Positions 1 through 64,000 of a DNA stretch of 64,000 bases are shown piece by piece; within the stretch, counting starts at the first letter, position 1, and each line of letters begins with the position of its first letter. A program made the translations under genes and the position numbers. Under the pieces are notes generated by a model. The model was given only the letters and a program-made list of their open reading frames with translations. It made no database searches and was not told the origin of the DNA. Origin of the DNA: Octopus vulgaris (Eukaryota); assembly GCA_951406725.2 (NCBI GenBank), contig OX597835.1:10168001-10232000 (forward strand). Reading direction: 5' to 3'.

Positions 1-911
1 TGTGTGTTTGAGCGTGTGTGTGTGTGTGTGTGTGGAGGGCACGTTTATGCCTGATGTGTGTGTACATGTGCATCTAGTTAAGTGATGGCTTCCATACTGG
101 ATGATGCAGACCGGAAATAATTTGTAATCAATTGAAGTTATAATGAGAAGGAAACTCATTAGCGCTAATGAAAATTATCACCATAGCTACCTTAAGTCAG
201 ACTTACTGTCCTCCCTCTGCACAATTTCGTTTCGTTTCCTTCTCATTACCATTATAAAATTCAGCTCATTAAATAGCTTTTCCATCTCACTACATCAAAT
301 AACATTAAATTGTGCTTAGCTATATATTCATCATGCAGAAGGCGCACTTGGGATATTTTTTTAATATTATTATTTTAAAATGCCTCGCCTATGAATCATG
401 TTCGCAACAATGCCAGAAACTCACTCAGTCGCCCTTGCGATCCTGTTAAATTCTGTAGACAATGTTTTACCGAGAAGATTCCCATATAGCCGAAACATAG
501 AGCTCTCACCATTGCCCCCGGCTCTCCTCAAGATTTCCTCCATCTCACACACCCTCGTCCGCTTTTCCTCCTTGTTTTTCATTCCTTTTCTTCTCCTTCT
601 CTCACCCAATGTCTTTCTTCTATACTTCCAGTCTACGAATGCAAGTTAATGTTGTCTTGCGTTCCTCATCGGTTGCAGTCAATTTCACAAGCACAAAGAA
701 CGTCAAATTTTGCTGTCGTCTTTTTTTCTGAAGGACTCTTTCGGAAATGTTGGATATGTCTCTCCCTACGGCAGTCGAACTGTACTCTTTCAGTCGCTTC
801 TTCCAAATAATACAAGTCTTGCCAACGCAGACCACCACCAATTTCCCTGGATTCTAGTTTATCGGATAAACATGGATTTTCAATTACCAAATATTACAAT
901 ATTTGGTGAGG

Positions 912-1131
912 TTACTCTTTTACTCTTTTACTCTTTTACTTGTTTCAGTCATTTGACTGCGGCCATGCTGGAGCACCGCCTTTAGTCGAGCAAATCGACC
1001 CCGGAACTTATTCTTTGTAAGCCCAGTACTTATTCTATCGGTCTCTTTTGCCGAACCGCTAAGTGACGGGGACGTAAACACACCAGCATCGGTTGTCAGG
1101 CAATGCTAGGGGGACAAACACAGACACACAA

Positions 1132-1177
<46 letters not shown>

Positions 1178-1545
1178 CGGGAAGCTTTATGAAAATAAAC
1201 AAAAGACGAAGGCAGGTGGAAAACAAACGAACAATTGTATTAGTATGGCGCTCAGGAAATATAAATAAAACAAGTCTTTAACGTTTCGAGCCTACGCTCT
1301 TCAACAGAAAGATACACAGAGAGAGAAAAACACAGAAAGAAGGAGAGAAAAAAAATGCGTGCAGTAGCTAACGAATCAACATGGCGATCTGATTTCGGCC
1401 AGAGGTCAAAGATCAAACATGAGACGCGAGAGCGAAATAAGGGGAGATAATAGGGTTGATAAAAGGGTTGAGGGACCAGCTAAAAGTGCGTGGGAGGGGT
1501 CTGGATGTGTGTATGTATAGGGTTGGTGTATGTATTAGTATGTAT

Positions 1546-1583
<38 letters not shown>

Positions 1584-2184
1584 TAGTGCGTAAGATTGGT
1601 CTGGACGTGCGTATGTATGGGGTTGGTGTATGTATTAGTATGTATTAGTATGTATTAGTACGTATTGGTATGTATAGTGTGTGTGTGTGTGTGAGAGAGA
1701 GTATAAGTGCGTATGCGGGGTCTGGACGTGTGTATGTATAGGGTTGGTGCAAGTATTAGTATGTACTGGTATGTATTAGTACGTATTAGTATGTATTAGT
1801 TGGTGTGTGTATTAGTATGGCACATCATATGTGATGTGATGTGTAAAGTCATGTGGTGTAGTGAGGAGAAGAGGGGGAGGGGGAGAAGAGGGGGGAGAGA
1901 AGGCGAGGGGGAGGAGAAGGGGGAAGAGGAGAGGAGGGGGAGAAGGAAGGGGAGGAGGGGGATGAAGGAGGAAAGAGGGAGAGGGGGAGAGAGGGAGTGG
2001 GGGAGCATATATATATATATACGACAGGCTTCTTTCAGTTTCCGTCTACCAAATCCACTCACAAGGCATTGGTCGACCCGGGGCTATAGCAGAAGACACT
2101 TGCCCAAGATGCCACGCAGTGGGACTGAACCCGGAACCATGTGGTTGGTTAGCAAGCTACTTACCACACAGCCACTCCCGCGCC
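912..2184 (-). mobile_element. tRNA-derived SINE (family A: GGCGC..GAGTGGCTGTGTGG head, internal (TA)n, (GTAAAAGA)n tail), interrupted by a ~830-bp insert in its (TA)n tract
   Basis: Head at 2184->2020 and tail at ~1140->912 are near-identical to the intact copy at 33009-33475; pol III A/B-box-like TGGCTGTGTGG / GGTTCAGTCCC. Confidence 0.85.
1275..1312 (-). ncRNA. minimal type I hammerhead-like motif (core variant CUGUUGA)
   Basis: Minus strand reads TCTTT CTGTTGA A GAGC GTAG GCTC GAAA CG TT AAAGA: helix I TCTTT/AAAGA, helix II GAGC/GCTC, palindromic ACGT in place of helix III; A6 replaced by U. Confidence 0.55.
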
Positions 2185-2411
2185 TAAACTATTAGTGAGA
2201 AAAATTTCACGGTGGACAGAACAAAGTGTACGGGATCTACGAGTCAAATAGCTCAGTCGTGTTCAGTCCACAGAGAGATACATAAAAGGACAAGATGCAA
2301 GTTTAAATTTATCATTTGCACATTATGCAATTTTAGTTAAATTTTGTAATTCTTGTGTATAACTTTGTGTCTATCTGACATCTAAAACTACTCTTGAGCA
2401 TAATTTAGTAT

Positions 2412-2587
<176 letters not shown>

Positions 2588-3183
2588 CTATATTTGCCAT
2601 TTTTCATAAACAATTGTCTGTCTAACTGGTTTTGATGTAAAATGTTCTATATGCGGCTAAAAATTAAAATTTATGGACAACCTCAGACGCTGCTCTTCCG
2701 TTAGATAAGTCGCATCGCCATCAAATCGGTGTTTTATATGAGAAATATCAGAAATATCGACTATCTGTTGTGGAGAATTACTTAAATAAACCTTTTGATA
2801 TGTGTCCATTTTGTGTGGTTTTGTTAATTCATTTAATCTGTACAAACAGTTCTAGAAGGGTCTCTACTTATTTTAAACTTTATACAAACGTCTGTTTAGC
2901 TAGACGAGGGAGTTATGATGGGGAGAACAAGAAAGTGAAGACGATGAAGATGAAGATGATGGAGGGAAAGAAGAAGGAGGAGGAGGAGAAGAAGAAGAAG
3001 AAGAAGAAGAAGAAGAAGAAGAAGAAGAAGAAGAAGAAGAAGGGTAAATGAATCATCAGGACATGAGGAATGAGGTTTCGACAGGATTATCCGTTCCTGA
3101 CAAATGTTTGAGTGTGTGTCGCCTCAACAAATGTAAAGATAGAAAGATAGAGACTGAGAGACAGAGAGAAGAAAATATATACA

Positions 3184-3248
<65 letters not shown>

Positions 3249-6200
3249 GGCCTTCTTGAGGCCTTCTACCATGCCATATATTTCCCCACAGATAAGTCTA
3301 GCACTGTACAAGCATACTTAAACTGGAGACAGAAACACCCTGAAGTAAGACCCTACATAGACAGTAACAAGCTTGCCAATGTTAGAAGAAACATTATAAA
3401 AAAGAAATTACTGACTGAAGTAGAGATTGATCAGGTTAGACAAGCAATATCGGATAAAATGAACGAAGCTGCAGCTAGAGAAGATAATACAGAGGAAATG
3501 ATTATAGACCAGCCCAGGGCGGATAAAAACGAAGAGAGGATTGAAAGAGTTAGTATAAGTGATAGGCAAAGTGAAATACGCCCTGAACCAATCATAAACA
3601 CTAAGACAGATGAGCATCAAATAGATAAAGAAAGTCACACAAATATTGACCCAACAGAACTACATGAGCTAAAAAGTCAAATCATGATTGAATGGCTGAA
3701 AATTAAAGAAACCAGCATGGATGAGCGTGATACACTTCCTAAAATCCGCAACTCTAACCAAAACATGAAAATAATTGGTAAAATCCGGCTTGCACTTAAG
3801 GATATAATTTCAGTTAATGATGTTGATATCACAAACCTCAACCACCTATACTATGCATCCGCGAAAATCTCAACGATCCTATGTGGTGTAAAGATTAGAA
3901 AACGGCAACAGTCCCACAAAAAGCCTTCTTGGCAAGAGCGTCTGCAACAACAAATTAAAATATTTAGATCTGACATTGAATATTTGAAAAACCTTAAGGC
4001 TCACAAGATTACCAAACCTACAAAAACCCAAAAATTACTGAAAAAATACAATATGAAAACTATACTTGATATTGATGCCACCATAGAAACCATCAAACAA
4101 AAGGTATCTGCCAAAGCTGCCCGCATAGCGAGGTATGAAAAGCGTGTTAGATTTTTCAAGGACAACAACATGTTCAAAAATAACACCAAGAATTTTTACA
4201 GGAAGATAGGAAAAACAGCGTTTACTGCAGGGTCTGTACCATCAAAAGAAGAAGTGCAGAGATTTTGGAATAAAATCTGGGCAGAAGAAAAAACACACAA
4301 CGAAAAGGCCCCCTGGATTGACAGAATATCTACAGAACTGGACCCCTTAGAAGAGCAAAAGTGGGAGGGTGTCAAGGTAGAAGATATAAGATCTGCTCTC
4401 AGGAGGTCAAGCAAATGGAAGTCTCCAGGAAAGGATAAAATCCCTAACTTTTGGTTGAATGCCTTCCCAGAGAGCCATGAACTGCTAACAGAACTGTACA
4501 ATGATGTTTTGCAACACCCTAGTAGGATGCCTCCTTGGCTAGTTAATGGGTTAACATTCCTGCTTCCAAAAAGTGAAGAAACAAATGAACCAAAAAACTA
4601 TAGACCCATAACCTGCTTAACAACTATGTACAAAACACTAACATCTGTCCTGACGGAATATACCTATAGTTTTTTAACAGACAGCAGCATATTCCCTAAT
4701 GAACAGAAAGGATGTAAACGTGGATCCTACGGCTGTAAAGACCAACTACTCATCAATAAGATGATCTTAGAAGATTGTCACAAACGACACAAAAACTTAT
4801 CAATAGCCTGGATAGACTATAAAAAGGCTTTTGATAGCCTACCACATAGCTGGATTAGGAAATGCCTTGAAATGTATAAGATAGCACCAACTCTGCGAAA
4901 CTTCTTGACTGTAAGTATGAGATCATGGAGAACCACACTAACTCTGAACAGTGACAGTGAATCCCTAAATGCTGGTGATGTAAAAATTTCGTGTGGCATT
5001 TTCCAGGGTGACTCACTGTCACCACTCCTCTTTTGTTTATCCTTAATACCTCTCTCAAAGCTGCTCAATGATGCGCAGTACGGGTATAAAATGTTTGATA
5101 AAAATATAAATCATCTCGTTTACATGGATGATTTAAAGCTTTTTGCAAAAAATGATCAACAACTCAAGGGCTTACTAGCGATAGTCAAACAATTCAGTGA
5201 CGACATCAGAATGCAATTCGGCCTCGATAAATGTGCAAAGGCTACCTTTATCAAAGGAAAAATGACAGAAACATCTAACGTTAACCTTCACCAACAGAAT
5301 GTCATAAAAGAACTAGACCCAGCGGAGAGCTACAAGTACCTAGGGATAATTGAAGGGAACGGAATAAGGCATTCAGAGATGAAGGAAAGGATCAGGAGAG
5401 AATGCTATCGAAGAGTGAGAGCAATACTCAAGACAGAGCTGAATGCGAGAAACAGGATCGAAGCAATCAATGCATTAGCTATACCAGTCGTGACTTACAG
5501 TTTCAATATTGTTAACTGGTCAATTACTGAAATATGTCAGCTCGACAGAAAAATAAGGAAACTGTTGACAATGCATAGAATGCACCACCCTAAGGCAGAT
5601 ACAGAACGACTATATCTGCCAAGAAAAGAGGGAGGCCGTGGTCTTTTGCAACTGGCAATAACAATGAAGATTGCTACAATTGGCCTAGACACCTACCTGA
5701 AAAACTCTGAGGACTGGATGCTAAAACTTGTCTCAAAACATGAAAACAAGAAAGCATCATACTCAGTCACAAAACAGGCAAAGGAATATCTAAGTGAACT
5801 CCGAATACAACCAATTTCGGAATTAGAGATAGATATACAAGAAACAAGCACAGAAAAAGCTAGGCGCATGAAAACCCGTGCCAAAACTGCGGCCTTAGAT
5901 ATTCTGAATAATAAATGGCAAGAAAAACCTCTCTATGGCAAATACCCAAAGAGAGCGAATAATGCAGATATCGACAAAGCCCTGACCCATCAATGGCTAA
6001 TGGCCTCTGGCTTAAAATCTGAAACAGAGGGGTTTATCATAGCAGCTCAAGATCAATGCCTACCAACAAGAAACTACCAGGCCAACATATTAAAGATCAG
6101 AAGCAGTCCAACGTGTCGTGTATGCAAGCAACAAAATGAAACCATTGACCATGTGGTCTCCAAGTGCAGTCTTCTAGCGCCTACAGAGTATCTCAACAGG

Positions 6201-6680
6201 CACGATAGAGCTGCACAATATATTCACTGGGTAATCTGTAAAAACCTGGATTTGCCCCATGAAAAAAACTGGTGGGAACACAAACCACCCCCAGTGCTTG
6301 AAAATGACCACATCTCACTCCTCTGGAACTTCACCATTCAAACTGACAGGAAGATAGATGCAAATAGGCCAGACATCATATTGAAAAACTTCAAACAAAG
6401 AACATGCCTCCTCATTGATATGACTGTCCCAATCGATATAAACGTATCTGTCAAGACCTACCAAAAACTGAGCAAATATAAAGATCTTGAAATAGAAATC
6501 AGCAAAATGTGGAAGCTGAAGACTAAAACAATACCTGTTGTCATAGGTGCCCTGGGAATGATAGCAAAAGGGGCTGATAGCTACCTAACTCAGATACCAG
6601 GAAACCCAAAAATGGCAGAAGTTCAAAAGATAGTGCTCATGGGAACTGCTCATATCCTACGCAAAATACTCTCTATGTAA
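3249..6680 (+). CDS. retrotransposon polyprotein: reverse transcriptase, CCHC zinc knuckle and restriction-like endonuclease
   Basis: RT motifs KSPGKD, NYRPITCL, IDYKKAFDS, GIFQGDSLSP, YMDD, YKYLG; CRVC...HVVSKC zinc knuckle; RHD, RPDI, LIDMTVP, KLSKY RLE motifs. The frame stays open 70 codons upstream of the ATG at 3459 (GLLEAFYH...KLANVRRNIIKKKLLTEVEI), back to an in-frame TAA of the microsatellite at 3246. Confidence 0.93.
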   Translation, partial: GLLEAFYHAIYFPTDKSSTVQAYLNWRQKHPEVRPYIDSNKLANVRRNIIKKKLLTEVEIDQVRQAISDKMNEAAAREDNTEEMIIDQPRADKNEERIERVSISDRQSEIRPEPIINTKTDEHQIDKESHTNIDPTELHELKSQIMIEWLKIKETSMDERDTLPKIRNSNQNMKIIGKIRLALKDIISVNDVDITNLNHLYYASAKISTILCGVKIRKRQQSHKKPSWQERLQQQIKIFRSDIEYLKNLKAHKITKPTKTQKLLKKYNMKTILDIDATIETIKQKVSAKAARIARYEKRVRFFKDNNMFKNNTKNFYRKIGKTAFTAGSVPSKEEVQRFWNKIWAEEKTHNEKAPWIDRISTELDPLEEQKWEGVKVEDIRSALRRSSKWKSPGKDKIPNFWLNAFPESHELLTELYNDVLQHPSRMPPWLVNGLTFLLPKSEETNEPKNYRPITCLTTMYKTLTSVLTEYTYSFLTDSSIFPNEQKGCKRGSYGCKDQLLINKMILEDCHKRHKNLSIAWIDYKKAFDSLPHSWIRKCLEMYKIAPTLRNFLTVSMRSWRTTLTLNSDSESLNAGDVKISCGIFQGDSLSPLLFCLSLIPLSKLLNDAQYGYKMFDKNINHLVYMDDLKLFAKNDQQLKGLLAIVKQFSDDIRMQFGLDKCAKATFIKGKMTETSNVNLHQQNVIKELDPAESYKYLGIIEGNGIRHSEMKERIRRECYRRVRAILKTELNARNRIEAINALAIPVVTYSFNIVNWSITEICQLDRKIRKLLTMHRMHHPKADTERLYLPRKEGGRGLLQLAITMKIATIGLDTYLKNSEDWMLKLVSKHENKKASYSVTKQAKEYLSELRIQPISELEIDIQETSTEKARRMKTRAKTAALDILNNKWQEKPLYGKYPKRANNADIDKALTHQWLMASGLKSETEGFIIAAQDQCLPTRNYQANILKIRSSPTCRVCKQQNETIDHVVSKCSLLAPTEYLNRHDRAAQYIHWVICKNLDLPHEKNWWEHKPPPVLENDHISLLWNFTIQTDRKIDANRPDIILKNFKQRTCLLIDMTVPIDINVSVKTYQKLSKYKDLEIEISKMWKLKTKTIPVVIGALGMIAKGADSYLTQIPGNPKMAEVQKIVLMGTAHILRKILSM

Positions 6681-6710
6681 TCTCAAGGTTTAAAACAAAC
6701 ATAATTTTCG

Positions 6711-6743
<33 letters not shown>

Positions 6744-6907
6744 TTTTTTTTTTTTTTAGACATTCATTAGTACAACATCCCCACCCCCCAAATATATGGC
6801 ACACTAGGCATAACAACAACATGAACTTCCAACCCTGTTGTCTCTTGAGGTCTCTGGGTGAGACTTGGAGCCAACTTGTACAAATATAAAGCAAAAGTCA
6901 AACATAG
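3249..6907 (+). mobile_element. R4/Dong-clade non-LTR retrotransposon (RT + RLE), 5'-truncated, flanked by (TAA)n
   Basis: Bounded by (AAT)n at ~3191-3248 and ~6908-6926; single long ORF plus ~230-bp 3' UTR; domain order RT-CCHC-RLE with no AP endonuclease. Confidence 0.9.
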
Positions 6908-7113
6908 AATAATAATAATAATAATAAATAGTGATATTATTTATTATGTATAATGATTTCTGGTAGATTTGTTCGAAGATTTTACCGGCATCCTCTTTGC
7001 TGTCGACAAAAGACTGCGTTTGCGCAGTGGATTTGAAAAAAATTAAAATGTATAAGCAATGAGTTTACTTGCCGGATTGACCTCGTTGTTTGTATATTTA
7101 ATCTAAGGCTTAG

Positions 7114-7185
7114 CCGCTGATGAAGACTTAGCCTCAGTACATAATAATTTTTATTTACTGAAATAAGTCAGAAACCAAGGTCCGG
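7114..7185 (+). ncRNA. type I hammerhead ribozyme motif
   Basis: CCG CTGATGA A[GACTTA..TCAGTA..TACTGA..TAAGTC]A GAAA CC AA GG TC^CGG: canonical core, helix I CCG/CGG, long helix II, helix III ACC/GGT, GUC site after 7182. Confidence 0.7.
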
Positions 7186-7324
7186 GAATTAAATTAGATG
7201 GTAAATGTTTTTATTTTTCATTCCCTTCGAGAATTTATCCCTAATTAGTGGTTTGGACTTTAACTGTTCTTTCTAGCGTAATAGATTCCTATGATGGAAG
7301 CCTCTTAATGTGTTTTAATGTACA

Positions 7325-7373
<49 letters not shown>

Positions 7374-7378
<5 letters not shown>

Positions 7379-7499
7379 GGCAAATAAGAAAATGGGAGGG
7401 ATACAAAAACGACACACATCAACCGGTAGACATACTAGAATGTCAACCGGCTGATGTATGTTGTTTTTGTATCCTTTCCATTTTCTTATTTGCCGTATA
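7374..7499. repeat. imperfect palindrome / hairpin (~60-bp arms) next to (TA)n
   Basis: TATACGGCAAATAAGAAAATGG...CCATTTTCTTATTTGCCGTATA. Confidence 0.85.
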
Positions 7500-8011
7500 A
7501 ATTAAGGGTAAACCACATTTTACCCCCGTCCATATATGGCACTCAATTGCAAGATTGCCACGCAATAACCAGCACTTGGGTATGAATAATTGGGTACACT
7601 ACCAGCAGTATATTGGATAGGTACTATCCCTTGGTTGGTTTCCCAACTTCTAACTCACACAGAAATATATATATATATATATACAGAGAGAGGGGCGGGA
7701 GAGAGAGGGAGGGAGAGAGAAGTGAAACCAGTCATCTACTGATTTCAGGAAGATAGAAGCATCAAAGATTTCTTTGTCAGTGAAATATTGCATAACTGCA
7801 TGGATACTATCATAATCAAGAATAGATTTTTACTTTCTGAAAAACGAAACCTTGAGAAGACTGATTCCAAAAACGAAAAACGAAAAACGAAAAACGAAAC
7901 ATATCGGAAAATCAACGAAGTGCCATGGGGAAGAAGATGAATGTAAAACAAACGATGCATCAAATGTGAAAGGATGCATCGGAAATGAATAGGTTTGAAG
8001 ACTAAATACAT

Positions 8012-8043
<32 letters not shown>

Positions 8044-8115
8044 GCGCATACATATACATACATAAGTATGCATAAATATATATGCGCATACATATACATA
8101 CATAAGTATGCATAA

Positions 8116-8184
<69 letters not shown>

Positions 8185-8417
8185 TGGACGAATAAACGGT
8201 GGAGTAGGTGGCTCGAACGCAGTTATAAAATAAATGCGAAGCATACACAGAACAGAAGACATTTTTTTTCTAAATCAAGAGAGAAACTGATAAACGTGAA
8301 TGAAAATCCTTTCTGAAAATCTCAAAAGATAAATATTACATCGGCCTTCTAGCTAAAACACTACTTGATTTAATACAGATATTTATTTAGTATATAAATG
8401 CATATATGCATGAATGC

Positions 8418-8454
<37 letters not shown>

Positions 8455-8873
8455 GTTATGCATGTATATATATAGTATATTTTTTATTCTCTATTACATG
8501 TGTTTCTTGCAAATATACATGTATAGATATATCCATACTACATTCTTGCATGTGTATATAGAAACAAATACATACATACATACATACATACATGCATGCA
8601 TACATACATACATACATACATACATACATACATACATACATACATACATACATACATACATGCAAGAATGCATGCATTAATATGATTAAGCAAAGGATCT
8701 TGTAAGTGGTTGCTTAACTTCTATGTGGTTACTTAACTTGCTAGTTGGAAAACTATAATCGATATGGCCCAATGTTATCTGTAGATGAGAAAAAGAAGAG
8801 GTCGTCGTGGCTGGAATAATTTTTTATTAGCACTGACCTTGGGCTAAACAGCCAAAACGACTACAAATGTATG

Positions 8874-8951
<78 letters not shown>

Positions 8952-9008
8952 CATATTTATATATAATATGAGGGAATATTATTCAAAACTTTCAGGGGAA
9001 AATTCAAC

Positions 9009-9079
<71 letters not shown>

Positions 9080-9661
9080 AATTTTCTAATTGTAAATCTC
9101 AATGAAAGACATTCAGTAACAGTACTCTAGAATAAAGATTATTTAACAACATAACGTGGCAGTCCTGGTTAGGACGAATGCTACTGTTACTTAACCCCAG
9201 GAAACATCGTCTCCTTCTGGCTATACGGTACACGATCTGTGTCCTTATATTTTCGAACAAGGGAGTTTAGCATCCCTACTCAGCACAAAACAATATCTGT
9301 GTATCGCGATTTCTGGGTTATTTCTCTTCGTCGGCACAGAACAACAGTTCGGCTAGAGGTGGCGCTGCTAAATAATTCGTGTTCAAAATATATAGTTTTC
9401 AAAGTGACACACAGTCACTGATCTAATATACAGAGTTGTTCAAAAAGTCTCTCCGCAGAGAATCTTTTCATTCTGCGCATGCGTCAGACTCTCCAAGATG
9501 TATTTCAAAACACGTGTAGCAGAGTCAACTTATGTGCTGAAAATGAAGGACGACACGACACTTTCAACACCTCTTAGAAAGTTATTTTGAAGTCTTGTAA
9601 AGTCTTATATATTCTTTTGTAGTCTTACACCATCTTTTAAATATTTATTTTGCAATAAAAT

Positions 9662-10215
9662 GTGGAGGCGCAATGGCCCAGTGGTTAGGGCAGCGGACTC
9701 GCGGTCGTAGGATCGCGGTTTCGATTCCCAGACCGGGCGTTCTGAGTGTTTATTGAGCGAAAACACCTAAAGCTCCACTAGGCTCCGGCAGGGGATGGTG
9801 GTGATCCCTGCTGTACTCTTTCACCACAACTTTCTCTCACTCTTACTTCCTGTTTCTGTTGTACCTGTATTTCAAAGGGCCGGCCTTGTCACTCTCTGTG
9901 TCACGCTGAATATCCCCCAGAACTACGTTAAGGGTACACGTGTCTGTGGAGTGCTCCGGCGATGGTGGTGATCCCTGCTGTACTCTTTCACCACAACTTT
10001 CTCTCACTCTTACTTCCTGTTTCTGTTGCACCTGTATTTCAAAGGGGCCGGCCTTGTCACTCTCTGTGTAACGCTGAATATCCCCGAGAACTACGTTAAG
10101 GGTGCACGTGTCTGTGGAATGCTCAGCCACTTACACGTTAATTTCACGAGCAGGCTGTTCCGTTGATTCGGATCAACCGGAACCCTCATCGTCGTAACCG
10201 ACGGAGTGCTTCCAC
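9662..10215 (+). mobile_element. tRNA(Arg)-like SINE (family B) with a ~170-bp internal tandem duplication and a 13-bp TSD
   Basis: Head GGCGCAATGGCCCAGTGGTTAGGGCAGCGGACTCGCGG..GGTTTCGATTCC; TSD TTTGCAATAAAAT at 9649-9661 and 10216-10228; related copies at 10517-10820(-), 42680-42981(-), 59006-59361(-). Confidence 0.85.
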
Positions 10216-10477
10216 TTTGCAATAAAATATTTCCTGCGGAGAAACTTTTCCTCTTACTTTACTGTCTTGTTTTAGTTTGTATATGCCATGTGAGCACAAT
10301 CTGGAGATTGCATGGAGGTACCAGACATGGTATAAAATGCTGCCTGTCTGTGCTGTTTTCATTGCATGAATCTATTAGCAGCTCATAAAAATATTTGCTG
10401 TGTTCATTAAAGAAAATCTATCTGTCACTAGATGGAGTACTTTCTTTGTTGAGTTCCCTTTCACGGAACAGTATACT

Positions 10478-10515
<38 letters not shown>

Positions 10516-10850
10516 CACCGTAACCGTGACCGACCAGGTTATCAGATGTTGCTACACATCGCTGGACACAATGCGCTTCGCATTGCTTTAGCCTTCAAAT
10601 GACGCCACCCCGCTGGCTAAGCAAGCGGGCCAACAGAAGAAAGAGTGAGAGAAAGTTGTGGCGAAAGAGTACAGCAGGGATCGCCACCACCCCCTGCCGG
10701 AGCCTCGTGGAGTTTTAGGTGTTTTCGCTCAATAAACACTCACAACGCCCGGTCTGGGAATCGAAACCACGATCCTACGACCGCGAGTCCGCTGCCCTAA
10801 CCACTAGGCCATTGCGCCTCTCTCTCTCTATCTATCTATCTATCTATCTA

Positions 10851-10928
<78 letters not shown>

Positions 10929-11009
10929 TACGAAAAAAGCAGAAGACGAAGACAGGTGGTGTACAAAACAAACAGATGTATTAGTATAACGCTTAGGAAT
11001 AGAAAAAGA

Positions 11010-11045
11010 CTTTTACGTTTCGAGCCTACGCTCTTCTACAGGAAG
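11010..11045 (-). ncRNA. minimal hammerhead-like motif (core CUGUAGA), same family as 1275 and 58036
   Basis: Minus strand reads CTTC CTGTAGA A GAGC GTAG GCTC GAAA CG TA AAAG; helix I has a mismatch. Confidence 0.45.
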
Positions 11046-11152
11046 GGACACAGAAAAAAACAAGGAGAGAAACAAGGGGAGAAAAAAGGGAGAGAAAAGA
11101 GGAGAGAAAAAAGGAACACACACACATACACATATTTATGTATGTATGTATG

Positions 11153-11196
<44 letters not shown>

Positions 11197-11676
11197 CATA
11201 CATACATACATACATACATACATACATACATACATACATACATACATACATACATACATACATACATACATACATACATAAATATGTGTATATGTGTATG
11301 TGTCCCTTTTCAACGTAAAGGATTGAACGGATAGGGGTCTTAGGTCTGCGGTACAGCCGGTTAATCTTGAGACGGTGATATTTTTGCGTCTATTTGTATC
11401 TACAGAAATATTCTACAGAACAGAAGAATGGAACCTTTAGATTCCTAACATCGAAATTGCTTACAGAGGCTTTATGGTGGTTTTGACTGCTATTTCTACA
11501 CACGTAAGCCTCTCCGTTATAATTGTGATTTGTTCATAATTATACACACTCTTTTTATGAAATTTATGATTACGTGTTTGGCCATTGATACTCTCGTAAA
11601 TGATTACGAATTGCTTATGATATATCTTCTTTAATGTATTTTTACATTTCTCTTTAATTATATATGTGTATGTGTC

Positions 11677-11740
<64 letters not shown>

Positions 11741-11995
11741 CATATATATATACATACATATATATATATACTTATATATATATATATATATATATATGCA
11801 TATATATATACATATATATACATATATATATATATACATACATATAGACATACATATATATATTTTTCAATTCTTTATATTACAAAGTATAATTTTTATT
11901 CTTAATTTTTAATTCTCAATTTTTAATCTTTAATGCTTTATTGTATTGCTTATTTTTAAAGGGATTTAAAATTAGATATATAATATTTTGAAATA

Positions 11996-12058
11996 GAACC
12001 TGAAGATGTGTTGGAATAATTGTAAAATCTGACGATTGCATATATGTTTTTATATATG

Positions 12059-12144
<86 letters not shown>

Positions 12145-12204
12145 TATACAGTTGTGTATATGTATATATATTGTAATCTTCCAATACTGAAACTCGTGTA
12201 GTTC
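11996..12204 (+). ncRNA. type I hammerhead motif with a (TA)n microsatellite inside loop II
   Basis: GAAC CTGAAGA T GTGTTGGAA ...~160 nt incl. (TA)n... TTCCAATAC T GAAA C TCGT G TA^GTTC; helix I GAAC/GTTC, GUA site after 12200. Confidence 0.6.
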
Positions 12205-12574
12205 CTTCATATTTAATAGATAGAAGTTTTAATTAAAGTAGGATATAATTAATGAAGTATATTATATACCCTGCTGGTAATTTTGGTTGTATCTTTTATG
12301 TATTATTTCGTGATGTGCAAACTGATACTATGAGTTTACTGTCAGATATCCTCATGAGGTTATTTTTGTATAATCTGAAATAGAATACCCGTATATCGAT
12401 TGATCCCCAAAAAACTGAATTAATATTGACTTTTATATTTAAAGATAGCTATATAAATATACGATAAATAAGATCCCAAAGTATGATATGTAGATGATCA
12501 TAACGCCGAAGGGTTATATATTATATTATATATTATATATATTATATATTATATATTATATATATTACATATAT

Positions 12575-12708
12575 ATGGATCAAAAGGTTTTATTCAAATT
12601 CGTTGGTACTCCGAATTTCAAGCGTGATGCTAATCTTCAGCCTGAAGATAAATATCACGATTGTAACTCAGAGTACCAACGAATTTGAATCAAACTGTTT
12701 TGATCCAT
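12575..12708. repeat. imperfect palindrome with ~66-bp arms and almost no loop
   Basis: TATGGATCAAAA..ATTCAAATTCGTTGGTACTC..ATCTTCAG C CTGAAGAT..GAGTACCAACGAATTTGAAT..TTTTGATCCATA. Confidence 0.85.
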
Positions 12709-12766
12709 ACATGTAACTCCCTATAATTTTTTCGAGTGCTCTTCCTTCGTTCGCACACTCACTCGT

Positions 12767-12824
<58 letters not shown>

Positions 12825-12901
12825 CATATATATACATATATGCATACATATAAATATATACAATAAATATATATATACTATATTTAGATTATATATATAT
12901 A

Positions 12902-13539
12902 CTAGCAGTATCGCCCGGCGTTGCTCGGGTTTGTAAGGGAAATAACTATATAAGCATTTTTAGAGAGTTATAGCCAAAAAATAGCAAAAAATGCATTAAA
13001 AATGGAAAAAATATGATGGTAAATTTTTTTTTTAAATCGTTGACTCATCGTAGACATTTTTAGAGAGTTACTTCCCTTATATAATAGCGAAAAAATGCAT
13101 TAAAATGGAAAAAAAAACGATGGTAAATTTTTTTTAAATCGTAGACTCATGTAGACGCTTTCTTAGCCATTTCTGTTTTGGTGTCTTCAAGCCATGAAGT
13201 CGTTGTTCTAAAAGAACACTGGTCTCCTTGACAACGCATTACGACGTTGATTTCCTTACACTCCCTTCCCCACAGGTGCAGGTGTGAGCGTGGACGCCAA
13301 CTCCGCCGCCATCGACACACGAAAAATTATGCATTAAAATGGAATAAAAAATGATGTTAAATTATTTTTAAAATCGTAGACTCATCGTAGACGCGCGCTA
13401 ATATTCAGACGGGCTCGATATGAATCACAACTATAAGCTACCCGAATTTGGTTAAACTGTACCGCAAAATGTGGGAGTAGTTAGGAATCTAAATCGAAGG
13501 GGACAGACACTCACACAACTACAGTTTTATATATATAGA
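12902..13539 (-). mobile_element. non-autonomous Helitron
   Basis: Minus strand begins A|TCTATATATATAAAA and ends CCCGAGCAACGCCGGG (hairpin) CGATACTG CTAG|T; inserted between A and T with no TSD. Confidence 0.8.
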
Positions 13540-14691
13540 TATACATAGCGCAGTAGTGGTGAGATATGACAGCAAAGAAAAGCATACATTCACTCTCTGC
13601 ATGCAATTAGACTCGGAAAATTCGTGAGGAACCCATTGACCCAATTTGCTGACTTTTCCGATAGCACACAGGTCTCAATGAATGGTTGAATGACCAAATC
13701 CAAGCTTCTCTGCTAGTTCCTCAACAGTTACGATGATATTTTGTTCCACCAGGGTTTTCAGGATGTCCTTGTCGAGTTCTACAGATCTTTCAGGATGAGG
13801 CTCGTCTTCTAGGCTGTAGTTTATGGCTCAGGATTTCTGGAACCACCATTGACACTGCCTTACGCTTATTGTCCAATCCCCATATACTGCATTAATATTT
13901 CTTGTACTTTGCACACATTTATATTCTGTTATTCTTTTATATGTTTCAGCCTTGAGGTTGTGGCCATGCTGGATCATGTGTGTGTGTGTGTGTGTGTGTG
14001 TGTCTATCTGTCTGTCTGTCTGTATGTATATATGTATATGTATGTGTGTGAACAATAATATTTTCAACAGATGTGTTGCAAATGTATCTGATTGTTCTCA
14101 AGCTTCAATACTGTGTGTGTGTATGTGTGTGTGTGTATGTATGTATGTATATGTATGTATGTATGTATGTATATGTATGTATGTGTGTGTGTATGTATGT
14201 GTGTGTGTATGTATGTGTGTGTGTATGTGTGTATGTATGTATGTATGTATGTATGTATGTATGTATGTATGAGTGTATGTTTACTTTATTACTAATTACT
14301 CTCTTCCAAGAACATTTTCACTCACTCTTAGCTCTTAGCTTCCCATACATTTTACTCATGTATCTATCATCGTCATAGACAGAATACTTTCACTTTAGTC
14401 TTCCTCAAATCACTCTGTCCGCTATTTACTTTCATTTTATTCGTTGCCCACTGTGTGTGTGCGTTTGCGTGTGGTGTAAACCAGACTAAGAAAAGCATTT
14501 GACACACACACCAGAATGTGAGTTTTCTGTAAATTTTGCTTAATTGGAGTTTAAATTTTAAAAACTGGACCTGGCATGACGCGATGCATTGTACTCTTAA
14601 AAATGCCAGGTAAATTGTAATTGAAGAAATCCTATATTGTAGATTTGTATAACTCCCAAAGGGAGGCAGATAAAATCTGCCTTTTATAATA

Positions 14692-14740
<49 letters not shown>

Positions 14741-14815
14741 TATATACATATATATGCATACATATACATACACACACAGAAAATATATAAATATATATAT
14801 ACATATATTTATATA

Positions 14816-15210
14816 TTCTTTTATTCTTTTACTTGCTTCAGTCATTTAACTGCGGCTATCCTGGAGCACCGCCTTTAGTCAAGCAAATCGACCCCAGGAT
14901 TTATTCTTTGAAAGCCTAGTACTTAGTCTATCGGGTTCTTTTGCCGAACCGCTAAGTTACGGGAATGTAAACGCACCGGCATCGGTTGTCAAGCGATTGT
15001 GGGCGGACAGACACAGATACACAAACATACACACACATATATATATATAAAATATACGGCGGGCCTCTTTCAGTTTTCGTCCACCAAATCCACTCACAAG
15101 TCTTTGGTCTGCCCGAGGCTATAGTAGAAGACACTTGCCCAAGGTGCCACGCAGTGGGACTGAACTCGGAACCATGTGGTTGGTAAGCAAGCTACTTACC
15201 ACAGAGCCAC
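14816..15210 (-). mobile_element. SINE family A copy
   Basis: Similarity to 33009-33475. Confidence 0.8.
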
Positions 15211-15909
15211 TTGTATATACATATTTATACATACTCATATATATATACATATATACACACATATACATATATATATTAGTGTGTGTATATATATATATAT
15301 ATGTATGTATATATTAGTATATATGCATATGTATGCATGTATGTATGCATATATGTATGTATAGTATTATGCAGGCATGCATGTATGTATGTATATATGT
15401 ATGTTTAAAAAAGACTGCACTGCTTTTCACTGTTCTGAGGGTGATGTACAAAGCTAAGACTGGTGGAAGGATTATAAGGAAATGTGCCCAGGGCAAGGAA
15501 ATCATGTGAAACTCTGTGACAGGGTACACTTGTCACCCTTACAGCAAGAACCCCCATTTCTATGGGATTCCATCCAGTTTCAATCAAGCAAAAGTCTCTC
15601 ACAGAGTTTGTTTTTATCTAAAGATTATTATCAAGACACGATCTTAAATTGCTATGCCGTTTGAACCTAGAACCACATAAGTATGAAACAAGATTCTTAA
15701 CCACACATCCATGCTTCCATCTCTACTTTAGCCTATTGTTTATTGCTAAACACAGGCGTGTATAGTTCTGATTTACTGCCCCCAAAGCGAAAACAATGGA
15801 GAGAACTTTCAAGAATGCTTCAATCTATATTTTAGTAAGTGATAATGGCTTCCTATACTCTCAAATAAACTCCACTGTTTTATAGCACTTACGCCAGTTT
15901 ATAGATAGG

Positions 15910-15961
<52 letters not shown>

Positions 15962-16311
15962 CAGACAGACACATACATACATACATACATACATACATAC
16001 ATACATACATACATACATACATACATACATACATACATACATACATAGAGAGAGAGAGAGCTGTTATGTTAATCCACTTAAACGACATCATTTTAGACCT
16101 ATTAAGCTCTTATATACACTCTAAATTACTATCTGTAGAATAAACCAAATAAACTGCATACTTATACAATTGTACATCCATTAGTTTAATATGTGCATTC
16201 ATATATGTACACATATATATATATGTGTGTGTGTGTTTTTTCTGTATGCTGTATGTATTTATGTGTACGTATATATATGTGTGTGTGTACATATATACAT
16301 ACATACATATA

Positions 16312-17593
16312 CAGGGAGCGATGGGTAAATTGTCGCCCTTTTATATTTTTAATTTCGCACCTGAGCATTGTTTGTATTTGATTTTGTCGGCTACACAGTA
16401 TAGTAGGGTCAGTTGGGCACCGTCTGTGAGAGAACGAGCATCATGAGCACAATTCGCTCTGCCAGAAATTTGAGAACGACATGCTGTACTGCTTGACATT
16501 CGCACCGGAATCTCCATTAAGATCATTTCAGAACGTTTGGGTGTCAATCTAAGAACAGTGCAGAGGATTCAGAAAGAGTTGGATGAGTTTAATGGTGATT
16601 ATGAAGGTAAGGCAGCTCGGAAAAGTCACTCTGATTGTTCTGATAAGAGAAGAACTCCTGAATTTGTTGGTGAGATCCAGTCCATGATTGACAACAATCC
16701 GTCCACGTCAATTAGGTCTCTGGCCAGAGACATGGGAGTGTCTGTGTTTCTTATCAGGCAGGTAATGCATGAATACATTCGGTATTCCTCATACAAGATG
16801 AGAAAGGGCTAACTGGTTTTTTATCCCCAGCCATTAAGGACAAGAGGAAGGGCCTCGCTACGAAGCTTTTGAACAAACTCAAGCACCCACTCCAACCGAA
16901 CATGATTTGGTTTTTCTCAGACAAGAAAATTTTCTGCCAGAATCAGATGGTGAACACACAGAACAATCATTGGTTTGCTGTGTCGCCAAAACATGTACCG
17001 AGAGTGATAAAAATCTAACATCCAGTCAACATCATGGTGTTTGGAGTGGTCACTGGTGTCGGCGACGTTATGCCTCTGTTCATCTTCCCACACGGCCTCA
17101 GATTCAACACGGAGGTCTACATCAAGCGTCTGGAGGAGGTAGTACTGCCCTGGGTCAAGACCCTATATCTGGCAACAGGACTTTGCACCATGCCACACAA
17201 GCAGGAGACCCCACTCATGGCTGTCAGGCAATTTCTGCGACCACATCACCCCCTAACGTCTGGCCACCTCACTCCCCAGACTGATTATTATGTGTGGGCA
17301 TAGTTGAGTAAGAGACTAACAAAACTCCTTGCAACACCAAAGATGAACTGAAGGCAAGGATTATGGCAGCATTCACCAACTCAAACAAGGAGACTATCCA
17401 GAAGAGTTGCAGAAGATTATGAAGTCGTCTGGAGGCTGTGGTTGAACCCAATGGCGATTTTATTGAATAAATTTTCTCTTTAGTATTTCAAGATATTTTT
17501 ATGTAATTTTGGTAAATATATCTGTTAAAATGAGATGTCAATGTTATTTTCATTTTTGAGTAATTTATACGACGATTTATTCATCGCACTGTG
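16312..17593 (+). mobile_element. decayed Tc1/mariner-superfamily transposon (DD37D/maT-like), transposase pseudogenised
   Basis: Imperfect TIRs CAGGGAGCGATGGGTAAATTGTCG / CGACGATTTATTCATCGCACTGTG; fragments LGVNLRTVQRI (HTH), IWFFSDKKIF, MVFGVV..GDVMPLFIF, WQQDFAPCH, WPPHSPD, YYVW split by frameshifts and stops. Confidence 0.85.
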
Positions 17594-17665
17594 TGGACCG
17601 TGTGGTGCGGAATGACGGTAACAAGAGTTGTTGGCCCATATTTTCTGCGTGACACCATGAACACG

Positions 17666-17711
17666 GACACCTGATGAAGGCTGGAGGGTATATCAGCCGA
17701 AACGTCGTGTT
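17666..17711 (+). ncRNA. minimal type I hammerhead motif (Penelope-like)
   Basis: GACAC CTGATGA A GGCTG GAGGGTATAT CAGCC GAAA CG TC^GTGTT; canonical core, palindromic ACGT helix III, GUC site after 17706. Confidence 0.7.
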
Positions 17712-18232
17712 AACAACAAACAAGACGAGGACAAATATCCGTCAAATGCAAATAATGTAAATAATGTACATAGTTCCTCACAACATATTTGGTTGAGAGG
17801 AAATCCACGAAATCATTCAGAAAAACAACAAAGATAAGAGAAAATATATTTATTCTGCCAACACAACTGTATTTGAGTAACATTTCCGGGTAACATTTGG
17901 GATTATTGTTCTTAATTATGCGAGAAACGTAACAGGATAGAGTTAATAATCTTATAAAGATGATACTAATATAAATGATAATAATACAAATATTATTTAT
18001 TAATTATTATTATTATTATTATTTCAAATTTTTGCGACATGGGCAGCCTGAGGGAGATAGTAATGAGTCGATTACATCGACCCCAGTGTTCAACTGGTAC
18101 TAATTTTATCGACCCCGAAAGGATGAAAGGCAAAGTCGACCTCGACGGAATTTGAACTCAAAACATAGCGGCAGACGAAATACCACTAAGCATTTCGTCC
18201 AGCGTGCTAACGATTCTGCCAGTTCACCGCCT

Positions 18233-18266
<34 letters not shown>

Positions 18267-18270
18267 AATG

Positions 18271-18318
<48 letters not shown>

Positions 18319-18991
18319 GTTTCAAGTTTTGGCACAAGACTAGCAATTTCAGGGGCGGGGTAAGTCAATTACATCGACCCCCAGTAAACAACTGGTACTT
18401 ATTTTATCGGCCCCTAAAGGATGGAAGGCCGAGCTGACCTCAGCAGAAATTTGAACTCAGAATGTAAGCACAGACGAAATGCCCCAAAGCATTTTATCGG
18501 GCATGTTAATGATTCCGCCTGTGATAATGATAATAATAATAATTGCTTCAAATTTTGACACAAGGCCAGCAATTCCGAGGTAGTGGGTAAGTCGGTGTCG
18601 GGGGGTTGACCTGCTTTCTCTTCTGCGGGTCTTACGAATAGCAAAGGACCACGTTTCAGACTTCTCCCACTCTGGGACGAAGACCGCTTCGCTCAACAAA
18701 CAAACAAACAAACAAACACCAGCAATAATACTGTTCTGTATTTTAGCGATGAGGAATTCTGTTCATTATTTACATTTGACGAATAAGTGTCCTCATCTTG
18801 TTTGTTGTTACCACAACGTTTCGGTTGATTTACTCTCCCACGGGCATATAGCATAATGGTTAAGAGCGCGGGTTACTAACCCCCAAGATTTGGCTCGATT
18901 CTAGACAGTGCTTTGAATAAATAATAATAATAATATCAGCAAAAAATACCTTAGGAATGAGAACCCAGGGTTGGGTTCAAAATTCTACTAG

Positions 18992-19037
18992 GACACCTGA
19001 TGAAAGCTGGAGAGTAAACCAGCCGAAACGTTGTGGT
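18992..19037 (+). ncRNA. degenerate second copy of the 17666 hammerhead family
   Basis: GACAC CTGATGA AAGCTGG AGAGTAAA CCAGCC GAAA CG TT GTGGT with the same downstream tail; a truncated inverted copy lies at ~18760-18837. Confidence 0.55.
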
Positions 19038-19552
19038 AAAAACAAACAAGATCAGGACACATATCCGTCCAATATAAATAATGTAAACAATGTAAATAAT
19101 AATGTTTCAAATTTTGGGGCAGGTGAGCAAGTATTTCAAGTGGTAGGGAGTCGATTACATGACCCTAATAAGTTACTGGTACTTTATTGACCCTCAAATA
19201 ATGGAAAACAAGGTTGACCTTAGCGGTATGTGAACTTAGAATGTAAAGAATTGGAAGAAATTGTTTGTCGTCGCTCAACTGGTTCTGTTCATCCACGTCT
19301 TCTTTCAATAATAATAATAATAATAATAATAATAATCCTTTCTACTATAGGCACAAGACCTGAAATTTTACGGGAGGGGGCTAGTTGATTACATCGACCC
19401 CAGTACTCGGCAGGTACTTATTTCATCGACCGCAAAAAGGATGAAAGGCAAAGTCGACCTCGACGGAATTTGAACTCAGAACGTAGTGACAGGTGAAATA
19501 CCGCTAAGCATTTCGTCCAGCGTGCTAAAGATTCTGCCAGCTCACCTGCCTA

Positions 19553-19568
19553 AATAATAATAATAATA

Positions 19569-19600
<32 letters not shown>

Positions 19601-19698
19601 TAATAATAATAACAATAATAATAATAACAATAATAATAATAACAATAATGATAATAATAATAATAATAATAACAATAATGATAATAATAATAATAATA

Positions 19699-19753
<55 letters not shown>

Positions 19754-19805
19754 TAACAATAATAATAATAATAATAATAATAACAATAATAATAATAATA
19801 ATGAA

Positions 19806-19851
<46 letters not shown>

Positions 19852-19857
19852 GTAATA

Positions 19858-19913
<56 letters not shown>
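19553..19913. repeat. (AAT)n microsatellite
   Basis: Long, slightly impure AAT run; similar runs at 24477-24821, 30626-30790, 38071-38690, 39130-39329. Confidence 0.97.
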
Positions 19914-20098
19914 TGTTTCTAATATATGCAAAAGGCCTGAAATTTGTAGGGACGGAGGAAAGAGTTAACCGATTATATTGAGCCCAATGCTCCATTTGTA
20001 CTTTGAATGATCAATTTGTGATAACAATAAAAAAAATAATTATGAAAATAGGAAGAGTTCTTGGAAAAATCTAATCATCAGCTTCTTGGTGCCATCTG

Positions 20099-20161
20099 CT
20101 AAACAATTTCATTGCGTATTGTACCAATTTCATCAATTTCGCATTCTACAACGTCACCAAG
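20099..20161 (-). CDS. FAHD2: FAHD2-like protein, last coding exon (LGDVVECEIDEIGTIRNEIV*)
   Basis: Acceptor ttttcattttAG, phase 0, TAG stop; resembles the FAH-family C-terminus GDxVxCEIExIG. Confidence 0.9.
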   Translation of the reverse strand, partial: LGDVVECEIDEIGTIRNEIV

Positions 20162-20451
20162 CTAAAATGAAAATTAAAAAAAAGAGAAAATATAGAGAAA
20201 TATTCAGAAGAAATAGAACAAGCATTTTGGTTTTTTCTCATGCTAAGCAAGATGTGAAGATAGATAGCTTAATGGTTAGAGTTTGTAATCATTGCGATGT
20301 GTGTTCAATCCCTGCACATATTATGTCCTCCTTGAGCAAGACACTACGTTTCACTTTGCTTGCAAATATCAACCTTTAACTGGGGTTAACTCCATGAAGG
20401 ATCCACGTCCCAGTCAAGAGAAAATCGTGTATTCTTATATTTAATATATTA

Positions 20452-21104
20452 TTTTACTCTTTTACTTGTTTCAGTCATTTGACTGCGGCCATGCTGCAGC
20501 ACCGCCTTTAGTCGAGCAAATTGACCCCAGGACTTATTCTTTGAAAGCCTAGTACTTATTCTATCGGTCTCTTTTGCCGAGCTGCTAAGTTAAGGGGATG
20601 TAAACACACCAGCATCGGTTGTCAAGTGATGTTGGGGGGACAAACACAGACACACAAATATATACACACACATACATACATATATATATATATATATACA
20701 CATATATATATGAAAAAACAAGTCAAAAATAGAAAATGCTAAGATGATTTTATAGTGAATCTTTCAGTACCGGTTTCGGTCATTTTGAGACCTTTTCAAC
20801 TGTAACGATTAAATAATTAAATTTAGAAAAATTTAGAAAAATTAGAAGAAAGGTTTTTTTAAAGGAATACTTCCATAGTAGTGTTCAGATATAGGTGGCA
20901 TTCTGCCTTTCTCTGACTCCCTTGTTTGCACTTGTGTATTCGAGGTACAACGGGCTTCTTTCAGTTTCCGTCTACCAAATCGACTCACAAGGCTTTGGTC
21001 AGCCCGAGGCTATAGTAGAAGACACTTGCCCAAGATGCCACGAAGTGGGAATGAACCCGGAACCATGTGGTTGGCAAGCAAGCTACTTACCACACAGCCA
21101 CTCC
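20452..21104 (-). mobile_element. SINE family A interrupted at its (TA)n tract by a ~240-bp hammerhead-bearing insert
   Basis: Tail 20452-20660 and head 20949-21104 match family A; insert at ~20712-20948. Confidence 0.8.
20765..20802 (-). ncRNA. type I hammerhead motif with compensatory U3-A8 core variant
   Basis: Minus strand reads CAG TTGAAAA GGTC TCAAAAT GACC GAAA CCGG TA^CTG; palindromic ACCGGT helix III. Confidence 0.65.
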
Positions 21105-21146
21105 AGATATATAGTGATAATAAATATATAAATTATTTATTATCAT

Positions 21147-21221
<75 letters not shown>

Positions 21222-21282
21222 GATATAATATAATATAAGGAAAATGGAGAGTTTCAACAGAGAAAAGGTCATCTTATTTATA

Positions 21283-21544
21283 TAATAGTCAACTTCATAT
21301 CGTCTATGTACATTTCAATTTCTTACCTTCATTCACATTTTGCAATTAAGATTGCATTATGCTTTTAAAAGGTAAAAATCTCATCAGGGCAAAAATTGGC
21401 AAGCAATTGGATTGGAATTAATTTTTATCAATTTTGTCCTGATGAGATTTTTTAGTTTTTAAATGCATAATGCAATCTTAATTGCAAAATATAAATGAAG
21501 GTTAAAAATTGAAACGTACATAGGTGATATGAAATTGGCTATTA
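21283..21544. repeat. inverted repeat (~120-bp arms), each arm carrying a divergently oriented hammerhead core
   Basis: Plus arm TGTC CTGATGA GATTTTT..AAAAATT GAAA CGTACA TA GGTG; minus arm TGCC CTGATGA GATTTTT..AGAAATT GAAA TGTACA TA GACG. Confidence 0.7.
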
Positions 21545-21916
21545 CTCTTTTACTTGTTTCAGTCATTTGACTGCGGCCATGCTGGAGCACCGCCTTTAAT
21601 CGAGCAACTCGACCCCGGGACTTATTCTTTTTGTAAGCCCAGTACTTATTCTATCGGTCTCTTTTGCCGAACCGCTAAGTAATGGGGACGGACATAAACA
21701 CACCAGCATCGGTTGTCAAGCAATGCTGGGGCGGACAAACACAGACACACACACACACACACACACATATACATATACATATACACTTAGCGGTTCGGCA
21801 AAAGAGACCGATAGAATAAGTACTGGGCTTACAAAAGAATAAGTCCCGGGGTCGATTTGCTCGACTAAAGGCGGTGCTCCAGCATGGCCGCAGTCAAATG
21901 ACTGAAACAAGTACAA

Positions 21917-21955
<39 letters not shown>

Positions 21956-22733
21956 TACGACGGGCTTCTTTCAGTTTCCGTCTACCAAATCCACTCACAA
22001 GGCTTTGGTCGGCCCGGGGCTATAGCAGAAGACACTTGCCCAAATAGATTAAATTTTTCTGTATTCAAACTCTCCATTTTAATTATTATTATTAAGATTT
22101 ATTATATTACTAAAATTATATAATTAAAATTGTATAATTAAAACCCTGATGCTGCAGTGTTAGTTCAGGAAAAGACCCCTTTGTAGACGTATCGTGTTGT
22201 GAGTACAACATACGTCAGAGCTAGATGAAATGAAATTACCCCCAGAAGCAACCATGGGATTGACAAATGCACATTTCACTGTTTTTGCAGCTTGTCAGTA
22301 CCGTGCACTCAAGTCGCTTCTGACACAAAGTCATTCCAACCAGTCTGAAATATATAGAAACAATAAATAAATAATTCAGAGGCTGTGCGCAGAGATGCCT
22401 CAGGGCGGAATAAAATTCAAATTATGCAATAGAAACGTCTCTAGATTAAAATCTTTATCTAGATAACAAACATAATGTATGTATGTCATAGAAAAGCCAG
22501 AAGCTACAACATATGTCTCGTATTCACAAACTGTAAAAACAATGGAATGTGCAAGTGTCACTCTCATGGTTGCTTCTGGGGCCATTTCGTTTCATCTAGT
22601 TCTGAAGTATATTATGCTTTTAACACAATACATCAATAAAGAGATCTTGCCTGAGATGTCCAATGCAACCTCTGGCATTTCAACAGTATACACATATGTT
22701 ACGTAAGTCACAAAGATAAAGATTTTAAGCTAG

Positions 22734-23091
22734 AGATGCTTCTGTTGCATAATTTGAATACACACACACACATCAATTAACGAATGATAAATGAGCAGAA
22801 GTTAAGAAATCACCTTCATTAGCTTACAGCTGTTTCTGCTATGACAAGCAGTTTGTTCAGCTGAGTGCACTGCTTCTTATAGCAGAGACAGCTGTAAGCT
22901 AACAAAATTGATTAGATGCTTCTGTTGCATAATTTGAATACACACACACATCAATTAATGAAGGATAAATGAGCAAGAGTTAAGAAATCACCTTCATTAG
23001 CTTACAGCTGTTTCTGCTATGACAAGCAGTTTGCTCAGCTGAGTGCACTGCTTCTTATAGCAGAGACAGCTGTAAGCTAACAAAATTGATT
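22734..23091. repeat. two tandem ~180-bp units, each containing an ~80-bp hairpin
   Basis: Units start AGATGCTTCTGTTGC at 22734 and 22914; hairpin TTAGCTTACAGCTGTTTCTGCTAT...ATAGCAGAGACAGCTGTAAGCTAA. Confidence 0.85.
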
Positions 23092-23501
23092 ACATAATAC
23101 CTATTCTTTTGTCACCTATCTATATTACTAACCGTCTATCTACCTATCTATCTATTTATATTTTTAGTCATTAGAACATAGCTATGCTGAAGCATGAATT
23201 TTACAGAATTTTAGAGAAGCACATCAGTACCAGCAATTACATTTTCAAACCTGATACATATTCTATCGGTGCACTTTGCTGAACCACCAGGTTGCAGGGG
23301 CATAGACATACCAACGGATGGATAGGTAGAGTTGCTAATGGAGGTTCGTTTTCCATGGGTCCGCAAATGAGATTTTAGCACAGCAAAAGAAAAGCAGCTA
23401 CTATCACAAATCTGTGCACACAAAAAGGTCCTTATGATTCATTCTCTCATTGATCGTAGCATTTTTCTTTAAATTCCTTTTGAGTTTCGCATATATACAT
23501 A

Positions 23502-23541
<40 letters not shown>

Positions 23542-23633
23542 GATGTACATATACATATATATATATATATACATACGCATATATATATATATATCACGTT
23601 GTTGTTCTTTCATGTTTTTCTCCATTTGGGAGG

Positions 23634-23669
<36 letters not shown>

Positions 23670-23689
23670 CACATACATATGTATATATA

Positions 23690-23953
23690 CAGTAGCGGAC
23701 TGGACCCCTGCGCCATTAGAATCCATATATGAGGGCCCGTGTTAGTATCTAAGGGGCCCATCCCCTAAAGTTTGAGAATTTTTGTATTTACTCCTGGAAG
23801 AATGCCTTAATTATTTCAGCCTGGCTGTTTGTAGACAGTTGAAAAGAATACTTTTAACAACAAAAAAAAAGCAATTAAATGATAGCATTATAGTTGCGGG
23901 TGGGCCCCTTTAGTTTCCCTGCAACCAATATTTTTAGACCCAGTCCACCACTG
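23690..23953. mobile_element. small non-autonomous TIR element (MITE) in (TA)n
   Basis: Imperfect TIRs CAGTAGCGGACTGG / CCAGTCCACCACTG. Confidence 0.55.
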
Positions 23954-24024
23954 CATATATATATATATATATATATATTGAAGATTAAAGGCTTCGAATG
24001 ACCCGTCCGTGTTTTTTTATATCG

Positions 24025-24079
<55 letters not shown>

Positions 24080-24257
24080 TTTATTTAAGTGAAGTGGAAT
24101 GGAGATGTAGTTGAGAAAATTAACCAAAGTTTATTACTGTTCTTGATTCCTGGAGATGTGAAAGACAAAGTCACCAAAATCTACGACTGAGGACAACAAG
24201 AAAACTAAACACGTTGACACATTTCTGTAAATGTCTTACAATATTGGAGGAGAGGCG

Positions 24258-24295
<38 letters not shown>

Positions 24296-24475
24296 CGCAC
24301 ACACACGCACATACAAATCACACGTGGGTGTGTGGAGGGGAGAGAGTGAGAATAAATCAAATTAACAACTTAAGATTCTTAAATATGACTTTTCAATGAA
24401 AAGTAGAATTTCTTTTTTATATATTATTCCTTTTTTTTTGTTGTTATTTCTATTTGTTACAGTTTGTTTTTCTTA

Positions 24476-24515
<40 letters not shown>

Positions 24516-24547
24516 CAACTATAATAATAATGGTAACAACAATAATG

Positions 24548-24581
<34 letters not shown>

Positions 24582-24583
24582 TG

Positions 24584-24680
<97 letters not shown>

Positions 24681-24769
24681 TAATAATAATAATAATAACA
24701 ATAATAATAATAATAATAATAACAACGACAACTATAATAATAATGGTAACAACAATAATGATGATAATG

Positions 24770-24806
<37 letters not shown>

Positions 24807-24906
24807 TGATAATAATAATAATTTGTTTTAAATGAAAATAAACCAGAAACAAAAATTAAGTTTAAAAGAATTATTAGCTGTGTTAGCCAAAGGCTTCAAT
24901 CTGCTG

Positions 24907-24955
<49 letters not shown>

Positions 24956-24956
24956 A

Positions 24957-25040
<84 letters not shown>

Positions 25041-25256
25041 AATAATAGATGCTGGTGGTGGTGTTGGTGGTGGTGGTGGTGGTGGTGGTGGTGATAATAA
25101 CGCTACACTTGCTTGCCCCTAGGCTTTCTGCCCACTCAAAATACTGTAATTGTTGCTGAATGTATTTTCATATTAATTCTTATTACAATTATTGCCATTA
25201 TTTAAGCATAGAAATTATTTACATTAGTGTTGTGTTGTTGTGGCTAATATCATTTC

Positions 25257-25308
<52 letters not shown>

Positions 25309-25436
25309 TGACAAAAGCATTTTCTTGTGATTACTTAGAATTCCACAGATAAACCTCTTAGATGTGTTGGCCAAAGGCAATGTTCGTGAAATGTAAAGTA
25401 GGCAACAATATCAAGAGAGAAAAAGAGAGAGAGAGG

Positions 25437-25496
<60 letters not shown>

Positions 25497-25704
25497 AGAA
25501 GAGGGGGAGAGAGAAGAACTTAATAAAACAAGCAAATATATGAAACCCTTGGTATACGCCAACCAATACACAAGATGGTAAAACTTCTTTCACGCCACTT
25601 TGGTTAATTAAAAAATAAAATAAATAGGTTATAAGTTTAGAAGAATGTCAATTATTTCGAACAATAAATTGTTGTTGAGAGAATTTCATGAAGCCACATT
25701 CTGT

Positions 25705-26088
25705 TGCTGCTGTTGTTGTTGGTGGTGGTGGTGATGGTGGTCGTGGTCGTGGTCGTGGTCGTGGTTGTGGTGGTCGTGGTGGTCGTGTTCGTGGTGGTCG
25801 TGGTCGTGGTGGTCGTGGTGGTCGTCGTCGTGATGGTAGTGGTGATGGTGGTGGGGGTGGGGTGGGGGTGGGGTGGGGTGGGGGTGGGGTGGTGGTTGTG
25901 GTGGTCGTGGTGGTCGTGGTCGTGGTGGTCGTTGTCGTGGTCGTGGTGGTAGTGGTCGTCGTCGTCGTCGTCATGGTGGTGATGGTGGTGGTCGTGGTGG
26001 TGATGGTGGTCGTCGTGGTGGTGATGGTGGTCGTGGTGATGGTGGTCGTGGTGATGGTGGTCGTGGTGATGGTGGTCGTGGTGGTTGT
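25705..26088. repeat. mixed (GGT/CGT/GAT)n trinucleotide low-complexity tract
   Basis: Directly visible; source of the spurious Gly/Arg/Val ORFs. Confidence 0.95.
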
Positions 26089-26226
26089 TTATACTGTTGT
26101 TTGTGTTATAGTTGATATTTTTTTTTCGTTTGTCATTGCTGTTGTTTAACCCCCAAATCGATCCTTTAACCCCCAAATCGATCACTTTGTTAAACAATCT
26201 GATTTGACCCTTTACATGGTGCTTAC

Positions 26227-26314
26227 CTTTAAAAATTCTGGAGGGTTTCTGAAGACACCAACTCCGAGAGGGGTTCCAGTTAGAATTACATCCCCGGGTT
26301 TCAAAGTGACAAAC
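26227..26314 (-). CDS. FAHD2: FAHD2-like exon ((R)[29 protein letters not shown])
   Basis: AG acceptor and GTAAGC donor; hallmark [17 protein letters not shown] motif; phases fit the neighbouring exons. Confidence 0.95.
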
Positions 26315-26581
26315 CTAACACAAAACAGAACATTAACAGAAAATAATCCATCTTATTGACAAAAATAACAAAGTTATTGCTAAATAATATTCATTAAAAA
26401 ATGATGATGCACCTATATAGACAAATATATAGATATACAGATATATAGATAGCTCTCCTGTCTTTTAAAAAAACTTTATTCTTCTACTTTTACTACTTCC
26501 GCCTTTTAGAATGTGACCTCGTCTGTATCACTAGCGATTTTTCCCCCTGACTTCCCTTCTCGGGATCTTTCCTTCTCCTAT

Positions 26582-26616
26582 GTTTCCGACGAAGAGCTCT
26601 GCTCGAAACGTCAAAC
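26582..26616 (+). ncRNA. minimal hammerhead-like motif (core variant CCGACGA)
   Basis: GTTT CCGACGA A GAGC TCT GCTC GAAA CG TC^AAAC. Confidence 0.55.
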
Positions 26617-26714
26617 CCTCCTTCTTCCCTTCTTTCCTGAGGGTCCAATAATACTTTATTTGTTCCACGTCCTTGCGTTGTTGTTTTTTTGTTTTTGTTT
26701 TCTTGTTTGGATTA

Positions 26715-26772
<58 letters not shown>

Positions 26773-26933
26773 TAAACAAGTGGAAAAGAAAAAGGATTTC
26801 TGTGTCAATATGCTGAGAATAGACTTTAAATCGTCAATCACCACATTACAATATACATTCGCCATGAATATACGTCGTGCTGAAATCGAGGAAGGCAAGC
26901 TAACAGAATTTTTGAAGAAAAAAATTCGTTATT

Positions 26934-26988
26934 TCTATATTGAATCAATTTCGGGATTAATCCCACGGATTTTCCCCTCTTCAGTAGA
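26934..26988 (-). ncRNA. type I hammerhead motif on the FAHD2 sense strand (intronic)
   Basis: Minus strand reads TCTA CTGAAGA GGGG AAAATCCGTGGGATTAA TCCC GAAA TTG ATT CAA TA^TAGA; canonical core, 4-bp helix III, AUA site. Confidence 0.65.
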
Positions 26989-27266
26989 GAATACGACAAG
27001 AAATAAATGAAATACCTACAAGTACCCATATAATTGTTTAATGCTGGCCACTTTGATGACATTTTTGGGGAAAAAATTTTATCCTATATTAAAAGTAACT
27101 TTATTACCATTCACTTCGGGACTGGTAATCACTAAAAGTCGTGGTTCGTGACTTGCTAAAGGATTTTACATTTACATATAACCGGGGTACTTCTGTGTAC
27201 TCATGACACTTGCTTCTGCTTTTTTCCATGGGTGCTTGTAGGTATTGTCAACTTGCGGGTGGAGGA

Positions 27267-27303
<37 letters not shown>

Positions 27304-27549
27304 ACAAATACACACATGTACACACACACATACAATGGGCTTCTTTCAGTTTCCATCTACCAAATTCACTTACAAGGCTTGGCTTGACCTGGGGCTACAA
27401 TAGAAGACACTTTTGCCCAAGGTGCCACACAATGGAATTGAACCCAAGACGATATAGTTAAGAAGCAGGCTTCTTAACCACGTAGTCACCCTTGCATCTG
27501 TCATACTCATGACAACATATGTATAACAGTATGTTATATTTCTAATATT

Positions 27550-28366
27550 ACAAGGGTGGGGGCTACAAGGGTGGGGGTGCAAGGGAGGGGGGTGCAAGGG
27601 TGGGTGGTGCAAGGGTGGGTGCTGCAAGGGTGGGGGCTGCAAGGGTGGGTGCTGCAAGGGTGGGAGCTGCAAGGGTGGGAGCTGCAAGGGTGGGGGCTGC
27701 AAGGGTGGGTGCTGCAAGGGTGGGTGCTGCAAGGGTGGGGGTGCAAGGTTGGGTGCTGCAAGGGTGGGAGCTGCAAGGGTGGGAGCTGCAAGGGTGGGGG
27801 CTGCAAGGGTGAGAGGCTACAAGGGTGGGGCTACAAGGGTGGGGGCTGCAAGGGTGGGGGCTGCAAGGGTGGGAGCTGCAAGGGTGGGGGCTGAAAGGGA
27901 GGGGGCTGCAAGGGTAGGGCTGAAAGGGTGGGGGCTACAAGGGAGGGGGCTGCAAGGGTGGGGGATGCAAGAGTGGGAGCTGCAAGGGAGGGGGCTGCAA
28001 GGGTGGGGGCTGTAAGGGTGGATGCTGCAAGGGTGGGGGCTGCAAGGGTGGGGGCTGCAAGGGTGGGGACTGCAGGGGGGGGTGCAAGGGTGGCGGTGCA
28101 AGGGTGGGGGTTCTGCAAAGGTGGGGCTGAAAGGGTGGGGGCTACAAGGGAGGGGGCTGCAAGGGTGGGGGCTTCAAGGGTGGGAGCTGCAAGGGTAGGG
28201 GAGCAAGGGTGGGGGTGCAAGGGTGGGGGCTGCAAGGGCGGGGTCTGCAAGGGCGGGGTCTGCAAGGGCGGGGTCTGCAAGGGCGGGGTCTGCAAGGGCG
28301 GGGTCTGCAAGGGCGGGGTCTGCAAGGGCGGGGTCTGCAAGGGCGGGGTCTGCAAGGGCGGGGGGG
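27550..28366 (+). repeat. G-rich 15-bp minisatellite (TGCAAGGGTGGGGGC)n
   Basis: About 55 degenerate units; the last ~9 are homogenised to TGCAAGGGCGGGGTC. Confidence 0.95.
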
Positions 28367-29607
28367 CATCACGAAAAGCCTGGTTGGAGGCCCAACATTC
28401 CGAGTTCTTTTACAGAACTTAGAATAACTGAAAGACTGTTGCAATAACTGTGTAAGTCTGTTTGTTATATTTCTCTGATTCCGTTCTGTTCTGACTTGGT
28501 ATCGAACTCAGTTTGGTGACTTTTGCCTTGTTTAGTAAATGTTTTTTTGTATTTTGTTAATTTGTACAAATAATAGTTCTTCTAATCTGCATACTGCTTT
28601 GTTTTGCACGTGGATTTTGGGGTTCTGCTTTAATCAACATGTATTTTTTAGTATATATCGCTCACAAAGGCAGCGAGCTGGCAGAACTGTTAGCACACCG
28701 GGCGAAATGCTAGCCATTACGTTCTGGGTTCAAATTCCGCCGAGGTCGACTTTGCCTTTCATCCTCTCGGGATCGATAAATTAAGTACCAGTTACGCACT
28801 GGGGTCGATGTAATCGTCTTAATCCCTTTGTCTGTCCTTGTTTGTCCCCTCTGTGTTTAGCCCCTTGTGGGTAGCAACGAAACATATATTGCTCACATAT
28901 TCACTCCATTATGGGTTAACTGGGTGGAGGCGCGTGGCTTAGTGGTTATGGTGTCAGCATCATGATCGTAAGATTGTGGTTTCGATTCCTGGACCGGGCG
29001 ATGCGTTGTGTTCTTGAGCAAAACGCTTCATTTCACGTTGCTCCAATCCACTCAGCTGGCAAAATTGAGTAACGCTGCGATGGACTGGCGACCCGTCCAG
29101 CTGGGGAACACATAGAAACCGGGAAACGGGGCCCATGATCCTGGCTAGGCTTTTAAAAGGGCGCATTTTAATTTTTTTTAATGGGTTAACTGGCAAACAG
29201 GTTGGTTGGCATTCGAAGTTGTTGCATTCCAGTAAATTGATAATTCTGTATTGAAACAGAACACTGTTGAATAAACTCATAATTAACCGATTCTCTTGTA
29301 TTTTCTTTTACCCAAAGCCAGGAACTTTCAAGCGCTGCCTCATATAGGCATTCCATTATGTGTACAACATAACAACAATGGAAACTACTCTTCATGATCT
29401 CCTCCTCCAGAGCTACGGAAAGCATAGCATTTTAAAAGATAAGATAGGATAAATAAAAGCAAAGTAAAGAAAATAAATTTTAGAAATAGCTGAAAAACCT
29501 TCCACGGATAATTACAATTTAATAGATGGAAAATTCTATGAAAAAAAATAAACAGCAATCAAAAGACAATTGCACTGCAAGAAAATATTCCAAGACTAAA
29601 TACCAAC

Positions 29608-29716
29608 CGAGATATGAAGACAATTAGTTTCTCCACACTGTGTACAAGCATTGAAATATTACTATTCTGCTTTGGTACTCCATTCACTCGGCATCGAATT
29701 CCAAGGTTTCCTATAT
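29608..29716 (-). CDS. FAHD2: FAHD2-like exon ((D)IGNLGIRCRVNGVPKQNSNISMLVHSVEKLIVFIS(R))
   Basis: Acceptor ttgttcttcAG, donor GTTGGT; phase 1 in and phase 2 out fit the flanking exons; CRVNG..Q..N motif. Confidence 0.9.
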
Positions 29717-29979
29717 CTGAAGAACAAAGCAATTCCATATAAAATTATTACATTATCGTTTCTTTCCTTATCCTCTCACTCTCGCTCTTTCTCTCTTTCT
29801 ATCTCTCTATCTCTCTTTCTTTCCATATCCTTGTAAATGCATATGCACACACACACACATACAAAAGATAAAAGATATATATGCAAATTTGTATGTATAT
29901 ATGTGTGTGGGAACATCCATATATACAAATAGATATATGTGTATGTATGTGTATATACATGTATGTGTGTGTGTGTGTG

Positions 29980-30035
<56 letters not shown>

Positions 30036-30260
30036 AAGAGAGAGAGAGAGAGAGAGTAAGAGAGAGAGAGAGATAAAGTATATATAAATATTTATATGCA
30101 TATTATAATATATGTATATTATATATACATATATGTATATTGCACACACATGCATATATAAAAGATATATATTTATGTATGTGTCTGTATATATATACAT
30201 GTGTGTTTGTGTGTGTATGTGCATGAAAATCCATAAATACATATGCAATTGTGCACATAC

Positions 30261-30310
<50 letters not shown>

Positions 30311-30656
30311 TTGTATATATAAATATATATATGCATATTACAAGATATGTATATTGCACACACATACACATACACACGCACACACACACACAATTGTATA
30401 TACATATGTATACACAGCCAACAACTAGGTTAACAAATTTAATGCTCTTCATTCTCTTTTGGCTAATTATTATGAATTGTGGTGGTGGTGGTGGTGGTGG
30501 TGGTGGTGGTGGTGGTGATGATGATGGTTGAAGAATCGCAAAATAACTATAGCGGAAAAATGGAGGTATTATTGATGCTAGTGAAAGTGATACCAAACTT
30601 TAATGATAACGATAAGAGCACAATTAATAATAATAATAATAATGATGATGATAAAT

Positions 30657-30687
<31 letters not shown>

Positions 30688-31116
30688 TAATAATAATAAT
30701 AATAATGATAATAATAATAATAATAATTTGAATAATAATAATAATGATAATAATAATAATAATAATTTGAATAATAATAATAATAATATAAAGAAGAAGA
30801 AGAAGCAGAACAACAACAACAACAATAATGATAATGACAACAACAACATCAATAATTATGGTGATGGTGATGATGTTAACACTTAATGAAAATTGGTAAA
30901 AGTTGTGACAATATGAAAATGGCAATAACAGCTATAAATGGAAATAGTAATTAATAATGTGGTGAAATATCATTTATAAGTTGTTAAATAGAAATTGTAA
31001 TGAGATGCAAACACTATGTCATGTCAAAGATATTAGGAAATAATCTAACTAAATGACTCTCACATATGTTTAAACACTAACATTGCTTTTCATTTGTTTA
31101 TATTCCAGAAGGAATA

Positions 31117-32143
31117 TGTTCATGCATGATTGCTGTAAATGAGTGTCACTGTCATACAAGCAGTGTTGTTCATTTCTGTGAGATAATCTGTGAGAACATA
31201 TCTGGTTGTGGGGAATTATTACTTTGCTTAGAAACAGGTGAGGGTCTGCAACAGGAAGGGCACCCTGCTGTAGAAAATCTACCTCACTAGACTCTCTTTA
31301 ACCAATGCAAGCATGGAAAAGTGGGCATTAAAAGGATAATGATGATGATGTGTGTGCATATGTATCTTTGAAACTGACAGAAGTGTTGGAGTAGTTTTGG
31401 AGGAGTTTTATCTTCTTTTTTGTAGTTTGTATTTCTTGTGAAACTTATTTGCTGTTTTCTTTTTTCTTTTTTTTTTGTAGTTTCCATAAAGCAGGCATGT
31501 TCTGTTACAGTGGCATGTCTTTGCAGCTGTGTTGCGTGTTCCTTTGGAAGTTACTATTTACTGATTGCATACGTTTTTAAGTGCAGATGTAGTTAACTTT
31601 TACATTGTTTTTATTTACTTAGCGGTTCGGCAAAAGAGACCGATAGAATAAGTACTGGGCTTACAAAGAATAAGTCCCGGGGTCGATTTGCTCGACTAAA
31701 GGCGGTGCTCCAGCATGGCCGCAGTCAAATGACTGAAACAAGTAAAAGAGAAAAGAGAAAGAGAGAATAGTTTGTGGTATTTATGCTCTGTTGGGAAGTG
31801 TTTGTTGATTAATACTAAAAATAAGAGTGTTATATTTGTTATATTTAAACTGAAAAGTAGGTTTAGACTGAAAGGTAGGGTGGTGTATCTTTGGAACACA
31901 AATACACACATCATCATCATCATTATCCTTTTAATTCCCACTTTTCCATGCTTGCATTGAGTTAAAGAGTCTAGTGAGGTAGATTTTCTACAGCTAGGTG
32001 CCCTTCCTGTTGCAGACCCTCACCTGTTTCTAAGGAAGGTAATAATTCCCCACAACCAGACATGTTCTCACAGATTATCTCACAGAAATGAACAACACTG
32101 CTTGTATGACAGTGGCACTCATTTACAGCAATCATACATGAAC
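31117..32143. repeat. inverted duplication of an RTE-tailed SINE 3' part (arms ~31117-31356 and ~31905-32143)
   Basis: Arms are reverse complements sharing idiosyncratic stretches such as CATTTCTGTGAGATAATCTGTGAGAACAT and TAAAAGGATAATGATG. Confidence 0.8.
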
Positions 32144-32216
32144 ATGAACATAGACACACACTCACAGACACATACATATATATAGTGATCTGTACATGTA
32201 CATGTATGTATGTAAG

Positions 32217-32291
<75 letters not shown>

Positions 32292-32367
32292 ATGTATATA
32301 TATATATATATATATGTGCATGTGTATATATATATGTGCATTTGTATATTTATATATATATATATAT

Positions 32368-32508
32368 GTACATTTGCCATTTAAATATGGCTAACCCCTA
32401 AGGGTGGCTGCTACTGTAGTTTGTAGCCCCAGGAGGACACCCTTAGGGGCTACAAACTACAGTAGCATCCACCCTTAGGGGTTAGCCATATTTAAATGGC
32501 AAATGTAC
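32368..32508. repeat. near-perfect hairpin with 63-bp arms
   Basis: GTACATTTGCCATTTAAATATGGCTAACCCCTAAGGGTGG..GTAGCCCC / GGGGCTAC..CCACCCTTAGGGGTTAGCCATATTTAAATGGCAAATGTAC. Confidence 0.9.
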
Positions 32509-33008
32509 GTCACGATGTGTTGTAGATACTGTTTATAACTCGCTCTAAGATTTATTATTGATTATATATATATATGAATGTATATGTATGTATATATACA
32601 TGTGTGTATATTATGTATACAATAGGCTTCAGTTTCTGCCTGCGAAAGCCACTCACAAGACTTTATCCAGCCCAGAACTATAGCAGAAGTCTTTTGCCCA
32701 AGGTGCCATGTGGCATGACTGAATCTGGAACCTTATGGTTGAGAAGTAATTTTGTCACCATATTGTCTCCCCATATTTTTAAATCCTTAAATCTTGAACA
32801 AAAAAAAGAACCAAGGCAGCAAAGCTTCCTACCAATAATCATTCAACCATGATTCATAATCGCTGAATGAAATCCAGTGCTTGAACACTCCCGGATTTTT
32901 CCCATGGAAAAATTTCCATCAAATGAAAAATTAAAAGACTTTAGCAAAAAAAATGAATAAACATTTATAAACATTTTTAATGAGATTAACAAAGAAACTC
33001 AACAAATA

Positions 33009-33170
33009 GGCGCAGGAGTGGCTGTGTGGTAAGTAGCTTGCTAACCAACCACATGGCTCCGGGTTCAGTCCCACTACGTGGCATCTTGGGCAAGTGTCTT
33101 CTGCTATAGCCCCGGGCCGACCAATGCCTTGTGAGTGGATTTGGTAGACGGAAACTGAAAGAAGACCGTC

Positions 33171-33230
<60 letters not shown>

Positions 33231-33475
33231 ATATTAGTGTGTGTGTGTTTGTGTGTATGTGTTTGTGTGTCTGTGTTTGTCCCCCTAGCATTGCTTGACA
33301 ACCGATGCTGGTGTGTTTACGTTCCCGTCACTTAGCTGTTCGGCAAAAGAGACCGATAGAATAAGTACTGGGCTTACAAAGAATAAGTCCCGGGGTCGAT
33401 TTGCTCGACAAAAGGCGGTGCTCCAGCATGGCCGCATTCAAATGACTGAAACAAGTAAAAGAGTAAAAGAGTAAA
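33009..33475 (+). mobile_element. intact SINE family A copy
   Basis: tRNA-like head, CTTGGGCAAGTGTCTT core, internal (TA)n(TG)n, (GTAAAAGA)n tail. Confidence 0.88.
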
Positions 33476-33663
33476 TAAACAGCGTTTTAATAACACTGTC
33501 AACTCTGCCATTAGAAATAAAACAACAGAATGAAATACAGAGCACTCAGATATGGCCCTCACCAACGAAAATAAAAAAATTAGGCCAAGATAAGGAAAAC
33601 CAATGAAGAGACAGAAAAAGAACCCAGTTGATTAATGAACAAAAGGAAAACAGAAAAATATTT

Positions 33664-34125
33664 AAGAAATACTAAATTTCTAAATCTCTCGTAGAGACAT
33701 GTACGGTGGTGGGGCGATAGAATGGTTGTATACTGTCAATCTAACACGAACGTGACAGTAGTGGGGTACACCACCGCTGTATAGCCCTAGGAAGCATCGA
33801 CGCCTCCTGATGGCTTTGACACATTTTTCCCCTGTGTCCTTATATACATTTACGAAGGGGAGACAAACACCCCCAGCCGCCGGAGCTGCATCTAGGGACA
33901 CGTATCTGCTACTCTAGGCCGATGAAGGACAATGATCCTGAAACACGTGTCCCTATATGCAGCTCCGGCGGCCGGGGGTGTTTGTCTCCCCTTCGTAAAT
34001 GTATATAAGGACACAGGGGAAAAATGTGTCAAAGCCATCAGGAGGCGTCGATGCTTCCTAGGGCTATACAGCGGTGGTGTACCCGCCCCTACTGTCACGT
34101 TCGTGTTAGATTGACAGTATACAAC
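33664..34125. mobile_element. TSD-flanked foldback element (~180-bp arms) with a hammerhead at the fold; probably Penelope-like pLTR-derived
   Basis: Arms 33723-33903 and 33945-34127; identical 13-bp CAGAAAAATATTT at 33651-33663 and 34126-34138; further copies at 42294-42644 and 43396-43631. Confidence 0.75.
33915..33955 (+). ncRNA. type I hammerhead motif (core variant CCGAUGA)
   Basis: TAGG CCGATGA AGGA CAATGA TCCT GAAA CACGTG TC^CCTA; palindromic ACACGTGT helix III, site after 33951. Confidence 0.65.
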
Positions 34126-34612
34126 CAGAAAAATATTTGAATCCCTTTAACGAAATGACAAAATACCGTAACTCATGATTAAGACATTGCACGGGAGAAG
34201 TCTTACCTAACCATGTAGGAATGGGAATAAAATGAAAGTAGAAGTTTTGGCTGGGATGAAGGATGGTCTTTGGATGACATGTAGCAGTGGTGGTGGGGAG
34301 TGGGGAGTGGGTCTCTTGTACATTATTTCCATGTTAAGTCTCTATCTCCTGCTTTCATCACCTTCATTACCTTCTCGTTAAACACCTGTCTTCTCTCTTA
34401 TCCGCTCTGCCATGACTATGAATAATTCTTTTAATTTTGGTTATATCATTATTTTTTTCTCGTTTGTCTTTTACTTGTTTCAGGCATTAGATTGTGGCCA
34501 TGCTGGAGCAGCAACTTGAAGACTTTTTAGTTGAATGAATCAAAGTCCAGTACTTTTTTTTTCTTAACTTTTTCTGCCTGCAACTTATTCTATTGGTCTC
34601 TTTTGCTGAACT

Positions 34613-34665
<53 letters not shown>

Positions 34666-34781
34666 ATCTCTCTCTCTCTATCTATCTCTCTCTCTATCTA
34701 TCTCTCTCTCTCTCTCTATCTATCTATCTCTCTCTATATATCTATCTATATCTATCTACCTATCTCTCTCTATCTATCTAC

Positions 34782-34827
<46 letters not shown>

Positions 34828-34838
34828 CTATCTCTATC

Positions 34839-34873
<35 letters not shown>

Positions 34874-36177
34874 ATCTTTCTTTCTTTCTCTGGCCAGGTA
34901 ACCTTGTACCTCCTTTACAACAAGACACCTGTTTCTCTCTCTCAGTCTCTCTGTCTCACTATAACCTTTCATCATCCAACACAAGATCTCCTCCTCCAAT
35001 GCCCCCTCCCCTCTCTAAAAGAGTTCTTTTTTTGTCCCGTAAGTACTTGGTGACCCCGTCAGTGCAGGTGCCTCTTAAAAGCACTCAGTCCACACTGTAA
35101 AGTGGTTGGTGATAGGAAGGGCATCCAGCTGTAAAACTCCTGCCAAAACAGTCACAGAAGTCTGGTGCAACTCTTGTCAAACCGTCCCACCCACGGGAGG
35201 CGGACATTAAGTGATGATGATAATGATGATGATGATGATGATGATGATAATGATGATGATGATGATGATGATGATAATGATGATGATGATGATGACGATG
35301 ACGACGATGACGACGACGACGATGATGATATATGTATGGGGGGAGATGTATATTTTTCTCTCTTCATTTTTGTTTTTGTTCTATCTCCGTTTTTTTTCCC
35401 TCTTAATCCCTTCTCTCGAAGACCATAGGCTAGAAACGTCAAACAGTTTTCCATTCTTTCCAAGCATCAAACTAGTATAACTATTTCTTTATTACCCACA
35501 AGGGGTTAAACACAGAGAGGGCAAACAAGGACAGACAAACGGATTAAGTCGATAACATCGACCCCAGTGCGTAACTGCTACTTAATTTATCGACCCCGCA
35601 AGGATGAAAGGCAAAGTCGACCTCGGTGGAATTTGAACTCAGAACGTAACGGCAGACGAAATACGGCTACGCGTTTCGCCCGGCGTTCTAACGTTTCTGC
35701 CCTGCTTGTTGTACTCTCACCCGTCTTTGTCTTTAATTTCTTGTTAATTTGAAGTATACATACATACATACATACATACACACATACATACATGCATGCA
35801 TACATATATACATACATGCATACATACACACATACATACATACATACATACATACATACATACATACATACATACATACATACATACATACATACATACA
35901 TACATACATACATACATACATACATGCATGCATACATACATACATGCATGCATGCATACATACATACAGACAGACAGCCACACACACACACACACACAAT
36001 TTTCATATTCTGTTATAATACGAACAATTTCGTATTACTCTGATGGGCTGCTCTGTACTTTAGTAGAGTACAAATCTATTATTCTTAAAACAAAAATGTT
36101 ATTGATAGTAACTTCCAAGGTTTTGGCAACCTAAGCCATTATGGAACATGCATACACAAACACACGTGTGTGCTTGT

Positions 36178-36222
<45 letters not shown>

Positions 36223-36325
36223 ACGGCTGTGTATATGTACATACATGCACACACACGCACACATATACATGTGTGTATATATATATGTATATATATATGT
36301 ATATATATATATATGTATATATATA

Positions 36326-36403
<78 letters not shown>

Positions 36404-36431
36404 GTATATATATTCATACAAACACACACAT

Positions 36432-36503
<72 letters not shown>

Positions 36504-38087
36504 ATTTATACACACATACATGTGCTTAAAGAGTGAGAGTTAATATGACAATGGAATATGAAAGGAAAAGCGATGTAACCATGAAGAATATGTTACACTT
36601 GAATCTAATGAATTTCCTCAAAGTAACAATGAATTAATATATGACTACATCACACCTTGAAGATGTGTCTTCTCTTGTGACCCCAGGCGATGAACGAATT
36701 TGGTAGATGGAAACTGTACGAAGCCCATCGTGTGTGTAAGTATGTACGATAGGTTATGTAATTTCAAATGTGTGTGTGTATGTGTGCCTGCTGCATCTGC
36801 CTATCCCCGTCCCCCATCGGTGACAATGTTTATGCCCTACATCAACAATATGTCCGGAAGCTCAGCGATCCCAAACCAGGAATACCTTATTTTTTTAACA
36901 GGGATAAGAGTCAGCATCAGGAAGTGCATCCAACCGTAGAAATACCCCAGACAGCTATGCTTAGATTTTTGCACTATAGAAGGAATTACAACCGTGTTTC
37001 GTGGTCTGCTACCACAACAGCTCCTTTATAGGATCCAGTTAGCTCAAGACATAATCAGGAGGAACCACGTCCTGTTTCGGCCCTTACTCCTCTACCGTTT
37101 TGACCTGGCGGGCCCCCACATCCTTTCGGAGGTGTCTTCAGCTCTGGTGTTGGGTGCATGTCTTCTTTCTTCTTCTTCTTTCTTCTGTTCCCTGGCCCCT
37201 TCAATGTATCTTATATTGGTTTCAAATTTTGGGCATAAGTCGACAGTTTTTGGAGAAATCAATTGTATGAACCTCAGAACTTGGTAGGTACTTATCTAAT
37301 CGACCCCGAAAGGATGAAAGACAAAGTTGATTTTGGCCGAATTTGAACTCAGAACCTAAAGACTTATGAAATGCTGTTAAGCAATTTTCCAGCGTGCTAA
37401 CGATTCAGCCAGATCGCCGCCTTAAATATATTAAATAATGGAATACGATTCATATAGGCTTATTAATGGATATTGGGTTCCTGGAATCTCTACGTTATCG
37501 ATTGTTCAATGTTTCAAAGGGTTTTAGTAGTCAATGGTCAGTGGATGGAGGGTTGCAAGCGTTAATATTAGAAAAAATATGCCGGAAAAAGAATTCCCTA
37601 AAGGAATTTTAAAATAAACGTAAGATCTAAGGGAAATAACTCTCATCAAACTATTTCATTCTTGTTGGTTACGAAAAGAGTTGTCTCCCCTGAAAATCTA
37701 ATTATATAAGTATTCTCCGTCCAGCATGTCCAAACGGTTAAAATTCTGCTTCGCAACTGAAAGAGGCAGAGTTCCGTCCCACCACCTACTATATGGGGCA
37801 AATGTCTTTTATTATTTTTCTGAATTAACCCGCAATTTTTAAGCGAAGTCAAGAAGACGGCAAGCTGCCAGAATCGTTGGCACACCAGGCAAATGCTTAA
37901 CGCTATTCCATCTATCTGTACATTCTGAGTTCCAATTTCGCCAAGATCGACTTTACCTTTCATTCTATCTGGGGTCAATAAATCAAGTACCAGTTAAATA
38001 CTAGGGAGGGGTCGATGCAACTGACTTAACACTTCACTAAAATTTCTGACCTTGTGCCAAAATTTGAAAGGATTATTATTATTATTA

Positions 38088-38133
<46 letters not shown>

Positions 38134-38135
38134 TA

Positions 38136-38184
<49 letters not shown>

Positions 38185-38186
38185 TA

Positions 38187-38289
<103 letters not shown>

Positions 38290-38297
38290 CATTATTA

Positions 38298-38355
<58 letters not shown>

Positions 38356-38399
38356 TATTGTTATTATTATTATTATTATCATTATTATTATTATTATTA

Positions 38400-38517
<118 letters not shown>

Positions 38518-38526
38518 CATTATTAT

Positions 38527-38584
<58 letters not shown>

Positions 38585-38586
38585 TA

Positions 38587-38641
<55 letters not shown>

Positions 38642-38643
38642 TA

Positions 38644-38680
<37 letters not shown>

Positions 38681-38700
38681 CATTATCATAGAAATTATTG

Positions 38701-38740
38701 TTATGCGTAGGATATGAGCAGTTCCCATGAGCATTATCTT
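38701..38740 (-). mobile_element. ~40-bp relic of the Dong/R4 ORF 3' end inside (AAT)n
   Basis: Minus strand AAGATAATGCTCATGGGAACTGCTCATATCCTACGCATAA matches 6627-6666 with 2 mismatches. Confidence 0.75.
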
Positions 38741-39082
38741 TATGAATTATCATGCCATTATTGGGGTTATTATTATCTGAGTTATTATTATCATTATTAT
38801 TATCAGTATTATTATTATGATTATTATTATTATTATTATGATAATTATCATTATGATAATTATTAAAGCCAGCGAGCTGGACAGAATCATTAGCATGCCA
38901 GGACAAATTCTTAATGGTATTTTGTCTGCCACTGTTACGTTCTGAGTTCAAATTCTGCCAGGGTCGACTTTGCCTTTCATCCTTTCGGTGTCAATTAAGC
39001 AAGTACCAGTATAGCACTGGGGTCAATGTAATCGACTTAACCCTTTCCCAAAATTTGAGGCCTTATGCTTCCAGTAGAAAAG

Positions 39083-39168
<86 letters not shown>

Positions 39169-39283
39169 CATTATTATTATTATCATTATTATTATCATTA
39201 TTATTATGATTATTATTATTATCATTATTATTATGATTATTATTATTATTATTATTATGATTATTATTATTATTATTATTATG

Positions 39284-39328
<45 letters not shown>

Positions 39329-39331
39329 TAC

Positions 39332-39494
39332 CAGCAATGTCTTCTTTCATAACAATGCATGGTCCCAAAGGACAAAACGTATCCATAGATTTCCCCAGAA
39401 GCCATTGTTGTCCATTCTTCTGCAGCTGCCAGTCTCGGGCGCTCACATCAAAGGCAACAGTGTAACCAAACACGTAAGACATTGCTTCTTTGAG
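39332..39494 (-). CDS. FAHD2: FAHD2-like exon ([54 protein letters not shown])
   Basis: Acceptor tttctgtttcAG, donor GTAAAT; DVSARDWQ and [11 protein letters not shown] motifs. Confidence 0.95.
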
Positions 39495-39575
39495 CTGAAA
39501 CAGAAATAAGGAATATCAAAGAATGAATACAAAAGAATTTGAAAACAAAGAAAGGAAGAAACACCACTCAAATGT

Positions 39576-40048
39576 CAAAGAATGATCAAAGATTGATCAA
39601 AGAATGATCAAAGAACAGTCAAAGATTGATCAAAGAATGATCAAAAAGCAGTCAAAGAATGATCAAAGCACAGTCAAAGATTGATCAAAGAATGATCAAA
39701 GAATGTTCAAAGATTGATCAAAGAATGATCAAAAAGCAGTCAAAGAATGATCAAAGAACAGTCAAAGATTGACCAAAGAATGATCAAAAAGCAGTCAAAG
39801 AATGATCAAAGCACAGTCAAAGATTGATCAAAGAATGATCAAAGAATGTTCAAAGATTGATCAAAGAATGATCAAAGAATGTTCAAAGATTGATCAAAGA
39901 ACAATCAAAGATTGATCAAAAAGCAGTCAAAGAATGTTCAAAGGTTGATCAAAGAACAATCAATGATTGATCAAAGAACAATCAAAGAACAATCAAAGAT
40001 TGATCAAAGAACAGTCAAAGAATGATCAAAGAATGTTCAAAGATTGAT
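39576..40048. repeat. 11-bp minisatellite (CAAAGAATGAT / CAAAGATTGAT / CAAAGAACAGT variants)
   Basis: About 43 units directly visible. Confidence 0.93.
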
Positions 40049-40215
40049 TGCCAGATCAGATTGGAGCCTGGTGCAGTCTCCTGGCTTGCCAGTCCTCAGT
40101 CAAACCGTCCAATCCATGCCAGCATGAAAAAGGGACGTTAAACGATGATGATGATGATGATGATACATATATATATATATAAAGCAAATAAGTAACAAGG
40201 ATGTCCAGGTATTAA

Positions 40216-40302
40216 TGCATTACAGCCGTTTCAGGCGGCTCCATTCAATGAATCAATGCAAGCATCGCATCAATTTGAAATACGCTTCCCTCCTCAGAAG
40301 CA
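40216..40302 (-). ncRNA. degenerate type I hammerhead motif
   Basis: Minus strand reads TGCTT CTGAGGA GGG...CCT GAAA CGGCTG TA^ATGCA; helices I and II imperfect. Confidence 0.4.
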
Positions 40303-40799
40303 TACAGAATACTCCATTATAATTTTTTAGCAAATTTTTCATCAGAACTAGAGAATAAAAGAATTACATTCCTGTTGCTATTATTGTAACAGAATGAACT
40401 TAGGAGGAATTCAACTTTTTTCTGTTGAGGGCTTATATACCCCTTTATTAGACTACTTTCCTTAGTCATTGCACGATGGTCGTCATAAGCTTTAAGCTTA
40501 TATAAATACCATTATTAGTATTTACAGGAAGTGGTGAGCTGGCAGAAACGTTAGCACATCAGGTGAAATGCTTAGCAACATTTCGTCTGTCTTTACACTC
40601 TGAGTTCAAATTCCACTGAGGTCGACTTTGCCTTTCATCCTTTTGGGGTCAATAAATTAAGTACCAGTTGTGTACTGGAGTCGATCTAATCGACTGCCCC
40701 CCTCCCCAAAAAATTTCAGGCCTTGTGCCTAGAGAAGAAAAGATTGTTATTTACAGGATTGTAAAACATGGCACCATATAACAAAACCATTCACACCAA

Positions 40800-40830
<31 letters not shown>

Positions 40831-41106
40831 TATATTAAATTAGAGATAAAACCACTATTAGGCAAATCAAACAGTGAAAAACATAAGCCAATACATAATA
40901 TTAATTTAAAAATATAAAAGTTAAAAATAAAAAATTATTTAAATAATTTAAACTTATAAATTTTATATATATACAAATATATATATATATGTATGTATAT
41001 ATTTTTATATTTATATATATTTTATTTATTATTAATATATTTATTTATTTATTTGGTTTTTTTTAAATATCAAAAGTATTAAAAGTTTAATAAAAGATAT
41101 ATATAT

Positions 41107-41186
<80 letters not shown>

Positions 41187-41368
41187 GGCTTTTCCGTAAC
41201 AAAATGGCTTTTCCGTTTTCGTTCTGTTGATTTTTACGTCTTCTTGTGGTGTCCTGTACGTATATATATATATATTTATATATGCATGTATATATACATG
41301 TAGATGTCGGTACGTACATATATGTTTGTATGTATGCATATATTTTATTTATTACATATATATATATT

Positions 41369-41399
<31 letters not shown>

Positions 41400-41401
<2 letters not shown>

Positions 41402-41912
41402 GGAACATCTCGCTGTGCTTGAGGAGACCCGTTGAGTCAAGTGCATGTACATGAACATCGAACCAAATATCAATGGAAACAGTAGTAGTTGTGATACCTG
41501 TGCCGGTGACACATAAAAAGCACCATCCGAACATGGCCGTCGCCAGTGCAGCCTCCACTGGCTTCTGTGCCGGTGGCACATAAAAATCACCATCCGAACG
41601 TGACCGATGCCAGCACCGCCTTAACTGGCTTCTGTGCCGGTAGCATAAAAAAAAAAAAGAATAAAAAGCACCAACTGATTGTGGCCGATGCTAGACCCCT
41701 CTGGCACCTGTGCAGGTGGCACGTAAAAAGCACCCACTACACTCGCGGAGTGGTTGGCGTTAGGAAGGGGCATCCAGCTGTAGAAACATTGCCAGATAAG
41801 ACTGGAGCCTGGGGCAGCCTTCTGGCTCCCCAGACCCCGGTCGAACCGTCCAACCCGTGCTAGCGCGGAAAACGGACGTTAAACGATGATGATGATGATG
41901 ATGATGATGATG
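41400..41912 (+). mobile_element. RTE-tailed SINE-like repeat (family D) with internal ~60-bp subrepeats and (ATG)n tail
   Basis: GTGGTTGGCGTTAGGAAGGGGCATCCAGCTGTAGAAAC...GGAAAACGGACGTTAAACGATGATG; relatives at 44604-44884(-), 46770-46990(-), 50100-50390(-), 51340-51850(+). Confidence 0.7.
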
Positions 41913-42293
41913 ATATAAAGTAAATATGTGAAGTATTATTACTGTTAAAATCAGTGATAACGTGGTGGCTAGCAAGACTTCTACCTAAACAGGTATAAAA
42001 TATTTAAAGAAAAGAAGGATAAAGCTTCATAAAAACCACCAATTCTTTGATAAATACACACAAGAGCAATGTAATGAATATTTTAAAAAATAGGCCTGCC
42101 TGGAATTTGAAGGCAGTTTTAATACATAGCCCAATATCAATTGATTTCATGCTATGCATGATAAAACATGCTTTGTAATCCTCAGTTGGAGACAGTATTT
42201 AACATCTATTTCTAAAATATTCATTACGTCAACTCATGTGCGTTTCTAACTTTAAACATCCCGCTCCATTTAAAGAGAAAATTATTGTAAACA

Positions 42294-42644
42294 GAAATAT
42301 TAAATTTCTAAATCTCTCATAGAGATATGTACGGCGGTGGGGGCGATAGAACGGTTGTATACTGTCAATCTGACGTGAACGTGACAGTAGGGGGTTACAC
42401 CACCGCTTTTAGCCCTAGGAAGCATTGACGCTTCCTGATGGCTTTGACACATTATTCCTGTGTCCTTATATACGATGCAGGCCTGGCTGCTGGGGGTGTT
42501 GGCCTCCCCTTCGTAAATGTATATAAGGACACAGGAATAATGTGTCGAAGCCATCAGGAAGCGTCGATGCTTCCTAGGGCTAAACAGCGGTGGTGTAACC
42601 CCCTACTGTCACGTTCATGTTAGATTGACAGTATACAACCATTC
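42294..42644. mobile_element. second copy of the foldback element, central hammerhead deleted, 11-bp TSD
   Basis: Homologous to 33664-34125; TATTGTAAACA at 42283-42293 and 42645-42655. Confidence 0.75.
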
Positions 42645-42979
42645 TATTGTAAACAATAACAAAGTAAATATGTGACATACCGTGACCGACCAGGCCATCA
42701 GCTGTTGTTACACATCGCTGGTCACAATGCGCTTTGCATTGTTTTAGCCTTCAAATGACGCCACCCCGCTGGCTAAGCGAGCAGACCAACAGAAGAAAGA
42801 GTGAGAGAAGGTTGTGGCGAAAGAGTACAGCAGGGATCGCCACCCCCCGCCCCTGCCGGAGCCACATGGAGCTTTAGGTGTTTTCGCTCAATAAACACTC
42901 ACAACGCCCGGTCTGGGAATCGAAACCACGATCCTACGACCGCGAGTCCGCTGCCCTAACCACTAGGCCATTGCGCCTC

Positions 42980-43098
<119 letters not shown>

Positions 43099-44554
43099 TA
43101 AATTGGAATTATTGCATGTATGCTATATTTCCTGATATTACTCCTGCTGGCAAAAGTATACCATGAAAGTTACCCATCATATGAGGGGTAACACTTTGGT
43201 GTATATACCACTAACAAAATACCCACCATTTCCACTCCCAACCCACAAACAGGTGAAAACGTGACATTACATTGATTAGCAATTTATCCAACAGATAAGA
43301 GTATTAGACTTACTTTAGTATTGACGGGAGAATCTTAATGGTTAATCGCTAATTCATGTATGTATGTATGTGTATATATATACATATATATATATCAGAA
43401 ATACTAAATTTCTAAATCTCTCGTAGAGACATGTACGGTGGTGGGGTGATAGAATGGTTGTATACTGTCAATCTAACGTGAACGTGACAGTAGGGGGTAC
43501 ACCACTGCTGTTTAGCCCTAGGAAGCCTCGACGCCTCCTGATGGCTTTGACACATTTTTCCTGTGTCCTTATATACATTTATGAAGGGGAGACAAACACC
43601 CCCAGCCGCCCGGTGCTGCATCGTGTCCCTATTTTGAAAATACAAGGCATCGCAAACTATTGTATGCATGCAATATAACATAGAGGGAACTGGAGCATCT
43701 TAAGTAACCGACCCCTAGATACATCGTGGGCACCTGACTGCTGCTGATGCAGTTGATGAGATATATTCACCCTGGTGTCTCGCAAATATATTTATATTTA
43801 TATATATATATATATGGAAACTACATTTTATTTTCTGGACTGAGATTTGAAACTGAATCTAAAGATTCTCGCTCGCCTGATCCACCGCTATTCATTGACC
43901 AGGCACAAAAAAATCTCTTTGTCCTGTCAGAAGTGATGGATGAGTTTCCACTTGGGCCTCCAGCCTGAACAGTTTCCCAAAGGGTTCAGCTGGCCAGCAG
44001 GTGACCTATATAAGTACAAACTACTCCTATGAAATACCTATCCTTCTAACTAGGATGACAGTTATAAACATTGGTTTCCTTGGACACATGATAGAGAGCC
44101 AGGTAGCTAGTGACAGGCAAGCAGTCAACAGACAGCCAGATAGTCAGTGGTGACCAGCTAGATGGGCAATGACACAAGACAGTAGCAGCTGCTGAACATG
44201 AACAGATGAGACAGAAAAACAACACAACACAACCAAATGACCAACGCACACACAGACACAAAAGATGCCCCGTGCTATCTCATCACATCAACATATTATT
44301 TCTCCTGTTTTTTCCTTCGTGGACTCGAAACAGTTGGCGACTTTGCGCAGTGGCCTTTATTGAAGTTTCAGATCAAGCTTTGTGTCTCCAACATGTAAAT
44401 GCAACTGTTAACCAAATAAACTGTTTAAAAGTACATTCTGGAGCTTTCCTCATTGTTTTTCCTTTGATGTCATCCGACATGCCTATCTTCATCTGCTACA
44501 TCCGACAACATACATTGAACTATCAACAACATCACATTTCACTACTTGTCCCAC

Positions 44555-44607
<53 letters not shown>

Positions 44608-44882
44608 TCATCATCATCATCATCATTTAACGTCCGTTCTCCATGCTAGCATGGGTTGGACGGTTCGACCGGGGATCTGGGAAGCCAGAAGGCTGCACCA
44701 GGCTCCGGTCTTATCTGGCAATGTTTCTACAGCTGGATGCCCTTCCTAACGCCAACCACTCCGTGAGTGTAGTGGGTGCTTTTTACGTGCCACCTGCACT
44801 GGTGCCAGGCGAGGCTGGCACCGGCCACGGTCAGATTGGTGCATTTTATGTGCCACCTGCACGGATGCCAGTTGAGGCGGCA

Positions 44883-44932
<50 letters not shown>

Positions 44933-45247
44933 CGAGGGTGAGTCAAAAAGTAATGCCATTTTGTTTAGGACAGGCATAATTACCAGCACAGGATCATGTA
45001 CCATACATCAAAATGAAGCTGGTCCTCTGTAGATCACATCCCTACTTCTCAACATAGTCTAAACAGCTTGACCCTATCTGCATTGGTTACAACAGACCAA
45101 TCAGAAACTTCTCTTCTAAGTCCCTTTTACAGCCTTCATGGCAGTCAGGAGTCAGAGAGAGGCAGCTGGTTCCAGCCAGTCATTGGTCAACCCAGCTAGA
45201 GCTTCAAGCCAGCCTAATACATAATGCACATTCTCTTCCTTTCTCTT

Positions 45248-45281
<34 letters not shown>

Positions 45282-45285
45282 CATC

Positions 45286-45800
45286 TATGGCACGTATGAA
45301 TGACGAAGCCACCTTGAGCATAATCCTATGAACCCAGAAATTGAAAACAGAGGGTTACCCACTTGCAAACAAATGTGGTAACATATAACAATATTGACCA
45401 AGGTTACCGTGGTCTTTTTCGTAGGCTTTTCTTCCCACGGATAAACCTTACTTGTTTTCCCCCTTACACCATATATCATAACACTGTGATACACGATCCC
45501 TATTGATCGTTTTTTCCTCTTCCCCTTTTTTCTTCCTTTTTCATTTCTCTTTTCTTTTGTTCCTTTTCCTTTTCTTCTTTTTTTTTTATTTTTATTTTTT
45601 ATTTTTATTTTATTTTTTTTTGTTCTTTTCTTCCCTTTTACGATCCCTCTTGATTGAAAACCTATGCCACCCCTTTTTTTTTTGTTTCTTTTGTTTTTTT
45701 GTTTTTTTCATCCCCCAAAAGAAAAGCTCTACCTTGTAACTTGTCCCATCTGTGTGCAGCCCTGTGTGGTCAATAAAGAAACTTATCTATCCATCTATCT
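45286..45800 (+). mobile_element. probable 3' end of an L1/Tx1-like LINE
   Basis: Short ORF end MARMNDEATLSIIL*, T-rich 3' UTR, AATAAA and a (TATC)n tail; family assignment from recall only. Confidence 0.35.
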
Positions 45801-46050
45801 ATCAACAATCTCTATCTTGTACCGAAATTTGAAACCAATATCTTCATACATTAAAACAATATTTATCAAAAAGAAAAGGGACACTATATTACATATAATT
45901 AACATGATATAAATAGCAACTAACTTTTTGGAATGTTATAAGGGTCAACAACAAAGATTCTTATCAGTTCAATATACAGGTGACCCAGTTTTTCTTGATG
46001 TTTCAGATAAATTCTAAGTTCATAATACAAATATATATATATAGCTTATT

Positions 46051-46081
<31 letters not shown>

Positions 46082-46420
46082 AGCAGCAATAGCAATGACA
46101 CACACACACACAATCACACATACATACATTCTTACATGTACACACACATACATATATAAATATATATATATATATGCATGCATGTATGTGTGTGTGTGTG
46201 TATGTGTGTGTGTAAGTGCATACAAAAAGAGAAGCGGTGACTGTCTGTCAGGCAGAGTGTATCTTGTGACATCAGCTGATAAGGAAATGATGCCCCGGGG
46301 TGAAAGTTTATACCATAAACCAGTCTGCAGTTATCAACATTACAGTGATTTAAATAATTAGAACCAAACGAGGAAAAACATGTTGTCGAAGTAGTGTTTT
46401 GTGTGTGTTGCGAATTCTTG

Positions 46421-46455
<35 letters not shown>

Positions 46456-47653
46456 GTCATCATCATGATCATCACCATCATCATCGTTGTCGTCGTCGTC
46501 GTCATCATCATCATATTAATCATCATCATCATCGTCATCATCATCATCATCATCACCATCATCATCGTCGTCGTCGTCGTCGTCATCATCATATTAATCA
46601 TCATCATCGTCGTCATCATCATCATCATCGTCATCGTCATCGTCATCATCACCGTCGTCATCATCATCATCATCATCATCATCGTCATCGTCATCATCAT
46701 CATCATCATCGTCATCGTCATCATCATCATCATCGTCGTTGTTGTCGTCATCGTCGTAATCGTCGTCATCATCGTTTAATGTCTGCTTTCCATGTTGGCA
46801 TGGATTGGACGGTTTGACACGGGGCTGGCAAACCAAGACGTGGTTTCTATGGCTGGATGCCTTTCCTGACAGCAACCCCTTTTTATGTGCCACCAGCATG
46901 GATGCATATACACAGCACCAACGTGGGTGCATTAACGCAGCACTGGTACGGATGCTTTTTATGTGGCACCGGCACCTGAAAGGACAAGCCTGTGTGTGAG
47001 CAATTATACTTAGCTTGACTTGTTTTATCAAGTACAGCTAATTACCAATCTCCTGGTCCCCTATCATTTCCTTAGTGAGACCCAGCATCCAAAGGTCCTT
47101 TCACACCACTTCATTTCACAAAGTACTTTTTTTAGGTACATGAGAGATGGGAACAATAAAAGTGAGGAAAATCAATCACATGAACTAGAGGAATAGAGAT
47201 ACAGTAAACTGATGTCTCATTCAATTTGAATGTGTCTGGTATAAAGACTAGCTAGTGGAAGAGAGAAAAGGGCTTGCTCTGGTCAAGTTCCACCAAGAAA
47301 GGAGCTGTATCCTGCTAAGGAAAGGGAGAAGAGAGCAATGGCATTCTGTCAAGAAAAGTAAAAGAAATCCATGCTTTGGTTGAATTTTGATGAGGAAAGC
47401 AGCTGAAATGGGGGTCCTCTAAAGGACCTTCTGGAGTAATGTTACTCGACAGGGTTCACGGCTTGGAGATCAGGGAGCTAGGAGGCTAAGACATAAGTAT
47501 CCAAAGTCTAAAAGACATGTTTGTATGAAGGAACAAAACCATCTGAAGATGGTCAAGAATGGAATCAATCTAAAAAGAAGCAAAGGAACAAAGAAACACG
47601 AAAGAAAGGTCTAAGAGAAGAGAAATGTTTGAAATAACAAAGAAGATACTTAC

Positions 47654-47713
47654 GGAAATATTCTTCCCTTCTTTACCGACAACGATGGCCAGTTCCACTT
47701 CCCAATCAAGTTG
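47654..47713 (-). CDS. FAHD2: FAHD2-like 60-nt exon (QLDWEVELAIVVGKEGKNIS)
   Basis: Acceptor ttttgttttccAG, donor GTAAGT; metal-binding DWEVEL motif. Confidence 0.95.
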
Positions 47714-47923
47714 CTGGAAAACAAAAGAGAAAAACACAAAATGAAAGAGAGTTTAGCAACCATCGAACACCGTATTCTTATCCTTTCTTAACATTCATCC
47801 TCATCATCATCATCATTTCGGTAAGCAACTTGCTCAGACCAATGCCACCCTTCCATGCCAGATGCCCCGTTAGAGCAATGTAGTATGATTGTCTGGCAAG
47901 GCGGCGGGGCAAAATGCGTAGCT

Positions 47924-48693
47924 GTATTTCGTCTGCCGTTACGTTCTGAGTTCAAATTCCGCTGAGGTCAACTTTGCCTTTCATCCTTTTGGGGTCGATA
48001 AATTAAGTACCAGTTACGCACTGGGGTCGATATAATCGACTTAATCCATTTGTCTGTCCTTGTTTGTCTTTGTTTGTCCTCTCTGTGTTTAGCCCCTTGT
48101 GGGCAGTAAAGAAATAGGTATTTCGTCTGCTGTTACGTTCTGAGTTCAAATTCCGCTGAGGTCGACTTTGCCTTTCATTCTTTTGGGGTCAATAAATTAA
48201 GTACCAGTTATGCACTGGGGTCGATATAATCGACTTAATCCGTTTGTCTGTCCTTGTTTGTCCTCTCTGTGTTTAGCCCCTTGTGGGCAGTAAAGAAATG
48301 GGTATATCGTCTGCCATTACGTTCTGAGTTCAAATTCCGCTGAGGTCAACTTTGCCTTTCATCCTTTCGGGGTCGATAAATTAACTACCAGTTACGCACT
48401 GGGATCGATATAATCGACTTAATCCGTTTGTCTGTCCTTGTTTGTCCCTTCTGTGTTTAGCCCCTTGTGGGCAGTAAAGAAATAGGTATTTCGTCTGCCA
48501 TTACATTCTGAGTTCAAATTCCGCCAAGGTCGACTTTGCCTTTCATCCTTTTGGGGTCGATAAATTAAGTACCAGTTACGCACTGGGGTCGATATAATCG
48601 ACTTAATCCGTTTGTCTGTCCTTGTTTGTCCTGTCTGTGTTTAGCCCCTTGTGGGCAGTAAAGAAATAGGCATTTCGTCTGCTGTTACGTTCT
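47924..48693 (+). repeat. tandem array of four-plus ~184-bp units of a Nin-domain SINE body (family C)
   Basis: Units start at 47924, 48118, 48302, 48486, 48670; each contains a GCCTTTCATCCTTTCGGGGTCGATAAATTAAGTACCAG-like segment (Nin/Deu-type domain); dispersed monomers at ~18060-18230, 28668-28880, 35480-35700, 56025-56260, 61675-62270. Confidence 0.85.
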
Positions 48694-51012
48694 GCTGTCA
48701 GGCCTTTCTTTAGTTCTTCAGTTTTACTCAATGCGTGTCATGTGCTTTCATTTCTCTTCCTGTAGCATTAACAGACATGTTCCAGCCTCTCGCTTGTCTC
48801 ATCTCTCTGTCTTTTCCTATTTTTTACTGCTTCTATAATGGCCTATGTTCCTCAGAGCTCACTGGTCTCTCATAGGTCCCCTACTCAGACATCCCAACCC
48901 ACTCTCATCTTTCCACCTCTTGTCACATTCATTGCACATGCTCACACACACACACACACACACACACACGATGCCCCCTCTCTCTCTTTAGGAGAGGCAC
49001 AAGCACCTACACGCACATATACACACACGGCAGTAACTTCCGCCTGCCAAATTCAATCACAAAGCTTCGGTCGGCTCGGGGCTATAGCGGAAGACACCTA
49101 CCCAAAGTGCCACGCAGTGGGACTGAACCCGAAACCATGTAGTTAGGAAGCAAGCTCCCTAACCACACAGCCATGCCCAACTCATACTAACCGCTACACC
49201 CAATCCTTCCCCACACACAGCCTAAATCTTCTCCCTGGCAGGTACTGACCTGCAATGGCTTTAAGGGCGACCTTTAACAGCATCAATCTGGCCCCAGACT
49301 CAAAGGGTCTGCAAAGATCACAAGCATTACCCCTTCCTCCACACCTTCAGAGTCAGCAAATGAGGTAAAACAACAGCAAAAAAAAAGGATGGGGGGGGGG
49401 TAAAATAGGTATTTTTTTGTAGTTTTCTTTCTTTTATCCCTTCTGGTTCGTGTCTAATCAGTCAGGACCCAGACGGTGTCCGTCTGTCAGAATCTTGCTG
49501 TCCATATCTTGGTTATTCATTAGTCATTTTTTTAATGTAATCTTTGTTCTTTGAATGTCAAATTTATCAAAGACCTGCCCAGGAGAATTTCTTTGAATAT
49601 TTTGATAACATTCTGACCACGAGATCAGATAAATATTCCTGACACATTTCTAAAAACAATGGATTTGAGGAATTCTGAATATTAAGGCCTCAAAGGTCAT
49701 AGGAAACCTGACAAAAGCTGTTGAGAGGGCAAGGGGGGGGGGCAGAAGAGACTGGAGAGAAGGGAGAACTGGGTGGGGGAGATAACTGGGGAGGGAGGAG
49801 AAATGGAGAGGTGGAAGGGAGCGGGATGGGTGGTGGAGGAGAGAAAGAAAAAGAAGCAGCAGCAAGAGGGGGAGAAGGAGGAGGAGGAGGACTTTCAGAT
49901 AGAAACACAGAAACTTCAATGGTTTGGCATTTTGTTTCATTTTGAATTTTCTTGTCATCTGTTTCACTTTACCGCATAATCTACAAACACAAACACACAC
50001 ACACACACACACACACAACATGCACAAACATCTTTTTTTTTTTTTGATTCTTCGAATTATCTAATCAAGAGATGAAGAGTTGGCCAGGCCCTAGCTCTCA
50101 TCATCATCATCATCATCGTTTATCGTCCGTTTTCCATGCTAGCATGGGTTGGTCAGTTCGACCGGGTATCTGGGAAGCCAGAAGGCTGCACCAGGCTCCA
50201 ATCTGATCTGGCAATGCTTCTACGGCTGGATGCCCTTCCTAACGCCAACCACTCCATGAGTGTAGTGGGTGCTTTTTACATACCACCTGCACAGGTGCCA
50301 GATGAGGCTGGCAACGGCTGCAAATGGATGGTGCTTTTTACGTGCCACCAGCATGAGGCCAGTCGGGGCAGCGCTGGCAACAGCCATGGTTTAAGGAAGA
50401 GTTCTCCACATCGTAGTCAAGTGGCACTGAGCTCAATCCCACTACTTGCTACCTTGGGGCCAATATGTTCCACAACAGCTCTTACTGCTCAACTGGCACA
50501 GGTACCAGTCAACGAATTTGCGAACTTAACACATACACACACACACATATATACATATATATGACACATTTCTACACAGATTCAATCTATGAAATTCACT
50601 CGCAAGGCTTCAGTTGTCTTTGGGCTTTTGTAGAAGACACTTAAAATGTTTCATAGTAGAAATGAATCCAAAACCACTTTGGTCTTAAAGTAAAAATCTT
50701 TGCCCCATATTAGAATTCAGTCCACACACACAAAATAAATAATAGCACATATCTTGCCAAAATAAACAGAAATAAAGACAGGCTGTCTCCTCGGATTATT
50801 TCTTTTGGCATATTTATAACACCAGCGACAATTGTCGCATTTTCGATAAGAACAGCAAGAAGATTTAGTCAGATATCAGAAGAGCTTTCAATGAGACCGA
50901 CAAAGTAAGTGAGTCATGGGGGTTTTTTCCCTGAATGCGGTGATTGTGGTTACCATGTTGCGATATCAGTGAAACCAGTAAAGAAGATAAAAGAATACAA
51001 GAATATGCTTAC

Positions 51013-51229
51013 TGTCGTTTCTTTGGGATATTCAACATTATCCGTTGGACCAACAATGCAGCTGGAGAACTTACTAAAGATCACCGGTTCTGCGGGCAGA
51101 GCAATATTCATTTCTTCACAGTGGTCTTTGTAGTTCATACCAACACAAATTAATTTATCAGGATTTGTAATTGGTGACAATAACTTCACATCTTCCTTTA
51201 CACTTGAACACTTTGAGTTTTCAACCACC
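51013..51229 (-). CDS. FAHD2: FAHD2-like exon (VVENSKCSSVKEDVKLLSPITNPDKLICVGMNYKDHCEEMNIALPAEPVIFSKFSSCIVGPTDNVEYPKETT)
   Basis: Acceptor ttttcttgtAG, donor GTAAGC; PDK.ICVGMNY.DHC.E and EP.IFSKF motifs of FAHD2A/B. Confidence 0.95.
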
Positions 51230-52089
51230 CTACAAGAAAAAAGGGAAGCATTAAATGACCTTAGTCTCTTTGGTAGAAGAATAGAAATTTCTTAGTTTAA
51301 TATTAATAATATCAAGACTAATATTTCCTGCAGCAAATCGAAATCGAACCAAATCCTATGACTGGCACCCAGCCGTTGCCAGTGCCGCTGGACTGACTCC
51401 TGTGCAGGTGGCAAGTAAAGAAACACCGTTTCGACCCTGTGCTTGAGGAGATCCATTGAGTCAAGTACATCAACATCAAAAATCAATGGAAATTGTAGTT
51501 GTGATCCCTGTGCCAGGGGCACGTAAAAAGCACCATCCGAACATAGCCGATGCCAGCGACACCTTGACTGGCTTCTGTGCCAGGGACACGTAAAAAGCAC
51601 CATCTGAACATAGCCGATGCCAGCGCCGCCTTGACTGACTTCTGTGCCAGTGGCACATAAAAAGCTCCAACCGATCATGTGCTGATGTTATTGACATTTG
51701 TCCTGTTCACTGGCTTCATTCCTTCAAAGACATGTAAGATACGAGATCCCTTCTTTGAAAAATAGGTAAGTGTTAGTGATAGGAAGAGCATCCAGCTGTA
51801 ATGTAATATATTCATCTAACCCATGCTAGCATGGAAAAGTGGGTGTAAAACCTAATGAGTTTATATATAAAGACATTTAATACTCTTCAACTTTAATAAT
51901 GATAATACAAACCAGCCAGTTCAATAAAACATCTACAAACTATCTACACCCCTCACACCGCCAAAATTACCACCACTATCTCCATCCATGACAACCACTA
52001 TTAATATGCTGATAAAACTGAAAGTTTTACCATAAATTGATAAGCAGGCACATGACTGTTAATAAGATATCCTAATCAGCATGGACAAG

Positions 52090-52121
<32 letters not shown>

Positions 52122-52743
52122 GCCGCTGCTGCTGCTGCTGCTGTTGTTGTTGTTTAGCTTCAAGTCAACTTTTGATTACAAAAAATTCCAGCCATGACAA
52201 TTCAGACTTTCATTTATTTTTTTTTTTTTTTTCTTAGCAACAGTGTACAAACATAACATTCACCTTTTTTTTTTTAAAAACAGCCAGGTGCAGTGCAGTG
52301 AGAAGGAGATTTGGTTGCTGTTTCTAGCGAAATCAATGACCACTAGGACAGGGTTTTCTCCTTGGCTCATGCTGACGTGTTAAGTAAACAGCTGCCACAT
52401 ACAAGACGACCTATCATCAACTAATATAGGACACGGGGGGGGGGGGATAAAATTCAATATTATCATCACCACCACCACCACCACTACCACCCCCACCACC
52501 ACCATCAGCAGCAGCAGCATCATTGTCATTGTTCTCATCAACTTAGCTATTAACACCACCATCATCATCATCATCATCCTCATTGCTATTATCATTAAAT
52601 ATCACCATCATCATCATCATCACCTCAAAAACCACTATTTTCATCACCGTATATATATATTTATATATATATATGCATATATATATTTATATATATATTT
52701 ATATATATATATGCATATGTATATGTGTATAGATATATACATT

Positions 52744-52774
<31 letters not shown>

Positions 52775-52889
52775 CTCTATATGTGTGTATATATATATAT
52801 ACATATATATGCATTTGTATATATATATATGTATGTATATGTGTATATATATATATATGCACATATATATATGTGTATATGTGTGTATG

Positions 52890-52927
<38 letters not shown>

Positions 52928-53241
52928 TATATGTATATATATATGATTGTATATGTATATATACACATATATATGTGTGTGTGTATATATATATATATAT
53001 ATGTATGTATATATATATATACATATATGTATATATATATACACACACACACATACACATATATATATGTGTATGTATATATATATATATATACATATAT
53101 GTATATATATATATATAACATATATACACATATATATACACATATATATGTGTATATATATATATATAGATACATATACATATATATGTATATATATATA
53201 TATATACGTATATGTATGTGTGTGTGTGTGTGTGTGTATCG

Positions 53242-53428
53242 AAATAAGCCAACAAGGATATCCAGAAGTAATGCAGTACGATCGATCGTTTCATGCAACT
53301 CCATTTAATTGAGCAATACAATCATTGCTCTACATTTTAAATTGATGTAATGATTGTATCGTTCAATTAAATGGAGTCGCATGAAACGATCGTACTGAAT
53401 TACCTCTGGATATCGTTCTTGCTTATTT
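53242..53428. repeat. imperfect palindrome whose arms are the 3' half of a hammerhead (GCAT GAAA CGATCG TA CTG)
   Basis: Arms of ~80 bp; the same GCATGAAACGATCGTA occurs in the complete motif at 55228-55291. Confidence 0.75.
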
Positions 53429-54036
53429 TGATTTTAATCACCTTATTCTCCTTCTGTTGTATGACTAATAAGCATTTTTTCTGTTCTACATGTATAATTG
53501 TTTTTATTGTATTTGTATTATTTTTTATTTTTATTGTATATGTATTATCATTTTAGTTGGTCTTGTTTTTGTCCATAAATTAATAAGCAGGCACATGACT
53601 GTTAATAAGATATCATAATCAGCATGGATAAGTTGTTGTTGTTGTTGTTTAGCTTCAAGTCAACTTTTGATTACAACAATTCCAACCATGACAATCCAGA
53701 CTTCTATTTTTTTTTTCTTAGCAACAGTGTATTATTTTTTATTTTTATTTATTTGCTAGCTTTTCCTAGAAGCTTAATTAATGCTCTGGCACCTGCCAAG
53801 ATTGAGTGGTCTCAATGGTAAAAAGTGTGAAACTGCTACGATATCTTGGACTTTGATTGAAGAGGCAATCAGCCGCGAATAATGTTTCTTGTATCATGTC
53901 TTTGTCCAGTTTTCTGTTTGTTATGTTTTCGTCTAGTTTTCCATTTGTTGTGTTTTTGCTGGTTTTCCACCTGCTGTGTTTTTGTCTAATTTTTCTCATT
54001 GTGTTCTTTCTGTTCAACTCTTGATTTATATAAATA

Positions 54037-54526
54037 CTAGCAGAGATACCTGGCGTTGCTCAGCATTAAAATGGCAAAGGTTTTTTTTATCGTTTTACTT
54101 GTTTCAGTCATGTGACTGCAGCCTTGCTGGAGCACCACCTTTAGTCAAACAAATCGACCCCAGGATTTATTCTTTGTAAGCCTAGTAACTTATTCTATCA
54201 GTGTCTTTTGCCAAACCCCTAAGTTATGGAGACGTAAACACAACATCAGTTGCGAGCGATGGTGAGGGTACAAACACAAACACATTCACAACAAATATAC
54301 TCATATATAAGACAGTCTTCTTTCAGTTTCACTTTTATTCTTTGCTTTTTGAGACGTAATATGGAACCAGTGCCAATGTTGCATTGTTTTAATTCAAAAA
54401 AATTACATGTTGACACCCCTGGGGTGTGATAGTATTACCATGTGAAATTTGATTTATTTGGTTGAGCCATTTGAGAATGCATTGGGAACAGACAGAGATA
54501 CGAAAGATTTTAAATATAGATATAGA
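54037..54526 (-). mobile_element. degenerate non-autonomous Helitron with a nested SINE A (~54093-54330)
   Basis: Plus-strand ACTAGCAGAGATACCTGGCGTTGCTC end, as at 12901, and a TATAGAT at the other end. Confidence 0.55.
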
Positions 54527-55100
54527 TTAAAAAAGTATGGAAGACCCTACATACAAAAAAGCTTTGTCCATTTACGTCCATTTACGCAGGAGCTCTGGGT
54601 AAAATGTTATAGAGCATGACCAGATTGGATAGTGGTGCAACCTTCTGGCTTGTCAGTCCTCAGTCAAACCATCCAACCCATGCCAGCATGGAAAGCAGAC
54701 GTTAAACGATATAAATGATATATATATATATATATATATATAATAAAATATTAGGTAATAAATCCAAACTTACAGGGAAAAATCAGATTTAGGATTAGAT
54801 CCAATTTTATAGTATAAATATATTATATTATATTATATTAAATTAGAGATAAAACCACTATTAGGCAAATCAAACAATGAAAAACATAAGCCAATACATA
54901 AAATTAATTTAATTTATATTATTTTAAATATATATCAAACGTATTAAAAGTTTAATAAAAGATAAAGTATATTAATAAAAGGAATTCCAACCTTGTCTGA
55001 TTTTCACGTTTTATTTACAATCTTATAATGATATAATATAATATAATATAATATAATAAAATAAAATAAAATAATAGAATGTTAAATGTTCATTCTGATT

Positions 55101-55143
55101 GAACTAGTACTTTCATGCATTAAATTCTGCAATCTTCAGGTTC
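55101..55143 (-). ncRNA. type I hammerhead motif
   Basis: Minus strand reads GAAC CTGAAGA T TGCA GAATTTAA TGCA T GAAA GTAC TA^GTTC; palindromic AGTACT helix III. Confidence 0.65.
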
Positions 55144-55227
55144 ATGTAGTAGTGGTGACAGTCATGCTTCACAATTTTTGACTATATTATAATATAATTT
55201 AAACCTCGCCAAGATAAATATTTAAAC

Positions 55228-55291
55228 CACCTGATGAATGACTGCGACTCAAAAATTTGAAGAAGTTAGCAGGCATGAAACGATCGTAGTG
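55228..55291 (+). ncRNA. type I hammerhead motif
   Basis: CAC CTGATGA ATG.CTGC...GCAG.CAT GAAA CGATCG TA^GTG; canonical core, palindromic ACGATCGT helix III, GUA site after 55288. Confidence 0.72.
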
Positions 55292-55418
55292 TGATATTAT
55301 ATTTTTTAATAATTTTGTTATATATTTAAATAATATAAATATAATAATCTTATGTATTGGCTTAAGTTTTTCATTGTTTGATTTGCCTAATAGTGGTTTT
55401 GTCTCTAATTTAATATAA

Positions 55419-55464
<46 letters not shown>

Positions 55465-55469
55465 GTGTA

Positions 55470-55504
<35 letters not shown>

Positions 55505-56554
55505 ATTCTGTAGAGTTTTCAACAAACCAATTTCCCCCATAAGATATTGGTCAAACAAGGGTTACAGTAAAGAACATTTATTTAACGAACGAACATTGAG
55601 ATTGAACTCACGACCACACAACCCCACAAACACTCCTATATCCATTGTCCTCCTCTAAACTCCAGTAAATCAATGAGAGCTGAATCTATAATGAACATCT
55701 TATTGACAAACAGAAGTTAAAAAGAAAGAAACTCATCGCTCTTACCCTTTCTCTGTTCTACTTATTCAAAATCAATGTCTGCTTGATACGGTCCACTTAA
55801 CTTGTCGCTACTTCTCTCAGCATGTCCTACTTAGTTGACAATCAATCTGTTCTCACCTCTCCATTCTTCTCAACTCCTACTACCACGTGTTCCACACTGC
55901 TAAACCAGCGGATTTCACACATAAACCATCTTTTCTTCAAATATAGGAACTTTTCCGCACACGCCCCCTTATACACACACACACATACAGGTGTTTGTAT
56001 TTGCAAGTTGGTGAAGAACTGTTAATATCTATTTCTTTATTACCCACAAGGGGCTAAACACAGAGGGGACAAACAAGGACAGACATAGGTATTAAGTCGA
56101 TTACATCGACACCAGTGCGTAACTGGTACTTAATTTATCGAACCCGAAAGGATGAAAAGTAAAGTCGACCTCGGCGGAATTTGAACTTAGAACGCAGCGG
56201 CGGACGAAATACTGCAAAGCATTTCGCCCGGCGTGCTAACGATTCTGCCAGCTCACCGCCTCAGACACCGTTCTGTTAATATCGATGACTTTTGCAGGTT
56301 CTCTAAGGCTAAGAAGAAGGAAGCTTTATAGAGGGACCTTGTTGCAAGAATTACAACCCTGTTAGTATCACTAAAGGCATCTAGGGCAACACAGAAGGGC
56401 TTAACCAAATTATGGAGAAAGTCTACGTCCCCATAAAGAGGAACAGTCTTTCTCATGAGCTTCCACACAGTTTCCATTTCTCCAGCAAATTTCCCTTGGT
56501 AGGCCTTTAATCAACCCATAGCTGTAGTAGAAGGTTTTTATCTAAGATGCCGTG

Positions 56555-56932
56555 TACTTACTTGTACTTGTGGCGACATTCACCCTGGGCGGGTTGAGTC
56601 GGCTACTTCTACCACTCTCGAGGCAGAAGAAGTTTCGTGGGAATATGTGGATTTCAGAAGCGGTCCCCAACAATCCCGCATGTAGAGACATCCTGTTTGC
56701 TGCGGATTGTCCGCAGACGCAGGGACAGAACGACCGAGGAGCCGTCGGTTGCCGAAGCAGACACTCCGAGGATTTTCACCAGAGCCCCGTCTGCCGGGTT
56801 GTAACCCTAATACCACTCGGTGTCAGACCAATCCGCCTTGGGTGGCCCTACCAAAGTTCCCGACGGCATAGCTCTGACACTACCCGTTGCCAGCGTCCCC
56901 ACCACGGTGAGGAGGGGATAGACTTTGGGGAC
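56555..56932 (-). mobile_element. non-autonomous RTE-derived retroposon (5' UTR + 3' tail) with a 13-bp TSD
   Basis: TSD CTAAGATGCCGTG at 56542-56554 and 56932-56944; RTE/BovB-like 5' motif GAGCTATGCCGT..AGGGCCACCCAAGGCGGA; (CAAGTA)n tail. Confidence 0.8.
56880..56932 (-). ncRNA. HDV-like ribozyme candidate at the element 5' end
   Basis: ^GTCCCCA(P1) AAGT CTATCC(P2) CCTC(P3) CTCACC(L3) GTGG(P3') TGGGGAC(P1') GCTGG C AAC GGGTAG(P2'); P3 has one U-U mismatch. Confidence 0.55.
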
Positions 56933-58035
56933 TAAGATGCCGTGAAGTGGGAATAAACCCAAAACCACACAGGAGCAAAGAGAACTTGCTAACCCAGCAG
57001 CCATATCAACATCCATTCAGGAACAGGTGAGATCCTGACAAAACACTCCCATGACAAACTCTTTCCACAGACCAACGCAACCCCCTCCACTTGGGCAAAG
57101 TCCTTCAGAAGGCAAATTGAAGCAAAAGTCCCTGGTTTAAAGTGTATTTGGTGTTGTTTTTGAACAGCTGCCCTTTGAAGTCACATACTTCATGAAAAAA
57201 AAAAGGGCAGGATTATTTTTCTCATTTCTTTTTGAACTCTTCCAGTGTTTCACGTCACCCTATTCCTACCCAGTACCAAAACATTTTCCTTTCCATTGTG
57301 GTATCGGACTACGAGCATCAGCTATTTAAAATTTTCTTTTTTCAAACTACTTTTCAAGCTAAATAAACGTCTGTAATGTCATATCTCCCCAATAACGAAA
57401 GTATCAAGTAATTCTTTCACTAAAAAAACAATTATTTCAGTTGGTAATCAAAAAACTGAAACAGCAAATATTTTGCATTTCGGTTTCACACACCTGAATT
57501 CTCCGACCCTTTTTCAGGTAAATTTTTACTTCTTCTCCCGTCTTATGAAATAAAATATCAAAACTTTCAAGAAAATTCCCCAGGTCAGATTCATAACCAA
57601 TGGGAAAGAAAGAACTCAACAAAATAGCTGGACGGGTATATATATATACTCAGTGGTTAAAGCGTCGAGCTTACGATCGTGAGGTTGTGAGCTCGAATCC
57701 CGGACCGGGCTGCGTGTTGTGTTCTTGAGCAAAGCACTTTATTTCACGTTGCTCCAGTTCACTCAGCTGTAGAAATGAGTTGCGACGTCACAGGTGCCAA
57801 GCTGTATCGACCTTTGCCTTTCCCTTGGATAACACTGGTAGCGTGGAGAGGGGAGGCTGGTATGCATGGGCGACTGCTGGTCTTCCATAAACAACCTTGC
57901 CCGGACTTGTGTCTAGGAGGGTAACTTTCTAGGTACAATCTCATGGTCATTCATGACCGAAGGGGGTCAGAAAAAAAAATATATATATATATATGATAGA
58001 TCGGTAGCCACTACACACATTTTTTTTCTGTGTCC

Positions 58036-58071
58036 CTTTCTGTAGAAGAGCGTAGGCTCGAAACGTAAAAG
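58036..58071 (+). ncRNA. minimal hammerhead-like motif (core CUGUAGA)
   Basis: CTTT CTGTAGA A GAGC GTAG GCTC GAAA CG TA^AAAG. Confidence 0.55.
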
Positions 58072-58943
58072 ACTTTTTCAATTCCTGAGCGTTATACTAA
58101 TACATCTGTTTGTTTTCTACACCACCTGTCTTCGTCTTTTGTTGTTGTTTTTTTCGTGAACTCCCCCTATATATATATATAAAACCCCACTAGAATGGAA
58201 GAAAGCGCTAACATATGATATATGATCTAAGTTATACGATGTATAAAAACATGTAATATACAAATAAATATCTGTAAATATAAAACCATCCGAATTTCAT
58301 CTAATATTTCATTTCTTCTAATATATGTATATGTTTATTTATATATATATATATATATAAGCATATACATAGTTTCTTAAATGCTCGTGCATCAAACTCT
58401 TAGTCTCATGCATACATACATATTTTTATAGATCGTAATTTCTATTGCTGTAAACATAGAAATTCAAAGAAATTTAAAAGAAAACAAAACAACTGGGAGT
58501 GGTACATTCGTATCTAACCCAGATCTTTTTACCCAGGCAATAGACGACTTGTTAATGTTTACATTTTCACCTTATAGTAAAAAACGGAAACCCTAACACA
58601 GTTATAAATAAACTGATCAATTAATTTCACAATCGTTTTTTTGTTTTTTTGTTTTTTTGTTGTTTTTTTTTGTCTGCTGAAAATTCACATTTTTGGCATT
58701 TTGGGCTTCTTTTCAATTTGATCCTGCTTTGTATTTTAAACTTAGCTGGTTGCTGTTTGAAAGCAATTCATGTTATGTTTTTGTCCTACATTCGTAAATA
58801 TAAACAAAGGTATGTGTTTGGGTGTGCTCAAGTGTGCTCAGGTGTGCAGGTATACATTCCAGAATGTCGATTTATTGAACAACTTCCCCAGGCTTCCAGA
58901 TCAATTGTAACTAATTCACAAATGCCGTTATGCCATGTGCATT

Positions 58944-58999
<56 letters not shown>

Positions 59000-59382
59000 T
59001 AATAGGAGCACTCCGTCGATTGCGACGATGAGGGTCCCAGCTGATACGATCAACGGAACAGCTTGCTCGTGATGTTAACGTGCAAGTGGCTGAGCACTCC
59101 ACAGATACGTGTACCCTTAACGTAGTTCTCGAGGAGATTCAGCGTGACACACAGAATGTGACAAGGCTGGTCCTTTGAAATACAAGAGAAACAGGAAGAA
59201 AGTTGTGGTGAAAGAGTACAGCAGGGTTCACCACCACCCCCTGCCGGGAGCTTTAGGTGTTTTCGCTCAATAAACACTCACAATGCCCGGTTTCGGAATC
59301 GAAACCGCGATCCTCCGACCGCGAGTCCGCTGCCCAAACCACTGGGCCATTGCGCCTCCACATATTATATATTATATTATAT

Positions 59383-61088
59383 TATATATTAAAAGGCAAG
59401 TTGTCTATCTGTGTGTGTATGTAGTGTGAACCACTTCTACTCTTACAATTTTCAACCAAATTTCACCAAATTTGACATGAGAGCTCTCTTTAACTTAGGA
59501 CATTCTTTCTTATAAATTTTTCCTCGAAATTCCATGTCCCTAACATAAATAGATAACTCTCAATTCGCCTAGGATTTGGATTGAGCCAGTGACAAAATGT
59601 GATACACACCCAGCTGGAAAAGATCAATACTTTACTTTGTCAGCTGTGGTGAGCTCTTATCGACTGCTTGCACAGTACTGCCAGCAGTATTCATTTGCAA
59701 GTTACGATTTGCTTCCGTTTTCGCATGAGCGCTCTTTTTCATATAATTATTCCAATTTAAACTAACCACTTCAAAACTCTTACCCAAAATTAAAAATCTT
59801 TAATTCTGTCTGTTTGATTAACATTTTTGCCAACTACATTTTACTGGGGTTTTTTTGGGTGCCACACATTCACCGCATTTTCCTTAGGACTTTTTCTATT
59901 GCGTAAACTGATAATTTTCCACCATGCCTCGATGCAAAAGATCCAATATAGGTCAGCAAACAAATGCTGCGAAGAAAAGTAAACGTATGCGTGCAAATGA
60001 ATCTGCCGAGGACTCCGCCAGGATGAACTCTCTCAATGTACTTAGGATGGCTTCAGTGTGAAAAAGGGAAAGTGAGGAGCAGCGTTGTGATCGGTCAGCA
60101 CATATTGCTGCGGAACGAGCCGTCCAGAGCAACGAGCAACGTTCAGCACGCCGAACAAGAAATGCTTCCTCTACTGCTGCTGCACGATCTTCAGAGACTC
60201 CAGCACAATTTGCAGATCGACTTACAAGAGATGCTTCCTCAAGTGCTGCTGCACAACGTGCAATTCGACATACAAGAGATGCCTCCTCATCTGCTGTTGC
60301 ACGAGCTCCAGAGACTGCAGCACAACGTGCAGATCAACTTACAAGAGACGCTTCCTCAACTGCTGTTGCATGAGCTGCAGAGACTGCAGCACAACGCGGA
60401 GATCGACTTACAAGAGATGCTTCGTCAACTGTTCATGCACGAGCTCCAGAGACTGCAGCACAATGCACAGATCGACTCACAAGAGATGCTTGCAGCAACT
60501 GCTGCTGCACACGCTACGGAGACTACAGGAGAAAGACAACAACGGATGTTGCTCTATGCGGCAAACAGGAAAACATCAGGTAACCATACCCTTGTCCCCT
60601 TATTTAGTTCATTAGCGTAATCTTCACAGTGTGCTCTCCGTAAAGTGCGCCCCAATCTTGAGGTAGATACTACACTTTTTATCTTTTTTGCACAGGTCAC
60701 ACGTCAAATTTTTTGTTCAGATAATGTTGTACGTGCTACCCCTCGAAACAGCTGGTAAGCATACTCCTTCTCTTTATGCCATATCTTTAGGCTCAACCTT
60801 TCCATCTGCTAAACAGCGCATGTCAGCAGTTATGTGGTAAGGAAAAATAAACTCAATTTACTGCCAGTTTTTTACAGATCGACCTACCGTTCCAATGGAA
60901 CACAATGACAATGGTGTGTTCGTATGACTCTGCATGTTCACTATTGCACTAAATAAATCAAACAATGCAGGGAACGTCTGCCATTAGGATTTCTTTTATT
61001 CAGTTCAGAGGTGCATTCATGAATGGTCTAATAACCAAAGAGGCATACTTAACAAACAGCTCCGGGCAACGCCGGGTACGCCTGCTAG
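59383..61088 (+). mobile_element. internally deleted Helitron retaining a RepHel-like N-terminal coding segment
   Basis: 3' hairpin CCGGGCAACGCCGG followed by CTAG|T at 61085-61089; 5' boundary approximate. Confidence 0.65.
59924..60579 (+). pseudogene. Helitron N-terminal pseudo-ORF with 23-aa STPR-like repeats
   Basis: MPRCKRSNIGQQTNAAKKSKRMRANES..., then 69-bp repeats encoding ETAAQRADRLTRDASSTAVARAP; two in-frame TGA stops, a late frameshift, ends at a possible donor CAG|GTAACC. Confidence 0.65.
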
Positions 61089-61310
61089 TATATATATATA
61101 GAGAGAGAGAGCAACAAAAAATATTTTGACACAAATGAAAATTAAATGTTGAAGTGAAACTAACGGTTTTTGTGTGTTCTTGAATGGCTTACACATATCT
61201 TCCATGTTGCAATTGTATATATATATATATATACATTATCACTATGGACTCCGTGTGGGCAGTCATCTAAAAGTTTTTGTTCGTCATGATGCTGACATAA
61301 GTTCCTTGTC

Positions 61311-61391
61311 TTTCCTGATGAGAAGGCGGCATAATGCACCCTTTATTCCTTCGGAATTAAGAATATGCAGTCTTCGAAACATATGTCGAGA
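61311..61391 (+). ncRNA. type I hammerhead motif
   Basis: TTTC CTGATGA GAAGGC...GTCTTC GAAA CATATG TC^GAGA; canonical core, palindromic ACATATGT helix III, GUC site after 61387. Confidence 0.72.
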
Positions 61392-61433
61392 ATAAAGGAA
61401 TTTTGTTAAATCGTCGTTCGACTCCATTCTTTC

Positions 61434-61481
<48 letters not shown>

Positions 61482-62681
61482 AAATAGAAATGAACATCTA
61501 ATTTTTAAAGTGGAAATATTATCAGAAACCCTAACCAAAAAGCAGAAAAGCAGACAGCGGTTGTCTCTTTATAGACGAAGACCCCTTGCAATGGGAGGAG
61601 TGGAATCTCATAAGGCTGGAAAAACAATCAACAATTGGATTGTACCTTATAACAGTGCTCCGCAACTGGTATTCAAGGCGGCAAGCTGGCAAAAACGTTA
61701 GCACGCTGGGCGAAGTGCTTACCGGTAATTCGTCTGCCGTTACGTTCTGAGTTCAAATTCCGCCGAGGTCGACTTTGCCTTTCATCCTTTCGGGGTCGAT
61801 AAATTAAGTACCAGTTAAGCACTGGGGTCGATATAATCGACTTAATACCTATGTCTGTCCATGTTTGTCCCCTCTATGTTCAGCCCCTTGTGGGTAATAA
61901 AGAAATAGGTATTCAAGGCGGCGAGCTGGCAGAAACGTTAGCACGCCGGGCGAAGTGCTTAGCGGTAATTCGTCTGCCGTTACGTTCTGAGTTCAAATTC
62001 CGCCGTGGTTAATCCGTTTGTCTGTTCTTGTTTGTCCCCTCTGTGTTTGGCCCCTTGTGGGTAGTAAAGAAATAGGTATTTCGTCTGTTGTTATGTTCTG
62101 AGTTCAAATTCCACCGAGTTCGACTTTGCCTTTCATCCTTTCGGGGTCGATAAATTAAGCACCAGTTACGCACTGGGGTCGATATAATCGATAAACGATT
62201 TAATCCGTTTGTCTGTTCTTGTTTGTCCCCTCTGTGTTTAGCCCTTTGTGGGTAGTAAAGAAATAGGTATTCCATGGCACACTGGTGTAATGTGAACATC
62301 CTTTTTTCTCTATACATTTAGTTTATATCTTTAGTTCAGGTGTACTACTAAGTTTTGCCTTATAATGAAACTCTTTTAAGGACATCCGTCGCTGTAACGT
62401 TGAAATCGATGCCTCAGTGAGGTCAGCTAAATATGCCATCAAGTACACACTGAAAAGAAATGACCAAGCTGTTGTTTAAATAAACTATGATTACGAAATT
62501 AGTCAATATCTAATCAGTTGGTACATTGGACCAGCCGAAGCAGTTGCAGCTATTTTAGGATTGTCACTTCCTGAAAGAGCAACTGCAATAATGAAACAGA
62601 AAGTTCATCTTCCAGATGAACGAAGAATTTGGCTCAGAAATGATGAGGATAAATATGGGTGTCAGTGAAAGACATATACTT

Positions 62682-62907
62682 TACTTACTTTTTACTCTTT
62701 TACTTGTTTCAGTCATTTGACTGCGGCCATGCTGGAGCACCGCCTGTAGTCGAGCAAATCGACTCCGGGACTTATTCTTTTGTAAGCCCAGTACTTATTC
62801 TATCGGTCTCTTTTTGCCGAACTGCTAAGTGACGGGGACGTAAACACACCAGCATCGGTTGTCAAGCAATGCTAGGGGGACAAACACAGACACACAAACA
62901 CACACAC

Positions 62908-62964
<57 letters not shown>

Positions 62965-63134
62965 CATACATACATACAACAGGTTTCTTTCAGTTTCCGT
63001 CTACCAAATCCACTCACAAGGCTTTGGTCGGCCCGAGGCTATAGTAGAAGACACTTGCCCAAGATGCCACGCAGTGGGACTGAACCTGGAACCATGTGGT
63101 TCGTTAGCAAGCTACTTACCACACAGTCACTCCT
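62682..63134 (-). mobile_element. SINE family A copy nested in the Helitron relic
   Basis: Near-identical to 33009-33475. Confidence 0.85.
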
Positions 63135-63176
63135 GAGACGAAATTGACGAAATTCTTTTCATTGCGTGTCAATGAT

Positions 63177-63541
63177 GAAAAACGCCGCCGCCGTGGTGAT
63201 CTCATTCTCGCCCACAACATCATAAGCGGTAAGTGTAACCTCTCGAAAGAGCTGTTCTTCACTCCTGCTCCAGAGCGTCAGCTGCGGGGTCATTCCGAAA
63301 AGCTTTACCTGCGACGATTTCATCTAAATCGAAGGAGAGGAGCTTTCTCCGTCCGGGTTGCGGATTCGTGGAACAAGCTGCCAGAGGAGATGGTGAAGAT
63401 GCCTACGACCGCTTTGTTCAAAGCCTCCCTTGACCTCAAGTGGCCTGAACTCTTTACATGAACACCACCCTGTACTTAACTCCATGTCCCCCTACATGGC
63501 CTTGCTATTTGCTTTTGAGCCAAATTAAGTAACTAACTAAC
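63177..63541 (+). mobile_element. 5'-truncated CR1-group LINE 3' end
   Basis: RRRRGDLI..RGHSEKL..FSVRVADSWNKLP..FKASLD C-terminal motifs, (TAAC)n tail, ATGAA repeated at 63175 and 63542. Confidence 0.8.
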
Positions 63542-64000
63542 ATGAATTTGCAGAAACATTACTTTGTGCTGAAGTACCCCATGTCTTTCACTTGGAATGG
63601 TAGGAACAAAGAATGGCAAAGAAGCAACCGAGGAAGAAAAAGTTGAAGGCCATTTGAACGGTTTTCAAAGAAGAAACATTCGGTCATGTTTATGTTGTCA
63701 AACCAAAGGTAGAACTGTATTATTTAAGAATTTTATTCCATCAAATACGAAATAGTATTTTTTTTTCCTTTGCTTTGACATTTTCAACTTGGAGTTGACT
63801 TGTTGTGACCCAGCGAGTCACGGGTACATATAATATACATACAAAAATGTGCGTGTACGTACGTACGTACATGCATACATACATACATGCATACATACAT
63901 ACATACATACATACATACATGCATACATACATGCATACATACGTACATGCATGCATACATACATACATACATACATACATACGTACATGCATGCATACAT

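Follow-up and report, generated by a model that had tools for sequence, protein, structure and literature searches.

A high-copy octopus retroposon, likely a bipartite RTE derivative, with an HDV-like ribozyme predicted at its 5′ end

A 378-nt element on the minus strand (56932-56555) of the 64-kb window, by which the whole stretch of DNA analysed here is meant, lies between exact 13-bp duplications and belongs to a highly repeated family which we consider rather probable to be a retroposon generated through the loss of an internal portion of an RTE-clade LINE, the first 150 nt of which would constitute an HDV-like ribozyme cutting at the 5′ end of the family. An initial annotation of the same DNA had assigned an HDV-like fold to the 5′ terminus of the element; an HDV-like core is indeed predicted there, but neither in the fold nor in the register that had been put forward. 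The element, its parts and the nearest host exon are the following.

56932..56944, minus strand: 5′ target-site duplication of 13 bp, whose base 56932 serves at the same time as the first G of the element
56542..56554, minus strand: 3′ target-site duplication
56555..56932, minus strand: whole element, a single copy of a high-copy family, with ~10 substitutions and at least one 7-nt deletion relative to the family majority
56626..56932, minus strand: 5′ part, probably representing the 5′ UTR of a LINE of the RTE clade; 17 contigs of run X1 diverge at 56626, and the likeness to RTE1_LA is by eye
56571..56625, minus strand: 3′ part, in which the 14 codons closing an RTE-like frame, with its stop at 56582-56580, are followed by a short 3′ UTR; 23 contigs of run X2 enter here
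56555..56570, minus strand: simple-repeat tail CAAGTA CAAGTA AGTA, with loose ends at 56555 and 56559
51013..51237, minus strand: nearest FAHD2 coding exon, ~residues 59-133

The two copies of the 13-bp direct repeat (56542-56554 and 56932-56944) are identical and cannot be prolonged on either side, and the 13-mer occurs only twice in the whole window, just as the target-site duplication had been described; since base 56932 is both the last base of the repeat on the minus strand and the first G of the element, the length of the latter can be given as either 377 or 378 nt. ARAGORN found no tRNA gene between 55500 and 58000 and the element contains no B box and a single A-box-like match with a mismatch, so that it does not qualify as a tRNA-headed SINE (the Ceph-SINEs included), and its three frames give no real Pfam hit; the initial view of a non-coding element of ~377 bp without a tRNA head is thus borne out. 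The combination of a target-site duplication, a simple-repeat tail, lack of protein coding and lack of a small-RNA head is the hallmark of a dispersed retroposon. The 64-kb window contains no second copy, and other copies of the family have longer tails of the (GTAA)n type. In the flanks (56424-56479 and 56956-57011) the depth is raised and one contig of run X6 joins 56475 to 56946; the element appears to be inserted within an older, lower-copy repeat.

Words of the element are present in 20 of the 24 listed runs (four organism labels), no RNA run being recorded among those that contain them, and four of these 20, one per organism, were aligned to the window, giving 3241, 3412, 1860 and 1792 contigs. 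The depth of X1 is 47-71 in the single-copy flank as against ~92,000-688,000 in the bins inside the element, figures that give no copy number and are taken only as an indication of high copy; the family is highly repeated in the four organisms, its copies being of the order of thousands. The boundaries are marked independently by loose ends that pile up at 56932 and at 56555/56559 in all four runs. Both junctions of this copy are present in X1 with zero differences and its 3′ junction is present in X2 (8 differences and 4 gaps over 244 nt), so that the insertion is common to a second organism. Relative to the family majority, ~10 substitutions are seen and 7 nt are missing near 56850, this copy being a slightly decayed member of the family. 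Between 56616 and 56626 the depth falls and the pieces have gaps of 8-12 nt, which makes it likely that the family comprises more than one variant of the junction. In addition, X2 and X6 contain single contigs in which the 5′ end of an element (56930-56932) is joined to position 56758 of another copy, as in a nested insertion or a tandem 5′ unit.

As to the host context, the FAHD2 exons (~residues 59-293) run on the minus strand from 51237 down to 20102, the stretch 51016-51231 having 96% identity to a protein that bears the name of Octopus bimaculoides, and the first coding exon of the gene was not found within the window. Since the minus-strand exons end at 51237 and the first coding exon is absent from the window, the element likely resides within FAHD2 intron 1 and, both being on the minus strand, in the sense orientation that had been noticed from the outset.

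That the element consists of two joined pieces is indicated by a single internal break. In X1, 17 contigs follow the 5′ part to 56626 and then continue with other letters (agreement 0.63), while 23 contigs of X2 follow the 3′ part as far as 56625, beyond which they too have other letters (agreement 0.8), the median loose length being 18 or 25 nt and each junction being seen in one run among the matches listed; these continuations could stem from the autonomous LINE or from longer non-autonomous relatives. On the minus strand the X2 continuation reads, in a translation made by hand, R-R-A-W-A-A-M-V in frame with the A-S-R-V-V-E-V-A-D-S-T-R-P-G-stop of the window, and the 3′ ends read by hand in a portion of the supplement of PMC5786205 are D-R-E-A-W-R-A-A-I for BovB and D-R-A-V-F-R-S-V-V for RTE1_LA, located about as far from the end. 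Furthermore, the 5′ part and the 5′ end of RTE1_LA, as excerpted, both display by eye AGCTATGCC and a long-stem layout, and the tail belongs to the (GTAA)n type, like that of the RTE element Perere-3 in the sections consulted of PMC8501958. On the strength of the single break at 56626/56625 and of the RTE-like protein-end frame entering the 3′ part, the element is likely a 5′ + 3′ non-autonomous RTE that would have retained ~309 + 71 nt; the bipartite RTE-derived build proposed initially has gained a sharp 5′ end, an internal junction and an RTE-like 3′ end and tail.

A chimera in which the ribozyme head of one LINE family is joined to the 3′ end of another (cf. the R2/R1 hybrid SIDEs), or else a non-RTE derivative, would be in keeping with the lack of a single autonomous element found to have both ends and with junction lengths that vary among copies (gaps of 8-12, pieces spanning 56553-56690), and such hybrids are documented in the literature as far as it was covered; we give this explanation a very slight chance, since the RTE clade is indicated by the motif and layout that the 5′ part has in common with RTE1_LA and also by the frame and the tail of the 3′ part.

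No autonomous RTE partner with both ends was found within the 64-kb window. When the short 3′ frame was used in protein searches, no RTE protein emerged (15 candidates, all of them weaker than E 10) and no Atlas hit was obtained, and the single protein hit of this frame, a repetitive protein of 2640 aa with no matched stretch, was dismissed as an artefact. Pattern scans with the 5′ end yielded five metagenome and two genome matches, all seven of which are unrelated beyond the pattern and resemble prokaryotic coding DNA; those with the 3′ end yielded zero viral and zero genome matches. The 1143-codon LINE at 3249-6680 was rejected as a partner, having neither a DNA nor a protein match and a restriction-like rather than an RTE layout. 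This plus-strand frame, with RVT_1, zf-RVT and a restriction-like C-terminus, begins directly after a (TAA)n tract (3191-3248) and is presumably a young LINE of the Dong/R4 type. Elsewhere in the window, a 197-codon glutamine/leucine-rich repetitive frame (60027-60620, plus strand) is overlapped by a cysteine-rich open frame, and the frames at 16838-17284 resemble a remnant of a Tc1/mariner transposase. In the supplement of PMC5786205, the 5′ end (2-74) of the crocodilian Vingi LINE Vingi-2_Gav seems very similar to the CPEB3 ribozyme of mammals.

The 5′ end of the family can be read from the other copies. Since the flank of the copy in the window differs from theirs, copies reaching the 5′ end are clipped at 56932 and it is their loose letters that count. 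The contigs exiting at 56932 into unlike flanks number 40, 45, 43 and 41 in the four runs (agreement 0.39-0.42, median 255 nt) and in every run their plus-strand loose-end consensus opens with G, C, A, A, while at places 3-30 only 11 of 112 letters, counted by hand, are G or C. Given the G, C consensus in four runs out of four and the predominance of A/T at the later places, the family likely starts at least 2 bases further upstream, its first minus-strand letters being a G followed by a C, both of which are absent from this copy; the A letters that come next may belong to the element or reflect a target preference. A sharp 5′ end of the family is supported by the loose ends at 56932 in all four runs, the consensus adding the G and C upstream. 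These two letters extend P1 to 8 of 8 pairs by pairing with 56894/56893, whereas the same two positions are U-C and A-G mismatches in this copy, from which the cut-site pair is absent. The cleavage site assigned earlier to 56932 is not supported, because the plurality letters of the family run at least 2 nt upstream; the predicted cut falls 2 nt 5′ of the start of this copy, whose first base is likely not that of the family. According to part of PMC3774820, variable 5′ junctions are expected if cleavage falls at the element end.

The fold predicted for this 5′ region has the following constituents.

56785..56932, minus strand: predicted HDV-like ribozyme domain, likely with 2 additional nt (G, C) at the 5′ end in the family
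56893..56932, minus strand: P1 enclosing the 5′ strand of P2, P3 and L3; 56932-56927 with 56900-56895, plus two pairs at 56894/56893 with the family letters
56901..56913, minus strand: P3 and 7-nt L3; P3 is 56913-56911 with 56903-56901 (U-U mismatch, C-G, C-G) and L3 is 56910-56904, UCACCGU
56887..56892, minus strand: 3′ strand of P1.1 and joiner; 56892-56891 pair with 56908-56909, and the joiner GCAA is 56890-56887
56795..56886, minus strand: long branched P4, 92 nt; base of 5 bp, 56886-56882 with 56799-56795, and arm of 8 bp, 56880-56873 with 56827-56820
56789..56794, minus strand: J4/2, GCAGAC, with candidate catalytic C 56793 and candidate constrained A 56790; one base above the usual length and assigned from spacing
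56785..56788, minus strand: 3′ strand of P2; four G-C pairs with 56917-56914

With the register moved by three bases, L3 becomes 56910-56904 and the conserved U56910 and G56905 of the reverse wobble are in place, while both pairs of the P1.1 pseudoknot are Watson-Crick (C-G/A-U). P3 has two Watson-Crick pairs and a U-U mismatch as against the 3 bp expected of this helix, P2 has four contiguous G-C pairs followed by a mismatch and one A-U pair, and P1, with the family letters, has 8 pairs, one above what is typical. HDV-like ribozymes are generally described, in the accounts partially consulted, as having a P1 of ~6-7 bp and a P2 of at least 5 bp with mismatches in a third of cases, and a mismatch in P3 is tolerated in a wasp R2 ribozyme. 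J1.1/4 (G, C, A, A) is followed by C56886, which opens the 5-bp stem closed by G56795, and C56793 comes two bases on; each of the four members of the A43:C41:G73:C44 quadruple, and C75 as well, as described for the genomic HDV ribozyme in portions of PMC1874588, accordingly has a counterpart at matching spacing. C56793 and A56790 fit the J4/2 roles, yet one extra C precedes P2′. The family letters add to P4 a cUUCGg-capped hairpin near 56853 and strengthen the hairpin 56816-56801; the 92 nt enclosed by the P4 base are folded as well by 6 of 200 shuffles. A different P2, modelled on RTE1_LA (56923-56917 with 56795-56789, 6 of 7 pairs), is not preceded by a C-N-R-A, buries C56793 and was set aside as a competing fold. 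By eye, the moth SINE HaSE1 has, in the supplement passages of PMC5786205, ACGGGTAG and GTCTGACACC in the order of the octopus P4 (56887-56820, minus strand), upstream of its annotated RTE-derived part.

Rfam detects no ribozyme in 55500-58000; when confined to 56740-56960 it returns a sole and non-significant match to RF02682 (HDV-like; 12.5 bits vs a gathering threshold of 44, E 5.1), aligned in the shifted register, and no match of the 5′ end to the twister family up to E 10, truncated variants of which could escape Rfam. The compact ribozyme originally envisaged would instead cut 5′ of 56932, use a 7-bp P1 that does exist exactly as described (56932-56926 with 56901-56895, 7 of 7 Watson-Crick), have its L3 start at 56913 and either lack P4 (P2′ at 56885-56880) or possess a short one, with C 56871 as the catalytic base. 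We hold this fold to be highly unlikely, notwithstanding that all of its helices exist as sequence and that its loop resembles the L3 of HDV. Silkmoths are known to have P4-less R2 ribozymes (PMC3774820, in part), but in the octopus the compact fold puts a family-wide A where HDV-like ribozymes have the conserved G of L3. None of the four runs contains a variant of at least 8% between 56854 and 56932, so that the A is corrected by no such variant, and the conjecture that it results from CpG decay of a G was discarded on the same account. In a wasp R2 ribozyme a G-to-A change at this place of L3 abolished cleavage, as reported in the section of PMC3774820 consulted. In addition, P3 would require a bulge or a mismatch, P1.1 would consist of a single pair, AGCUA is devoid of a following P2′ and the family 5′ end is located 2 nt further out. 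Finally, the short P2 and the alternative P4 hairpin preceding AGCUA (each with 6 pairs, one of them G-U) are present as sequence, but their pair probability does not exceed 0.001, because 56880-56873, i.e., the 8-bp P4 arm, pairs with 56827-56820 at ~0.6-1.0 in nested folding.

Returning to the shifted-register fold, a stem of at least 6 bp starting from the first base arises in 362 of 20,000 dinucleotide shuffles, so that P1 alone is modest (weak) evidence. The full ribozyme descriptor, which like the core boundaries was defined post hoc, after the sequence was seen, is matched by none of 20,000 anchored shuffles and by 1 of 300 when any start is allowed; at its successive levels the anchored shuffles that match are 18 (P1 and L3), 3 (plus P1.1) and 2 (plus P4 and J4/2) of 20,000. 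Places with a variant of at least 8% amount to 0 of 66 in the core vs 25 of 312 elsewhere (Fisher p 0.012), a comparison in which 10 of the 25 are private to this copy and contig depth is uneven; for CpG sites only, the corresponding figures are 0 of 5 and 9 of 20 (p 0.12). No covariation is seen in the stems, the core having no variant of at least 8% and the pattern scans no distant relatives, and the whole element folds no better than its shuffles (z -0.86; z -0.37 for the first 93 nt).

Passing from the letters of this copy to those of the family majority, the pairing of the P4 base rises from 0.01-0.07 to 0.74-0.90 and that of P1 from 0-0.05 to 0.08 in a short construct or 0.98 in a long one, while the distance of the nested ribozyme fold from the MFE decreases from 11.5 to 3.8 kcal/mol (short) and from 15.6 to 10.3 kcal/mol (long), these values pertaining to nested folding in which the pseudoknot helices are left uncounted. 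In the short family construct, 56918-56914 reach 0.8-0.9 in pairing with 56900-56896, and 56923-56920 reach ~0.55 with 56792-56789. Such strong competing pairings, together with the short P2, the U-U in P3 and the non-significant Rfam result, speak for a situation in which the same bipartite RTE carries a 5′ fold that is decayed or weak and owes its sharp 5′ end to an internal promoter in the 5′ UTR. There are precedents, in the parts of PMC4035085 covered, in the trypanosome L1Tc/NARTc 5′ ends, which are both promoter and ribozyme, and in some well-folded SIDER ribozymes that are inactive. On the other hand, the invariance of the 66 core places at the 8% level and the circumstance that the two extra 5′ letters of the family exactly complete P1 argue against a decayed fold, which we regard as possible but unlikely.

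The mechanism that we prefer, with a ribozyme at the head of an RTE derivative, would entail that a host transcript, here probably the FAHD2 pre-mRNA, reads through the copy and that the ribozyme with its long branched P4 cuts 5′ of a G lying 2 nt upstream of the start of this copy, C56793 being the predicted catalyst. The protein of an autonomous RTE would then bind the retained 3′ 71 nt and prime reverse transcription on the (GTAA)n-type tail, as known RTE biology suggests, and insertion would generate the duplication, which is seen here, and small 5′ junction losses like those of this copy. We infer the RTE origin, the mobilisation in trans and the transcription from host genes. In the copy in the window the two opening pairs of P1 and one hairpin of P4 are missing, and a Leishmania ribozyme with a 3-bp P2 and a first-pair mismatch has very low cleavage (PMC4035085, in part); for these reasons this copy is probably impaired, cutting poorly or not at all, and good cleavage activity on its part would come as a surprise. 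Rather doubtful is also the broader possibility that octopus harbors thousands of active HDV-like ribozymes of uncommon build, having a C-A/U-G P1.1, a short P2, a branched 92-nt P4 and a C41-type quadruple, and that intact sense intronic copies cut pre-mRNAs co-transcriptionally and thereby affect host gene output.

The design as such is already known from R2 SIDEs, NARTc and bipartite RTEs, the core being atypical and missed by Rfam. What the octopus family would add is a cephalopod case of a high-copy, ribozyme-headed bipartite RTE with a specific, testable fold; its thousands of variably decayed copies would amount to a naturally mutagenized set of variants of an HDV-like ribozyme, and with them one could examine whether retroposon ribozymes located in introns cleave the transcripts of their host. 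Literature searches, covering few subscription papers, gave no title that deals with HDV-like ribozymes in elements of cephalopods, and the passages of the PMC5786205 supplement contain no match to the octopus family, which may already be catalogued in Repbase or Dfam.

Bipartite non-autonomous RTEs (RTE-N2_Lch, RTE1-N1b_LA, RTESINE1/2, WALLSI3, MAR4_MD, Bov-A) are an established class whose members, according to the available passages of Kojima 2018 (PMC5786205), usually retain the 5′ end of the LINE, where ribozymes are predicted. Like them, the octopus element has no ORF and no tRNA head and likely combines an RTE 5′ end with a short 3′ end; RTE-N2_Lch retains 214 + 70 bp as compared with ~309 + 71 in octopus, and unlike RTE1_LA the octopus core has a shorter P2 and an extra P4 branch. 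The R2 SIDEs of Drosophila, for which self-cleavage has been demonstrated, join a 5′ HDV-like ribozyme to a LINE 3′ end, as is predicted for octopus, with small 5′ junction variation, but are site-specific for the rDNA, present in few copies and dependent on the R2 machinery, whereas the octopus family is dispersed, high-copy and flanked by 13-bp duplications (PMC3414825, in part). NARTc, RIME and SIDER of trypanosomatids are likewise short, dispersed and non-autonomous and carry an HDV-like ribozyme head, a feature that is predicted in octopus; they belong, however, to the Ingi/L1Tc clade and have a compact 77-nt ribozyme plus promoter instead of a domain of ~150 nt, and elements of the NARTc type self-cleave with an activity that differs by copy (portions of PMC4035085). 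Perere-3 of Schistosoma, in the sections consulted of PMC8501958, resembles the octopus element in its GTAA-repeat tail and in what is likely or predicted for the latter, namely the RTE clade and a cut site adjoining the target-site duplication, but is autonomous and carries a twister variant, to which the octopus element has no match. Lastly, the predicted octopus core has in common with the genomic HDV ribozyme (PMC1874588, in part) and with RF02682 the order of the double pseudoknot, a 2-bp P1.1, the bases of the quadruple and a C two places after G73, and differs from them in its C-G/A-U P1.1, its P1 of 8 bp (or 7 with a bulge), the U-U in P3, a P2 of 4 bp and a P4 of 92 nt.
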